A DNA stretch of 63,719 nucleotides, the filler included, from Reticulomyxa filosa (taxonomy: Eukaryota > Protista > Foraminifera), in NCBI GenBank assembly GCA_000512085.1. It is 26 parts of 26 records of this genome, joined end to end, with 100 filler letters (N's around TTAATTAATTAA, not from the genome) between each part and the next. Parts side by side here need not be neighbours in the genome. Positions count along the whole stretch, not along the records: positions 16,615 to 19,005 come from ASPP01019982.1; 25 more parts are not named here. One strand, written 5' to 3'. How positions within the stretch are numbered: the stretch's first letter is position 1; each line of letters opens with the position of its first letter. The notes below the pieces were generated by a model. It was not told where the DNA came from and did not search any database. It saw only the letters and a list, made by a program, of their open reading frames with translations. Made by a program: the position numbers and the translations under genes. Positions 1 to 63,719 of this stretch are shown here, piece by piece.

Positions 1-125
1 CAGTCGTTAGTTTCATAGCCTCCACAAACAAGGAGTTCATCCTTAAACAAAAGACATTGTGACTTCTTTAGTGACTTGGGTAAGTCAGGCAAAGTTTGAA
101 AGATGTTGTTGAGTCGAGTAGACAT
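1..125 (-). CDS. Kelch-like beta-propeller family protein, 5' fragment (runs off the window start)
   Basis: The minus strand from ATG at 125 reads MSTRLNNIFQTLPDLPKSLKKSQCLLFKDELLVCGGYETND. This has the same FQxLxxLP...QC...ELLxCGG motif as 1014 and 28258. It is not in the ORF track. Confidence 0.75.
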   Translation of the reverse strand, partial: MSTRLNNIFQTLPDLPKSLKKSQCLLFKDELLVCGGYETND

Positions 126-273
126 GTCAGATGTGCTTTTTTTTTTTGGAGTGTTTTGACAGTCCCTTTTTTTTAGGACGAACGTTTGGATACGAAAAAT
201 TGACAATCCACTTGGAAATGATGGAATGTTTTATTTTCAACAAATAATCATAATTTTGAAATTATTAAAATCT

Positions 274-289
274 TGTTTGATTGGATGAA
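274..289 (-). promoter_or_regulatory. Conserved upstream block with a CCAAT box (second copy at about 6601-6616)
   Basis: TTGTTTGATTGGATGA is identical about 150 nt upstream of both paralogous minus-strand Kelch-like ATGs (125 and 6462), while flanking DNA has diverged. Confidence 0.45.
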
Positions 290-1013
290 GAATGATTTGT
301 TGTTGAATTTCTTTGGATTATTTATTTCTTTCTTGCTAAACAAAATTAAAAGATTAATTATTTCGTTGTGCTGAAAGAAAAAGAAAAAGGAATTGACTAT
401 TGATGCAGAGGAGGATTTTATTTTAAAAATTTTTTCAAGAGAAGAGACAAAGCCAAACTCAAATGCTGAAGCTTAAATTACAATGATTTCTTAGTGAAAG
501 GATAAATGTATGAATAGAAAAACAAAATAGTAAATATTGTCTTTTTAAGTTTGGGTTATAATTTCAATACGTGTTACTTTGTTCATTTATAAGGCTGTTT
601 TTACTGCAAAAGTGATTAAAATGTGTTTTTATTAATTTTTAAGACAGCTCAGATTTGTTGATTTTCACAAGATGAAAAAATAAAAAAATTGACAGTTTAA
701 CATTGTACATGCCACATAATAATGCATTCGAAAATTAATTTCTCTGAAAAAGAGATTTACAAAAAAACTGGAGTGTGACATAGAATTTTTTTTATGTTTG
801 AAGAACCAAAGAAATTCTACTCCAATTCTTTATTTTATAACAAATGGATCTTTAAAAAAACATATTAGATTTTATTTATCCTTTTAAAAATGATTTGCCA
901 ATTGTACAACTTATTTTTAAAAACAAAATTAAGTCCCTTTTTTTTTTAAGGCCGTTCAAAGGGTCATTTCACCCCTTTTTTAAACTTCTTCATAGTTCAG
1001 AAACATTAACAAC

Positions 1014-1400
1014 ATGAGTAATCAAAACACAACTCTTTTTCAAACTTCTCCCTTTCAAAATTTGAAGGAATTGCCCACTCTATTTAAACAGTTCAATGTG
1101 CTGTACAAACACGAACTCCTCGTTGTGGAGCCTGTCGCCAAAGTCAGTTATTCTTATCATACTCTTAAAAATGAATACAAGTTTATCTGTGAATATCCAA
1201 GTTATATTTGTTTAGATGGGCACTGTGTAATGAAGCTTGTAGATAACAGCAATACAACAAAGGTAGCAATGAAATCACTTTGTTGTTTTTTAATGGAGAT
1301 ACATATTTAAAAAGATTACATTGGAATGAAATATGTAAGTGTTTGGAATAATGATAATAAAAAAACAATTACAATCAGTGGATCCCTTCATAGATAATCA
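1014..1400 (+). pseudogene. Decayed Kelch-like family gene
   Basis: FQNLKELPT...KHELL...YSYHTLKNEYKFICEYPS...GHCVMKLVD matches the copy at 28258, but QC and CGG are disrupted. Downstream family motifs (EITLL, MKYVSVW, YNQWIP) lie in shifted frames, and similarity ends near 1400. Confidence 0.7.
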
Positions 1401-2170
1401 CGATGATGAAGATATATTAAGCGTTTAATTTAAATACATTTTAATTTATTAAACACGATACTTTATCAACTTGTTATATTAGCTTATCATATCGCATCAC
1501 TGTGGAAAATGGAGTTAACAATACACGTGATTTTTCTTCAATGAAGAAAAGCAATTTTTAAAAAAAAAATTGTCCAAAACGAGTAAGGTAAACAAATTAC
1601 AAGCTGTTTTTCAAAAAAGGTTTTCAACAAAAACTTTGAAAACAGTTTTTCAATTTTTTGTAGTTTTAAGAGTGTTTGAAAACCAAAAAGGTAACTCGTA
1701 TCACTTTAAAAATATTCTTGGTGTCTTTGAGCAAAACAAACATGCTGATTTTAGGATATGTATGTTGAGGGAACAAGCAATTACCGAATTTGTTAAATAA
1801 GAAAATACAGTGCTTTTCTGTCAAAAAAAACTTTTCTCTTGCAAGTGTTTCGAACATTGTCAATACTTTGTTTTATTATCTTCAAAATATTTCTGGGGCG
1901 CGTTTAAAATTTGATCATGCTTTGCAAGGGCAAGGGGTAATGGAGTGTAGTGCATACGTATACATACACAAAATCCATTAAATAAATAAAAATTTCAATA
2001 TGGGCTGCTGAGTGAAGTAGAGGAACCTTGTCTCTACTAATTACGTGAAAATGACTCGAAATATTTTTTTCCGAGTCTTTTTGCTCTTTCAAAAATCGGT
2101 CAGTTTCTTTGTTGTACTTGCATATGCTTTGTTCACGCGCTCACGCCAGTACAACAACAAGCAATTTACG

Positions 2171-2270
2171 NNNNNNNNNNNNNNNNNNNNNNNNNNNNNN
2201 NNNNNNNNNNNNNNTTAATTAATTAANNNNNNNNNNNNNNNNNNNNNNNNNNNNNNNNNNNNNNNNNNNN
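2171..2270. other. Artificial contig spacer (N44-TTAATTAATTAA-N44), first of 25
   Basis: An identical 100-nt spacer with six-frame stops starts at 2171, 4758, 6335, 8273, 11138, 12808, 14795, 16515, 19006, 20848, 23307, 26357, 28538, 30201, 31656, 33093, 40005, 41726, 43854, 45102, 46863, 51387, 53643, 60873 and 62463. Confidence 0.98.
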
Positions 2271-2706
2271 TTTTAATGTTGTTGCATGTTTGCTTTTGTT
2301 TTTTTTTTTTTTACTCAAGGCAACCCATTACTCATATTTTCCCTGAAATCAATGAAAGATTCCAAGTGCTCGCTTCTAATTCCCAGAAATATTTGGAAAT
2401 TGCTGATATTGAAAAAAACAAATCCGATGAAAAATCGCAAAAATAAACTCATTGTCTTTAGTATTTAACTTGCTCAATAAAGGTCAAAATAATGTAAAAT
2501 GGCCAAAAAAGCTCTTGTTAACTGTTGACAAATTAATTTTGTTTTTAAACGTGTGCTAATTCAATTGGTCGATTATCCCATCGCTTCTGTAAATTACTTT
2601 TAATAGGAATATGGCAATGTGGGGAATATGAAATATTACTGTTCTTTTTTTTTTTTGCGATATCTAAAGCAAGGAACCACAACAAGTTTTTTTTGAAGTC
2701 TTAAAA

Positions 2707-3105
2707 ATGTGGCGTCTGCTAGTCGTCTCTTTGTTTTGGGGTTGCACCAACCCTTTGATGCGTGAAAGCACAAAGACTCATGTCAAACAACAAACTGCTG
2801 TCCCAAACACACAAGATCGAACGAATATGTTGGCGTTTTTTGTGGCACACTTGTCTCAAATGATTAAATTTTTATCAAATTGGAAATTTAGTATTCCGTT
2901 TTTATTGAATCAATGTGGCTCTGTCATATATCTTTGGTCTTTGGGTTCTTTGAATATATCCATCGCAGTACCTGTTTGTACTGCATTAACTGCGTTATTT
3001 ACTGCAATTACTGCTCTTGTCTTGGGAGAGCAATTATTAACAAAAACTGTTATAAAAGCAATGATATGTATCACTATTGGGACTATTCTATGTCAATGGA
3101 AATGA
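2707..3105 (+). CDS. TMEM234: TMEM234-family small multi-pass membrane protein (DMT/EamA-like)
   Basis: Intact 132-aa ORF with LVVSLFWGCTNPLMR and PFLLNQCGSVIYLWSLGSLNISIAVPVCTALTALFTAITALVLGE, both typical TMEM234 motifs. Confidence 0.85.
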   Translation: MWRLLVVSLFWGCTNPLMRESTKTHVKQQTAVPNTQDRTNMLAFFVAHLSQMIKFLSNWKFSIPFLLNQCGSVIYLWSLGSLNISIAVPVCTALTALFTAITALVLGEQLLTKTVIKAMICITIGTILCQWK

Positions 3106-4236
3106 ACAAACATTTAAATATAAGAAATTGATCTCAGCCACGAAATTATGACCAATTAATTAATATTCATGGTTCTTTGATTTACTTCAATTTTTGTTTT
3201 TTGACAAAAGAACAAAAGGGCTGTGTTGTTGCACATCGGATAAATAGATGTTTTGTTTTTACTCTCCCATTTTACGACGTTCTCTCAACAAGTTATTTGC
3301 ACCAAATATTTTTAGACAATAATAAACTTTTTGTCGTACCTAATTACTAAAAAGTGTTAAAATAAGAATATGTAATCGTAGAAAACGTACTTTGTATCTT
3401 TCAATATATAAATGAAAATGAAAATATAAAAAAATCTCACAATTACGATCAACCAAAGGACTTATCAATTTTTAATAAAACATTAAAATTGTCAAAATTT
3501 TTTTTTATTACTACTGCAAAAGATTTCATATGTCATTTTTCAAATTTTTTTCAAAATAAAAAGTGTAATTCACATAAGATGATCCTGTTATATATGTTTA
3601 CCTCGTTTTTGTAATGAAAATATATATATGATCAAATCCCCCTTGACTCCGGCAATAGTTTTTTTCTAAATTACTACAATAAACTTAATTTTATAATTTA
3701 AATATATATGGGGGTATCCCGAAAAATCACACATTCATCACACTTTTTTAAAATATTATTTGCAACATGAAAACCTCACATTATGAAAATATCGATTTTC
3801 TATTTGAAAAATAAACATTTTCAAAAGTTTTTTTAAAAGATAAAAATCTTTTAGCGTTTCAATATTTATCCATTTTTTTATACAGTTTGATAACGGATTT
3901 GGTGCTGAATTTTATGTTAAAAACATTGAAAATAATAAAGGTACAATTATTGTATGTAATAACAAGAAATGTGCTATATTTAAGCAGATGACGGACCAGA
4001 ACACAACTTTGCAAATATAGAACATAGAAGTTTATGCAACTAAGCGTTTACATAGCACATAAAATTATGTTAAGTCAGGATCACATCGTTGAATCAGCTT
4101 GCGATCTTTTGATGACAATGTTGTTACAAAAACTACTAGATAATCTGAATTGAAATCAGTGAATTAGAAAAAATTCTTTCAACACAATACTGTTGAGCGG
4201 TTTTTTTGCAAAAAAAAAAGACTATTATAATATTAG

Positions 4237-4749
4237 ATGAGAGCACAGCAAGTAAAGAAGAAGCCCCAGGGGAATAATCAGTGGTTTTATGTTGATCGTT
4301 ATGGAACATCACAAGGTCCCTGCACAGTGGGTGAACTGTCGACATTATATTTAGACCGTCAGGTGTATGTGATCTCTCGGATTTATTTTATATGTTTGTC
4401 CATTTCTTAAAAAAAAAAAAAAATATGCATGTATACACAAATGAAAAATGTATAATATATTCGGATATGAAAAAAGATATTCGATCAAACGTATGTCTGG
4501 AATGGTGCAGAAGTTTTGGAATGGACGCCATTATCACGAACACCGATCTATGCGTCCATACACACGAAAGTAAAAGAGCACAGTAAATCAGAGAATTCAA
4601 GCGGCCGTTCCGAGTCTCCTAATCCTGTTCTTGCTCAGCAACGCACTCATTCTTTGGATAATTTACACAAAGAGAAGCTCACTGTCACCAGGTTCAAAGT
4701 TTGTATTCTGATACGCCCCCTTCCCCAATCTTTATCAATCCAAGTTTGA
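4237..4749 (+). CDS. GYF_2 (DUF4339)-type domain protein, 5' part
   Basis: Exon 4237-4362 (MRAQQVKKKPQGNNQWFYVDRYGTSQGPCTVGELSTLYLDRQ), GT-AG intron 4363-4476, then IFDQTYVWNGAEVLEWTPL. Together these give the W-Y-D-G-QGP...EL...I...TYVW...EW-P pattern. Confidence 0.7.
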
Positions 4750-4857
4750 GAAGGGGGNNNNNNNNNNNNNNNNNNNNNNNNNNNNNNNNNNNNNNNNNNN
4801 NTTAATTAATTAANNNNNNNNNNNNNNNNNNNNNNNNNNNNNNNNNNNNNNNNNNNN

Positions 4858-5849
4858 TTAAAGTTTCCATTTCTCTCTGCCTTTCCACACCGGAAACAGG
4901 GTCTTCGTCTAACGAAGATAAGTCATTGTCGTCATCATTATCACTATTGCGTATATCTAGCCTGGTCTCTTTGCCCCTCCTGTCTTCCCCTCGTCCCTGC
5001 TGTGAGTGTGTTCGTTTGATCGAGTCTTGGGACGATAAGGCTTTCACCTGAGAAGAAAGAGGAGGAGATCTACAGTTCATTCGAGTTTTATTGGGTAGCA
5101 CGTTCTCTTTAGAAGCTATTGATTTAAAAATAAATATATACATATATGTATATATGTATTTATCATTTGTTGTTTGTTATTATTATTATTATTTTATTTT
5201 TGTTTTTTAAATGACAAGAGTAGTGTGTCACTAGACAATTGTATATTTACCTTGCAGTGAGGGATCAAGATCCTGATTGCATCGTGTTCCGTCCTTTTCG
5301 CAGCTTCGACGTTGCAGATGAAAAGACGACAGCGAAGCGCTTGACGAGGAGCGGGACCACCATTGATTAAAGACTTGAGTGTTTACTTCCGACAGCACGG
5401 TGTGGCTTGGCGCACGAACCCTGCCTTTGGCGGGATACGTATCGACATTGCTGGGCGACAAAGTGGAAGCACACGCTTGCCCTTTCTCTTCCCTTTGTTT
5501 GTCCTCATTCCTCCAATCACGATTACACAACGATGACGTTGTGTGTGTGTCCATACTTATATCCTCGGCCACGCGCGAGCTACTTGTCCTTACGTGTCTC
5601 TCCCCTCCCCTCTCCCTCTCTGCCAATCAATTTCATGGTTTCTTCCATTGCATTGTCATTGCAAGCCGTTTGCATCGGAACTGTAGTAGCGTCCATCTTG
5701 AGCTTGTCTCGTTTGTTCTTGTTTTCTTCTCTGTCGCTGTCGGAAGAATCCAACAGAGCATTGTCATCGATACCGTCGCTATCGCCATCATTGTCCATTT
5801 TGTTTGTTGATGCAATCTTTTCAGACGAGGAAAAGGAAGAAGAAAAAGC

Positions 5850-5883
<34 letters not shown>

Positions 5884-6250
5884 GGGGTGAGTCTGTTCAA
5901 ATCCAAATGATGCAACTGCGAAACCAAGGACGGAGAAGAGGACGTGCGAATGGAAGGACATTGGGGTGGTTGAATTGTGGTCGAGTAAAGTCGCTTCGTT
6001 CTCCAATTGTATGTGCCTTTGCAGAAGGGCTCCAGTTGATGCGACAAGGCGTGTTTGGACAGCATTTCCTTGACAACCGAGGTGTACTGGTCGGGACACT
6101 TTTCGCACATTATCCCTGCTTCGTGATTCAAGGGGTCGCTCCCGTTGGGCGTACGTAGCAAAAACGGCAACAGCGTCGTCATCATCTGACACAACGTATA
6201 GCACTCTTTCCAGTCCTGATTCAACGCATTAAAACACACGCTACCACTCC
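4858..6250 (-). CDS. Ubiquitin-conjugating enzyme E2 (UBE2H/Ubc8-like), C-terminal half of UBC fold plus long low-complexity tail; partial
   Basis: SGSVCFNALNQDWKECYTLCQMMTTLLPFLLRTPNGSDPLNHEAGIMCEKCPDQYTSVVKEMLSKHA follows the UBE2H/Ubc8 pattern SGxVCLDVINQTW...FLPQLLxYPNPxDPLNxxAA...YxxxVKEY..KYA, with the catalytic Cys present. AG acceptor at 6252-6251. There is a frame change near 5600 in a G/A-rich tract. Confidence 0.75.
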
Positions 6251-6289
6251 CTATGTGTTCCCACCATATCCACACACCTCTCAATTGTT

Positions 6290-6326
<37 letters not shown>

Positions 6327-6434
6327 CTTTTTTTNNNNNNNNNNNNNNNNNNNNNNNNNNNNNNNNNNNNNNNNNNNNTTAATTAATTAANNNNNNNNNN
6401 NNNNNNNNNNNNNNNNNNNNNNNNNNNNNNNNNN

Positions 6435-6462
6435 GAAAGTAGTTGTTGACTTGAGTAGACAT
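6435..6462 (-). CDS. Start of a Kelch-like family gene (MSTQVNNYF), cut by the contig end
   Basis: Paralogous to MSTRLNNIF at 125-1, and the upstream DNA is also homologous. Confidence 0.5.
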
Positions 6463-7569
6463 GTTAGATTAATTTTTTTGGAGTATGCTAGATAACCCTT
6501 TTTTTTTTTGGAACGAACTTGAAAGCGATTGAAACTAAAAAAAATAATTATTTTTATAAAATGATGAGTTTTGAAATTTTTGTAGTCACTTCTTTAGATT
6601 TTGTTTGATTGGATGAGCAATGATTTGAGAATTTGTTGTTATTGAATTCTGTTTTTTTTTTTTTTGCACAGTATAAAAAGAACTTAAAAACACTGTTTTT
6701 GAGTTGCTCAGTCAGTATGTAGTGCAAATAGTCGCAACAGTGTCAAAATTAGATATCAGTTTGTAATGAGGTAGTTATTTCTTTTTCATGGAACAAGAAA
6801 ATATATTTGATTAAAAAATCATTTTTACTAATTGTTAAGATGTACACAAATAAATCTGAATTTTCAGTATCGATTGCGAAAAAAAAGGGGCTATTTTGTT
6901 GAATGGTTTTTCTCTCCTGAACAATGGTTTGTTTTTTACAATCTTGGCGTGATAAGCGAACACACCACTGCACAACGCCATTCCTATAAAGAAAGATTTT
7001 TCGCTCTTTTGTTTTTTTAGGCATTGCGCTTTAGCTACCAATTTAAATTTTTTTGTTTGCACTTCCCAAATTAAATATGGCAATCTTCAAATTTGTATTG
7101 TGTCTCCATTATCAATTTTAATTTGTAAAGATTGGGATAATGTAATTGTCATGAAAAAATCCAACTTTGTGGTAGAAAATAGCAAATGAAAATCAAAGGA
7201 TTATCAATTCATTGAGAATTAACAAAAAATTTGCTTTTTCTTTATAAAGCACAGCATTTGCAATTAAAATGTCTATGAGAAAAAAATGCTGAAATGCACA
7301 GACTTGCACGAGTATCATAAAACAATCGAATTTATTAATCAGACAATATCTTGTCCTTGCCACGAATGTGCAAATCAAAAACTTGAGTATCAGATTGATT
7401 TATGATTGATGTACTTGACTTTTCATTTGTCAACAAAAGACAACAAGATTTTTTTTCGTTATTGAAAAAAAAAACTCTTAGAGTCCACAAGAGTTTTTTG
7501 TATCTGTTTAGTGTTTATGAAAAAATTTTTTAAAAATTCCTGTTTACGTGAATACACTAACAAATGAAA

Positions 7570-8272
7570 ATGGCAATTTCTTGTGAATTCCATTTGTGTC
7601 ATTTTTGTTGCAATTCCTTTAAATGTTATGAATCCATTTTTGATTGTCTTGTGTTAATTTTTGTAAATTCTCAGGAAATTACCAAAACCTTTGATGAGTG
7701 TATCATTATATGCAATTAATTCTTTTGTTGTGGTATTGACATCAATCTATACAATTCAAACTGACTCTGATTTTTTTTCTATTAATAAAAAAACTTTGAT
7801 TGATGAAATAGAATTTGATCGAATAAAAACATTATTTCTGAACTGTTCAAAACTCCAAATATCATTCCAATTCATTTCATTCAATTTCGCTCTTCTTTCT
7901 TCATTCCATTCTTTCAATTGTTTGTTCAATGATTCCACTCATATTTTTTCTGCTTTCCCATTTTGGTGGGATTACATATGATCTTTCAAATTTAATTCTT
8001 GTCGTCACTTTTTATTGTTCATCACAATATTTTCCAGAAAATACTTTATATTTCATTGAAAATGTTTGTTTCATTATATTTCCAAAAGATAATAAATGAA
8101 TTTTATTGGGATTTGTTTGTGAATAATTCAATTGAACAATACAATGTCCATTGAATTGAACATCATTGAAATAAGAACAGATGAATTTGTATTCTTTTTT
8201 CAGAGTGTGATACGAATAACAGTCATTAGTTTGTTTGCCATCACAAATAAGGAGTTCCTCGTTGAACAAATA
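7570..8272 (-). pseudogene. Decayed Kelch-like fragment joined to a second decayed coding remnant
   Basis: FNEELLICDGKQTNDCYSYHTLKKEYKFICSY...GHCIVQL...IHLLSFG...TFSMKYK is Kelch-like. It is followed by unrelated coding-like sequence with stops (EWNEERRAKLNEMNWND..., IDVNTTTKELI). Confidence 0.6.
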
Positions 8273-8372
8273 NNNNNNNNNNNNNNNNNNNNNNNNNNNN
8301 NNNNNNNNNNNNNNNNTTAATTAATTAANNNNNNNNNNNNNNNNNNNNNNNNNNNNNNNNNNNNNNNNNNNN

Positions 8373-9110
8373 TCCAATCACAGTTGCAATCTACCGTGAG
8401 CAGCGGGATAACAATCATTTGGATGAAAAGGCAAAAGATGACAAGGACAGTGACAAAGCCAAGTTGCTGGATGGATACGATTTGATCGACAACTCATTAC
8501 TCCAAGAACTACGTGAGTATATCAAAAGGTTCCCCCATCAGATTGATCACTGCGACCCTTTGAAAGGCACGTTGGTTATGTGGGCGATTCGAAGAGGCGA
8601 TATGACCGCCTTGGAGCTATTACATTCCTTAAATGCCAATCTGGAACAAGTTTTGTTTAATTTGACCATGAATCGAAAACAAACTAACTTCGAAAAGTTT
8701 TTTTAAATAAAAATTTAAAAAAAAAAAAGGCTGATCATCTAGGCTGGACAGCGCTATTTTATAGCGCAATATGGAATCGAGAAAAAATAGCGGAACAGCT
8801 GTTAAAGTGGGGTGCATCGACAGAAGCCACGGACAAAGGCTTTTGGACTCCTTTGCTGTACAGTTGCATTCAAGGCAATGCCAAAATGGTTCAGATTTTG
8901 GCCAAGCACGGTGCAAATTTGAATCGCATGGTTTATACCAATAAGACCTCTTTAACTTTGGTTGCAGAGCGAGGAATGATCAATTGCCTTCAAGTCATGA
9001 AAAGTCTTGGCATCGATTTGAAACCTGCTGTTGCCGTCGTTCAACAATCAAAACGAGATGAAATGACAGACTCCCTAAGGAAACGATGCTTGAGTTTACT
9101 TAGTGAATAA
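8373..9110 (+). CDS. Ankyrin-repeat protein, 5' partial
   Basis: GTLVMWAIRRGDMTALELLHSLNANLEQ, intron 8650-8729, then ADHLGWTALFYSAIWNREKIAEQLLKWGASTEATDKGFWTPLLYSCIQGNAKMVQILAKHGANLN...KTSLTLVAERG: about 4 ANK repeats. Confidence 0.85.
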
Positions 9111-9699
9111 AATTCTCTTCTACCTTTTTCTAGTTTTACAAAAAAATGACACGTTTTTGGACTGAAGGAAGCAAATTTACTTCTATTCACTCTTTTTCTT
9201 TTATCTTCTTTTTGGGTTGTTGGTTGCAAGACAACACTTTTTGTTATCTTTTTTGGTCCCTTTCTATACTCCATTTGTATATTTTATCCACTCTAGTTTT
9301 TTTGAAATTCATCACTTTTTCGCGGTAGTGTTCGCATTTTATCCAAAAAAGCTTACGTATTCGGAAAAAAATTTGAAATTCTTTTGTTATTTAATTGACA
9401 AAAAACATTAAAAGAAACCTGTGTTAAATCACAAAAATAAAAAATTATAGCTATCTTCTTTTTAGTGGCGTCTTTCTCTTTCTCAAAAATATCAAATATA
9501 AAAAAATTTAACTAGTGTAAAATTTTAAAAATGTTTGTATATCAATAGAATTATAGTTGTTCTTTTTTATTAGAATGCAAAAATGCTTAAAAAAAAGAAT
9601 AAATTGAAAAATTAAAATTAAAACAAACAAGTTTTTATCTAAATATCTTTTCATATAATAAAAGCTGTAATAAAAAATTTTATTAATACAATGTGTTCG

Positions 9700-10461
9700 A
9701 TGATTTATCACCAAACATGAATGAGACCTTTAAAGAACCATAACATAAATTAATGTTATATTCTTCATTTTCTTTTCTTTTAAATGATATAAATTTAAGA
9801 GAAAATATTCCATTGTCTTCTTTTTCATATCTTTAATAACATATAATTCATTCTTATTTGATCGAATATCCCAAAATTTAATTGTATTATCCCATAATCC
9901 GAATACATCACATTTGAATTACCACCAATATTGATATTCAACAGCTAATACAATATTTGTGTATCTATTAAACATTTGAATTTGTTTACAAGATCGAATA
10001 TACCACAAACGAACACTTTTATCACTTGATCCAGATAATATTAATATTGTACACCAAAATTTCCTAATTTATTTGATCTATATTTTATATTTCTAATCTA
10101 ATTTTTGTGTCCTTTAAATGTAATTAATTGTTTAGTTGTTTCAATATCCCATATACGAATAGTTCTATCAAATGATCCAGAACACAAATATCTACTACCA
10201 TTAAATGGTGAAAATTTAATACAATTAATAATATAAATAAAATAAATAAACACAACATATTTGATAATAAATTTGCCAAAATCATTTAGCCATCCAAATT
10301 GTATATGTAATATCTGAATCCAATATTGAATAATTAATTGAATCTTTTTTTTTCTAACTAAGTCACAAAACATACAATAATCAATATATTTTTTGAAAGA
10401 CTGAAATAAAGTTTACCAATGTTGTTAGAATTGAATTTTGTTTCCTTGTTGAAGGTTGTCA
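9700..10461 (-). pseudogene. Decayed, internally deleted WD40-family gene
   Basis: It has the IIQYWI...GWLNDF module, FSPFNGSRYLCSGSFDRTIRIWDIETTKQLITFKGH, ILSGSSDKSVRLW and WDIRSNKNE, broken by frameshifts and deletions relative to intact paralogues at 34915 and 37076. Confidence 0.8.
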
Positions 10462-11311
10462 TTTTTTTTGAACGTGTAAGATAATTAACTCTTGAGCTTT
10501 TTTCTCAAGGTTGACAAAAGGGACTATTAGTAATATGAAATAGTTTGTACATGTTTAATTGTTTAATATCAAATATACAAATAGTTTTTTCATGGACCCA
10601 GAACATTGTATATCTATTACTACCAATACTATTATGTTATTTGTTTGTAATGATGAAATAAGGAAAATATTTGTGGAAAAAGTAATGATAACATTCCAAC
10701 CGAAACTTTCCTTGCAGTTAGTATGGACTATCCAACAAACGATGTTCTTTGCAAAAAAAATAGACAAAGTCATCATTCACAACTTGACTGTGCAATAATA
10801 GAAAAGATATTATTATAACTAATTTATCACTTAAATCAATGATAAAAAAAGAATGAATTTATAAAATAATATAATTTATATTATTTTTGAGAAAAAAAGA
10901 ATGAAATATACTTATTCAAGTATTTTTAAAATTTTTTTTTCAATTTTTTCAATTGAATTTATATTTATTTATCAAAAAAAATTTTTAATTATTTTGTAAT
11001 TTAAATTACAATAAAAAAACTTAAAAGAAATCTTGTATTAAATTGTTTTCTTATTCCACAGAAATAAAGGCATTTGGGTCATAATGTTTCACTACTACTA
11101 TTTGTTGCGCAAAATGCTGGTCCAGTTACAGTGTAATNNNNNNNNNNNNNNNNNNNNNNNNNNNNNNNNNNNNNNNNNNNNTTAATTAATTAANNNNNNN
11201 NNNNNNNNNNNNNNNNNNNNNNNNNNNNNNNNNNNNNACAAAAATTGATTGAGTTTTTTCATAATCAGTACTTTGAAAAACGATGGAATGAAAAACAATG
11301 GGAAAGAAACA

Positions 11312-12807
11312 TTATGACCGATGAATTTGAATCTCGGCCAAGTTGAGAGTTTGATTTGGGGAATGGAAGGACAAGGTAGTACTAGGTGCTTCCAGCAATT
11401 CAGCCAACGATTGACGACGAATCGAAGCTAAGCAACGACAACAAATGAGCAAAGAGATATTAACATATATGTATACATATATATTATATATATGTATATA
11501 TAACATGTATTTACAAGGACATTATATATATGAAAAGGAGACAAAATGATGTCGTAACCTTGTTGAAGTTCCTGTTTCGCATAAGAAACCATGCCTTTAT
11601 TGGCAAGTTTTTTAGTGGTGTACAAAGTGCCTTTTAGTTTTTCCCGTTCGACGATGAGTCGATTGCGATATTCGGAGCGAAGGGTTTGAATGGTTTGAAT
11701 GTGTTGATTGAGACTTTGAAGATCCTGTTGTTTGTGTGTGGCAATGTCACGAAGCAACTGTTCCACCATGGCATTGATGGCCTTTTTGCTTTCATCTTTT
11801 TTTTCGATTAACGCCACTCTTTTGTTATCAATCAAATGGCGTAATTTTTTTATTTTTTCAATGTCTTGTGTCAACTGCTTTGAGCTGTCCATATATTCTT
11901 TTATTTGGATTATTTATATTATCAATTAATGTATCAAAACTGAACAACATAAATACACAAATATATATACATATATACATATACACACATATATACATAT
12001 ATATGTATATATGTATATATGTAAATAAATTAACTGTCTCTATTTTGCTCTTGTTCAAGTTTTTGTTTTTCCAAATCGGCCTTTTGTTGGGTTTGTGCCT
12101 TTGAATTTTTGGATTCGGCTTTGATGCGCGCAATGGTTTGAGTCACTTTGGTTTGGGAAATGGCTTTGTCGGTGTATTCGTGTCTAAGCGTTTTGTCCTT
12201 CAAATACCGAGTGAAATGCAGCAATACTAAATACAACGCTTGCACGGATTCAACTCGATTGCTGTATGTGCACATGCGATTCATCATCGCTGCACTCAAT
12301 GGCATGTGCCACTTCATTATCTTCTCCGCGTGGATGCTCTTCTCTTTTTCTTTCTCCTTTTCTTTCTCTTTCTCATTGTCACTTTCTTTGTCCTTTTCTT
12401 TTTCTTTTTCTGTTTTCAATTCCATTTCCACACAATGAAACGTCGAGTCCAAGAACGACACGTCACTAAGCACATAGTGATTGATTTGAAAAAAAGCAGT
12501 TAGACTTAAAGTGTACAAAAAAAAGGTATTTAAAAAAGAAAGAAAGAAACCTAAATAAGTTTGCATCTTGCAATTGCTTGCGAATAATTTCCACTCCTTT
12601 TTTTTTTTGAAAGTTAGTATAATTACATAACACAAATATATATACATATATATGTATATAGTATATATATAATAAAAAAGAGAAACTTTTTTGAAGATTG
12701 GGTTGAATTTCTTGAATGGTTTTGAATCCTTTTTCCACGTGAAGTAACACTAGTATGTTATGTTCAAATAGCCTTTGGACGTTGATACGTTGATAAGTTG
12801 GTTTGTT
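11312..12807 (-). CDS. Hypothetical multi-exon coiled-coil protein, partial
   Basis: Coding-like blocks (about 12700-12807, 12036-12483, 11558-11895) are separated by TA-rich introns. It has a KE repeat and long helical segments; no family recognised. Confidence 0.5.
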
Positions 12808-13708
12808 NNNNNNNNNNNNNNNNNNNNNNNNNNNNNNNNNNNNNNNNNNNNTTAATTAATTAANNNNNNNNNNNNNNNNNNNNNNNNNNNNNNNNNNNNN
12901 NNNNNNNGGAACGGTGGGACCACCAGTGGGTTAAAACCATCCTCTTAGCACTACTAGCTTTCATCTTGTTTTACTTGTTTCTTTACTTGCGTTGTAATTA
13001 TTCTCTTTAATTAACTTTCTTTTACTGAAATTACTCTATTGGAACTAAGTTCCTTTCGTACTACACTTAATCTTATCACAAGTCCCACACAAGTTTTGAG
13101 ATTATATAAATGCATTGCTTGTCTAATTTGTTATTTGTTGCCTAAACTCATTACAAAATCATTTTTTTCTTTTTTCAAAATAAAAAATTAAAAGTATCAT
13201 GCACATAAGATGATTATGATGATATATGATATGTACGTTCATTTCATTTCTATATGCCCATATCGAAAAAAATATAAAAAAAAGAGTAAGTATAACATTC
13301 TATTCTGTCCGCTAATTTTGTTTGACAAAAATTTTCGCTTGGACATGAGCATGATAGCGATATCAAATCTTACAAGAAACTATGCATAATTCATTGCTTT
13401 ATTAAGAACGTGATGTGTTTTGAGAGGGACCTTGTTGCGAAATTTTCAAAAAAACTCTTTCCAATACTTTGAACAAATATGACGGAAATGGAAAAAAAGG
13501 AAGCTATAACAAATTTTATAAGTTATTTGTCGCAAATACCCTCTCAAGCACGGACTGATCTGGTTGGTGACTTGTGCTTTGCTTTTTTTTTCAGTGCTGT
13601 GTCCTTTTTGGAAAAACTGAGTTGTAAAAACAAGAAATATAAATAAAGTTAACGAAAGAATTTGAAAAGCATACAAGTGAAAACGAGTATAAAATATCAG
13701 AACAAGGA

Positions 13709-14766
13709 GTGGAGCGTGTATTGTTAGCTTTGTTTGAAGAGTATCTACGAGTAAATCAAATAAACGAAGACGAAGTTGTGCGCAATGAGATAATCGAGAC
13801 GTTGATGAAAAAAATTCGGAATCATACGGATTACGAAAAGAATGACACAATGAAATTCGATTTGGACTTTGTGTGCAACATACCGATTTATATAACGAGT
13901 GTGAGTTCCGACGAGACAAATGAAAGAAGACAAAAGCACAAAGCAAAAAGAGAAGATCGACAGACGTATGAAGAACTTAATGTCAGTGTGATCGACGAAC
14001 ATGGAAATGTGACTAACGACACAGTTAGCGAAATGAATCCATTGAGCAATGGCAAAGCTCAGAGATCAAGAGAGTCGATCACGGTCAATACGGTCGACAC
14101 GAAAGAGAACACATCTCGTTCCGCCAGGGAATCTCAAATTGCCATTGCACTTGAACCCCTTTCCGTGCAACAACAACAAGGACTAATCAAAGAATGGCGA
14201 GACACAACCGATCGATTGAAAGAAATTATCTTTCAATTGTCCGATTTCGAAGTTCTGATATTTCATTGCTTTTTGTGACCCCCTCCCCCCCTTTTTATAT
14301 GTAAATATTTGAAATGATGGATACACCTCGAATAGGACGGAGTAATGCGTGAAATCAATCAAATAAATGACGGTGTGGCTATGACCACAGTGAGCTCTAC
14401 GGAGACATTGAAATTGGTGAAAAAGATTTATGAGAAGCAAGAAGAGTATCACCAAGAAGAAATCATGAGATTGGGAACAGAGATCACCAGCAAAATGGAA
14501 CGAACATTGGCTATTGGAGCAGGAGGGACTGATTCGCCGCAGTCGTTGCCATTGAATGATGGAAGAAAAAAAAAAGTAAGTTGGGATGGAATTTTTTCTC
14601 GATCCTTGCTACCCAAAGGTGCTGGGTCGGCGCAAACGGACAAACATGATTCAGAACGAAATTTGCGTATATCTCGAAAGCGCAATCGCTCGGCTACCGT
14701 CGCAGATCAAATGTATGACGATTATAAAGATTACACACAAATTGTGGAAAACGATAAACCAGCAGG
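13709..14766 (+). CDS. Hypothetical protein, multi-exon, partial
   Basis: Two long ORFs (13709-14278, 14345-14766) are linked by a plausible GT-AG intron at about 14252-14335. No family recognised. Confidence 0.5.
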
Positions 14767-14905
14767 TATATACATATATATATATTTAATTTTTNNNNNN
14801 NNNNNNNNNNNNNNNNNNNNNNNNNNNNNNNNNNNNNNTTAATTAATTAANNNNNNNNNNNNNNNNNNNNNNNNNNNNNNNNNNNNNNNNNNNNTTTTTT
14901 TTCCC

Positions 14906-14940
<35 letters not shown>

Positions 14941-15038
14941 AAGAGATATTTCAACACAATATACATGTGTACGTTATATACATATGTATATGTGTATATA
15001 ATAGAAAATAAAAAAGCAATGACAAAACAATAACAACA

Positions 15039-16479
15039 ACATTCATACGTCCAATTCCAGCGTGTAAATACGTTGGGGCAACATCTCTTAACCCGTTGTA
15101 AGCGGGATTAATGGAAGGCAAATCCGAAATGGACCGCGACAAATTGATGCGCAAAGAATACTCCCCATTAATTAGTGCAGTGTTTATTATTTCCACGAGG
15201 CTTGTTCCCAAGTTTAAGACCTCAACTGTTTCGGTATGCTCTGAAAATTCTATTAAAAAACGACCAATATCGATCAATATCGAAACATGCATTCCATTAG
15301 GCAATTTCCAATTTAAAGCATTCAAAGTGTTTGGTCTTCTTTTTTTTTTTTTTTTTTTTTCGTTTATATGATGTAGTTTGATCTCGCATGTGCGCATGCA
15401 ACCAAACAACCTATCACCGTACCTGCCTACCCTACGTACCTCTTGGTTAGAACATTGGCGCAAAGTAGTCGGATCATCTTGGCCACTTTCAAGTCCGAAA
15501 ATGTTTTTTAGCCATGCCCACAACGCCCATTCTTTATTGTGTTCACCATACTCTCCGTTCTGAATGTTCCTGTTCTGTTCTTCGTACGACGGCACGGTAT
15601 TTTTTTTGGAAGACGAATAAACCAGATCATGAAACACAAAGGGATATGCGACGCACATTGCCTCTTTTGCGCTTTCAAATAGCAGAATGGACTGTATTTC
15701 CGTTGTTTGCATGTCGTCGTTGCCGTCGTTGTTGTCGTCGTTGTTGTTGTTGTCGTTGTCGTTGTCGTTGTCGTTGTCATCGTCGTTGTCATCGTCAATG
15801 TCAAAGTAGCGGCCACGATGGTAAGGAAGCAACGTCGGACTATGCACAGGTTGATTTTTACTTAATTCATTACGAACGCTGTTCAAATAGCTATTCATGA
15901 TTTGCCCAGTAGCGTTAGGGTCCAGTGTCGTCGGCAATGGAGATGGAGATGCTTTTGTTTGTTTATGGTCGCTCAATGTGGCTAAGTGAAAGACAATGTC
16001 AACAGAGGTGCTGTTGAAATATTGAATGGGCACTTTGTTGTGCGCCATTTTCGAAAGCTCGGGATACTCGGAGAGGATCTCTGCGATAAATCCTTGCATC
16101 CTAGAGTAGATTGGGATTATGTGTCCCTCGGTGCTAAATACAAACTGATTTTCATATTTGTGAATTGGATGATGTTCGTCAAATAACAACAGCAAATATC
16201 TTTCCGGTTGTGTGCACGTGTGCATATGTGCATATGTGCATGCAATCTCTTTTGGACATTTCAAAAAGAGAGAGAAAAAGAAACAAAACTTGCATGTCTC
16301 CGCTAAGAAATAGCTCGGCATGTAATCACCCAGTTCACCACTCACGACATTTTCAAGGATAGTGTGTCCATACGACACTCGCGTCCGTCTATAAATATCC
16401 TGCAGCATTTCATAACCCATCCATAGATATCGGTCTTGATTGTAAAAGTGTAGTTTCCTTTGTGCCGACGAATATGTCG

Positions 16480-16480
<1 letters not shown>
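15039..16480 (-). CDS. Glycoside hydrolase family 47 (EDEM-like alpha-1,2-mannosidase), end of catalytic domain plus extension; partial
   Basis: DYMPSYFLAETCK, intron, then YLLLLFD...FVFSTEGHII matches the GH47 C-terminal MxSFFLxETxKYLYLLF...FxTEGH signature. Confidence 0.85.
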
Positions 16481-16514
<34 letters not shown>

Positions 16515-17212
16515 NNNNNNNNNNNNNNNNNNNNNNNNNNNNNNNNNNNNNNNNNNNNTTAATTAATTAANNNNNNNNNNNNNNNNNNNNNNNNNNNNNN
16601 NNNNNNNNNNNNNNTTAATATTTTTTTTGTGCGTTCTTGTTGTTGCGTTGTGTGTTCTTTTGTTTTGCTTTTTTTTTTTTGTGGGAACAAAAAGGTCGAG
16701 TTTGTAACATACCAATACAAGCGAGTGTGTGCCACTGAGAAAAAAAAAAAAAGGGATTTGGGAAGCACAATTGTACATTTTTTTATCAGTTCGATTTGTG
16801 ACAGTGTATGGGTTTGATTTTCACCTTTCAGAGTTTGTTTTGCTGTGATGGTTCAGTTTTTCCATCAACGGGAAATCACACACCCAGACTGAAACAAAAA
16901 GTCGGACCGAGCTTCTAAACACTTGAATTGACGTTTTTTTGTTAGGAGACACAAGTAATATTTAGGTTTTTCATGCAGTAGTTGTACCTGAGCCATTTGA
17001 TAGTCAATATGCCAATCTACCCCGGCAATCAATTTCCAAAAAAAAGACTATTCCTGGATTTCTCTAGCCAAATAAAAAGATAGAGCAATTGCAAACACGC
17101 TTCGAAATTGTGTTTGACACAAAAAAAAGTAAAAAAGGGTAGCGTGAGAAAAAGGAAGAGAAAAAAAAAAGGGCTCATTCAACGATAAATTTAACGCTGT
17201 TCCTTTTTACAA

Positions 17213-18756
17213 ATGTCTAGCAGAACGTTGAAAATCTCAACGGAATTAAGTGAATTAGAAGAGTCAAAAACAGAACCAGCTGATGGAGGCACAGCTCCGC
17301 TTTCTGGAAGCAAGTCTTCTCGGCACCTGTCAGCAAACAGTAATGCAGGATCATCTTCAGACAAAGATAAAAACAAAAATAGAATTCGAAAACCCCGTTC
17401 TCAATCATTTGACAATAGAGAGAAATTGGAAGGCAAATCGGAATATTCTCAAAAGCAAGTAACGAGTAAAACACCGAAAGGGACAAACAAAACAATAGCA
17501 AGCGCATTCGAAGAAGAAAAGCTTGATTTAAAATCAAATGAAAAAAAAAAAGAAGAAAAGACTGGATTAATAGAATTAAATTTAAATGATGAAACAAAAA
17601 TAGAGGAATTAAAAACAATATTTGGAGAATTTGAAAAAGCATTAGAATCACAAAAACAAATATTAATAGACAACTTTTCAAAAGCATTAAAAACAAAACC
17701 AGCAACAGAAAATAAAATGTTATTAATAGACAAAGATGGAACAATTGCACGAATTCGTAAAATAGGTTTAATTACTGGCAAAAAATTTGAAGAATTAGAA
17801 ACTGAACAAAATTTAGCAATTGAAAAATTGAAACAAATATTACAATTTGAAACGGATGTCAATTTACAACATAAAAAAGCTTTAGAATTACAAATGCAAG
17901 TTGATAAAGAAATTCAAATCATTCAAGAGAAGCAAGCTATTGTTGATGCCGAATTAGCGAAGGTGCAACCTGCTATTGATGAAGCAAGAAAAGCTGTTGG
18001 AAGTACAAGTTAATTATTATTTCCATTAATTATGATATATGAAAATGTACATATCATATCATATCATTCATATTTATAGCTAAAGCGGATTGGAATGAAT
18101 TACGAACATATAAAAATCCGAAAGATGTTTTAAAAGCTGTAATGACTGTAGCTGTTGGTAAATATATATACATATACATATATATATGTATATATGCATA
18201 TATGCATATGTATATAAAAATATACTTTTCAAAAAATTAATACAATAATATATACATATACATATATCATATAGCTTTAGTCAAAAATGATCCTAAAATA
18301 CTTACTGGTAGCAATAGCAAAGATAAAAAATCTTCTCAAACAAAAACAGATGATAATTGGAGTGAAGTGAAGCGTGAAGTAAATTATGATTTAGTAAAAC
18401 AATTAATGAGCTTTTTAGATAATAATCAAGCAGAAACATTAGACGAAAATGTTGTTGCTATGATTAAAGAATATTTACAAACTGCTACTTATGAACAAGC
18501 TGTTAATGCTTCTAAAGTTGCTGGTCCTGTTTTTTTATGGATCAAATCTGTCATTTTTTATTCTGAATTAGTCGTCAAAATTAAACCTTTAAAACTTCAA
18601 ATTCAAGAACTTCAACTTCGTTTAACTGATAGAAAACAAGAAATGGCTTTACTCAAAGTTCAAGAAAAAGATTTAGCTGATAAAATACGAACTTGTCGTG
18701 GTGAAATGTTAGAAATGGTCGGTTATAAAAAAGTTGGATCTTTGTATTTTTTGTAA
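17213..18756 (+). CDS. Dynein heavy-chain stalk (CC1-MTBD-CC2) protein lacking AAA+ modules; about 451 aa, 3 exons
   Basis: Exons 17213-18008, 18080-18157 and 18275-18756 splice in frame (GT-AG) to give ...ELAKVQPAIDEARKAVGSTTKADWNELRTYKNPKDVLKAVMTVAVAL...DNWSEVKREV...YEQAVNASKVAGPVFLWIKSVIFYSELVVKIKPLK..., i.e. the dynein MTBD with both stalk prolines. Confidence 0.85.
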
Positions 18757-19105
18757 TATGTATTTTTTCTTTTTTTTGATTTGAATGAAAGAGAAAATGG
18801 TTGTGAATCGCATACTTTTCTAATTTGCTTTTCCGATTTGAGAGCCCACTTTGTCCAGTCAAAGTGGCAGTCGGCGCACTTCAAATAATCTTCCTATTAT
18901 TTCTTTGCAATGAATCAAAAGCTTTTTATAAAATTTCACTAAAAAAGCAAAACCTTTTTCTTGTGCAAGCATTGTTCAGACGCATTGTCATGCATCACTG
19001 TGATGNNNNNNNNNNNNNNNNNNNNNNNNNNNNNNNNNNNNNNNNNNNNTTAATTAATTAANNNNNNNNNNNNNNNNNNNNNNNNNNNNNNNNNNNNNNN
19101 NNNNN

Positions 19106-20796
19106 GGCACTTCCAAAACTTTATCTTTGCAGATTATGCTTGATACATTATCTTATCGCAAAATCAAACAGTTGAATCAAAAGTTGAAAGATAATAAATT
19201 TCATTTCAATGTGAAACCATTGCAATGCATTTCATTCCAAGGTACAAGAAGTTGCAAACCAAGTGCTATCAAAGAATTATGGGATCAAACTGAGAGATAT
19301 TCTAATGGCAAAATCGTTACCACATTGTTTTTATTTGATGAGATTGGTTTGGCCGAACAATCACCACACAATCCTTTGAAAATATTGCATCAATTATTGG
19401 AACATCCTAAAATTTCATTTGTTGGTATTTCGAATTGGTCTTTGGATGCTGCCAAAATGAATCGAATGATTATGCATCCCATTCCTTTAATGGACCGCAA
19501 TGATTGTTTAAGAATGGCTTTTGCTGTTTCCATCAGGTCAAATTCCACATTTTTAGAACAGGAAATTACAAACGTAATAATGGTGTATGAAAAAATAATG
19601 AAAGATCAAACGAATGCATTTAAACCCAATGGAAATAGTGACTTCTTTGGGGCACGTGATTTTTATGCATTAATCAAACATCAAATCACTCATTCTGAAA
19701 GGTCCTACAGACAGTCATTAGAAGGTTATCTTCGTAATTTTGGTGGACTTGATCATAGTAATTATGGAAGACAATTGAGAAAGATTTTAAAGGAAGTATT
19801 GAATAGGACCGAAGGTGAAGTTATCCGAGAATTGAAGAAATGGACTCCTGTCATGTGTGTGGAAAGAAATTTAATGGAGAAGAAATGTGATTGGTCACCA
19901 AATTTGATGGTGAGCCGACATTGTATGATAATCAGTGAAAATTACTATTCTTGGCAATTACTTTTGGAATACGATATTTTAAATTACAATCAAGTATTTT
20001 TATTTGGAAGTTATTTTCCTCAAGATATGTATTCGAATATTACCAGTTATAATCAATTGAACAAAATTATTGATTGTATGGATACTGGTAAAACTGTCAT
20101 CTTGCACAATTTGGAAAGTATTTACGAGAGTCTGTATGACATGTTGAATCAAAGATATCAAAGAAGACCTTCAGGTATTTTTTTGATGCAAATGTACACA
20201 AATCATACAATTATTTCAAAAATAAATAGGGAATATGTATTGTCGAGTGGCATTGGGAACTGAAAGTAGAGATTGTTATATTCATGAAAATTTCAAATGT
20301 GCTGTTATTGTTCAGAAAGAGGATGCTCACAGTCCAAATATGCCAGTTTACTTTTTGTTTTAGATAAGTATGAAATGTATGGGATATAAATATACACATG
20401 TGAAATAACACATAGCTTGCATTTCTCAGTCGTTTTGAGAAACAGCTCATTTCATATCGCAATTCATTGCCAAGCAACATCGAATTGTATGTTGAGTCCG
20501 CGAGAACAATGTTATTGGAAAAATTTAATACAAAAAAACTGCCTAATGCATTTTGCGGATATTGTCGGGATACCCTTTATTCAGCATTACTTTATTTGGC
20601 TGTACAAAAAGCAAATAAAGCGAATGAACAACAGAATGACGAAAAAAAGGAATCATCACGAACAACAAATTTGGACACTGTTCAATTTGACAAAAAAGAA
20701 TTGGAATCGGAATTGCTCAATCTACTCAATCCATTGTGTCGACCAGAAAAAATGGTGGATACGCAGATCAAGGAAGATATCAAATTTTACTGTTTG
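19106..20796 (+). CDS. RNF213 (mysterin)-like AAA+ ATPase core, internal fragment
   Basis: LFLFDEIGLAEQSPHNPLKILHQLLE, FVGISNWSLDAAKMNR, FFGARDFYALIK, FGSYFPQD, CMDTGKTVILHNLESIYESLYDMLNQRY, YCRVALG...CYIHENFKC and AFLSRFEKQ are collinear with RNF213 AAA-region motifs. Introns at 20175-20229 and about 20346-20415. Confidence 0.88.
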
Positions 20797-21112
20797 GTAA
20801 GTGGAAACTATTCTCTTTTTCAAAAAAAAAAAAAAAAAAAAAAAAAANNNNNNNNNNNNNNNNNNNNNNNNNNNNNNNNNNNNNNNNNNNNTTAATTAAT
20901 TAANNNNNNNNNNNNNNNNNNNNNNNNNNNNNNNNNNNNNNNNNNNNATATTAACGTCAATAGTGCAAACTTACAAAAAGAAACAATAGAAGCAAAGCTT
21001 ATCAAAGACGTTCAAGTACTAATCCCTGAACCAAAAAAATATAATCACATTTGAAATATCAGATTATGTCTTTGATTTTTCAATAAATTAAATTTGAATC
21101 AAAAGAGACAAG

Positions 21113-22320
<1,208 letters not shown>

Positions 22321-23793
22321 TTGCTTTACCATTTGAACTTGCTTTTGCCTTAAAATTAGGCCAAATTGATACTTGCATTTTTTATGTTGCTATTGATGTC
22401 TTTCGCCAATTGTTCGAAAAAATCTAAGAAAGATTCGTGTACTGTGATTTGAAATATCAGATAAATCTAGATTCTAGCAAACATCATTGTTTTTATTTAG
22501 ATCTAGCTCCACACTTACATAAATGTAAATTTTTACTTTCTAATTTGTGTTTAAAGAGATATTGATATAACCTTTTTTTTTGAAATAACAAACAGTAATA
22601 AGTCATGATAATGTAGATGGCAATTAATAATGAGTTAGCCTGCAGAAAGTTTCATGAAGTGGTTTCGTAAATGGTCCAACAAGACCAGAAGCAGCAAACG
22701 AAATATAAAAACGGGCCAACATGTCACGAAACACTAATCGAATAAAAAATATGTGAAAACGACTAATTAACAAGCTGAAATAAATTGAAAATAAAATTTT
22801 GTTGCATTTTCTTGTGCAAATTTTATCACTATTAATATTTGTATTTACAATTATTTCATATGGATTAATTTTTATTAATGTAATATATTAAACAAAATAT
22901 TGTAAATTTTGCAAAAAATAATAATAAATATTAACTTTTTTTCAGCACATAGTTTGCTTAATGTCATAATTCAATAAACTGTTAAAATGTCGTTTTTGTT
23001 GATATTAAGTTAGTTTTAAGACAGCGAAGGTTGTTGAGGAAAAAAGGGTTTCCTCGTTCATATGAAGCTTCTACTGTAATTAGTAGGGCATTGCACTACA
23101 CCAGGAAAAAACAAAGGGCAGTTGATGTAAATTTTAATACAAAAAATTTAACTAATGATCTAATTGAATATTTATTTAACGAAATATACCATTTTCTCTA
23201 TGAAAAAAACTTTTAAAAATGTACCAAATTCATCCATTTGTTTAAATTTTTAGCAGTAGAAACATATTAATGCATTATTTTTTTAAAATAAGCTTTGACA
23301 GAAATANNNNNNNNNNNNNNNNNNNNNNNNNNNNNNNNNNNNNNNNNNNNTTAATTAATTAANNNNNNNNNNNNNNNNNNNNNNNNNNNNNNNNNNNNNN
23401 NNNNNNTTCATCTCAAAAAAAACTTAAATCACCCAGATTTTTATTTAACAGTGAAATGATTGCAATTTGTTAGTTATTTTATTGTCTTGAAGAAATAAAC
23501 ATTAAAAACGTGCTACAATGTCCACATTTTTCAATTGTAAAATTTTTTCTAGAGACCGAGGATCAAATGGATAACCTTTGTTATATTAAGAAAAAAAAGA
23601 AATACGATTGGAAAAGGTGTATCTGAAATTATGTCGTTGCACTAAATTTCAATTAATTTTTATGCAATTTCAACTTATCAAGAGCAGAGTATATGGTTAT
23701 ATCTAGTAAACACTAACTTCAGTTGACCAAGGGCTAACATTTTTAAAAAAGAATTTTTGTTGAACTTGATGTGCTTATTTTAAAAATAAGGAC

Positions 23794-24066
23794 GCGATTC
23801 AAACGTAAGTATATTATGTTGTTCGCCTTATCTTAATAAAGTATTTGTATTTATTTTGAACAGTTTCGTGAAAACATTGACATGAAAAGCTCACATTAAG
23901 TGTCGAACAAAAACAAAAGCTTGAAAGCCAAAATCCAAGACAAAGAATGCATATATCAATAGTAACAACTATTTATTTTTGCCATAATGCAATTGTATGA
24001 TATAAGAATATTTTGTTAATATAACATCTAAAAGAAAACAATTATCAATTGGTATTGAGATTACGA
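23794..24066 (+). pseudogene. Highly decayed ubiquitin monomer
   Basis: GCG ATT CAA AC|gtaagt...ag|T TTC GTG AAA ACA TTG ACA (FVKTLT), then [11 protein letters not shown] and LVLRLR remnants. The intron position is the same as in the array at 21113. Confidence 0.7.
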
Positions 24067-26466
24067 AATGTAGCATACACTAGCAACATTGATTGGTGTT
24101 TTCTTGTAAGAAATTATTATTTGCTTGCTTCAATCGATACAAAGTAAGTGTTTTTTAATGAATACTATTTTTATTTGTACGAAATGTCACAATATTGTTT
24201 TTTGTTTGAAGCGATATTTAAAAATAATTATCAAATTTCATTATAAGAGATATAATGTGATATATATGCATATATTTGCCTTAATTTTATATTTGACGCA
24301 GTTTCGTTTAAGCAAGCGTACATACATATGTATTTTTTATAACACAAAAATTCGTAAATAAAATGATGTGTGTAATTAAAATTTAATAAAATATATTTTG
24401 CTGCGTTTGCTAGCGTATAATATAAAAATTTGTTTTTATATGTATTTTTTTGAACTTGTGGTTAAAAATTAGATTTTTTGTTTTGTTTTAAAAACATTAT
24501 AGTGAATGTGATATCATTTGTATAATTACAATATTTAAAATGAATTATTGAATTGTTTTAATATAATATCAAAAGATCATTGAACAATAAAAAGTGATTT
24601 GACTAAAAATGTGTTAGTCATGTGTTTGGATTCATTGAATCGGAAGATAATGTTGGCTTGTGATAGAATAAATAAGTAATGTACTGATCATTTTGTGTAA
24701 TTCTTTTTTAATAAAAAAATATTGTTGCAAAAAATTACTGGCAATATAGTCAAATTTTACAAAGTTTTTTATGTTATGAAACAATAATTAAAATTTTCAA
24801 ATACATTTTTTTTGTAACAAGAAATTGAAAAGTGTTTGTTAAGTTTGAACTTTTTGTCTTTTAAAAATGTCGTTCGTGTTCAAGATGCATATTGTATTAT
24901 TTTCGTTGGTAACATATTCAATTTGTTCAGATAAGTTAAATGTACTGTTTTTCTTTTTTGTTTTTTTTTATTTTTGAAAATTTGTATTGTTTCGAAAATA
25001 ACAACGTATGTTCAAGTATCAAAGACTAGTTTTATGCTATTTTATTGCAGTAGATGTTAAGTTGGATAGTTGGTTGTTTTGGATTTGGATTGAGAATGTG
25101 TTATTGTGTATATGGATTGTGGATATATTACTATAGATATAGATTGATGTTCCTGTTTGGAGATAGAGTCAATTGAAGTGTATGTTCGCAACGTAAATAT
25201 GTTAATGGGCATCACATCTATACATTGGTCGCATCTTGCAGTAGGCATGCCGATGACAAAGCATATAGCATAAAGGTTTGCATATTTGAGTTTGTTGATG
25301 ACAGACTCTGCGCTCATTAGTAATGATAGTAAAATAATATAATCTCTTCATACGCAATCTTGAGGCAATATATGAGTACATAAATGCATTTGCGATAACT
25401 TTGACTCATTCGTTGTGTTCGATTGACTGTGCTTGCTATCGAGGTATTCACAAATCAGTTGAAATTAACTTTTGTAATTTATTCAATCATTATCTGTATA
25501 TTGCTAAATCTCACACGTTGTATCTTTTCAATAGGTCGCTGTGTGTTACTATATTTGTTCATATGTCTAGTGCATTTGATCGATTTATTATTATCTTTTG
25601 TTTTTTGTGACTCACTTGCACTTTTGCATCAATTGCTTTTTTTTGCTTTGTCCATTTTTCTTCTTATGTCGTCTTTTTTAAGGTTCTATCACTTTTTGCA
25701 ATTTTTTGTTATTTTTGTCAAGGTTTTTTTTTAAGTATTTTACGCTGCTATGATTGATACAGTCGATTGGTAGTTCTGTCTTATCATTGTCGCTGCCGCA
25801 CTTTGACAGTTCTTCATTTTAATTGCACGCATGTAGAGATTGTTCGATACATGTTCAGCATCGTCTGAGCCAGAGATGCTGTCTGTCCTTGCAAATGGTT
25901 CCTTTTAGCGCAACAAATCTATTACCAGCCAGGTGGCTTGTACTAATAGATAGCCAATGCGCTTTGTGATACAATGTCATTCCCATCGTCCTTTCAAAAG
26001 TCTACGAGAGTTTGTTATTAGAGGACGCACAACATCATACTAGAACAATACGGTCGTTTATCATCCTCTAAGGTTATATTGACTTTTTTTCTTGATCATT
26101 ATGGACCATCAATTTCGATCGATTAATAGAAGATAATATTGTAGACTATAATTGTGGAAATGGTATATGATCGAATATTTGATTTATTTTTTATTTAGAA
26201 TAATGTCACGTATTATTCACTTTCAAAAAAATTAATATCCTCGATTTAATTGTGAAGATAGATATACAACATCAACCTGAATATTGCCAATGCCAAGAGA
26301 GACCACAGCAGATAAACGTATTTGTTTGGGCCGCGATGACAGCACCTTTTTTTTTTNNNNNNNNNNNNNNNNNNNNNNNNNNNNNNNNNNNNNNNNNNNN
26401 TTAATTAATTAANNNNNNNNNNNNNNNNNNNNNNNNNNNNNNNNNNNNNNNNNNNNGTTATTTATA

Positions 26467-27234
26467 TAGTAGTTTGCAAAAAAAACCGTAAACCCAAAAA
26501 AAAGGGGTATTTGACTTGAAAAGAGCTAAAGTAAAAATAATTTTGTAGATATATAGAACAAATCACAGACATCTTTTCTATATGATGTACTCTTATCTCT
26601 TGAAAAGTTCTGCATCTTTCTTTTTCCTCAGATGTTTAAAAAAATTGAATGTTCAAAAAAAATTATCAGTTTACAGGGAATAGCTGTGCAAATGGTTTTG
26701 GATGGAAAGTCTATGCGAAAAGTGGAAAAACAAGATCAGAATCCAATTGAGAACTTTTGGTGGATTAACAAGTGCAGTACTTATAAAAAGGGCATTTTCC
26801 AGCAAAGAGTAGCTCTTTGAGGAGTTTAGCAAGCAATTGTACTGATTGAAGATGATTTGTGTGATATGCTTATTGCTTCAATCATAAGGCATTCATGGTG
26901 TGATAAAGGCCAAGGGCGATGCCACCAAGTGGTAAATTACACATAAAAGATTCTTTTAAACGCAAGTATAAACGTTTGTTAAATGGATTATCTTTTCTTT
27001 ACCGTCTGATATAGATTTAATAAAAAAGTTTTTGTTACAAAAAAAAAAGTCATATTGTAAAAGCCAGCTAAAAAAATTGAATGTATAACCTTTCAAATAA
27101 ATACAAGAGATAAGATAGTTACAACATAGAGGAAAGATAGTGTCATTTGTTCACAAAATTATTTTTACTTTAGCTCTTTTCAATAAAGATATACAAGTCA
27201 AATAAAAAAGCATCCTTTTTTTTGCAAACTACTG
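26467..27234 (+). mobile_element. Non-autonomous, internally deleted Tc1-like (Tc1/mariner superfamily) DNA transposon
   Basis: Inverted termini (C/T)AGTAGTTTGCAAAAAAA...TATTTGACTTG...GAAAAGAGCTAAAGTAAAAATAATTTTGT at about 26467-26546 and 27154-27234, flanked by TA on both sides. Internal transposase remnants are DQNPIENFW (cf. SPDLNPIENLW) and VIKAKGDATKW* (cf. VIxAKGGxTKY*). Confidence 0.85.
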
Positions 27235-28257
27235 TATAACACCACACATTTTTGAAGAAAAAAAAAGGGAAAAATCAACGTCAAATCACTTTTAAAATAA
27301 TAAAAGTTTTTGTATAAAATCTTAATTATGATTAAAGCTATGACAACAAATTAATCACTAGCCCTAATTTTTAAAGTTTAAATTAATTGGAAATTTTTAA
27401 GACAAAAGATATTTTAATTTTTGTGTGTTAATCATTACTTTTTTTTGCGCTGTAATATATTACATTCCAATCGAACGTTTTCTGTTGTCTTATTTCAAAC
27501 ACTTTTGGAACGTTCGTCTTCTGTCAATTAAATTGTTATATATTCTCACGTCCATCACAATGTAACTTCATTGCATTATTTGCAATTTGCAAAGATTAAT
27601 GTGTTTGGTGTTTGCTGTTTGTTGGTGAACGAAGTTCAGCATTTGTTGTAGCAGATAGAACTTGAAAAGGTTTACATTTTTTTCTTTTCCTTCCACGCTC
27701 AAATCTAACGTGATTTTTACAAAGTTTTTTCTTTCTCACAGTTTTATTTAAGAAGAGGAATTGTATTAGCCTTAAAAAAGTGGACTGATACTTTTTTTAG
27801 AAAATGAACCATAAAATCGAAAAACAATGAATAAAAGATGCATTTTTGGAAATGTAGAACACAACAGTCTGTGATTCCTTGGTTTACTTGTTTTTCTTCT
27901 TTCTTAAAGAATTCGTTAATTTCTTTTTCCTTTCGAAACTAACCAACTTTCGTTAGTCATTAGTTTATTTATAAAAAAAATGAAAGCAAATTTCGACTTT
28001 GTTTTTTTGCGAGATCATCAAAATACGGACAATTGAAAACTGTTTTGTTAATCTCACCAATAAACTTTTTCTTTCTGGACTTAAGTAAAATGATTTTTAT
28101 GCTGGCAATCAATACTATAACCTTATAATAAAAATCTAATTTTGTTTTCCTAGTCAAATCATACACTTTTTCTTTACTTTAAAAGGATAACTTTTTTTAT
28201 GTACTTCCCCCTTTTAAAAAACTCTAAACTACTTCATTATTCTTCAACATTAATAAC

Positions 28258-28537
28258 ATGAGCAACCAAGACTTTCAACTTTTGAAAGAGTTGCCCACTC
28301 CATTTCATCAAGTTCAATGTGTGCTACACAAACACGAACTCATTATTTGTGGAGGTAAATATGAAAGAGCTTGTTATTTTTATCATACAATCGAAAACGA
28401 ATACAAGTTTATCTGTGATTATCCAAGTGATGTTCAATTATATGAACACTGTGTAGTGAAATTGAAAAATAATAACAATGACAATTACCAAATCACTTTG
28501 TTATCTTTTGGTGGAAGTGGATATTTAAAAAGACATA
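28258..28537 (+). CDS. Kelch-like beta-propeller family protein, 5' fragment
   Basis: MSNQDFQLLKELPTPFHQVQCVLHKHELIICGGKYERACYFYHTIENEYKFICDYPSDVQLYEHCVVKL...ITLLSFGG is open to the contig end and paralogous to 1014. Confidence 0.75.
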
Positions 28538-28659
28538 NNNNNNNNNNNNNNNNNNNNNNNNNNNNNNNNNNNNNNNNNNNNTTAATTAATTAANNNNNNN
28601 NNNNNNNNNNNNNNNNNNNNNNNNNNNNNNNNNNNNNTTTTTTTTTTAAAAAAATTAAT

Positions 28660-30200
28660 TTTAAATAATTCTTAAAGTTATCATGATGAACTTCATAAGT
28701 TCTTTGTTCTTGTTTCCGGTTCCAATGTCTTGTGTCAAATAACCAAATTTCTCAGGTTCGATATGTTGAATTGAAATTGCGGCAACAAATTCTTGATTGC
28801 TGCTAGACAAGTTCTTGATAGTGTAGACGTTCAATTAAGAAGTGTTCCACAATTTCTTTATCTTCACACCATTTACAACCTGATGAAGCAGCTCTTTTGA
28901 TTTTGAACAGGAACCAATTTAATCACACTTTACCTGTAATCAATCTTCAAACATATCTGCTCATGAACCTCCAGTCGGTGCAAAACAATCTTTTTGAATG
29001 ATTTAGCTTCAATCAGATTGTGTAAATATCGTTTGGGACATTTATGTGGTTCCATTTCATTTCATTCATCTGTCAAATGTCAATTACATTCTTATGTGAA
29101 AAATAGATTCAATGGAAATTCAGGAATGGAGCCGATTAAACAATTCAGGTTAATAGAATTCTGATTGAAATTTTGCTATCTTTGCCACTGCCTCTGCTCT
29201 TTCATTACCAGGAATGCAGCCCCATTCCAGAATGCACAAGCGTACTCCAAAGCGGACTGATAATTGTTATATATAATAAATTATATACAGACAGGAACGT
29301 CAAATAACCAAGTTTCTTTGATACTTTGCCATAGATATATTTCAACAAATAATCACAAATATTTCACATGATCTTGAACGTAATCGACTGAGTTTTATCT
29401 GAAGCCAATAACATTTCGATGACCACAATGACCATCCTTTTCATCACTGGTGTATATAAATTCTCTTCCACTTACAGGTGTAAAAACCAAAGAAGAATTT
29501 ATCCTGCAAAAGTAATCTTTGCGCACCTTCTTGTTTTCCTTCCAAATATTTTCATCGTTAAATTCTTTTCCTTTATTTTTTTTATTTGGTCTTGAACGTT
29601 TGAGATTGTCACGGTTTTGTGGTTTGATTTCAACTGATCTTTGGATGTTATACAAATAATCATTCAATTCAACTTGCCAGTGACCAACTGATAGATGGTC
29701 TTCCATCAGATTAGACAGTAAATATATCAACACCTTCACAAATCCAATGTCTGCATGTAAAGAATGGATTATTCATGACTATTCAGAAATGAAGCTGATC
29801 TATGCCGTTGAATCAAATCTGCTGGGCTTTCTTCATTTCCAGGTATCACAAAATACAATATATCTCTGGAGTATTATCTTCATTAAATGATCCAGAATCC
29901 TATTTGTTGAATATCACCCTTCCACAATGTGATCTGTAGTGATTACTCACATCATTGCTTCGATATCTGATGCAATTGCTGGACCTTGGATAAGAAATAT
30001 CGGGGCATCACATGTCTTGGATTATCCACTTCATATATCCAATATCTATTCCATTGCTCTGTGAAATAAGAATTCAATATTTTCTGACAATCAGTCAGGA
30101 TAATCACTCTTCCACAATGGGATCTGTAATGATTACCAACATATTCCAATGCAAGTCTCATTGCCTCGATCTCTGAACCAATGTTTGTTGTGATGCCTGT
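28660..30200 (-). mobile_element. Degenerate, rearranged non-LTR retrotransposon (RNase H-containing LINE) fragments
   Basis: RNase H motifs SEIEAMRLALE...VIILTDCQ (about 30190-30080) and IPGNE (about 29840, and IPGNERAEAVAK at about 29180-29215). Post-RT LYxTII...LEYACAFW (about 29225-29280). C-terminal RLITGK.LN.FLFKI...CKWCEDKEIVEHFLI zinc-knuckle (about 28830-28945). Many stops. Confidence 0.8.
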
Positions 30201-31755
30201 NNNNNNNNNNNNNNNNNNNNNNNNNNNNNNNNNNNNNNNNNNNNTTAATTAATTAANNNNNNNNNNNNNNNNNNNNNNNNNNNNNNNNNNNNNNNNNNNN
30301 AAAAAAAAAACAAAACTTTGGACTTTATGTTGGATACGTTTGAAAAATATAGAAAAAGTTATCAAATGCCGGAGTTGTTCAATCACAACAATCTGACCAC
30401 CCAGTTAAAAAAATGTCTTTACAAAAAAAAAATAATGAGCAACATAATGTGTTTTCCTTATATTAATTTAGAGGGTGTTAAAAAAAAAAAAGAACCCAAC
30501 AGCAACAGAAGTACCGATACATGTGAAAGTGATGATGCATGCAAACGAAGAGTACAGCCAGTCGAATCGTTTGATTAATCACAACAGCAATGACAATGAC
30601 AATAATGGCTATTACAATAACAACAATTATAATAATAAAAGCAAGAACAATTTTTACTCGAGTGGTCTAGAATTACAACACACTCTCTCTCTCGAATCCG
30701 GCATTCGCAATTGGACTACTTTCAAATATACAACCCAAGGCATGCGAACATCAAACATGAGATGACCGATTCAAGTGTGAACATACTTGAACGGGAGAGG
30801 AGATTTCATGTGGAGTCGAATTATAAAAGAAGGAAAATATCCAAAGCTACTACTAGAAGCTCGAGCAAATACGTATACTCTGGCAACGTGGATTGACAGC
30901 AATAGCTGCATCAGACGCTCGTTGCTTGTGACATTGAATATAGTGTGATTATTGCGATGGCTTTTCCTTGTAATCTTAATCAGAGATGGACAAGTACATA
31001 TTTATCATTGAGAATTGCCTTACTGGTAATAATATATTGGCATTGCTTATCTTCTTTCTATTCTTGGCTAGTTATGTACGATATATTTTGCTGCGCAAAT
31101 TATGCAATACCAATTTCTCTCTACTGACGAACCAACTACATATTTTTGTATATTTTAGACTTTGTAATATTTGTTTCCATTTGTAAATTATCTTTTTTTG
31201 GAAATGATTACATAGACCTTTTTTTACACGCAACATTAAAAAAATACTTTAACACACCAGATCGTACTCTTGGGTGTAATACGAATAGTTCTCTTCTTCT
31301 GTCTGATTCAATAAAAAACAAAAATTGAATAAATAAGAGAATAAAAGTGATCAAAAAATTGATCTGGAGAAAAGAGTTGACAAATTCACGCTGTTAGTAC
31401 CTTGATCACTTTGCAAAAGTGTTAAATCCTATATCTATTTGCAAATTCTCACCTCTTTTGTGAGTCTGTAGACTATCAACATACAAAAAAAATTTGGATT
31501 GACATTGATTTCTCACAGAGAAAATAAATTATCCTTATGATGAATATTGCAAAAAAAAAAAAATAGATGCTGTCGAATTGAATAAGAAGATATTTAAAAA
31601 ACTTGACAGTAGAACTTAGAAAAAAATGACCTTTTTTTTCTTACAAAGTCTGCTTNNNNNNNNNNNNNNNNNNNNNNNNNNNNNNNNNNNNNNNNNNNNT
31701 TAATTAATTAANNNNNNNNNNNNNNNNNNNNNNNNNNNNNNNNNNNNNNNNNNNN

Positions 31756-33050
31756 AAAAGGAAGAGACAAGAAAAATTGATGGTCGAATGACACACTGCA
31801 CTTTAGCATGGCGTGGTAACCCGAAGAAGCAATCCACATTGCCATTGTCTCCCACTAGCAAAGAGCCATTGGACGATCGCCGACTGTTTGTTCATCAACT
31901 GGCCTGGAAAACTACTGATGAAACACTGAGGTGTTTTTTTTTGCTTGTTGTTATTGTGATGGTGGTGTATGTTTGCATAATCACACCCCATCCCCTCCCC
32001 CCCCCCCTCCCCCCTTAGGACCTTTTCTTTTTTTTAATAAAAAAAAAAAGCGGAGGATGGGTCCTTTTTTGATGACAATTAAAAAAAAAACAACACATAC
32101 CAACACCGAAAACTCAAACAGAAAAAGGTTTTCTCAATACGGAGACATCGTAGAAGCAGTTGTCATTAAAGATAAGAAAACTAGCAAATCCAGAGGATAT
32201 GGATTTGTCACTTTCAAACATAAAGAAGGCGCTACAGTTTTGAATTTTTCATTTTTTTGATTTGTTATCCCGAAAAAAAAAAAAATAATATATATATATA
32301 TATGTATATACATATTACATATATAGAAAGCATTAGTCCAAGCGAACAAAATGATTGATGGTCGAACCACTCGATGCAATTACGCTTGCGAAAAAGATGT
32401 ATTGGAGAATCATGACATCAGTGAAGGCGGAGACAATCCCACTCCTTCTGCTGGTACTGGACGAAATGACAATGACAGTTACACTTTCACACACGTGTGA
32501 ATAAGAGATAGAAGATGGGACATATTTGTTTGCATATTGTTTGTATACTTACGTACCCTTTTTTTTTATTACTAAAAAAAATTATTTATGGAACATGCAA
32601 GGCAATCCTTTTATACACATATGTATATGTACATGTACATGTACATGTACATACATAGCATATATTTTATTTACGTATATACACATGCAGCTCTAACTCA
32701 ATAATATAACCCTTGTGTGATTGCAATATAGACAAACGCCGCAATCAACATGATGAACTTGAAGCGACGACCCCAATGGGCAATGTCCAAAACCTTCCTC
32801 TATCCAATAGCACCGAACTTGGACGTACTATCTCTTCTCGCGTCCTTCCTGCTGCATCCATGACCAACGGTCTTATGGATGGTAGGAATATGAACACGCC
32901 AAAATTTCCTTATGCGCCATCCATTGGCGCAAGTGAAACCTCCTTATCGGGGATATTTCCCACTGCTTTCTTTCCCATCCATATCGGCAACAATCCAAAC
33001 TCTGGACCCATCGTACCCAATCCTTCTTTTGTGTCTCCATTTCCATCAGG
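31756..33050 (+). CDS. RRM RNA-binding protein (at least two RRMs, resembling plant UBP1-associated protein 2), partial
   Basis: RRLFVHQLAWKTTDETLR|KRFSQYGDIVEAVVIKDKKTSKSRGYGFVTFKHKEGA|KALVQANKMIDGRTTRCNYA contains RNP2 and RNP1. The end of a previous RRM (KIDGRMTHCTLA) is at the contig start. Confidence 0.85.
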
Positions 33051-33192
33051 TTGATTGTCTTTTTCTCCCCCTTTTTTTTTTTTTTTTTTTTTNNNNNNNN
33101 NNNNNNNNNNNNNNNNNNNNNNNNNNNNNNNNNNNNTTAATTAATTAANNNNNNNNNNNNNNNNNNNNNNNNNNNNNNNNNNNNNNNNNNNN

Positions 33193-33616
33193 AAAAATAA
33201 AAATCTTCGTATTCAAACGCTTCTTTGAATACAGGCTCCTTCCATAAAATTTTGATGTGAAGTGCAACCTCATCGGTTATAGGGGATCTCGAATTCAATA
33301 ATTCAACACATTTAGCTGCTGCTTGCCCTTCTGTGGACAGTTGCGACTTGTCATCGATCATTGCTGTCACGGTTATTACTGTCTCCAGTATAAATTGACG
33401 CACGTGTTCCCCAAATGCTAAACGCTCTTTTTCATCCATGTTTTCTCCAAATGATTGGCGAAGTTGCTTGAACAATGTCGATTTGCCACAACCTCCTGGC
33501 CCCAAAAACAGTATTTTTTTCGTTTCTCGAAACGATTTTATGTCTTCAGTTTTTTTCATGTCTTCAGCTTCTTTCATGTCTTCAAAACCAGCTTGCCGAT
33601 TTACACAACAGCCCAT
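33193..33616 (-). CDS. Heterotrimeric G-protein alpha subunit, 5' part
   Basis: MGCC lipidation start, KILFLGPGGCGKSTLFKQLR P-loop, and helical-domain IKILWKEPVFKEAF (cf. IKxLWxDxGI). Confidence 0.85.
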
Positions 33617-34914
33617 TTTGTTTCTTTGTAGAATATATGCAAGGGGCTCGGTTGATCGAAATTCATTCGCACAAACTAACAGCTGTTTTCTTTTTTTTAG
33701 TTTACTTTGCAGTACTCCGAAATCCTATCTTTTTTGTTCTTAGGTTCATTTGTTTTGAAAATAGGACCTACTTATTGCTCTTTAAAACAAATTTTAGCAT
33801 GCTTGTGTCTTGACTTTACTTCAAAAAAAATATGAAAATAACACATTTGTCTACATTTGAGAGTTGTTTTATAAAAGATAATAGAAATTATCCTAATTTG
33901 AAAAAATGACTGTATCTTTTTTCAAAGGCAATTACAAAAAGAGCAAAAACACACTTACACAAAAGAATTAAAACTATTTAAAAACAATATCAAAAATCAG
34001 TAGTATCAATTATTACAACGATCTGCTCTGTTGCACTTTAAATGCATTTCAAGTTGATACCATTTGGGGTTAGCCAAAATATTAAACGATAGAAATGAAT
34101 GTTAATGTGAGATAGATTGTTTTTCTTCTTGCTTATTTCCTTTTTGCTACTTTGCTGTTAATGAAACATATGATTACGCAATTCATATACGAATATTTCA
34201 GTTTTCCTTGTTCACTTTTTTGAAAAATACAAAAATACTACAAATACAAAAAGTTAACTAGTTATCTCTTGCAAACAGTTACATTTGTATCATCGTAAAA
34301 TTTGTGGTCTTTACAAAACTTAAAAACAATATCAACGTGTCATGTTTTCAACTTACTATCTATATCATGACATTGATCGTTTCTTGTTTTATGTCACATC
34401 AAATGTTTCATTTGGAGAGCAGCAGTTGACAGCACATAAACAAAATAAAAAAAATGGAACTAGACTTCCCCTTGCGCTATATTTTTAAGCTGATTGCATT
34501 TCATTTTAAGTTATCCGATAATTTGTTTTTTGAACATCAATACAAATTAAAAATAATTTTTTGTTACTGCGTTAATACTAATATGTTGTTGATCGAATTG
34601 GACTTACATATTTATTTTGTTGGTTCCTCTGTATAAGTCTTGACAACGACTGGTATATGACGATGTTATTGTTTTTGGATTATTAATTGCCAGTGAGTAT
34701 TGTTAAATTGTTTCTTAAAAAAACAACAATCTTTGTTCAATTCAATCATGACAGCTGTCAGTATTCAAAAAACAATGATAGACAATGTTTAATTTACAGT
34801 TTTCTCAAATTAATTTGTTGATCAAAAATTTTGATGAATGAAAAATGATTTACTTCAATTTTACTGAAAACGCATTTTAGAAGGTAAACAATGTAACAAA
34901 AATCATGTATATAT

Positions 34915-36338
34915 TTATCCACAAACACGGATGAGACCTTCACTTGAGCCATAACATAACTGAACCCCACAATCATTTTTTAATGTTTGTTCATTGCTAT
35001 CTCCTTTCTTTTTCAATTGCATAAATTTAAGACATTTTATTCCATTATCTTCTAGATCATCTCCATTTATTGCATGCAATTCATTCTTATTCGATCGAAT
35101 ATCCCAAAAACGAATTGTATTATCACTTGATCCAGAACATATCACATTTGAATTACCACAATTGTTTATTATAAATGGTGAATATTCAACACATGTCACA
35201 GTCATTTTATGCCCATTGAATACTTGAATTTGTTGACCAGATCGAATATCCCACAAACGAACACTTTCATCAGCAGATCCAGATAATATTGTGTTTATGC
35301 TGCCTAATACATTTGATCCATATTTTACACTATTTACTGAATATTTGTGTCCTTTAAAAATAATCAATTGTTTGGTTGTTTCAACATCCCATATACGAAT
35401 AGTGTAATCATATGATCCAGAACAAATAGTATATCCATTACCACCAATTATACCGATACTATTACTTTTATCACCATTACCGCTTTGTAATGGTGAAACA
35501 TCAACACACCAAACACCTTCTTTATGTCCATTGAAAGCACGTAATGATTTTGATGTTTCAACATCCCATAAACGAACAGTTTTGTCCCATGATCCAGAGA
35601 ACAAATATCTACCACCATTAAATGGTGAAAATTCAATACCGCAAATACCATCAGCGTGTTTATTGAATAGTTGTAATTGTTGACTACTTTTGATATCCCA
35701 AAAACGAATGGTGCTGTCAAATGACGAAGAACAAATGACGTTTTGACGACGATTATGATAATGATATGGTGAAAATCTTACACAATAGACGCAATCTGAG
35801 TGTCCGTCAAATGATTTAATTGGCTCATTGTTATCAAAATCCCATACACAAACTTTTTTGTCATCTGATCCAGAACAAAGTAATTGACGATTGTCGAATG
35901 TTGAATAGTCAATACTATGCACATTATCAAGATGCCCAATAAATGTCTTAAGTAATTTGGATGATAGACTAAATGTCTCAAACATGAAAAAAGTAGTTAC
36001 CTATGTTAAATAATGATGATCACATTAAATAAATATTTGAAATTGAGGAAGGCAAAAAACATAACATAATTGACGACAAGTTTGTCAAAATCATTGATCC
36101 ATCCTATTTTAATTTTTAATCTTCGAATCCAATATCGAACAATTAGTTGAATCTTTTCTTCTTCTGGCTAATTAATCACAAATCATGTACAAAAATACAA
36201 TAAAAATCTGGTGCCAACCAACTTTGAAAGATTGAAAGTAAAGCTTACCAATCCAGGTTGTATTGAGGTTTGTTCTTTTTTACTACTATAAGAAGTAGTC
36301 CTTCTTCCAGCTTTTTGATGTTTTCTTTTTTTTGGCAT
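34915..36338 (-). CDS. WD40-repeat protein (expanded lineage-specific family), 3 exons
   Basis: Exons 36338-36249, 36167-36066 and 36000-34915. About 7 GH...ICSGSxDxTIRxWD repeats; reading frame intact. Confidence 0.92.
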
Positions 36339-37075
36339 CGTCTAAAATTTTTTTTATTAAGTTAAAAAGTTAAAAGGTTGTGTTTCTTAAACCAGTTGTA
36401 AGTGAATCGTAGTAATTTTCTTCAAAATTTACAAAAATCAAATGAAAAAAGTAATTCTTTGTTCAATCCAGAATGACTTTATTAAAGTGCTAATTTCATA
36501 TTAAAAAAATTAAATTCTAGGATGAAGAGTTGTTTTTTATGGAGAACATTTAATCAACATTTTTTTTCATTTTAAAAAATATCTAACTGTGTGATTATTC
36601 TTCAGCTTCTCTGTATTTCTTGGATTGTATTCGATGATATAAGATGAAAAAATGTTTTAATTTTTTTGTCAAGACCAAGGCAAGAAATAATTGAACAATA
36701 TTTGTGTTTTCAGTGAAAATATAAAGAATAAAAAAAGCAACTTATCCAAAATCGAATATAGCATATATTGCAAATTAGTTTCATACCCAAAAAAATTTTG
36801 ATTAAGTCAGTTTCGTGTCAAGTATATTAATTTTTTTATTCTATCGTTCCTACTTTTCAAACATTTTAATCCTAAATTAATAATTTTTTAGAAGAATGAA
36901 CGTTTAAAATTACAAGATTTGCTTAAAACTGCGTTTGAACAATTACAAAACTAATGTTTAATGAGAGAATAAAAATGCTAAAAATATAGGTTAATTAGTA
37001 GGAAAATTAACTTATTTGGTTCATTCAAAAAGAATCAAATCGCTCAAGCAAATTTTCACTGTTGGAAAACTGATG

Positions 37076-38484
37076 CTATCCCCAAATACGAATAGGACCA
37101 TTGCCTGAACCATAACACAGCTTAATGTAACTACGAGCATTATTGCCTTTTCTCTTTCTTTTCAATTGTATAAATTTAAGACATATTATTCCATCATCGT
37201 CTTCATCTCCATTTATTGCATGCAACTCCTTCTTATTCGATCGAATGTCCCAAAAACGAATTGAATTATCCCACGACCCAGAGCATATTACATTCGAGCT
37301 ACTGCCAAATTCAATGTTATCTACAACAAATGGTGAATATTCAACAGCAGCCACCCAATGTGTATGTCCATTGAATACTTGAATTTGCTGACCAGACCGA
37401 ATATCCCACAAACGAATACTTTTATCCCATGATCCAGATAATATTGTATTTTCACCACCACAAATTCCTAATTTATTCGATCCATATTTTGCACTCCTAA
37501 TCCAATGTTCATGACCTTTGAATACAACCACTGGTTTAACTGTTTCAATATCCCATATGCGAATGGTTTTATCCTTTGATCCAGAACAAATTGTATATCC
37601 ATTACCACCAATCACACCAATAATATTACTTTTATTATCATTATTGTCACTATTGCTTTTCACTGGTGAAAAATCCACACACCAAACACTATTTTCATGT
37701 CCCTTGAAAACATGCAATGATTTTGATGTCTCAACATCCCATAAACGAATAGTGGTATCAAATGATCCAGAACATAAATAATGACCATAATTAAATGATG
37801 ACAAATCTATGCCACAAATACCATCAGCGTGTCCGCTGAAGATTTGCAATTGTCGATTATCTTTGATATCCCAAAAACGAATGGTATTGTCACTTGATGA
37901 AGAACAAATGACGGTATTACAATGATTATAATAATGATAAGGTGAAAATTTCACACAATATACATACCCTAAATGTCCATTGAATAATTGAATTTGTTTG
38001 TTGTTCTTTACATCCCATACACGAACTGTGTTATCGTATGATCCAGAACAAATATATTGATTGTCATCAAATCTTGAGTAATCAATATTATTCACGCAAA
38101 AATTGTGTCCAGTAAATGTTTGGAGTAACTTAGACGATAGACAAAATGCGTCAAGCATAAGGATGGTGACTGCCTGTGTTAAATAGTGATTATGACTAAT
38201 AACAAATATTTGAACATTTGGATTATAATTGTGTAAAAAAACAAAAAAACATAACATAATTGACAACAAGCTTGTCAAAATCATCGATCCATCCTAATTT
38301 AATGTTTAAGGTTCGAATCCAATATTTAATAATTACTTTACTTTCTTCATCTTCTGATAAATTTATCTTGAATCACATACAATTAAATCCTAAAAGACAA
38401 CTAGAATTCTGAAAGATGTGTTGAAATGAAACTTACTGTTGGCTGTTGCGTTGAAATTACTTTTTTATGGATAGAATTGCCCAT
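37076..38484 (-). CDS. WD40-repeat protein, tandem paralogue, 3 exons
   Basis: ATG at 38484 (MGNSIHKK...), exon 38366-38256, last exon about 38173-37076. Same repeat architecture as 34915. The ORF-track start reads through an intron. Confidence 0.92.
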
Positions 38485-39241
38485 TTTTTGGCTTCTTGTT
38501 ATTTCCCGTAGATTATGATATAAGATAGAACTTGGAGTTTTTTATTCATGAAGGAGCTTGTCAAAACTATTTTGACGGTGTGCAAGCCAAAACTTCTGTT
38601 GTGTTCTAGGATTTTTTTCAATTTTGACACAAATGTTATATTTAACTTATCTGTTTAAAATAAAAATTTATAACATTTTCACTACATTTCAACATTTACT
38701 TTTTTTCTCCATTAGGGAATCGTGTGCTTTTAATTGTTTCACTAAGTAATGATGACAAACCACTCAATTGTACATTATTGTCTTAAATCCTTAGACATGC
38801 TCTTTGTCCATTTTGACTTATCTTCAAATATTAATCTTCATCTTTTTGTTATCTATGATAAAGTTAAAAAAATATACATCCACTTATCTTGATTTGGTCT
38901 CTACAACATGTTTTTAAAAATCAATTACAAGTATTATATCCTTTTATAATTTTTTTTGGTATTCAATCAATTCAATTTTTTTAAAGTTGATGTTGGTTGG
39001 TCTTATTCTTGCGTTTTTTTGTGTTTGCTTATTGGAATGTTTTAGTTGATTATATCACAATACATAAAGAATTACAAAATTATTAACGAAATAGTGCTTA
39101 TCAATAACATCATAGTTCTCCTTTTTTATAAAAAGGTAAATACTACCTAAAAAAAAACCAAACAAATCAAATTTCATTTAAAACAAACTTTATTGGTATC
39201 TTTATAATTAAAAAAAGGGAAAAAGTCAAAATAAATTTGAT

Positions 39242-39780
39242 TCATCCCCAAACACAAATTAGACCTTTCATTGAACCATAACATAAACGAACACTATAAT
39301 CGTCATTCAATTTTTGATCATTATATTATGATTTCTTTTTCAATGATACAATTTAAAACTTATTATTTCTTTATCTTCTTTTCTATCTCCTTTGATCACA
39401 TACAATTGATTTTTATTTGATCGAATATCCCAAAATCGAATTGTATTATCACAAGATCCAGAATACATTACATTTGAACTACCACCAACAACTCCATCAT
39501 TATTAACTATTACAAATGGTGAATATTCAACAAACAAAGCACTTGTATGTTCATTGAATGCTTGAATTTGTTTATTAGATCGAATATCACACAAACGAAC
39601 ACTTTTATCATGTGATCCAGATAATATTGTATTTAATAATTCATTTGATCCATGTTTTACACTCCTCACATAATCTGTATGTCCTTTGAATATATTAAAT
39701 TGTTTGGTTGTCTCAATATCCCATATTGGAATGGTATTACCAAATGATCCAGAACAAATTGTATATCCATTTCCACCACT
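39242..39780 (-). pseudogene. 5'-truncated, frameshifted WD40 paralogue
   Basis: It starts abruptly at GGNGYTICSGSFGNTIPIWDIETTKQ, with frameshifts near 39665 and 39345, and ends YGSMKGLICVWG*. Confidence 0.8.
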
Positions 39781-40124
39781 TCACAAAGGCAAGATAAACA
39801 TTGGTTCACAATCGATTGACAAAGAAAAGATGAGGTGGCTACTGACCCATATGTTTGCATTTAGCAGTATAATTCAACGGGATTGTTTGCTATTTGTTTA
39901 AAATTACAGCAGCCTAAAAAGCTTCACAATGCTGTTGTTAATTTATTCCAACATTAAATCATACCAATAATTTTAAAATTGTTTAAAAAAATAGGCCAAA
40001 AAAGNNNNNNNNNNNNNNNNNNNNNNNNNNNNNNNNNNNNNNNNNNNNTTAATTAATTAANNNNNNNNNNNNNNNNNNNNNNNNNNNNNNNNNNNNNNNN
40101 NNNNAAAAAAAAAAAAAAAAAAGG

Positions 40125-41334
40125 TACCCTATTGGGACATTCCGATCTACTGAAGAGACTTCGTTCTTCTCGCGCGGTGGCTGAAACAATTCCAGAAGAA
40201 ACAGAAAGTGATGTGGAAAATAATGAAAGTGACCAAACTCCAAAAGGCAATGAGAGAAAGCGTGAGCAAGAGGCGAGCTTTGATTTGGCTGTGGAGCAAC
40301 AACCATTGTATCGAGTCATGGAACCTCCTCCAAGAAGTTGTGACCGAGATAGACAGACCCCGACACAGCCGGACCCAATTCAAGACAGAACGAGCCCCAA
40401 AGAAAGCGAAAATGCGCCTTCCACATGTCCAACAGATGCCACCAACAGTAGTTACTAAAAATAAAAAATAAAAAAAAAAATGTACAAATTCAGACAATAA
40501 TTAACAATGATGATTTGTGGATACCATGTATTAGACATATTTTCGGATGGAACCGCCGTGTCTCCACTACTTGTTGAAGAGACCGCTGCGAACGAGAACA
40601 AGGATGAAAGCACTCAATCGACACGAGAGAGATTACCCACACCAAATGTTTTGGAAGGGAGTGTTTCGGCATCCTCCTCGAGATATGGCAGCGATCATCA
40701 ACACTTGCGCGACGCGGTGTTCTCGAGTACCCCTAAAACCATTACTGACAAGATTAAGGATAACCGAGTATTGTCACCGGCTACACCTTTGACACAAAAA
40801 CAAACAATGGAAGGGCCCAATAGTATCCAAAAAAGCAATAATACCAATGAAAATAATCAAAGGTTGGTCATCCCCTCCCCCCCTCCCCTCCCCCCCCCCT
40901 CCCAAAAAAAAAACAAAAACATGTTTCTTCTTTCGATAATAATAATTAACGATATCATAAAAATATATATACCCTGTGTTGTTTTTGTTTTGTGTAATAC
41001 ACTGAAAAGCGGGAAAATAAAAAGAGTGAGGTCCATCGATGTTTTGGCAAAAATGGCTTTGTCACCCAATACCAAAAGTGTGAAAAGTCCGAAGTTGTTA
41101 TTGGATCAAGTGCTGACGATGGAACAAAGAAACGCAAGCATTTGGAATGACAAGGACATGTTCAACAACAACAACAATGACAATCTTTCAGCCAAAGCAA
41201 CTACTCCTCTCAAGCAACACCGCGAACAACTTACTACCGATATTACAAATGATCTTTCGAGTCAATCACAACGCCAAAATACAAGAGAGGGCTTAGTATT
41301 GGCCCAACCCACTGCGTGGCAATGGAATGAATAA
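40125..41334 (+). CDS. Hypothetical low-complexity S/T/P/Q-rich protein, multi-exon, 3' part
   Basis: GC-richer coding blocks at about 40125-40449, 40535-40862 and 41010-41334 are separated by intron-like A/T/C tracts. Confidence 0.45.
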
Positions 41335-41825
41335 AAGCGCAGGTGACGCATCATAGTCGTTCCATTGTCTTCATCTTGTCTTTTTTATTTTGATTTGATT
41401 TGTTTTTGTTTATTTTGTTTTGTTCTGTTTTTGTTGTTGATGTTTTTTATTTCCTTCCCGCACCTCGCCTCCAATTATTGTCGTTCCGAATATCTGTTTT
41501 CCCCCAGTCTAATGTTTTTTTGCTCATTGTTATTTTTTTTTATTTTGGTGTTGTTCTTACTTCCGTTGGTTATGATGCTGGCCATGTTTACCTTTTTTCT
41601 CAATCTCAGTTTTTTTGTTGTTTGTTTATTTGTTTGTTTTTTTTAAATGCACTGAGGTTTTTTTGCTGTTTGTGTGCACTTGGTTTATATACTATGCTTT
41701 TTTTTTTTTTCTTTTTTTTTTTTTTNNNNNNNNNNNNNNNNNNNNNNNNNNNNNNNNNNNNNNNNNNNNTTAATTAATTAANNNNNNNNNNNNNNNNNNN
41801 NNNNNNNNNNNNNNNNNNNNNNNNN

Positions 41826-41865
<40 letters not shown>

Positions 41866-41870
<5 letters not shown>

Positions 41871-42904
41871 AAATAAATGACATTCCATCCTCTCTCATCA
41901 TGAATAAAATTCAAATATTGTCGACTGGTTTCAATGCATCGATCCAAGTGGAAGTGCCGTTCGCTAAGGACAATGTCCCACTCGGCGCGTGTACGTTCGC
42001 CATCGGTGCGAGACCCGGGCGCGAGTTGCAAGCGCGAGTCGATATCGACCAGAGTGCCGTCAATGTCCACCACCAAGGTGGGCTTGGACGTGTCGGCCAG
42101 TTGCGCTTTGCCGTGCGCGCCAAGCACGCCCTCGGCAAACTGTGGCGACTGCAAAAAGTCGGGTTTTCGAAACGGCTGCTCTTTCATGCGTTTGTACTTT
42201 TTGTTTAATTTCCCACTTTGTTGCACCTTTAGCAAATTTATCTCGTCGTGCATCGAGTCCCTTGGGTACTTGTATGTACTGTTCTCATGTGCATAGTCAC
42301 GCCAATGTCGAAAAAAATGGCCTTTGTCGGCTATCTCTTCCGTTGTCTTTTTTTTATTTTTTAAATCTTCTTCTTTTTCTTTTCTATCCCCCCTCGGCTT
42401 TGAATCTAGATTTGAAATTGGATTTGGATTATGGTTTGCATGTTGTTGTTGCTGTTGTTGCTGCTGTTGTTGCTGCTGTTGTTGCTGCTGTTGCTGTTGT
42501 TGCTGTTGCAAAGATAACCATTTTGCACTTGTCTTGCTTCGACCACTTGCTTGCTTCGATTCGTGGTTTGTGCTCTCACTTGTCTTTGGGCTGTCTTTCT
42601 CATGACGTCCGCTTGTATGTGTTGTATGTGGCCGCGCTTTGCTTACAATAGCGTCTTTGTCTGTGCTCCGCTGATCTCTGGTGCTAACGCTATACTTCCT
42701 TTTTTGACATTTGCCCACCCGCTCTGCAAATTCGCACTTCTCTGTTCTTCCTCCTTTCTTTGCTTCTGCTGCCTTGTAGCTGGTGCAAAGCGAATCGGAC
42801 ATTCTTGAAAATATGAATCTTTTTGAAAGCTGAAAATTACTTCTTCCGCTACTGATAATTGACCTTTGGCAAAGGGAAACGCGAAAAACCGTCCAAAACT
42901 TCAT
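41866..42904 (-). CDS. HAD-superfamily phosphatase with long poly-Q N-terminal region, 3' partial
   Basis: Motif I LVVDIDGTLVD and motif II VIYLSG at the exon end (GT donor at 41865). The N-terminus is rich in R/S/F and poor in acidic residues. Confidence 0.7.
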
Positions 42905-43169
42905 CAGAAAGATGAGAGGGGGGGCTCACCTCACAACTTAACAAATTTAGGCTTGTCTTTTGCAACTTCTGTTGATTCTTTACACGATCTAAACGAATAT
43001 ACTTTTCATTTCTTGTAATGTACCTCCATATTACATACATCCAAAAAAGTAATAAAAATACAAATTACATTCTTTTTGCAAATTAACTTCATCTTTTTAC
43101 CCTTTTGAAAATATTAAATGCCTGCTATTATTTTATGATGTGTTTGCAAGGCTAAACCAAGGATAATTC

Positions 43170-43756
43170 GTGTCAGGAGGAGGCAATGATAAACCACCAC
43201 TTTTTTCCGTTCTCAAACGAAATTTTTCCCCTGTAAAAAGAGGTCAATATTTCTGTTGCTCATGTCAGATCCAAATCCAAACCAACAGAATCCCGCCTTT
43301 ATACGCAAAGCCTCACCCCTCAATGCGCCACCTCCAAAGCCAACGGGAGTCGCTGAGGCGTCAATGGTATGAAAGTGTTAGGAGACAGAGGAGAGTAGGG
43401 GGTACAAAATGTGTTATAGTTGTTTTTGTTACTAAAGACTAACTTGGTTTCGGTTGTGTTGTTGACCCACGATGTCTTTTTTTTAAAAAAAAAAATCCTC
43501 TTCCCGTTGAGCCTAGATGATGCTACAAGACAAACTACGAACAATGGAAGAGAAGCACCGTAAAAGCAAACAAGAGATGCAATCCTACCAACAAAAATGC
43601 CGCAATTTGGAATCACAGCTAGCAGCCTATCATTATAAAGAGGACGTAATCCATCAAAACTATAACAAAATAGAACAATACCAAACCGAAATTGATAGCT
43701 TGAGCAAGCAAGTGAAATATTTACAAGACAAATATGACTTACTCAATCAAGTCTGA
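43170..43756 (+). CDS. Hypothetical small coiled-coil protein
   Basis: Exon 43517-43756 follows an AG acceptor and is strongly coiled-coil-like (LQDKLRTMEEKHRKSKQEMQSYQQKCRNLESQL). Upstream exons are uncertain. Confidence 0.4.
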
Positions 43757-43808
43757 CAACCATCTTCATTGTGTATGGTCATTCCTCTGACCCCCCCCCC
43801 CTTTCTTT

Positions 43809-43845
<37 letters not shown>

Positions 43846-44027
43846 GGAAAAAANNNNNNNNNNNNNNNNNNNNNNNNNNNNNNNNNNNNNNNNNNNNTTA
43901 ATTAATTAANNNNNNNNNNNNNNNNNNNNNNNNNNNNNNNNNNNNNNNNNNNNTTTACATTTACATTTACATATGATTTATTAAAAAATCAATTTATAAA
44001 GAAGTTCCACAAACGAAAGAAAGTTAA

Positions 44028-45085
44028 CCCAATGGTTTCAATCTTTTCAACATTGAATTGGGCAGCAAATTGATCATATTTTGAATAGAAATGATGCAAC
44101 AAGGACACAACGAATGAGGGATCTAATATGGAAGACAATTGGGTAAAACCCATGAGATCGGACTGAAAGACAGTCGCGGATTGGAACTGTTGTCTCAAAA
44201 ATTGTTTGCTTTGTTCGAGCATCGATTTGCACAGCAATTGTTGTGCAACAAACAACGGTAACAACACCGATGTTGATTGCTCTCTCTCTTTTTTCGACTT
44301 TTCAATCGCTTCTTCATACACAATATTCCTTCTCCATTCCTTTTCCTGCTTATACCCAATTATCATACTTACCAACAGTACCGATGTATCAATAGCAAAC
44401 GTAGGAACATTTACTACACATCGCAAATGGGAAAAAGCATACAAACACAAAATTTATATATGTACGTATACATATACATATGTACAAATGTACATGTGTA
44501 CATTAAAAAAAGTATGTATGTTTTGTAATATAAAAAAAGCAAACTGGGATTGTGAGATAGGAAACCTTTATCAACAAAAAAACCATAACAAAGGAGGATA
44601 TGCTGATTTCAAAAAAGCGAAATGGAAATACGCTGAAGGATAAGATAAAAAAGATGTTTGCAATTAATCTGGAAAATAAGCGATTAGTTTTGGCAGTGAC
44701 GTAGTTGATACCCAGCACATGCAGCCAAAAAAAGACGTACACGACAACCATGCGACGATAAAACTGTTTGCGTTGTTGTCTGCCATGAGACAATATGTGC
44801 GAAATGCAATTTACTACAAGAAAGATAAGCGCCACGACCGCCTCTGCAAGCAGTGGAACTAGCAAGCCTGATTCGACATGAAAGCTTGGAGGTGGTGTTA
44901 CATTTGAATTGAAATCTTCACACACGTTGCTGTCGTGAGGCATGCGTCTTCTGATTGTTATCACATTCATTAACAGCATCAAGTTGAATGCACACAGCGA
45001 TATCTGCAATCGTCCATAATTTCGTAAATGTGTTGCAATTAGTTTCACCTGATACATTTCCTCCAATTTGAATTCTTCGGTGCTT
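44028..45085 (-). CDS. Multi-pass transmembrane class III nucleotidyl cyclase (guanylyl-type signature), internal fragment
   Basis: Several hydrophobic helices, then LLPLFVAQQL...ATVFQSDLMGFTQLSSILDPSFVVSLLHHFYSKYD...VEKIETIG. Glu in KIETIG is the guanylyl-cyclase-type residue. Confidence 0.85.
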
Positions 45086-45206
45086 TTTTTTTTTTTTTTT
45101 TNNNNNNNNNNNNNNNNNNNNNNNNNNNNNNNNNNNNNNNNNNNNTTAATTAATTAANNNNNNNNNNNNNNNNNNNNNNNNNNNNNNNNNNNNNNNNNNN
45201 NAATAG

Positions 45207-46204
45207 ACAAATGAAGAAGCAGATTTAATAGTAGAACATTGGGTTCGGTCTTCAGCAATTAAAAGAGGATGGATTTATGAATTTAACAAAATAATTGCAA
45301 AATATGTTAAATTATCAATACATTTCATATATTCATATAATCACATGTTGATACGTTAACATACTAACATAGGCCAAAGGTTTTAAATTATCGAAAGTAT
45401 TAAAAGGAGGATCTTGCAAAATTGGCAAGCTAGCATTTTCGGCAGATGATCGCAAGTTTTATTTGATAGCAAGGGATTGGACATTTGAAATATGAGACAT
45501 TGCATTAGGTAAGAAAATTCAAACTTTCAATAAAAGTAATGAAATGCAAAATTTTATAGCATTTTCACCAGATGGAAGTACTTTTGTATCGAACACAAAC
45601 AATGGAATGCAATCACGGGATATAGAGTCAGGAAAGAAAGTGATGCGATTTTAAGGGATTATCGAACCTTATACAAAAATACAATTTTCTTCAGATGGTA
45701 AACATATTGCTGCAATTTTACATAATTGTGATATTAGATTCTGGGATGTGGATTCTGGAAAACAAATCCAAAGACTAGAAGAAAAAAATAATGATAATGT
45801 ATTTGATGAGAAATATTCACCGAATAGACAAATAGTTGCATTATCAACTACCAGAACAGTTAGTTTATGGGATATGAAATTGGGTAAAAAAGTGAAAGAA
45901 ATAGACATGAATGATACCTTAAGAGCAAAATTATCTCCAGATGGTAGATTTCTTGCTTATTCACTCTATAATACGATTACAATATGGGACTTGGAATCAA
46001 AAAATGTGTTGGAAAGAAGATATAGAGGATATATAATAAATTTTGATTGAATGTTATGATGGTCCACTTCTATTGTGTGATATAAAATCAGGATATGCAA
46101 CAAAGATATTTGATATCTCCACTGATATAACAGAAATAGTTATTTCTCCAAATGGTAATACATTCTTAGTTTCTTCTGGCAATACAATTGAAATTTGGGA
46201 ATGA
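45207..46204 (+). pseudogene. Divergent WD40-family gene with in-frame stops
   Basis: Module exon 45207-45305, then FSPDG-type WD repeats (AFSPDGSTF, FSSDGKHI...IRFWDVDSGKQI, LSPDGRFL...TIWDL) with TGA at about 45493 and further breaks at about 45652 and 46048. Confidence 0.7.
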
Positions 46205-46559
46205 TTGATGTGTTTGTTATTCTTTCATTTTGAAATTTCTTGTGAACAACAAGAATTGGTGGGGGGTTGTCGATGTTTCTTTTTAACAAATAAAAACAAA
46301 TCCACCTCGTCCCAAAGTTTACGAAAATTTCATTTCAAACGATTTGTTTAAGTTTATTCAAAAAAATTTAAAAGAGAGGAGACAATGAAGGAATCACTTC
46401 ACAATAAAACACACTTGTATCAAAATAAAATTGAATCCATTTTTTATCAATTTGTTTGATATTTGTGATAAGTTTGGGAAACTTTGTTTGATAAAATTGG
46501 CAAAAATGGACTTGTTCAGTCGAATTAAGAGATAATTGAAAATAATTTTGATTGGTTGA

Positions 46560-46862
46560 TTCATCACGACGATAAAATGCCCCATTTTTAATGGAATGAA
46601 TATTTGCTTTTCAATGTTTGATTGATAAATTAAAAGATAGCCATTCGGATGTTCGGGAGTCATGTGTAAAATCACTTGTAACACTTTCAAAGAAATGGAA
46701 TGATAAACAACTGGATATTACTGTTCAATGTTTGATTGATGGATTTCAAAATATAAATGGATATCATTGTGATACATCCAGAAATTTACTTGAAGGAATT
46801 GCAATGAAATTGAATGAGACACAAATTGATTCTGTTTTCACATGTTTGATCAATGGACTCAA
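46560..46862 (+). CDS. HEAT/ARM-repeat family fragment (possibly a pseudogene)
   Basis: LIDKLKDSHSDVRESCVKSLVTLSKKWNDKQLDITVQCLIDGF...IAMKLNETQIDSVFTCLINGL fits the HEAT pattern LxxLxDxxxxVRxxxxxxL. No clear start. Confidence 0.6.
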
Positions 46863-46962
46863 NNNNNNNNNNNNNNNNNNNNNNNNNNNNNNNNNNNNNN
46901 NNNNNNTTAATTAATTAANNNNNNNNNNNNNNNNNNNNNNNNNNNNNNNNNNNNNNNNNNNN

Positions 46963-47315
46963 TGTATAAACCAATTTCGGGGATATGTGCAATGTATTAT
47001 TTTCTGAAAGTGATTCAAATGCAAAATATAATATTACAATGGTAACAATTAAAATCCATCCAAGAAATAACAATGCCAATGTATTCCTTTTTGCCAAGTA
47101 AATGAATCTATTATATCGTCAAAAGTGTCTTCAGAAGTACTTGTTGTAGTGAATGGAGGATTCATAACCCATCCGAATGCATATACTAAAACGACAATAT
47201 TGGATAATAGAACAGCGATTGTCAATAGAATTGTAGCGATCAATGACAAATCTTCAACGTATGCTAATGAAAAATGAAATAGCAATGAAAAAGCGCTAGC
47301 ATTGATAAACTCCAT
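46963..47315 (-). CDS. Hydrophobic membrane-protein 5' fragment with an apparent frameshift
   Basis: Two overlapping ORFs (47315-47049, 47097-46963), each with TM-like segments. No family recognised. Confidence 0.3.
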
Positions 47316-47591
47316 TCAATCCTTAGAAAAACAGTTATCTTGAGATTTTGATTGATCGAAGAACAAATCAAAATAGTTATTATGTGTCAAAAAAATTACA
47401 AAATACAAATTATTGGTCCAATTACAATTTGTTGTGTTTTGTTGTAAAGTATGTAGAAAAAGATTTGCAAAATTATTTCATACAAGCACTTTTTTCTATA
47501 CTGATGAATAATTTTATTATGCCTCAAATGTCATAAAAGCAATATCAAATTTTGTTAATTCTACTTAACTAATATGTAAGTAAATCTTTAA

Positions 47592-48960
47592 CATATTATC
47601 CAAGAAAACAGAATTATTCATTTCGGATTTTGATGAAAATGTTTGATGTTTCTGTATCAAAAAAACCAAAAATAAACAAGTCCGATAAATTCGTTAAATA
47701 ATCAAATGACTCCAATTTTATTTTTGATTGAAAGTCATTGAAAGTTATTTTCATTGTTTTGCGAATTGCTTACTATTTATTGCATAGAGCAAAAAAACAC
47801 TATTGATTAGAGTTTTTGTGCTGCATTAGTATTTTTTTTTGAAGAAAACACACCGATCAGAAAGAAACAGTTTTATGGTAGTTATTTGATTGTATCCTTT
47901 TTGAGATAGATTTTTGTGTAATCTTAAATATCAACGATAGTCAACCACAGATATTACAAAATCAAATTTTCTTTGTATTAAGTGTGTTTTGCTATTACAA
48001 GTTTCTTCATAAACATTATTTTTTGGATTCTAGTAACACAGAGCAAAGAGTTTATTCTTTAGTAGTAGTGTTATTTTTGCAATCCCAAAAACAACATACA
48101 TAAACAATTTTTTAAATTAAAAAAAGTGCAATTCATGTGCATTGGTCACTTATTTATTTAATTATTTTTTACATCAATTTTATTAATTCAAATTAATCTC
48201 AAATATCAATCGAAATGTATAAATTGTATTTTCGGCATATGATATTATTGTAAATTAATTTAATATCATTTACATTGTATTGTTCAATATTCTATTTATA
48301 ACTGGATACAATGTTTGTTGTGATAATATCATTTAAATATGAAAACTAAAAATATAATAAATATTATTTAGACTATATTATTGTTGTCTATCATCAACAC
48401 TTTTTTTAAAATAACAATATTAATATTTGATAAACTTTGTATGTATTTTTTTTAAGTAAAAATCTAATAACCAACAAATATGCATAAATGAACGTAAAAT
48501 AAAAATAACTTAGTTATGAAAGTGTTCCTTAAAAAGGGGTAGTTATAGATTTTTTCTTTTTTCTTCTTTTATGTTAGTACTTTTTGTAACAACTTACAGA
48601 GAGTAAACCGAACAAGTACTTTGATATTCGATCATTTGGTTAGTTGTTTTCATTTGATAAAATTTACATTCGAAATATAACGGAGATTAAATTTATAATC
48701 AGTACTACTACTTTTACTCCATGTGAGCAGATATTTCAACCCTAAGCAATATCGGATTTTATTCATTTCGATTTTTTAATGAAAGCATTTTTGGTGTTTC
48801 CGTATTAAAAAACCGATAATAAGATGAATAGATGAATCGTCAATCAAAAAAATAAAAGTCCAACAACTGAAAGTCGTTTTCATTGATTTGCCAATTGCTT
48901 GCTATTCATTGGTAGAACGAAAAAGATCAACTGATTAAAAGTTTTGTATTATTGCATTGA
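47592..48960 (+). repeat. Diverged direct duplications in non-coding DNA
   Basis: About 47592-47830 resembles about 48730-48960 (TTATTCATTTCG...TGTTTC.GTAT.AAAAAACC...GAAAGT..TTTTCATTG.TTTGC.AATTGCTT.CTATT). About 48527-48600 resembles about 49115-49190 (CTTAAAAGGGGT.AGTT...ATGT.AGTACTTT..TAACAA.TTAC). Confidence 0.6.
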
Positions 48961-51095
48961 AGAATAGATTTAGAAAGAGAAAATTATGTCTTTATTGCTT
49001 GATTGTATCACAACATCAAATTGTTCTTTGAAAAATAATATTTAAGCAAAAATATATCTATTGAAATATACATTATTTTTTTGGATAAAACATTATTAAA
49101 TAATAATTATGATTTCTTAAAAGGGGTCAGTTCCAAATTTTTTTTTCTTTCTCTTTCATGTGAGTACTTTTCTAACAAATTACTGACAAATTATTTCAGA
49201 TCTTGACGAGGGAAAAGTGATGTTGACACCTTTCAGCTGTATTGACGAGTTATGCTGTTTTTTTTAACATTTGTCAACGACGTTAATAATTTTAATACAG
49301 TAATTGCCAGTATTACGTTTTTCTATGACAAAACATTGTAATCTGAAACAAGTGATTGAACTGACTGTTACAAAACTGAAAAAAGTTTTTAAATAATATT
49401 AATCCAAATAAAATGAAAGAAAATTAAGATTTTGTTTTAGTGACAAAAAAAGAATCGAATAATCCGCTAAACAAAAAAAACAACAATTTTTCAGATCACT
49501 TTTGAGCATATGTAATTTTGGCATTAGTTTCTCACAAAAAATATCAAAGACTTTAATTGTGGTATCCCCAAAATAAAAGCATTTTTAAAAATCATTCTAA
49601 TTTCTTTGTGTTCTCCCCACTACCGTACTTAGCCTTGTCAATCGAGACCAATTTGCCTGCTCGAAAAGCAATTTTGACAATATTTCAGAAAAGACAAAGT
49701 GTTTTAATGAAAATTTGATATCACGAAATACTTGTTAAATAACATAATTATGACTAACAACTTACTTCTGATCTTCAAGAAGAAAAGGTGACATTGATGC
49801 TAATTTTTTTGAATTTTGTAAGAGCTGTTGAAACAAAATAAAATAAAAATTTTTGAGCTCGTTTAATTGCACTACAACTACTTTCATAAGCAAATTTGTA
49901 ATTGTTATTTTGGACATCCAGAACGAAAAAGTCTCATTGTGTGAACTGTTTGTTAAATAATAACTCAAAATGATTTGTTATATAAATACAATATATTCTT
50001 TATCACTTTTGTTTCAATCATAGTTAAGAAACTTATTGCAAAGTAATTTATACAATAAAGTTTTATTTATTTATGACATTAAAAACAAAACAAGTATTGA
50101 CAAAATAATGTTGTTTCAAACAAGCTTTTAAACAAAAAAAGAACAAAGAAAATTTAATCATATAATTTGTTTATTTCTAAGTGGATTAGTTAAATCGACC
50201 ACGATAATTCCCATATCATATTGAATTTTAAATATTTTTTATGTTGTGCATGAATGTATATAATTATTTGCAATTTTCAATTTAGATATTGATTTTACTC
50301 ATTTCTCAATTGATAACATTCAACTCTTGAAAAGAAAACAGATATTGTAACATGATAATTTTACCTCAACATATGTAAAAACTATATTTCTTGAAAACAG
50401 TAATAAAAGGATTAACTGTTATTTATTTATTCAATTTTAAATATCTTTATATTTAAAATTCTTTAAGAAATATTATAAAAAGTGTTATGCATGTGATTAA
50501 AATTAGACATATAGTTAAATTTCAAAATTTAGTTTAACTCGTAGAAAAGTGCTTAATTGTTGCCCAAGTCAAGGGTATCTTATTTATATACATATATTTT
50601 TTTTTAAGATCATAATAATTGACAGCATAAAAAAAAGATTGAACATTTATACCATATTCATTTTACATTCATTACACTTTTTTTTTGAAATTCTGTACAA
50701 AATACTTTATTTGATCTTTCCAAAAAAAAATTGATGAATTTTTTATTGTATGGCGTCATTATTTTTATATCTGTGAACACATATATTGGACATGTACAAC
50801 AAACTCTCACTTTTGTTTGATCATTTTAAACATTTTCTTATTAATAAGTCACTTTTTCTTTAACGTGAATTCTTCCTGTAAATTGCAAAACATTTACTTC
50901 TTTCAATTTTTAGAAAAATTTGTCAGTCAATTTTCAAAGGCAAATTTTTTGTGTCACTCAGTGATAAGATTGTCAAAAACGAGGAGAGGATTTGTCGACG
51001 TCGTTGCGCTCCTTTTTTAAAAATTTATTTGCATCGTCTTATTTGACTCCTTTCCTCTTGCCCTTGCTTTGATAATTTTAGGATAATTGTAGAAG

Positions 51096-51386
51096 ATGAC
51101 TTCGCCTAATAACAATGCTCTTGCTCCAAAGTTGCATAAGAAAAGAACATTTGGCTCAGAGCTAACAAATCTGCTGAGGAAAACAGCGATTTCCGACCTC
51201 GACTCTCAAACGAACCTTTTCAGCGGCCCCCCTGAAAAACGGAAGAGAAGTTTTACCGAAGTTAGACTCTGCGACACGTGTAAAACGCATTAACTTGATG
51301 TTTCCTATAGTTGGCAAAAAAAAAAAAAAACTCGGACTTTTAGATAGAGCAACACCATTTTCTCTAATCTTGTTGCTAATGAAATA
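51096..51386 (+). CDS. Hypothetical protein, 5' fragment
   Basis: ATG-initiated GC-richer exon MTSPNNNALAPKLHKKRTFGSELTNLL...KRKRSFTE, followed by a GT-AG intron (about 51261-51310). Confidence 0.4.
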
Positions 51387-51486
51387 NNNNNNNNNNNNNN
51401 NNNNNNNNNNNNNNNNNNNNNNNNNNNNNNTTAATTAATTAANNNNNNNNNNNNNNNNNNNNNNNNNNNNNNNNNNNNNNNNNNNN

Positions 51487-51900
51487 TTCGAACAAGCCAA
51501 GTATCCAGATCGAATTCGCGTAGGCATTTTTCAGCAACACAACTACTCGGATACTGATTGCATGGACTTTGACAAAATCCTCGATTGCGACATGTTGCCA
51601 GATGATCCGTTGCATCCATTGTGCGGACGATCTTGGCAAATCAAAATTGATTGCATATCCTATGAACATGCCAAAGGTTCAATGTATGGACGGTATCGCG
51701 CAGAACAGTTTTATGCTGTCGAAGACTATGCCTTACAAATTGATACCCATTCGCTCTTTGTCACCGATTGGGACAATATTGCCATTGACATGTTCAAACG
51801 CAAACACAAAGATTTTGCTATCCCAAAGCCACGGGCAATGGCCTGGTGCAATGTAGACCCCCCCCTTTGTCAAAACCCGATGCCAGCATTGTCACCATTT
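51487..51900 (+). CDS. GT60-family (Skp1-hydroxyproline GlcNAc-transferase/Gnt1-like) glycosyltransferase fragment
   Basis: FEQAKYPDRIRVGIFQQ...DTDC...AKGSMYGRYRAEQFYAVEDYALQIDTHSLFVTDWD matches the GT60 pattern A..P.RI.VG..Q...A.GP..AR...Y..E.Y.LQIDSH..F...WD. Similarity fades after DMFK. Confidence 0.75.
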
Positions 51901-52378
51901 GCAAAACCAAACAATTATCCAATAAATGCATGTTCAAACACGGTGGAGGACATTACATTGACAATCTCGGAAAGAGCCTGTCTTGACCCCTTTTTTTGCT
52001 GCTGGTCTTTTAAATATGAATTTTTAAAAAAAAAAAAACGTAATTGATGTTGTAACTTTTATTTCATTTAAGACCTTGCAATCCTTCTTTTTTTCTTCCT
52101 CCCTTGTACTGCACCGGAGGTTCATATCTTTTTCAGGTCATTTGCTCGGTGCTATTGTTTGCAAATCACAAACATAATTACACTTTTTATGTTGTATAAA
52201 AAAAAATAAAAGAATGAAATGGCCATTTCTCTGAATATTCAACAATTGCAAAATGATCTTTCTCTGAAATTCTGTGTTATTGGCACAGAAACTAGTGTTC
52301 TTCAATGAGTCGTAGTCAAGGGGGAAAAAAAAAGGCGTAGGGTCGGTCATCGTAATAATAAAAAAGAATAAAAACGGA

Positions 52379-53460
52379 ATGTGTGACTCTGACAAATTAT
52401 TGAAACAATTGAATGAACTTGCAATGGAAAAGGTTGAAATGAGAGAGGAAGGAAGCGAGAAGGACAACGTAGGAGAGGAAGAGACGATGATTCTCGACAA
52501 CGGAGATGACGAAAACACTGTGAGGATGAGGGAATACGCGAACAGAGGAGATGACGATGACGACAACGAAGAGGAAGAGGAAGAGGAAGAAGAAAACGGA
52601 AAAGAAAGAAAAGGAAATTTGTGGTTGGAAATAAGCGAAGGAATAGACAGTGAAATGACGGATGACCCAAGCGAATCAGCAAACATGGAAATGTGCATAA
52701 ACGACAACGACAATGATAATGACAGCGATGAGGAGAACGAAAACGAAAATGAGAATGAGAATGAGGATGAAAAGAGCAATAAAAGCAAAGAGATAGTAAT
52801 ATCGATGGAAGGAATAGGATTGAATGAAAAAGGGGAATTGATGCCAGGTTTTGAAGAAGTGCAAGATAGTAAGTTATCGTTCAACAGTGAGTCAGACTTT
52901 GCTATATTTAACCGTCAAATCGTTAGTGAGGTTCCATTGCAAAAAGTTATTTTGGATACATTTTTGTAAAAATAAATAAATGAATAAATAAATAAATAAA
53001 TAAATATATATATATATTTATTTATTTATTCATTTATTTATTTTTACAAAAATGTAAAATTTTAAACAAAATAACAAAGTTGGTTGCAGTAAGGCGATTG
53101 GCCTCAGCTTGCGAACAGTTTGGAGACAAAGCAGCACTGTCGTTGTCCCCTCGCGTTTGTGAGGTTGGACGAGACAAGGAAATGATGATCCGACAGACAT
53201 GTGCGGAGCAATTAGGGGGTTACTGTCGATACTTGGTCACCTCCACCAACGATAGTGAGAACGTGCACCATCTGATCATTGATCAGCTGTTGCCACTGCT
53301 CCGCGAAATGCTCGCAGACGTGGTCGAAGTGCGTCAAGCAGCAAGCGTCTCTTTCCTCGCCATTGCCGAGCTGTTAACCAAGGAAGAAGCTTTCCGACAT
53401 ATCTTCCAACTGCTTTTGCGTATGGTCCGCGACGACACGGACGACCTGAAGATATTTATC
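52379..53460 (+). CDS. HEAT-repeat protein phosphatase regulatory subunit (PP4R1/PP2A-A-like), 5' part
   Basis: Acidic N-terminus, intron 52947-53079, then HEAT repeats DKEMMIRQTCAEQL, LLPLLREMLADVVEVRQAASVSFLAIAELL and LLRMVRDDTDDLKI. Confidence 0.7.
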
Positions 53461-53556
53461 TTACCTGTTTTGTTGTGTTGTTTTTTTTTTGAAGGAAAAA
53501 AAAAAAAAAAAAAAAAGATGAAGTAATAGAAAAGCAAAAAAAAAGTGAACGAATAC

Positions 53557-53593
<37 letters not shown>

Positions 53594-53598
53594 GTGTG

Positions 53599-53629
<31 letters not shown>

Positions 53630-53742
53630 TTGTTTTTTTTTTNNNNNNNNNNNNNNNNNNNNNNNNNNNNNNNNNNNNNNNNNNNNTTAATTAATTAANN
53701 NNNNNNNNNNNNNNNNNNNNNNNNNNNNNNNNNNNNNNNNNN

Positions 53743-53769
<27 letters not shown>

Positions 53770-53774
<5 letters not shown>

Positions 53775-55643
53775 AATATCCCAGGAAGCCAAGAAAATAT
53801 TTCGCGATTTGAAAAAGCAGGGCATTCAAGCCACACAAGGAACGTATGGTGCATATACCAATGCGATGGCAAGCAGCGAGGCGACAAACCTGTTGCAGTC
53901 GGGGACGTCGAGTAGCTCCGGGCGTAACTCGTTGGACCCACGCATTCGACACAATTCATTGTCTGGGGGACACTCCAAACAAAACTCACAAAGTCGCTCC
54001 GCTTTAGCGACGAGAAACAGTGGCCGAATGATCGCCACTGCCACCACATTCAATTCCATCGAAGAAGAAGAGTCACCTGCAACGACACTTCACACTACCT
54101 CACCACAAACTTTGCAAAGAAGAGCTTCTGAAAAAGCAGTTATTATACGTATATATTAAAGAGGACTTTGCTTTATTTATACGTATGTGTGTGTGTGTGT
54201 GTTGTTTTTTTTTTTTTTTCCTTTGATTGAAAACTATGTATACATATATATATATGTGTGTATACGTAAATGGTGATCCTTTTCGCCACACCAGCTGCCT
54301 TCCGGAGGCAATAATGAACCTACAGTGCTCATGTCTCGTGTGCTGAGTGAAGGTAATATCGAAATTGCGGATGAGAACCTGCAGACTAATGTGAACACAC
54401 AGAAAAGTGGCATAAAAGTACCCATAACTCCTGCGACTGAAGAGGAGAAAGCGAATTCGAAACGATTTTCACATGTGCGCTCGAAGCCAAACTACAAAGA
54501 CGCCAGCGATGACGACGCTAAAAGCACCGAGCCGAAAGCAATATCTAAAAAAACCACAAAAGTAGAAATGAGCGAAAATGATAAGACTGCCATCCTCATT
54601 GACTACTCTACTCTGCAAATTGATACTCGACAGCAATGTAAGTGTGGTAAAGTGTTATCTGACGCAGAAGTGATGGCAAGCTGGCCGGAGGAATACATCT
54701 CCACGACCATTTATTGCAAGGCTTGCAATATCAATTCGATGATTCCAACAATGCGTATCAAGTGCAATGCCACTGAAATGTCCTTGGAAAAACAGATTTA
54801 TCAACAAGTGGCTCTCGATTTCAAAATGACCTATTTGTCACCTTCGTATTTGAGACGATCCATGGAAAACATTATCAGCAAATATCGTCAACATTTGGAA
54901 GACAACGAAACCTTGCGCAGATTTCATCCCGACGAATACTGGAATCTTTTATGGTATTTCACACAACGAAAACTAGACTTGAATTGGTTTTATGAAGACC
55001 TCGATTCCAATAAACTCCACATCACATCCATTATCGACTCGGAATTGACCAAATTTCCAACTCATGATAATGTATATAAAAAAATATATATATATGTATG
55101 TGTATATGCTCTTGTTGTCTGTGATTTTTTTATACAAATAAATAAAAATAGGAGCTAAATAAGCAAATGGAAAGCATATTGGCTTATTTAAAATCCAAAG
55201 ATTTGAAGTCAGCAGCCACTCAATGGATAAAGTTTAGAGAGACAGTTCCAACAAACGAAAAAGGTCACTCGGTGTGGAATGTCTCTTTACCGGATGCTTT
55301 TTCCAATTTGGGTGCTCCATCACTGTTTGAAAAATTTGAAGATTACATTAGCGAATTTAGGAAAGTTTGTACTTCGTTACAACTGGTTAGGTTTATCCTT
55401 TTCCTTTCCATCAATCTTTAAGGATTGCTACTTTTATTGTAATTGTTTGTGCTTGTTGTATTTTTGTCACAATTCAAATCCGTTGACGTACTCTTGGGGA
55501 AAAAAAAACAGGCAAGCAAGGATTGCCCTCCGGAGAAAAATGCTGTTAAATATGAAATTATTTTTAATCACATGAAGCCATTGTTTCCGCGAATTCAAAA
55601 ATATCAAATCAATGCCGCTCGCATCAAAAGTGATAATTTTTGA
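53770..55643 (+). CDS. DENND4/Crag-like Rab GEF, C-terminal half
   Basis: PPR-like AKKIFRDLKKQGIQATQGTYGAYTNAM, then CKCGKVLSDAEVMASW...CKAC and YLSPSYLRRSMENII...HPDEYWNLLWYF, collinear with the DENND4 C-terminal motifs (DEEIMAGW...CPFC, YLSPLV, HPIxFWNLVWYF). Confidence 0.75.
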
Positions 55644-56138
55644 GGTGATTAACCACAAAATTGGTGTTGAGATGGGACTCCAAAATACAAAGAGGAGAGT
55701 GCATTTGATTTGTTGTTGTCGTGTGTATTATGTGAAAATAAGGAAAGATGCTTTTCTTTTTAAAAAAAGACCAAAGTGTTGGTTGAAAGATGTTTGTTTT
55801 AGGAATTTTTTAGAATGAATGCATTTTGTACATGGCGTAAGAAACAATTCAGAAAGTTGAAAAAAAGAAATCCCTTGTGTTTTAAACGGTTTGCAACTGG
55901 GCCACAAATAGTATTCTAAATAAAGACTTTAATGACAGCGAAAAAGAAATTGGCGCATCTCACAAACATCGTAATATTTGGACGTACAAACCTTTGGCTG
56001 CTTTTGCAACTGTTTCTCTTAGTATCATATGGCCTCAATTAATACTTTTGTTCAAAAACTAGAATGATGGCATCCACTGCTGCAAGTTTTTAAGTTTAAA
56101 TTTACTGAGACAGCTTAAAAGATTTTTTAGCTATTGGG

Positions 56139-57736
56139 CTAATTTGAGCGAAACACACTTTGATCACAATAGTCTTGAATGTCATTTTCCAAAGTCTTAT
56201 TGTCAAACCATTGTGTGCTAGTGGTATCATTGCTTAAAGCAGATTTGACAATATCTGCATTTAAATCTTGCAAATTGTTTCTGTTGGAGTTTCTTATATG
56301 CATTTGCATTTGTTCAGTGGTGAGTTGTTTCAGACCCCGATGTAAGTCCTCATAAGATTTGCTTACTTGAAATTTTGTATTAATGTCGGTTTTACACCAG
56401 TATTTGCGACCAGTCAACATTTTGATACAAACGTATTTCGTATTTCCAAATCGATTGCCATACTTTTCAGCTATTTCCACATATTCTCTCATCACCTCAC
56501 ATAATGGTACCATTCCCCCTTTTTCAGGAGATCGGAATATTGAAGGATTCCATTGAGCTCCCCGAGCAATCATTACCGAATGACAGCCAGTCATTTTTTT
56601 GGCAACTTCAATATCCTTTTTTTTGATGTTATATAATTTAAAGTAAAAGAATTAGCAAAGGAAGGAATAACATTGAAGGAATTTTCTGAAGAAATTTCCA
56701 CAGAAAATGCTAAAGAACGAGAGGAACAAGGAAAGAAGGCAAGTCAAAGAGAGTATTGACTTGATTTGATAATATTGCATGTAAAGTCAAAGGTGTGTGA
56801 AAACAAAACTTGATAAGAAAAAACGTCGCCATTGTAAATGACCGGTATGGTTAACTTGTCAACAATGGTCTTGATCAAGCCAACACGAGCAGGGATTCTG
56901 GGACGATCGGCAGTGTATCTGGCATGAATGGTTAAGGCATTTACGCCAGTATTTTCAATCATTTGACACAATTCCAATGTTTTTTTTTCATCTTCCAGCA
57001 ATCGGACTTTTGCAGTGATTGTCAACTGTGATCCAAAATTCCGTACCAATGCTGTCAAAATATCCTTCACAAGTTCGGGTTTTTGCAACAACGCAGCGCC
57101 CATCCTTTGCATTTTAACAACAACAACTCTCTCGCTTGCACGTTATTTTTTTTTTAAATAAACCCCCCTTTTTTTTTTTGAAGTTCAGCTCTTCAAAAAA
57201 AAAAAACAAAAAACATACATGCACATATATATGTATACGTATACATGGTGTGATGCATACCCTCCATGAACAGAAAAACTCTTTGGACAACCCATGTTCA
57301 AGTCAAATCCTTTGACATCGTTGGCCACGACTTGAGCTGCTTTGACACAACGATTGGCATTGTTAGTTCCTATTTGAAATACAATTGGCTCGTTCTCGAA
57401 TGTCCGGAACAATGGCTCTTTCTGCTCTTCTTTTGTAAAAAAGTCCACGCATTTCAACTCTTTGTTTTCTTTACGCTTCAATGTTATCACTTTGTGATCT
57501 ATCAACTCTTCGTTGAATACTATATCTGCTCCATACTTCAACGCCAATAAACGCATTGGATATGTACTCACTCGCACCATTGGCGCCAATATCGCTTTGT
57601 TCCGAAAATCGGTCCATTTCCCTGGCGTGTCTACTTTTGCTTCCACATTCTGACAATAGCTTGAGCCATCCAACAATTTTTGTTTTTTAGTGCAAACGAC
57701 ATCGTCAGTTGGAGAATCAGGACATTGGCGTTTCAT
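56139..57736 (-). CDS. DUS2: tRNA-dihydrouridine synthase 2-like, 3 exons
   Basis: NKAILAPMVRVSTYPMRLLALKYGADIVFNEELID, FQIGT, DLNMGCPKSFS.GG|MGAALL, ALTIHAR, IPVIYNG and TGCHSVMIARGAQWNPSIF. Confidence 0.9.
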
Positions 57737-58034
57737 GTGATTATGAATAATTTAGCTTATTCCACCCTCTTTGAATTTTTCCATTTCAGACATTTCTCCC
57801 TTTGTAAACCCAATTTTAAAAAAATCTTTCATGATTTATGCCGAATGTGTTGGTGAGCAAAACCAAAGGCCGTTTTTTCGTTTACGTGAAAGAACACAAA
57901 AGTCAAGAGACAAAAAGCAAATATGAAATTGAGGTGAGAAAATTCAAGAAAATTGATTCGTTTTTTTTTGAATTAATGTTTACCTTGTGATCTGAAACAA
58001 TAACACAAAGAAAAAAAAAAAAAATTTTCAAGCC

Positions 58035-59257
58035 ATGTCACTTGCAGAAAAAACTGTAGTGAATGGCGGTATATCAGCGGATCGGGGCAATGAGACAAAC
58101 TCCACGTCGTTGCAACAGCTGCAACCAGCAACACCGGTGATGTTATCATCAATTCCGCACTTGAATAAAGCTCGTTCGATGCACATCCGTTCAAGTGGAT
58201 CAAATTCCAAATCACCCTCGGTGAACACACCAAACACAAGTTATACAATAGCGGCGGTGGACAACAGCATGACAAACACACCAAACCAGTCACTGCAGTT
58301 CCACTACTTCAATAGTCCATCGGGACAAGGCACTATGCATATTGGCAACCGAGTGAAGCAGATGACAAAGACATCCGAGTATCAAGACTACGAGAGTCCG
58401 ACAACGCAAACGCGAACGCGTACGAACAATATGGCGAACGCCGAGATAGTAGCGTACAGTAGTCCATATGCGCTGCAAGACGATCGAAACAAGCACAATA
58501 ATAGGATGAGTATGATCATGACACCACATGGTATCAGCGACAACAACAACAATCATAATAATAACGTGGACAATACTTCCATTGCATCGACAGACCCTAC
58601 AACGAATAGTCATCGCATTCGAAGTCATGAGCCCAATGAAGTTATGGTTAATCACTATGAACTACAATCGCAATCGCAATCGCAATCACAATCACAATCA
58701 CAATCGCAATCGCAATCACAATCACAATCACAATCACAGTCACAACCACAACCACAATCACTACCACAACAACAATATCAAATGGACAAATATCGCAATA
58801 AACAAAATATCGACCAATCGTCTTTCCGAAAAAAAGCGACACAACCCATGTTCAAAGCCAAAGTGGCAACTGGCAATCAATTGCTTGATACAGATGTGAC
58901 GATGAAAGAGAGGACCTCCGCTGCGACAAGTGCGACGACAATGATGACATGGTAAGAGATGACAGGTCAGGAAACAGGAGAGACAGAAAAGAAATGGAAT
59001 CCACATACCCATTGCATCCAAGTCCGAATAGTCGAAACGATGCGGATGCATCGGGAGGAAAAAAGAATCGACAACCACGGGGGACAATGGATGATGCACC
59101 TAGTGTCCCACCTCAACAATATGTCCTCGCAGAGGTATCTTCTATTCCGTTCTCCACTGCACATGTGCACGATGATGCAATGCATGTCTCTTCCCGCGAG
59201 CGTGTTCTGGTGTCGCGAGAATGGACAAACAATAGCATAAGAACTGGTTTTTTTGAC

Positions 59258-59318
<61 letters not shown>

Positions 59319-59890
59319 TACTATTGCCATCGCTCGCAATGCCAAAAAATAGAGTGACAAATGATATAACAATGCCAACAAAGATCACACCTACTACGCA
59401 TCCACCGTGGTCAAATGAAGAGGTTGCCACCAACAAAATTCAAACTCAAAGTCAAATGCAAACTCCAACACAACCTCCAACGCAGTTTCAAAAAAAAGGA
59501 CAAGTGAGACACGACGAAGGCAGGGCAGAAGACATGGCCGTGACGCAACGGGCCAAAGCAAGTGACAACGACTCCCTGTTCATCACTTCTCCGAACGTCG
59601 CGACGCCCACAGTGGAAACGCGTTTGTTACAAACACCACAACACATAATCAACGGCGATGACAGCGACAATATTTTGGGCGACGCTACGCGGGAAAATAT
59701 ACACTTTCGTGGGGGGAACGGCGAAGACAATGTGCAACAAAAAAAATACCCAAACACTACAAAAAAAGCAAATCCGCAAAAAAACTAAAACCCAAAAGCA
59801 AAACCAATCCACCCTTCCAAACAAGTGCTTTCTTCCTTCAATAAAGCTCGAAAGAAAAAAGGCTCTCCAGACAATCAGCAAAGAAGTTGA
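58035..59890 (+). CDS. Hypothetical long low-complexity protein ((SQ)n, poly-N)
   Basis: Long ORFs 58035-58955 and 58949-59788 lie in different frames (an intron or indel near 58890-58950). No domain recognised. Confidence 0.45.
59258..59317 (+). repeat. (AAT)20 microsatellite encoding poly-Asn
   Basis: Perfect trinucleotide run. Other coding SSRs: (GTT)n at about 5851-5883, (CAR)n poly-Q at about 42441-42509, (CAATCR)n at about 58666-58760, (GAA)n at about 61768-61803. Confidence 0.9.
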
Positions 59891-60028
59891 TGCGAAAAAA
59901 CAAACATGTATAACAACTCTATTCAAAAAAAAAATAAAACACATATATATATGTATACATATATATGTATACATATATATGTATATATATATAAGCTTTC
60001 TAGTTATCCTCGAATATGAAGCCTTAAC

Positions 60029-60760
60029 AAGTGTACTTCCATTGAAAGGGGAAAATCAATGCTCGAATAGCCTCGGCGACCGGTGTGATGATATGATAAT
60101 GTTTGGACACCAACACGATCCTTCGTTCCATGAGCACCAGCCCCACCAGCGTAATGACATCGTCGATGGCCAGACACCGGAACAGAATTTCCAAAGAGAA
60201 GTTCAGCGTCGGCAATTCATGTCTATGCGACAAGCAGAACTTGACGCGTTTCAATCCCAAGCGACAGATGACCCCGGGATGTCCGGGCAGTGGCAATGGT
60301 ACATTGTGCATGAAATGGCTGATGTATCTTTCCAGCGGTACACTGTTGGCAGGGGAGCAAGACACCCGATATATGTGGTTTAGGAATATTAAGAAGCCAT
60401 TATAAAAGGGGTAATGCGATAGCACGCACAAAGCTTTTGGAATGTACACCGTTTCATATTCGGGAGATATCACATTTTTCATTGCTTTGAATTTTTTTTT
60501 TTTTTTTTTTAATAAATATATATATATATATATATATACATATATGTATATATATTTATTTAAAAAAAAAAAGATCCAAACCAGCAGTTCTAGGATGCTC
60601 TTCATAAAAAATAATGCATGCTCCGTACATGCGATCGTTTTGGTCATTGCTGAGAACAAATGTGTGCTGCTTGGATGTGTAGATGTCCAAAGGAATCGGC
60701 TTTGCTGCTTCGGGCAGCTTCCCACTCGATGACAACAATGACAGCGACGAGCCATTCGAT
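60029..60760 (-). CDS. DENN-domain Rab GEF (DENND4-like uDENN/cDENN), fragment
   Basis: HTFVLSNDQNDRMYGACIIFYE|...YIPKALCVLSHYPFYNGF...PLERYISHFMHNVPLPLPG...LFRCLAIDDVITLVGLVLMERRIVLVS...AEAIRALIFPFQW. Confidence 0.88.
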
Positions 60761-60972
60761 TGTCTCTCTGTCGCAGATACTTTCGAAAGTTCTTGACTGG
60801 TGAAACATATTTCATTTTTTATGTATGCGTGTGCGTGTATGTATGTGCGAATAAGCAGTTTGCACCTCCCCCNNNNNNNNNNNNNNNNNNNNNNNNNNNN
60901 NNNNNNNNNNNNNNNNTTAATTAATTAANNNNNNNNNNNNNNNNNNNNNNNNNNNNNNNNNNNNNNNNNNNN

Positions 60973-61009
<37 letters not shown>

Positions 61010-61023
61010 AACAAGACAAACCT

Positions 61024-62368
61024 GTGTTGACAACGTTGAGTGGTGAGCAAGACCAAAAACTGACCTCAAGAGAAATGAAAATGACAAAACAGAAAAAAAA
61101 AACAAAAAAGAAAGGTGCCTCGCTGTGGCCACCTGCTGGACCTTTTTACCCTTATCCCTATTATTATTGGCCACCGTCGCACCACTCGTATTACAGTTCA
61201 CGTGTTCACGATAGAAACGGAGAACAGGAGCAACAGCTCAAAAAGAAGAAGTGGAGCACCATACGACAACCCATGGGATATCCTTTGGCTCCACCAATGC
61301 CTTATATGTATTGGTTGGATGAAAGTTTTATAGAAAATGAAGAGCAGCCAGACTATGGCCGGTCAAAGTCAAGGAAATCGCAGAAAGTGAAAAGAGATGA
61401 TCCTGATGTGTCCGAAACTGTTTGTTTGGTTGTTCGTTTTTTTTTTTTTTTTTTGAAAAACACACATAAATACAAAGCAAAGACAATCCTTGAATTGTGT
61501 GTACTTTTTGAAATGTTGTTTATCCAGCCTGGAAGCGAACACAAGGACGCAAAGATAGACGAGGCGATCGAAGACAGATATGACAAGTTTGTAAGCAGTC
61601 ATTTTTCCATGAACAACGAGATATCTTTGCTGCCATCAGGACAGCCTCACACTCTGAGCCACGCAGTCGCGATGAATCGCGACGCACGAAAAGAGAGCAA
61701 AGACAGTGAAAAGAACGAGGCACGAGGAAGTAATGAGGCAAGAAAAGGATCGATCACGCAAGCAACAGAAGAAGAAGAAGAAGAAGAAGAAGAAGAAGAA
61801 GAAGACGAAGAAGATGATGATGAAAATGAAAATGAAGAACAAGAAAATGAAGAAGAAGAAAATGAGGAAGATGAGGAAGATGAAGAAGAAATGCACAGTC
61901 ATCATGATGATGAAGACGAACAAAAACGATCGTTGCTCCACTCGGAACAAAGACATGTGACAGTGCAACAAGGTGAAGTAGTGGCAGACATGGACGACAA
62001 CGAGCACAAAGAGGTCAAACGCAACCGCATCAAGTCGCCATCTCCTGGAGTGGTGCATATCCCTCCTCTGCAGATGTCCGTGCCCTCGAGCGATGACATG
62101 TGGTCCAGTCCCCCACAGCACTTGCTGGTGTTGGTGCCGACGCTGCTGGAAATGAACACCATCAAGTCTGCGCTGTTCTCTCAATACTGCGAGTCAGCTC
62201 CGATGTATGTGTTCAGTGAGAAATCCCAAATCCATGGACTTGTGGTCCACAACAATAGTGGTTCCAATGTTGGGGAAGAGTACCGCGCTTACATCGTGCC
62301 CTGTGGACAAGGTCTGATTAACGTCACTTGTGCCGTACAAGCCGTAGTCGATAAATGTCCTGTCGATG
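61024..62368 (+). CDS. Acidic/low-complexity protein ending in the start of a nucleoside phosphorylase (PNP/UDP, MTA/SAH nucleosidase)-like domain; partial
   Basis: LLVLVPTLLEMNTIKSAL...RAYIVPCGQGLINVTCAVQAVVDKCPVDG resembles the hhhhxAxxxE...hhhxxGIGxVxAA......xPDx start of the PNP_UDP_1 fold. Intron at about 61423-61528. Confidence 0.5.
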
Positions 62369-62422
62369 GTATGCAAAGTAACAAAACCACGAGGAGATGG
62401 AGAAAAAAAAAAGGGGGTAGAG

Positions 62423-62462
<40 letters not shown>

Positions 62463-63322
62463 NNNNNNNNNNNNNNNNNNNNNNNNNNNNNNNNNNNNNN
62501 NNNNNNTTAATTAATTAANNNNNNNNNNNNNNNNNNNNNNNNNNNNNNNNNNNNNNNNNNNNTCTCGCGCCTGTGGTCATTGGGCACTCAACTCAACTGT
62601 TGTTGACGGGTTCAGTTGGAGCAACCGTTTTCGTGTCATTGTCTTTCGAATCTTTAACTTTTGTATCTGTTAGCGGACCGCTGGGATCCTTGTTTTTTTT
62701 GTTTGTTTGTTAATTGGTTGTTTCATCAACCCTTTCATCCGAGTTAAAAAAAAAAAAAAATTTTATTGATAATCCCTCCCCCCCCTTTTTTATCTTCCTC
62801 GCTTTGCTGAGGAGATATTCTTTATTTAAGTGCAAAAATATAAAGATTCAAAACATGGAACTGGCAAGGCAGTATAGTTCAAAAAGCTTATTAATGGAAA
62901 AAGCAACAGGATAAGTAGAAAGGCTGGTATACATCTGATGCCTCTTCGCTTTCGACTCGACGATTGCGAGGAACCGTGGAATGCATGCCTTGCACAACAA
63001 CTTTTATTCCATGTGCGAGCACACACAACACAGTCACAAATTTTAGAAAGATGGTGCCGACGCTCTTCTGGTGTAGTCCTCATTGGCAATAATTATTTCT
63101 TGCCTTATGGGAAGGGGGCACGCTTTTTTTTTTTTTTAAAACTCTTCAGTTCTCGATGTTCAATTTTTTTTTGTTAGAAAACGTTTATGTGTCTCCAGAC
63201 TGTCTTATTTCCTAGTCTTGCGCTAATTTTGTGCGTTTTTAACTCAAGAGGAGACTCTTTGCCGGCACGAGCGAGAGGGACAAACCAAAAAGTTCTTGGA
63301 AAAAAAAACAATAGAGGTCAAA

Positions 63323-63658
63323 ATGACTGAGGATGTTGACATTATACGACAAGGTTACGTGGATTTCCAAGAAAAGACCTTTGGAATAAAATCATGGAAG
63401 CGAAGGCAAATTTTTATTTTTTATAATTTCAAGAAGGGAGGAGAGGAGTGAGAGTTATCAATTGACCTTTGAAAACATGTTTGAAACAAACAATATTAAA
63501 AAAATGAAAACGTGTAGATATCTTTCAATTCATCGAAATGGCATATGTTATATTCATGAAAATGAGACAAAAAACAATGTGAAATTTACATTTCATTTGG
63601 AAGGTGGTGAGCAAGTGGAAACGGGAGAGAATGCGACCAACAAAAAAACCCATTTTTG
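63323..63658 (+). CDS. PH-domain protein, 5' part
   Basis: The spliced product MTEDVDIIRQGYVDFQEKTFGIKSWKR|RYLSIHRNGICYIHENE...VKFTFHL matches the PH beta1-beta4 pattern (xxxGxLxKxxxxxKSWKRRYFxL...LxYY). Confidence 0.7.
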
Positions 63659-63675
63659 TGAGTTTGAATTTTATC

Positions 63676-63706
<31 letters not shown>

Positions 63707-63719
63707 AGATGGGACATGC

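What the first reader, a model, noticed from the sequence alone, without database searches (positions are those of the whole stretch)
17213..18756. Stand-alone, motor-less dynein stalk/microtubule-binding-domain protein
Seen: three exons splice cleanly into a ~451-aa protein. It has a ~170-aa disordered/charged N-terminus, then CC1, a complete dynein MTBD with both stalk prolines (KVQPAI, KIKPLK) and CC2, and then stops. An in-frame TAA lies 21 nt upstream of the ATG with no AG in between. I recognise no AAA4 sequence upstream and no AAA5 sequence downstream, and the alternative splice after YKK also ends within 10 codons. Known: in dynein heavy chains this stalk is embedded between AAA4 and AAA5 of a >4000-aa chain, and MTBD affinity is set by CC1/CC2 register. 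Inference: this is a domesticated dynein fragment acting as an ATP-independent microtubule binder, cross-linker or dynein competitor with fixed affinity. That would be notable in foraminifera, whose reticulopodia depend on unusual microtubule dynamics. The open frame and intact splice sites argue against simple decay.
Basis: partly seen in the sequence, partly recalled or inferred. Interest (0 to 1): 0.85.

Follow-up and report, generated by a model that had tools for sequence, protein, structure and literature searches.

The report
Motor-less dynein stalk family in foraminifera
Foraminifera keep an apparently undescribed family of genes in which the microtubule-gripping stalk of the dynein motor has lost its engine and follows a probable dimer-forming module, so it may clamp or bundle the microtubules of their thread-like pseudopod networks without using ATP.

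Summary
Confirmed and extended. Three exons give a 451-codon frame with a dynein stalk/MTBD and no AAA sequence. An intron-free orthologue (L002) has the same start, both junctions and the same stop, and dN/dS is about 0.07, so this is not decay or misassembly. It belongs to a foraminiferal family: two paralogues in Reticulomyxa, and sister subfamilies in Elphidium, Bolivina, Nonionella and Ammonia. The family forms one clade beside cytoplasmic dynein-1 stalks, and its genomic copies have non-dynein neighbours. (1) Residues ~119-189 are not disordered: they are a conserved module related, via a sister subfamily, to the TRIM coiled-coil/L2 dimer region. (2) A family-specific C-tail closes the stalk at constant CC1/CC2 lengths (64/45). 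(3) An insert sits at the H2-H3 'flap' position. Best reading: an ATP-independent microtubule binder, probably dimeric, acting as a cross-linker. Binding, dimerisation and fixed affinity are untested, and this subfamily has lost the H6 arginine. I found no paper describing it. Unrelated motor-less MTBD-like folds appear elsewhere, such as a Toxoplasma chain that is probably ICMAP2.

The parts
17192..17194 (+). In-frame stop upstream of the start codon
17213..18008 (+). Exon 1 (codons 1-265 plus one base)
   Evidence: the donor matches the junction in intron-free L002 and the intron position in L001
17213..17566 (+). Low-complexity Ser/Lys-rich leader (aa 1-118). Basic patch aa 46-95 (net +8). 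A short K-P-R-S-Q-S-F motif (17390-17410) is shared with L001 and L002
17567..17779 (+). Conserved non-dynein module (aa 119-189): strand, amphipathic helix (17597-17677), strand-helix-Gly motif (17720-17779). Related through a sister subfamily to the TRIM coiled-coil/L2 region
17780..17971 (+). Stalk CC1 up to the first stalk proline; 64 residues from the conserved Gly, constant in the subfamily
18009..18079 (+). Intron 1, GT-AG, 71 nt, phase 1
   Evidence: same position in L001
18080..18157 (+). Exon 2: MTBD helices H1-H2, with the conserved H1 Glu and Arg
   Evidence: 25/25 identical to L002
18158..18274 (+).
18275..18756 (+). Exon 3 with the stop codon
   Evidence: 84% identical to L002 over 159 aa, same stop position
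18283..18354 (+). Insert between H2 and H3 (flap position). ~19 extra residues here, up to ~380 in relatives
   Evidence: flap position per PMC6629372
18358..18585 (+). MTBD H3-H6 to the second stalk proline. H6 Arg replaced by Asn; following Lys kept
18583..18720 (+). Stalk CC2; 45 residues from the second proline to the tail Gly, constant in the subfamily
18694..18753 (+). Family-specific C-terminal motif, conserved down to ~30% overall identity; beta-hairpin in the P0006 model

Best explanation
A functional gene of a foraminiferal family made by joining the distal stalk and MTBD of a cytoplasmic dynein-1 heavy chain to a TRIM-type coiled-coil/L2 segment. Shown: gene structure, no AAA ring, purifying selection, family breadth, dynein-1 affinity, predicted stalk/MTBD fold. 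Inferred mechanism: (1) the N-module and the C-tail close the base of a shortened stalk in place of AAA4/AAA5, so no ATP cycle drives the register; (2) the MTBD docks at dynein's usual site on tubulin, helped by the basic leader and the flap-position insert; (3) the TRIM-like helix pairs two chains, giving a bivalent, ATP-independent clamp that bundles or spaces reticulopodial microtubules and incidentally competes with dynein. My odds by step: real motor-less gene 0.97; binds microtubules ~0.75; dimeric cross-linker ~0.5.
For: Same start, junctions and stop in L002. dN/dS 0.069 over 260 codons. Single-ORF genomic copies with upstream stops and non-dynein neighbours. One clade of 23-25 motor-less stalks, SH-aLRT 96-99. 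The family profile scores dynein-1 (E 1e-51 to 1e-45) above dynein-2 (1e-37) and axonemal chains (1e-25). Model pLDDT 92, Z 20.2 to 5AYH. The H1 Glu (13/13) and the H6-loop Lys (18/18), which correspond by alignment to Dictyostelium E3390 and K3472 in PMC4298687, are kept across the family. CC1 64 and CC2 45 are invariant. The sister-subfamily N-module matches TRIM3 (E 2e-5), Brat (0.003) and KAP1 (0.03), and the window's module aligns to it (hhalign probability 83.5, E 8e-6). TRIM coiled coils form antiparallel homodimers (PMC9732051).
Against: No binding, oligomer, localisation or expression data for this copy. In the window's subfamily the H6 Arg (44/49 in dyneins) is Asn and H3 is acidic (-2 vs a dynein mean of +0.4), which could weaken or abolish binding. 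The window's N-module is much shorter than a TRIM coil and finds no TRIM by itself, so the link is two-step. The two models disagree on the tail (hairpin, helix), and contacts could not be inspected. No verified foraminiferal dynein-1 was in the trees, which were quick searches without bootstrap.
Confidence: 0.5

Rival explanations
1. Monomeric microtubule-associated protein: the N-module only caps the stalk, and the protein stabilises or marks the lattice, tethers cargo through its leader, or blocks dynein's site, without cross-linking.
For: The TRIM-like helix is cut to ~27 residues and not detectable directly. The monomer model folds the module confidently (pLDDT 80-90).
Against: Sister subfamilies keep a longer, clearly TRIM-like coil, and the hydrophobic face of the helix is conserved.
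Confidence: 0.25
2. The fold is kept but this subfamily no longer binds microtubules well. It acts as a scaffold or decoy for stalk- or MTBD-binding regulators, while other subfamilies remain binders.
For: Loss of the H6 Arg, acidic H3, and MTBD net charge +2 against +6 to +13 in sister subfamilies.
Against: +2 is within the dynein range (mean +2.9, sd 3.1). The H1 Glu/Arg and H6-loop Lys are kept. Exon 2 (H1-H2) has no amino-acid change against 12 silent changes.
Confidence: 0.15
3. Half of a split motor: the stalk docks in trans on a stalk-less AAA ring encoded elsewhere, and might relate to the bidirectional dynein-like transport reported in Reticulomyxa.
For: Split dynein heavy chains exist in basidiomycete fungi (my knowledge, not tested). 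Both transport directions in Reticulomyxa look dynein-like (PMC2288898 abstract).
Against: No AAA sequence in any family member or neighbour. In the fungal split the stalk stays with AAA5-6 (my knowledge). Both stalk ends are capped by non-dynein motifs.
Confidence: 0.04
4. Pseudogene fragment or assembly artefact of an ordinary dynein heavy chain.
For: The contig is short. The three closest relatives carry frameshifts at A-runs (L001, L002, L005). No RNA run holds this exact gene.
Against: The window copy is intact. dN/dS is 0.07. The same non-dynein start, module and tail occur in many independent samples. There are uninterrupted ORFs in long contigs and in named transcriptome sets.
Confidence: 0.03

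Closest known systems
Cytoplasmic dynein-1 heavy chain stalk/MTBD (Pfam PF12777; PDB 5AYH, 3WUQ)
   Same: CC1-Pro-H1..H6-Pro-CC2 order, predicted fold (Z 20.2, rmsd 2.2 A), about 22-30% identity, H1 Glu/Arg and H6-loop Lys kept.
   Different: No tail, linker or AAA1-6. Shorter stalk capped by non-dynein motifs. Insert at H2-H3. H6 Arg lost in this subfamily.
Engineered SRS-MTBD fusions (PDB 3ERR, 6RZB, 6RZA; PMC6629372)
   Same: A non-motor base holds a dynein stalk, and CC1/CC2 length sets the register; such constructs bind microtubules without ATP.
   Different: Those are laboratory chimeras with seryl-tRNA synthetase. This is a natural, selected gene family with a different base, and its register is unknown.
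TRIM/RBCC coiled-coil plus L2 linker (TRIM3 8AMR, Brat 6J9R, KAP1 6H3A)
   Same: Profile similarity of the pre-stalk module in a sister subfamily. It lies just before the C-terminal effector, as in TRIM proteins.
   Different: No RING or B-box, the coil is truncated (strongly so in the window's subfamily), and the effector is a dynein stalk.
Flap-containing axonemal dyneins (DNAH7, dynein-c)
   Same: Insertion between H2 and H3, which in DNAH7 contacts the neighbouring protofilament and flattens the lattice (PMC6629372).
   Different: The family is closer to dynein-1. The insert is unrelated in sequence, highly variable (0 to ~380 aa), and not a predicted beta-hairpin.
Toxoplasma intraconoidal microtubule protein, PDB 9YA2 chain L (ICMAP2 by my inference from residue range and size)
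   Same: A motor-less globular domain that superposes on the MTBD part only (Z 10.6, rmsd 3.0 A, 124 residues). ICMAP2 is a dimer and holds two microtubules together (PMC12819142).
   Different: 10% identity, no stalk, middling Z for a helical domain. It binds between protofilaments, and the paper does not call it dynein-like. No sign of shared origin with the foraminiferal family.
RFI_07906 (Reticulomyxa filosa; automatic name 'Dynein heavy chain coiled coil stalk...')
   Same: Same architecture, intron positions and stop; about 68% identical in exon 3.
   Different: A paralogue or distant orthologue with a faulty gene model and a frameshift; only automatically named, never characterised as far as I found.

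Membership tests
Dynein heavy chain | Ring of six AAA+ modules with the stalk between AAA4 and AAA5 | tested here: not met
   No Pfam AAA hit; no similarity to non-stalk parts of 12 heavy chains in the piece or in any family locus
Dynein heavy chain | Chain of about 4000 aa or more with tail and linker | tested here: not met
   451 aa here; complete relatives are 523-729 aa
Dynein stalk/MTBD domain (PF12777) | Sequence match to the profile | tested here: met
   P0002 29.5 bits against a cut-off of 24; window exon 3 alone 19.4 bits, E 6e-4; relatives up to E 8e-18
Dynein stalk/MTBD domain (PF12777) | CC1-Pro-six helices-Pro-CC2 fold | tested here: met
   Models of P0002 and P0006; Z 20-21 to 5AYH. 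Predicted, on relatives rather than the window's joined protein
Dynein stalk/MTBD domain (PF12777) | Tubulin-contact residues (H1 Glu; H6 Arg and/or Lys) | tested here: inconclusive
   Glu and Lys kept, Arg replaced by Asn in this subfamily
Dynein stalk/MTBD domain (PF12777) | Binds microtubules | not testable with these tools
   Needs a bench assay
Cytoplasmic dynein-1 lineage (origin) | Closer to dynein-1 than to dynein-2 or axonemal stalks | tested here: met
   Profile ranking; sister to dynein-1 stalks, SH-aLRT 96. No verified foraminiferal dynein-1 included
TRIM/RBCC proteins | RING and B-box before the coiled coil | tested here: not met
   No such Pfam hits or Cys/His pattern
TRIM/RBCC proteins | Coiled-coil/L2 region | tested here: inconclusive
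   Met in the sister subfamily (E 2e-5); indirect for the window and blank on direct search
TRIM/RBCC proteins | Antiparallel homodimer | not testable with these tools
   Only monomer prediction was available
Split dynein heavy chains (basidiomycete type) | Stalk-bearing half retains AAA5-AAA6 and has a partner half | tested here: not met
   Chain ends 56 residues after the second proline; a partner was not searched for

The most novel reading that the evidence does not exclude
A previously unrecognised class of microtubule-associated proteins: natural motor-less dynein stalks on a TRIM-type dimer base, expanded into several subfamilies in foraminifera, that cross-link or reshape reticulopodial microtubules, with affinity tuned by stalk length and flap-position inserts. 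Motor-less MTBDs may have been recruited as passive binders several times in protists.
Probability: 0.45. Interest if true: 0.87.

Novelty: new variant of a known kind. Interest (0 to 1): 0.74.

Why it matters
The dynein MTBD is treated as a part of the motor, and motor-less versions are known to me only as laboratory fusions. A natural, selected family would show that the domain can be domesticated as a passive microtubule binder. It also names concrete, small, expressible candidates for the unknown proteins that bundle and remodel foraminiferal reticulopodial microtubules, a question that recent work still calls unresolved (PMC13371060). The subfamilies differ in flap insert and interface charge, giving a natural series for studying stalk register and MTBD affinity without an ATPase.

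Tried and rejected
The spliced model was searched exon by exon only; the joined search was left out, and the natural intron-free orthologue P0002 stood in for it. The metagenome scan gave only two ordinary heavy chains (L003, L004). A direct PDB search with the window-subfamily N-module was blank. Ten paper searches found no description of the family; the R. filosa genome paper and one TRIM structure paper were not held. Upstream exon: a pyrimidine tract plus TAG at 17216-17220 could be an acceptor, but L002 keeps the same ATG context and the flank has no dynein similarity. Downstream AAA5 exon: rejected, since open runs after acceptors are at most 54 aa with no dynein match. Frameshift at the A-run: rejected.

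Full report
Observation. The piece 16615-19005 holds a plus-strand gene with exons 17213-18008, 18080-18157 and 18275-18756. The introns are GT-AG, phase 1, 71 and 117 nt, and the frame is 451 codons with no internal stop (I joined the exons only to check the frame and never searched the joined model). An in-frame TAA lies 21 nt before the ATG with no AG between. Exon 3 matches Pfam MT weakly (E 6e-4) and dynein stalks in the PDB (E 1e-4). Exon 1 residues 190-264 match CC1 of dynein-1 weakly (E 0.011). Non-stalk parts of twelve full-length heavy chains find nothing in the piece, while they hit control loci with E near 0.

The gene is real. A search with exon 1 found RFI_07906 of Reticulomyxa filosa (P0001) and a JGI protein, P0002. 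The contig of P0002, L002, has no introns. It starts with the same Met-Ser-Ser, crosses both predicted junctions in register, and stops at the same codon. From memory this dataset is a soil metatranscriptome; the tools do not say so, and an intron-less gene is possible, but either way it confirms the joined frame. Both sides of the A-run at 17541-17551 align to one frame of L002. Counted exon by exon over 260 codons, dN is 0.084, dS 1.23 and dN/dS 0.069; exon 2 has 12 silent and no replacement changes. L001 has both introns at the same positions. No RNA run with this exact gene was found.

It is a family. The exhaustive search with P0002 ranked short proteins above all heavy chains. They share a non-dynein motif pair before CC1 and, in the window's subfamily, a C-terminal motif ending 11-13 residues after a conserved Gly. 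Several are single ORFs with upstream stops and non-dynein neighbours: L007 (12.5 kb), L009, L010 and L013. L012 is an intron-containing copy downstream of a ubiquitin-protease gene. Named members come from R. filosa (same subfamily) and from Elphidium margaritaceum, Bolivina argentea, Nonionella stella and Ammonia (sister subfamilies), partly from MMETSP transcriptome sets. In two trees the motor-less foraminiferal-type stalks form one clade (SH-aLRT 99 and 96) next to dynein-1 stalks. These were quick searches without bootstrap, long-branch rows were dropped in the second, and no verified foraminiferal dynein-1 was included. The family profile ranks dynein-1 first, then dynein-2, then axonemal chains.

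Anatomy. Residues 1-118 are low-complexity with a basic patch. Residues 119-189 are conserved and predicted folded. The longer version of this module in a sister subfamily matches the coiled coils of TRIM3 (E 2e-5), Brat and KAP1, and a TRIM-like cluster is among its Atlas neighbours (score 0.90, a lead only). The window's version aligns to the sister version at hhalign probability 83.5, E 8e-6, but finds no TRIM directly. CC1 has 64 residues and CC2 45 in every scorable member of the subfamily, at about 30% identity. The P0002 model (pLDDT 92, pTM 0.78) matches the dynein-1 stalk 5AYH at Z 20.2 and rmsd 2.2 A; the P0006 model agrees. The tail is a beta-hairpin in the model that includes the N-module and a helix in the one that lacks it, so capping of the stalk base is plausible but not shown. 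Between H2 and H3, where axonemal dyneins carry the flap that contacts the next protofilament (PMC6629372), the window has about 19 extra residues and relatives up to about 380. Of the contacts named in PMC4298687, the H1 Glu and the H6-loop Lys are invariant in the family by alignment. The H6 Arg is Asn in this subfamily and H3 is more acidic than in dyneins. The net MTBD charge (+2) is within the dynein range.

Mechanism. Most likely the N-module and tail replace the ring as the base of the stalk, the MTBD binds tubulin without an ATP cycle, and the TRIM-like helix pairs two chains, as TRIM coiled coils do (PMC9732051). That would give a bivalent clamp for the microtubule arrays of reticulopodia. 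It would be a natural counterpart of the engineered SRS-MTBD fusions. The gene, the family and the fold are supported here; binding, dimer and register are inferred. Rivals: a monomeric binder or dynein competitor (0.25), a non-binding decoy (0.15), half of a split motor (0.04), decay or artefact (0.03). 'Fixed affinity' is not established, because microtubule binding itself favours the alpha register (PMC4298687).

Comparison and novelty. It is not a dynein heavy chain and not a TRIM protein; it does carry a true dynein stalk domain. Ten literature searches found no description, but subscription papers, including the R. filosa genome paper, were not available, and a paralogue already carries an automatic 'coiled coil stalk' name. 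Motor-less MTBD-like domains may have arisen elsewhere too. A Toxoplasma chain that I infer to be ICMAP2, a dimer needed to hold two microtubules together (PMC12819142), superposes at Z about 10. An oomycete Impact_N-MT cluster and unrelated short stalk proteins also exist. These reduce the uniqueness of the idea but make the passive-binder reading more plausible. Verdict: a real, apparently undescribed domain architecture and gene family; new variant of a known kind; interest 0.74.

Noticed in passing
PDB 9YA2 chain L, residues 1207-1457: A Toxoplasma intraconoidal microtubule protein, probably ICMAP2, superposes on exactly the MTBD part of both models (Z 9.5-10.6). The structure paper does not mention dynein similarity. 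Possibly an unrecognised motor-less MTBD that links microtubules.
   Followed up: partly
PDB 9FQR chain Xl, residues ~1333-1496: A bovine sperm axoneme chain, not identified here, also matches the MTBD part (Z 10.8-11.7, rmsd ~3 A).
   Followed up: partly
ESM Atlas row 7: An oomycete cluster of ~398-aa proteins with Impact_N and PF12777: another possible motor-less MTBD fusion.
   Followed up: no
P0043, P0146 (L014:3695-4891), P0131, P0029: Motor-less stalk proteins outside the foraminiferal clade (long branches). P0146 is a single ORF among non-dynein genes; P0029 has two stalks. Suggests independent origins.
   Followed up: partly
P0015, P0020, P0027, P0032 (L013:7016-7930), P0071, P0111: A further subfamily inside the clade with other N-termini and short stalks. 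P0027 (Bolivina) carries two MTBDs in tandem.
   Followed up: partly
P0013, P0016, P0153, P0176: This subfamily has a conserved ~80-aa N-terminal helical domain that looks SAM-like by eye (no Pfam hit) and a more basic MTBD (+9 to +13).
   Followed up: no
L001:1590-1610, L002:485 and 567, L005:535: The three closest relatives carry frameshifts at or near A-runs; sequencing error or decay cannot be told apart here. The public model RFI_07906 mis-splices around its shift and reads into intron 1.
   Followed up: partly
window 17196-17220: Pyrimidine tract plus TAG overlapping the start codon resembles a 3' splice site; an N-terminally different isoform is not excluded.
   Followed up: partly
window 17213-18756: The window's own protein was not among the hits in the protein collection, so it seems unannotated. 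The source looks like Reticulomyxa or a close relative (shared intron positions), but this was not confirmed.
   Followed up: partly
L007:409-8430: A 2673-aa ORF without any Pfam family on record and without dynein similarity lies upstream of family member P0007.
   Followed up: partly
   Followed up: no
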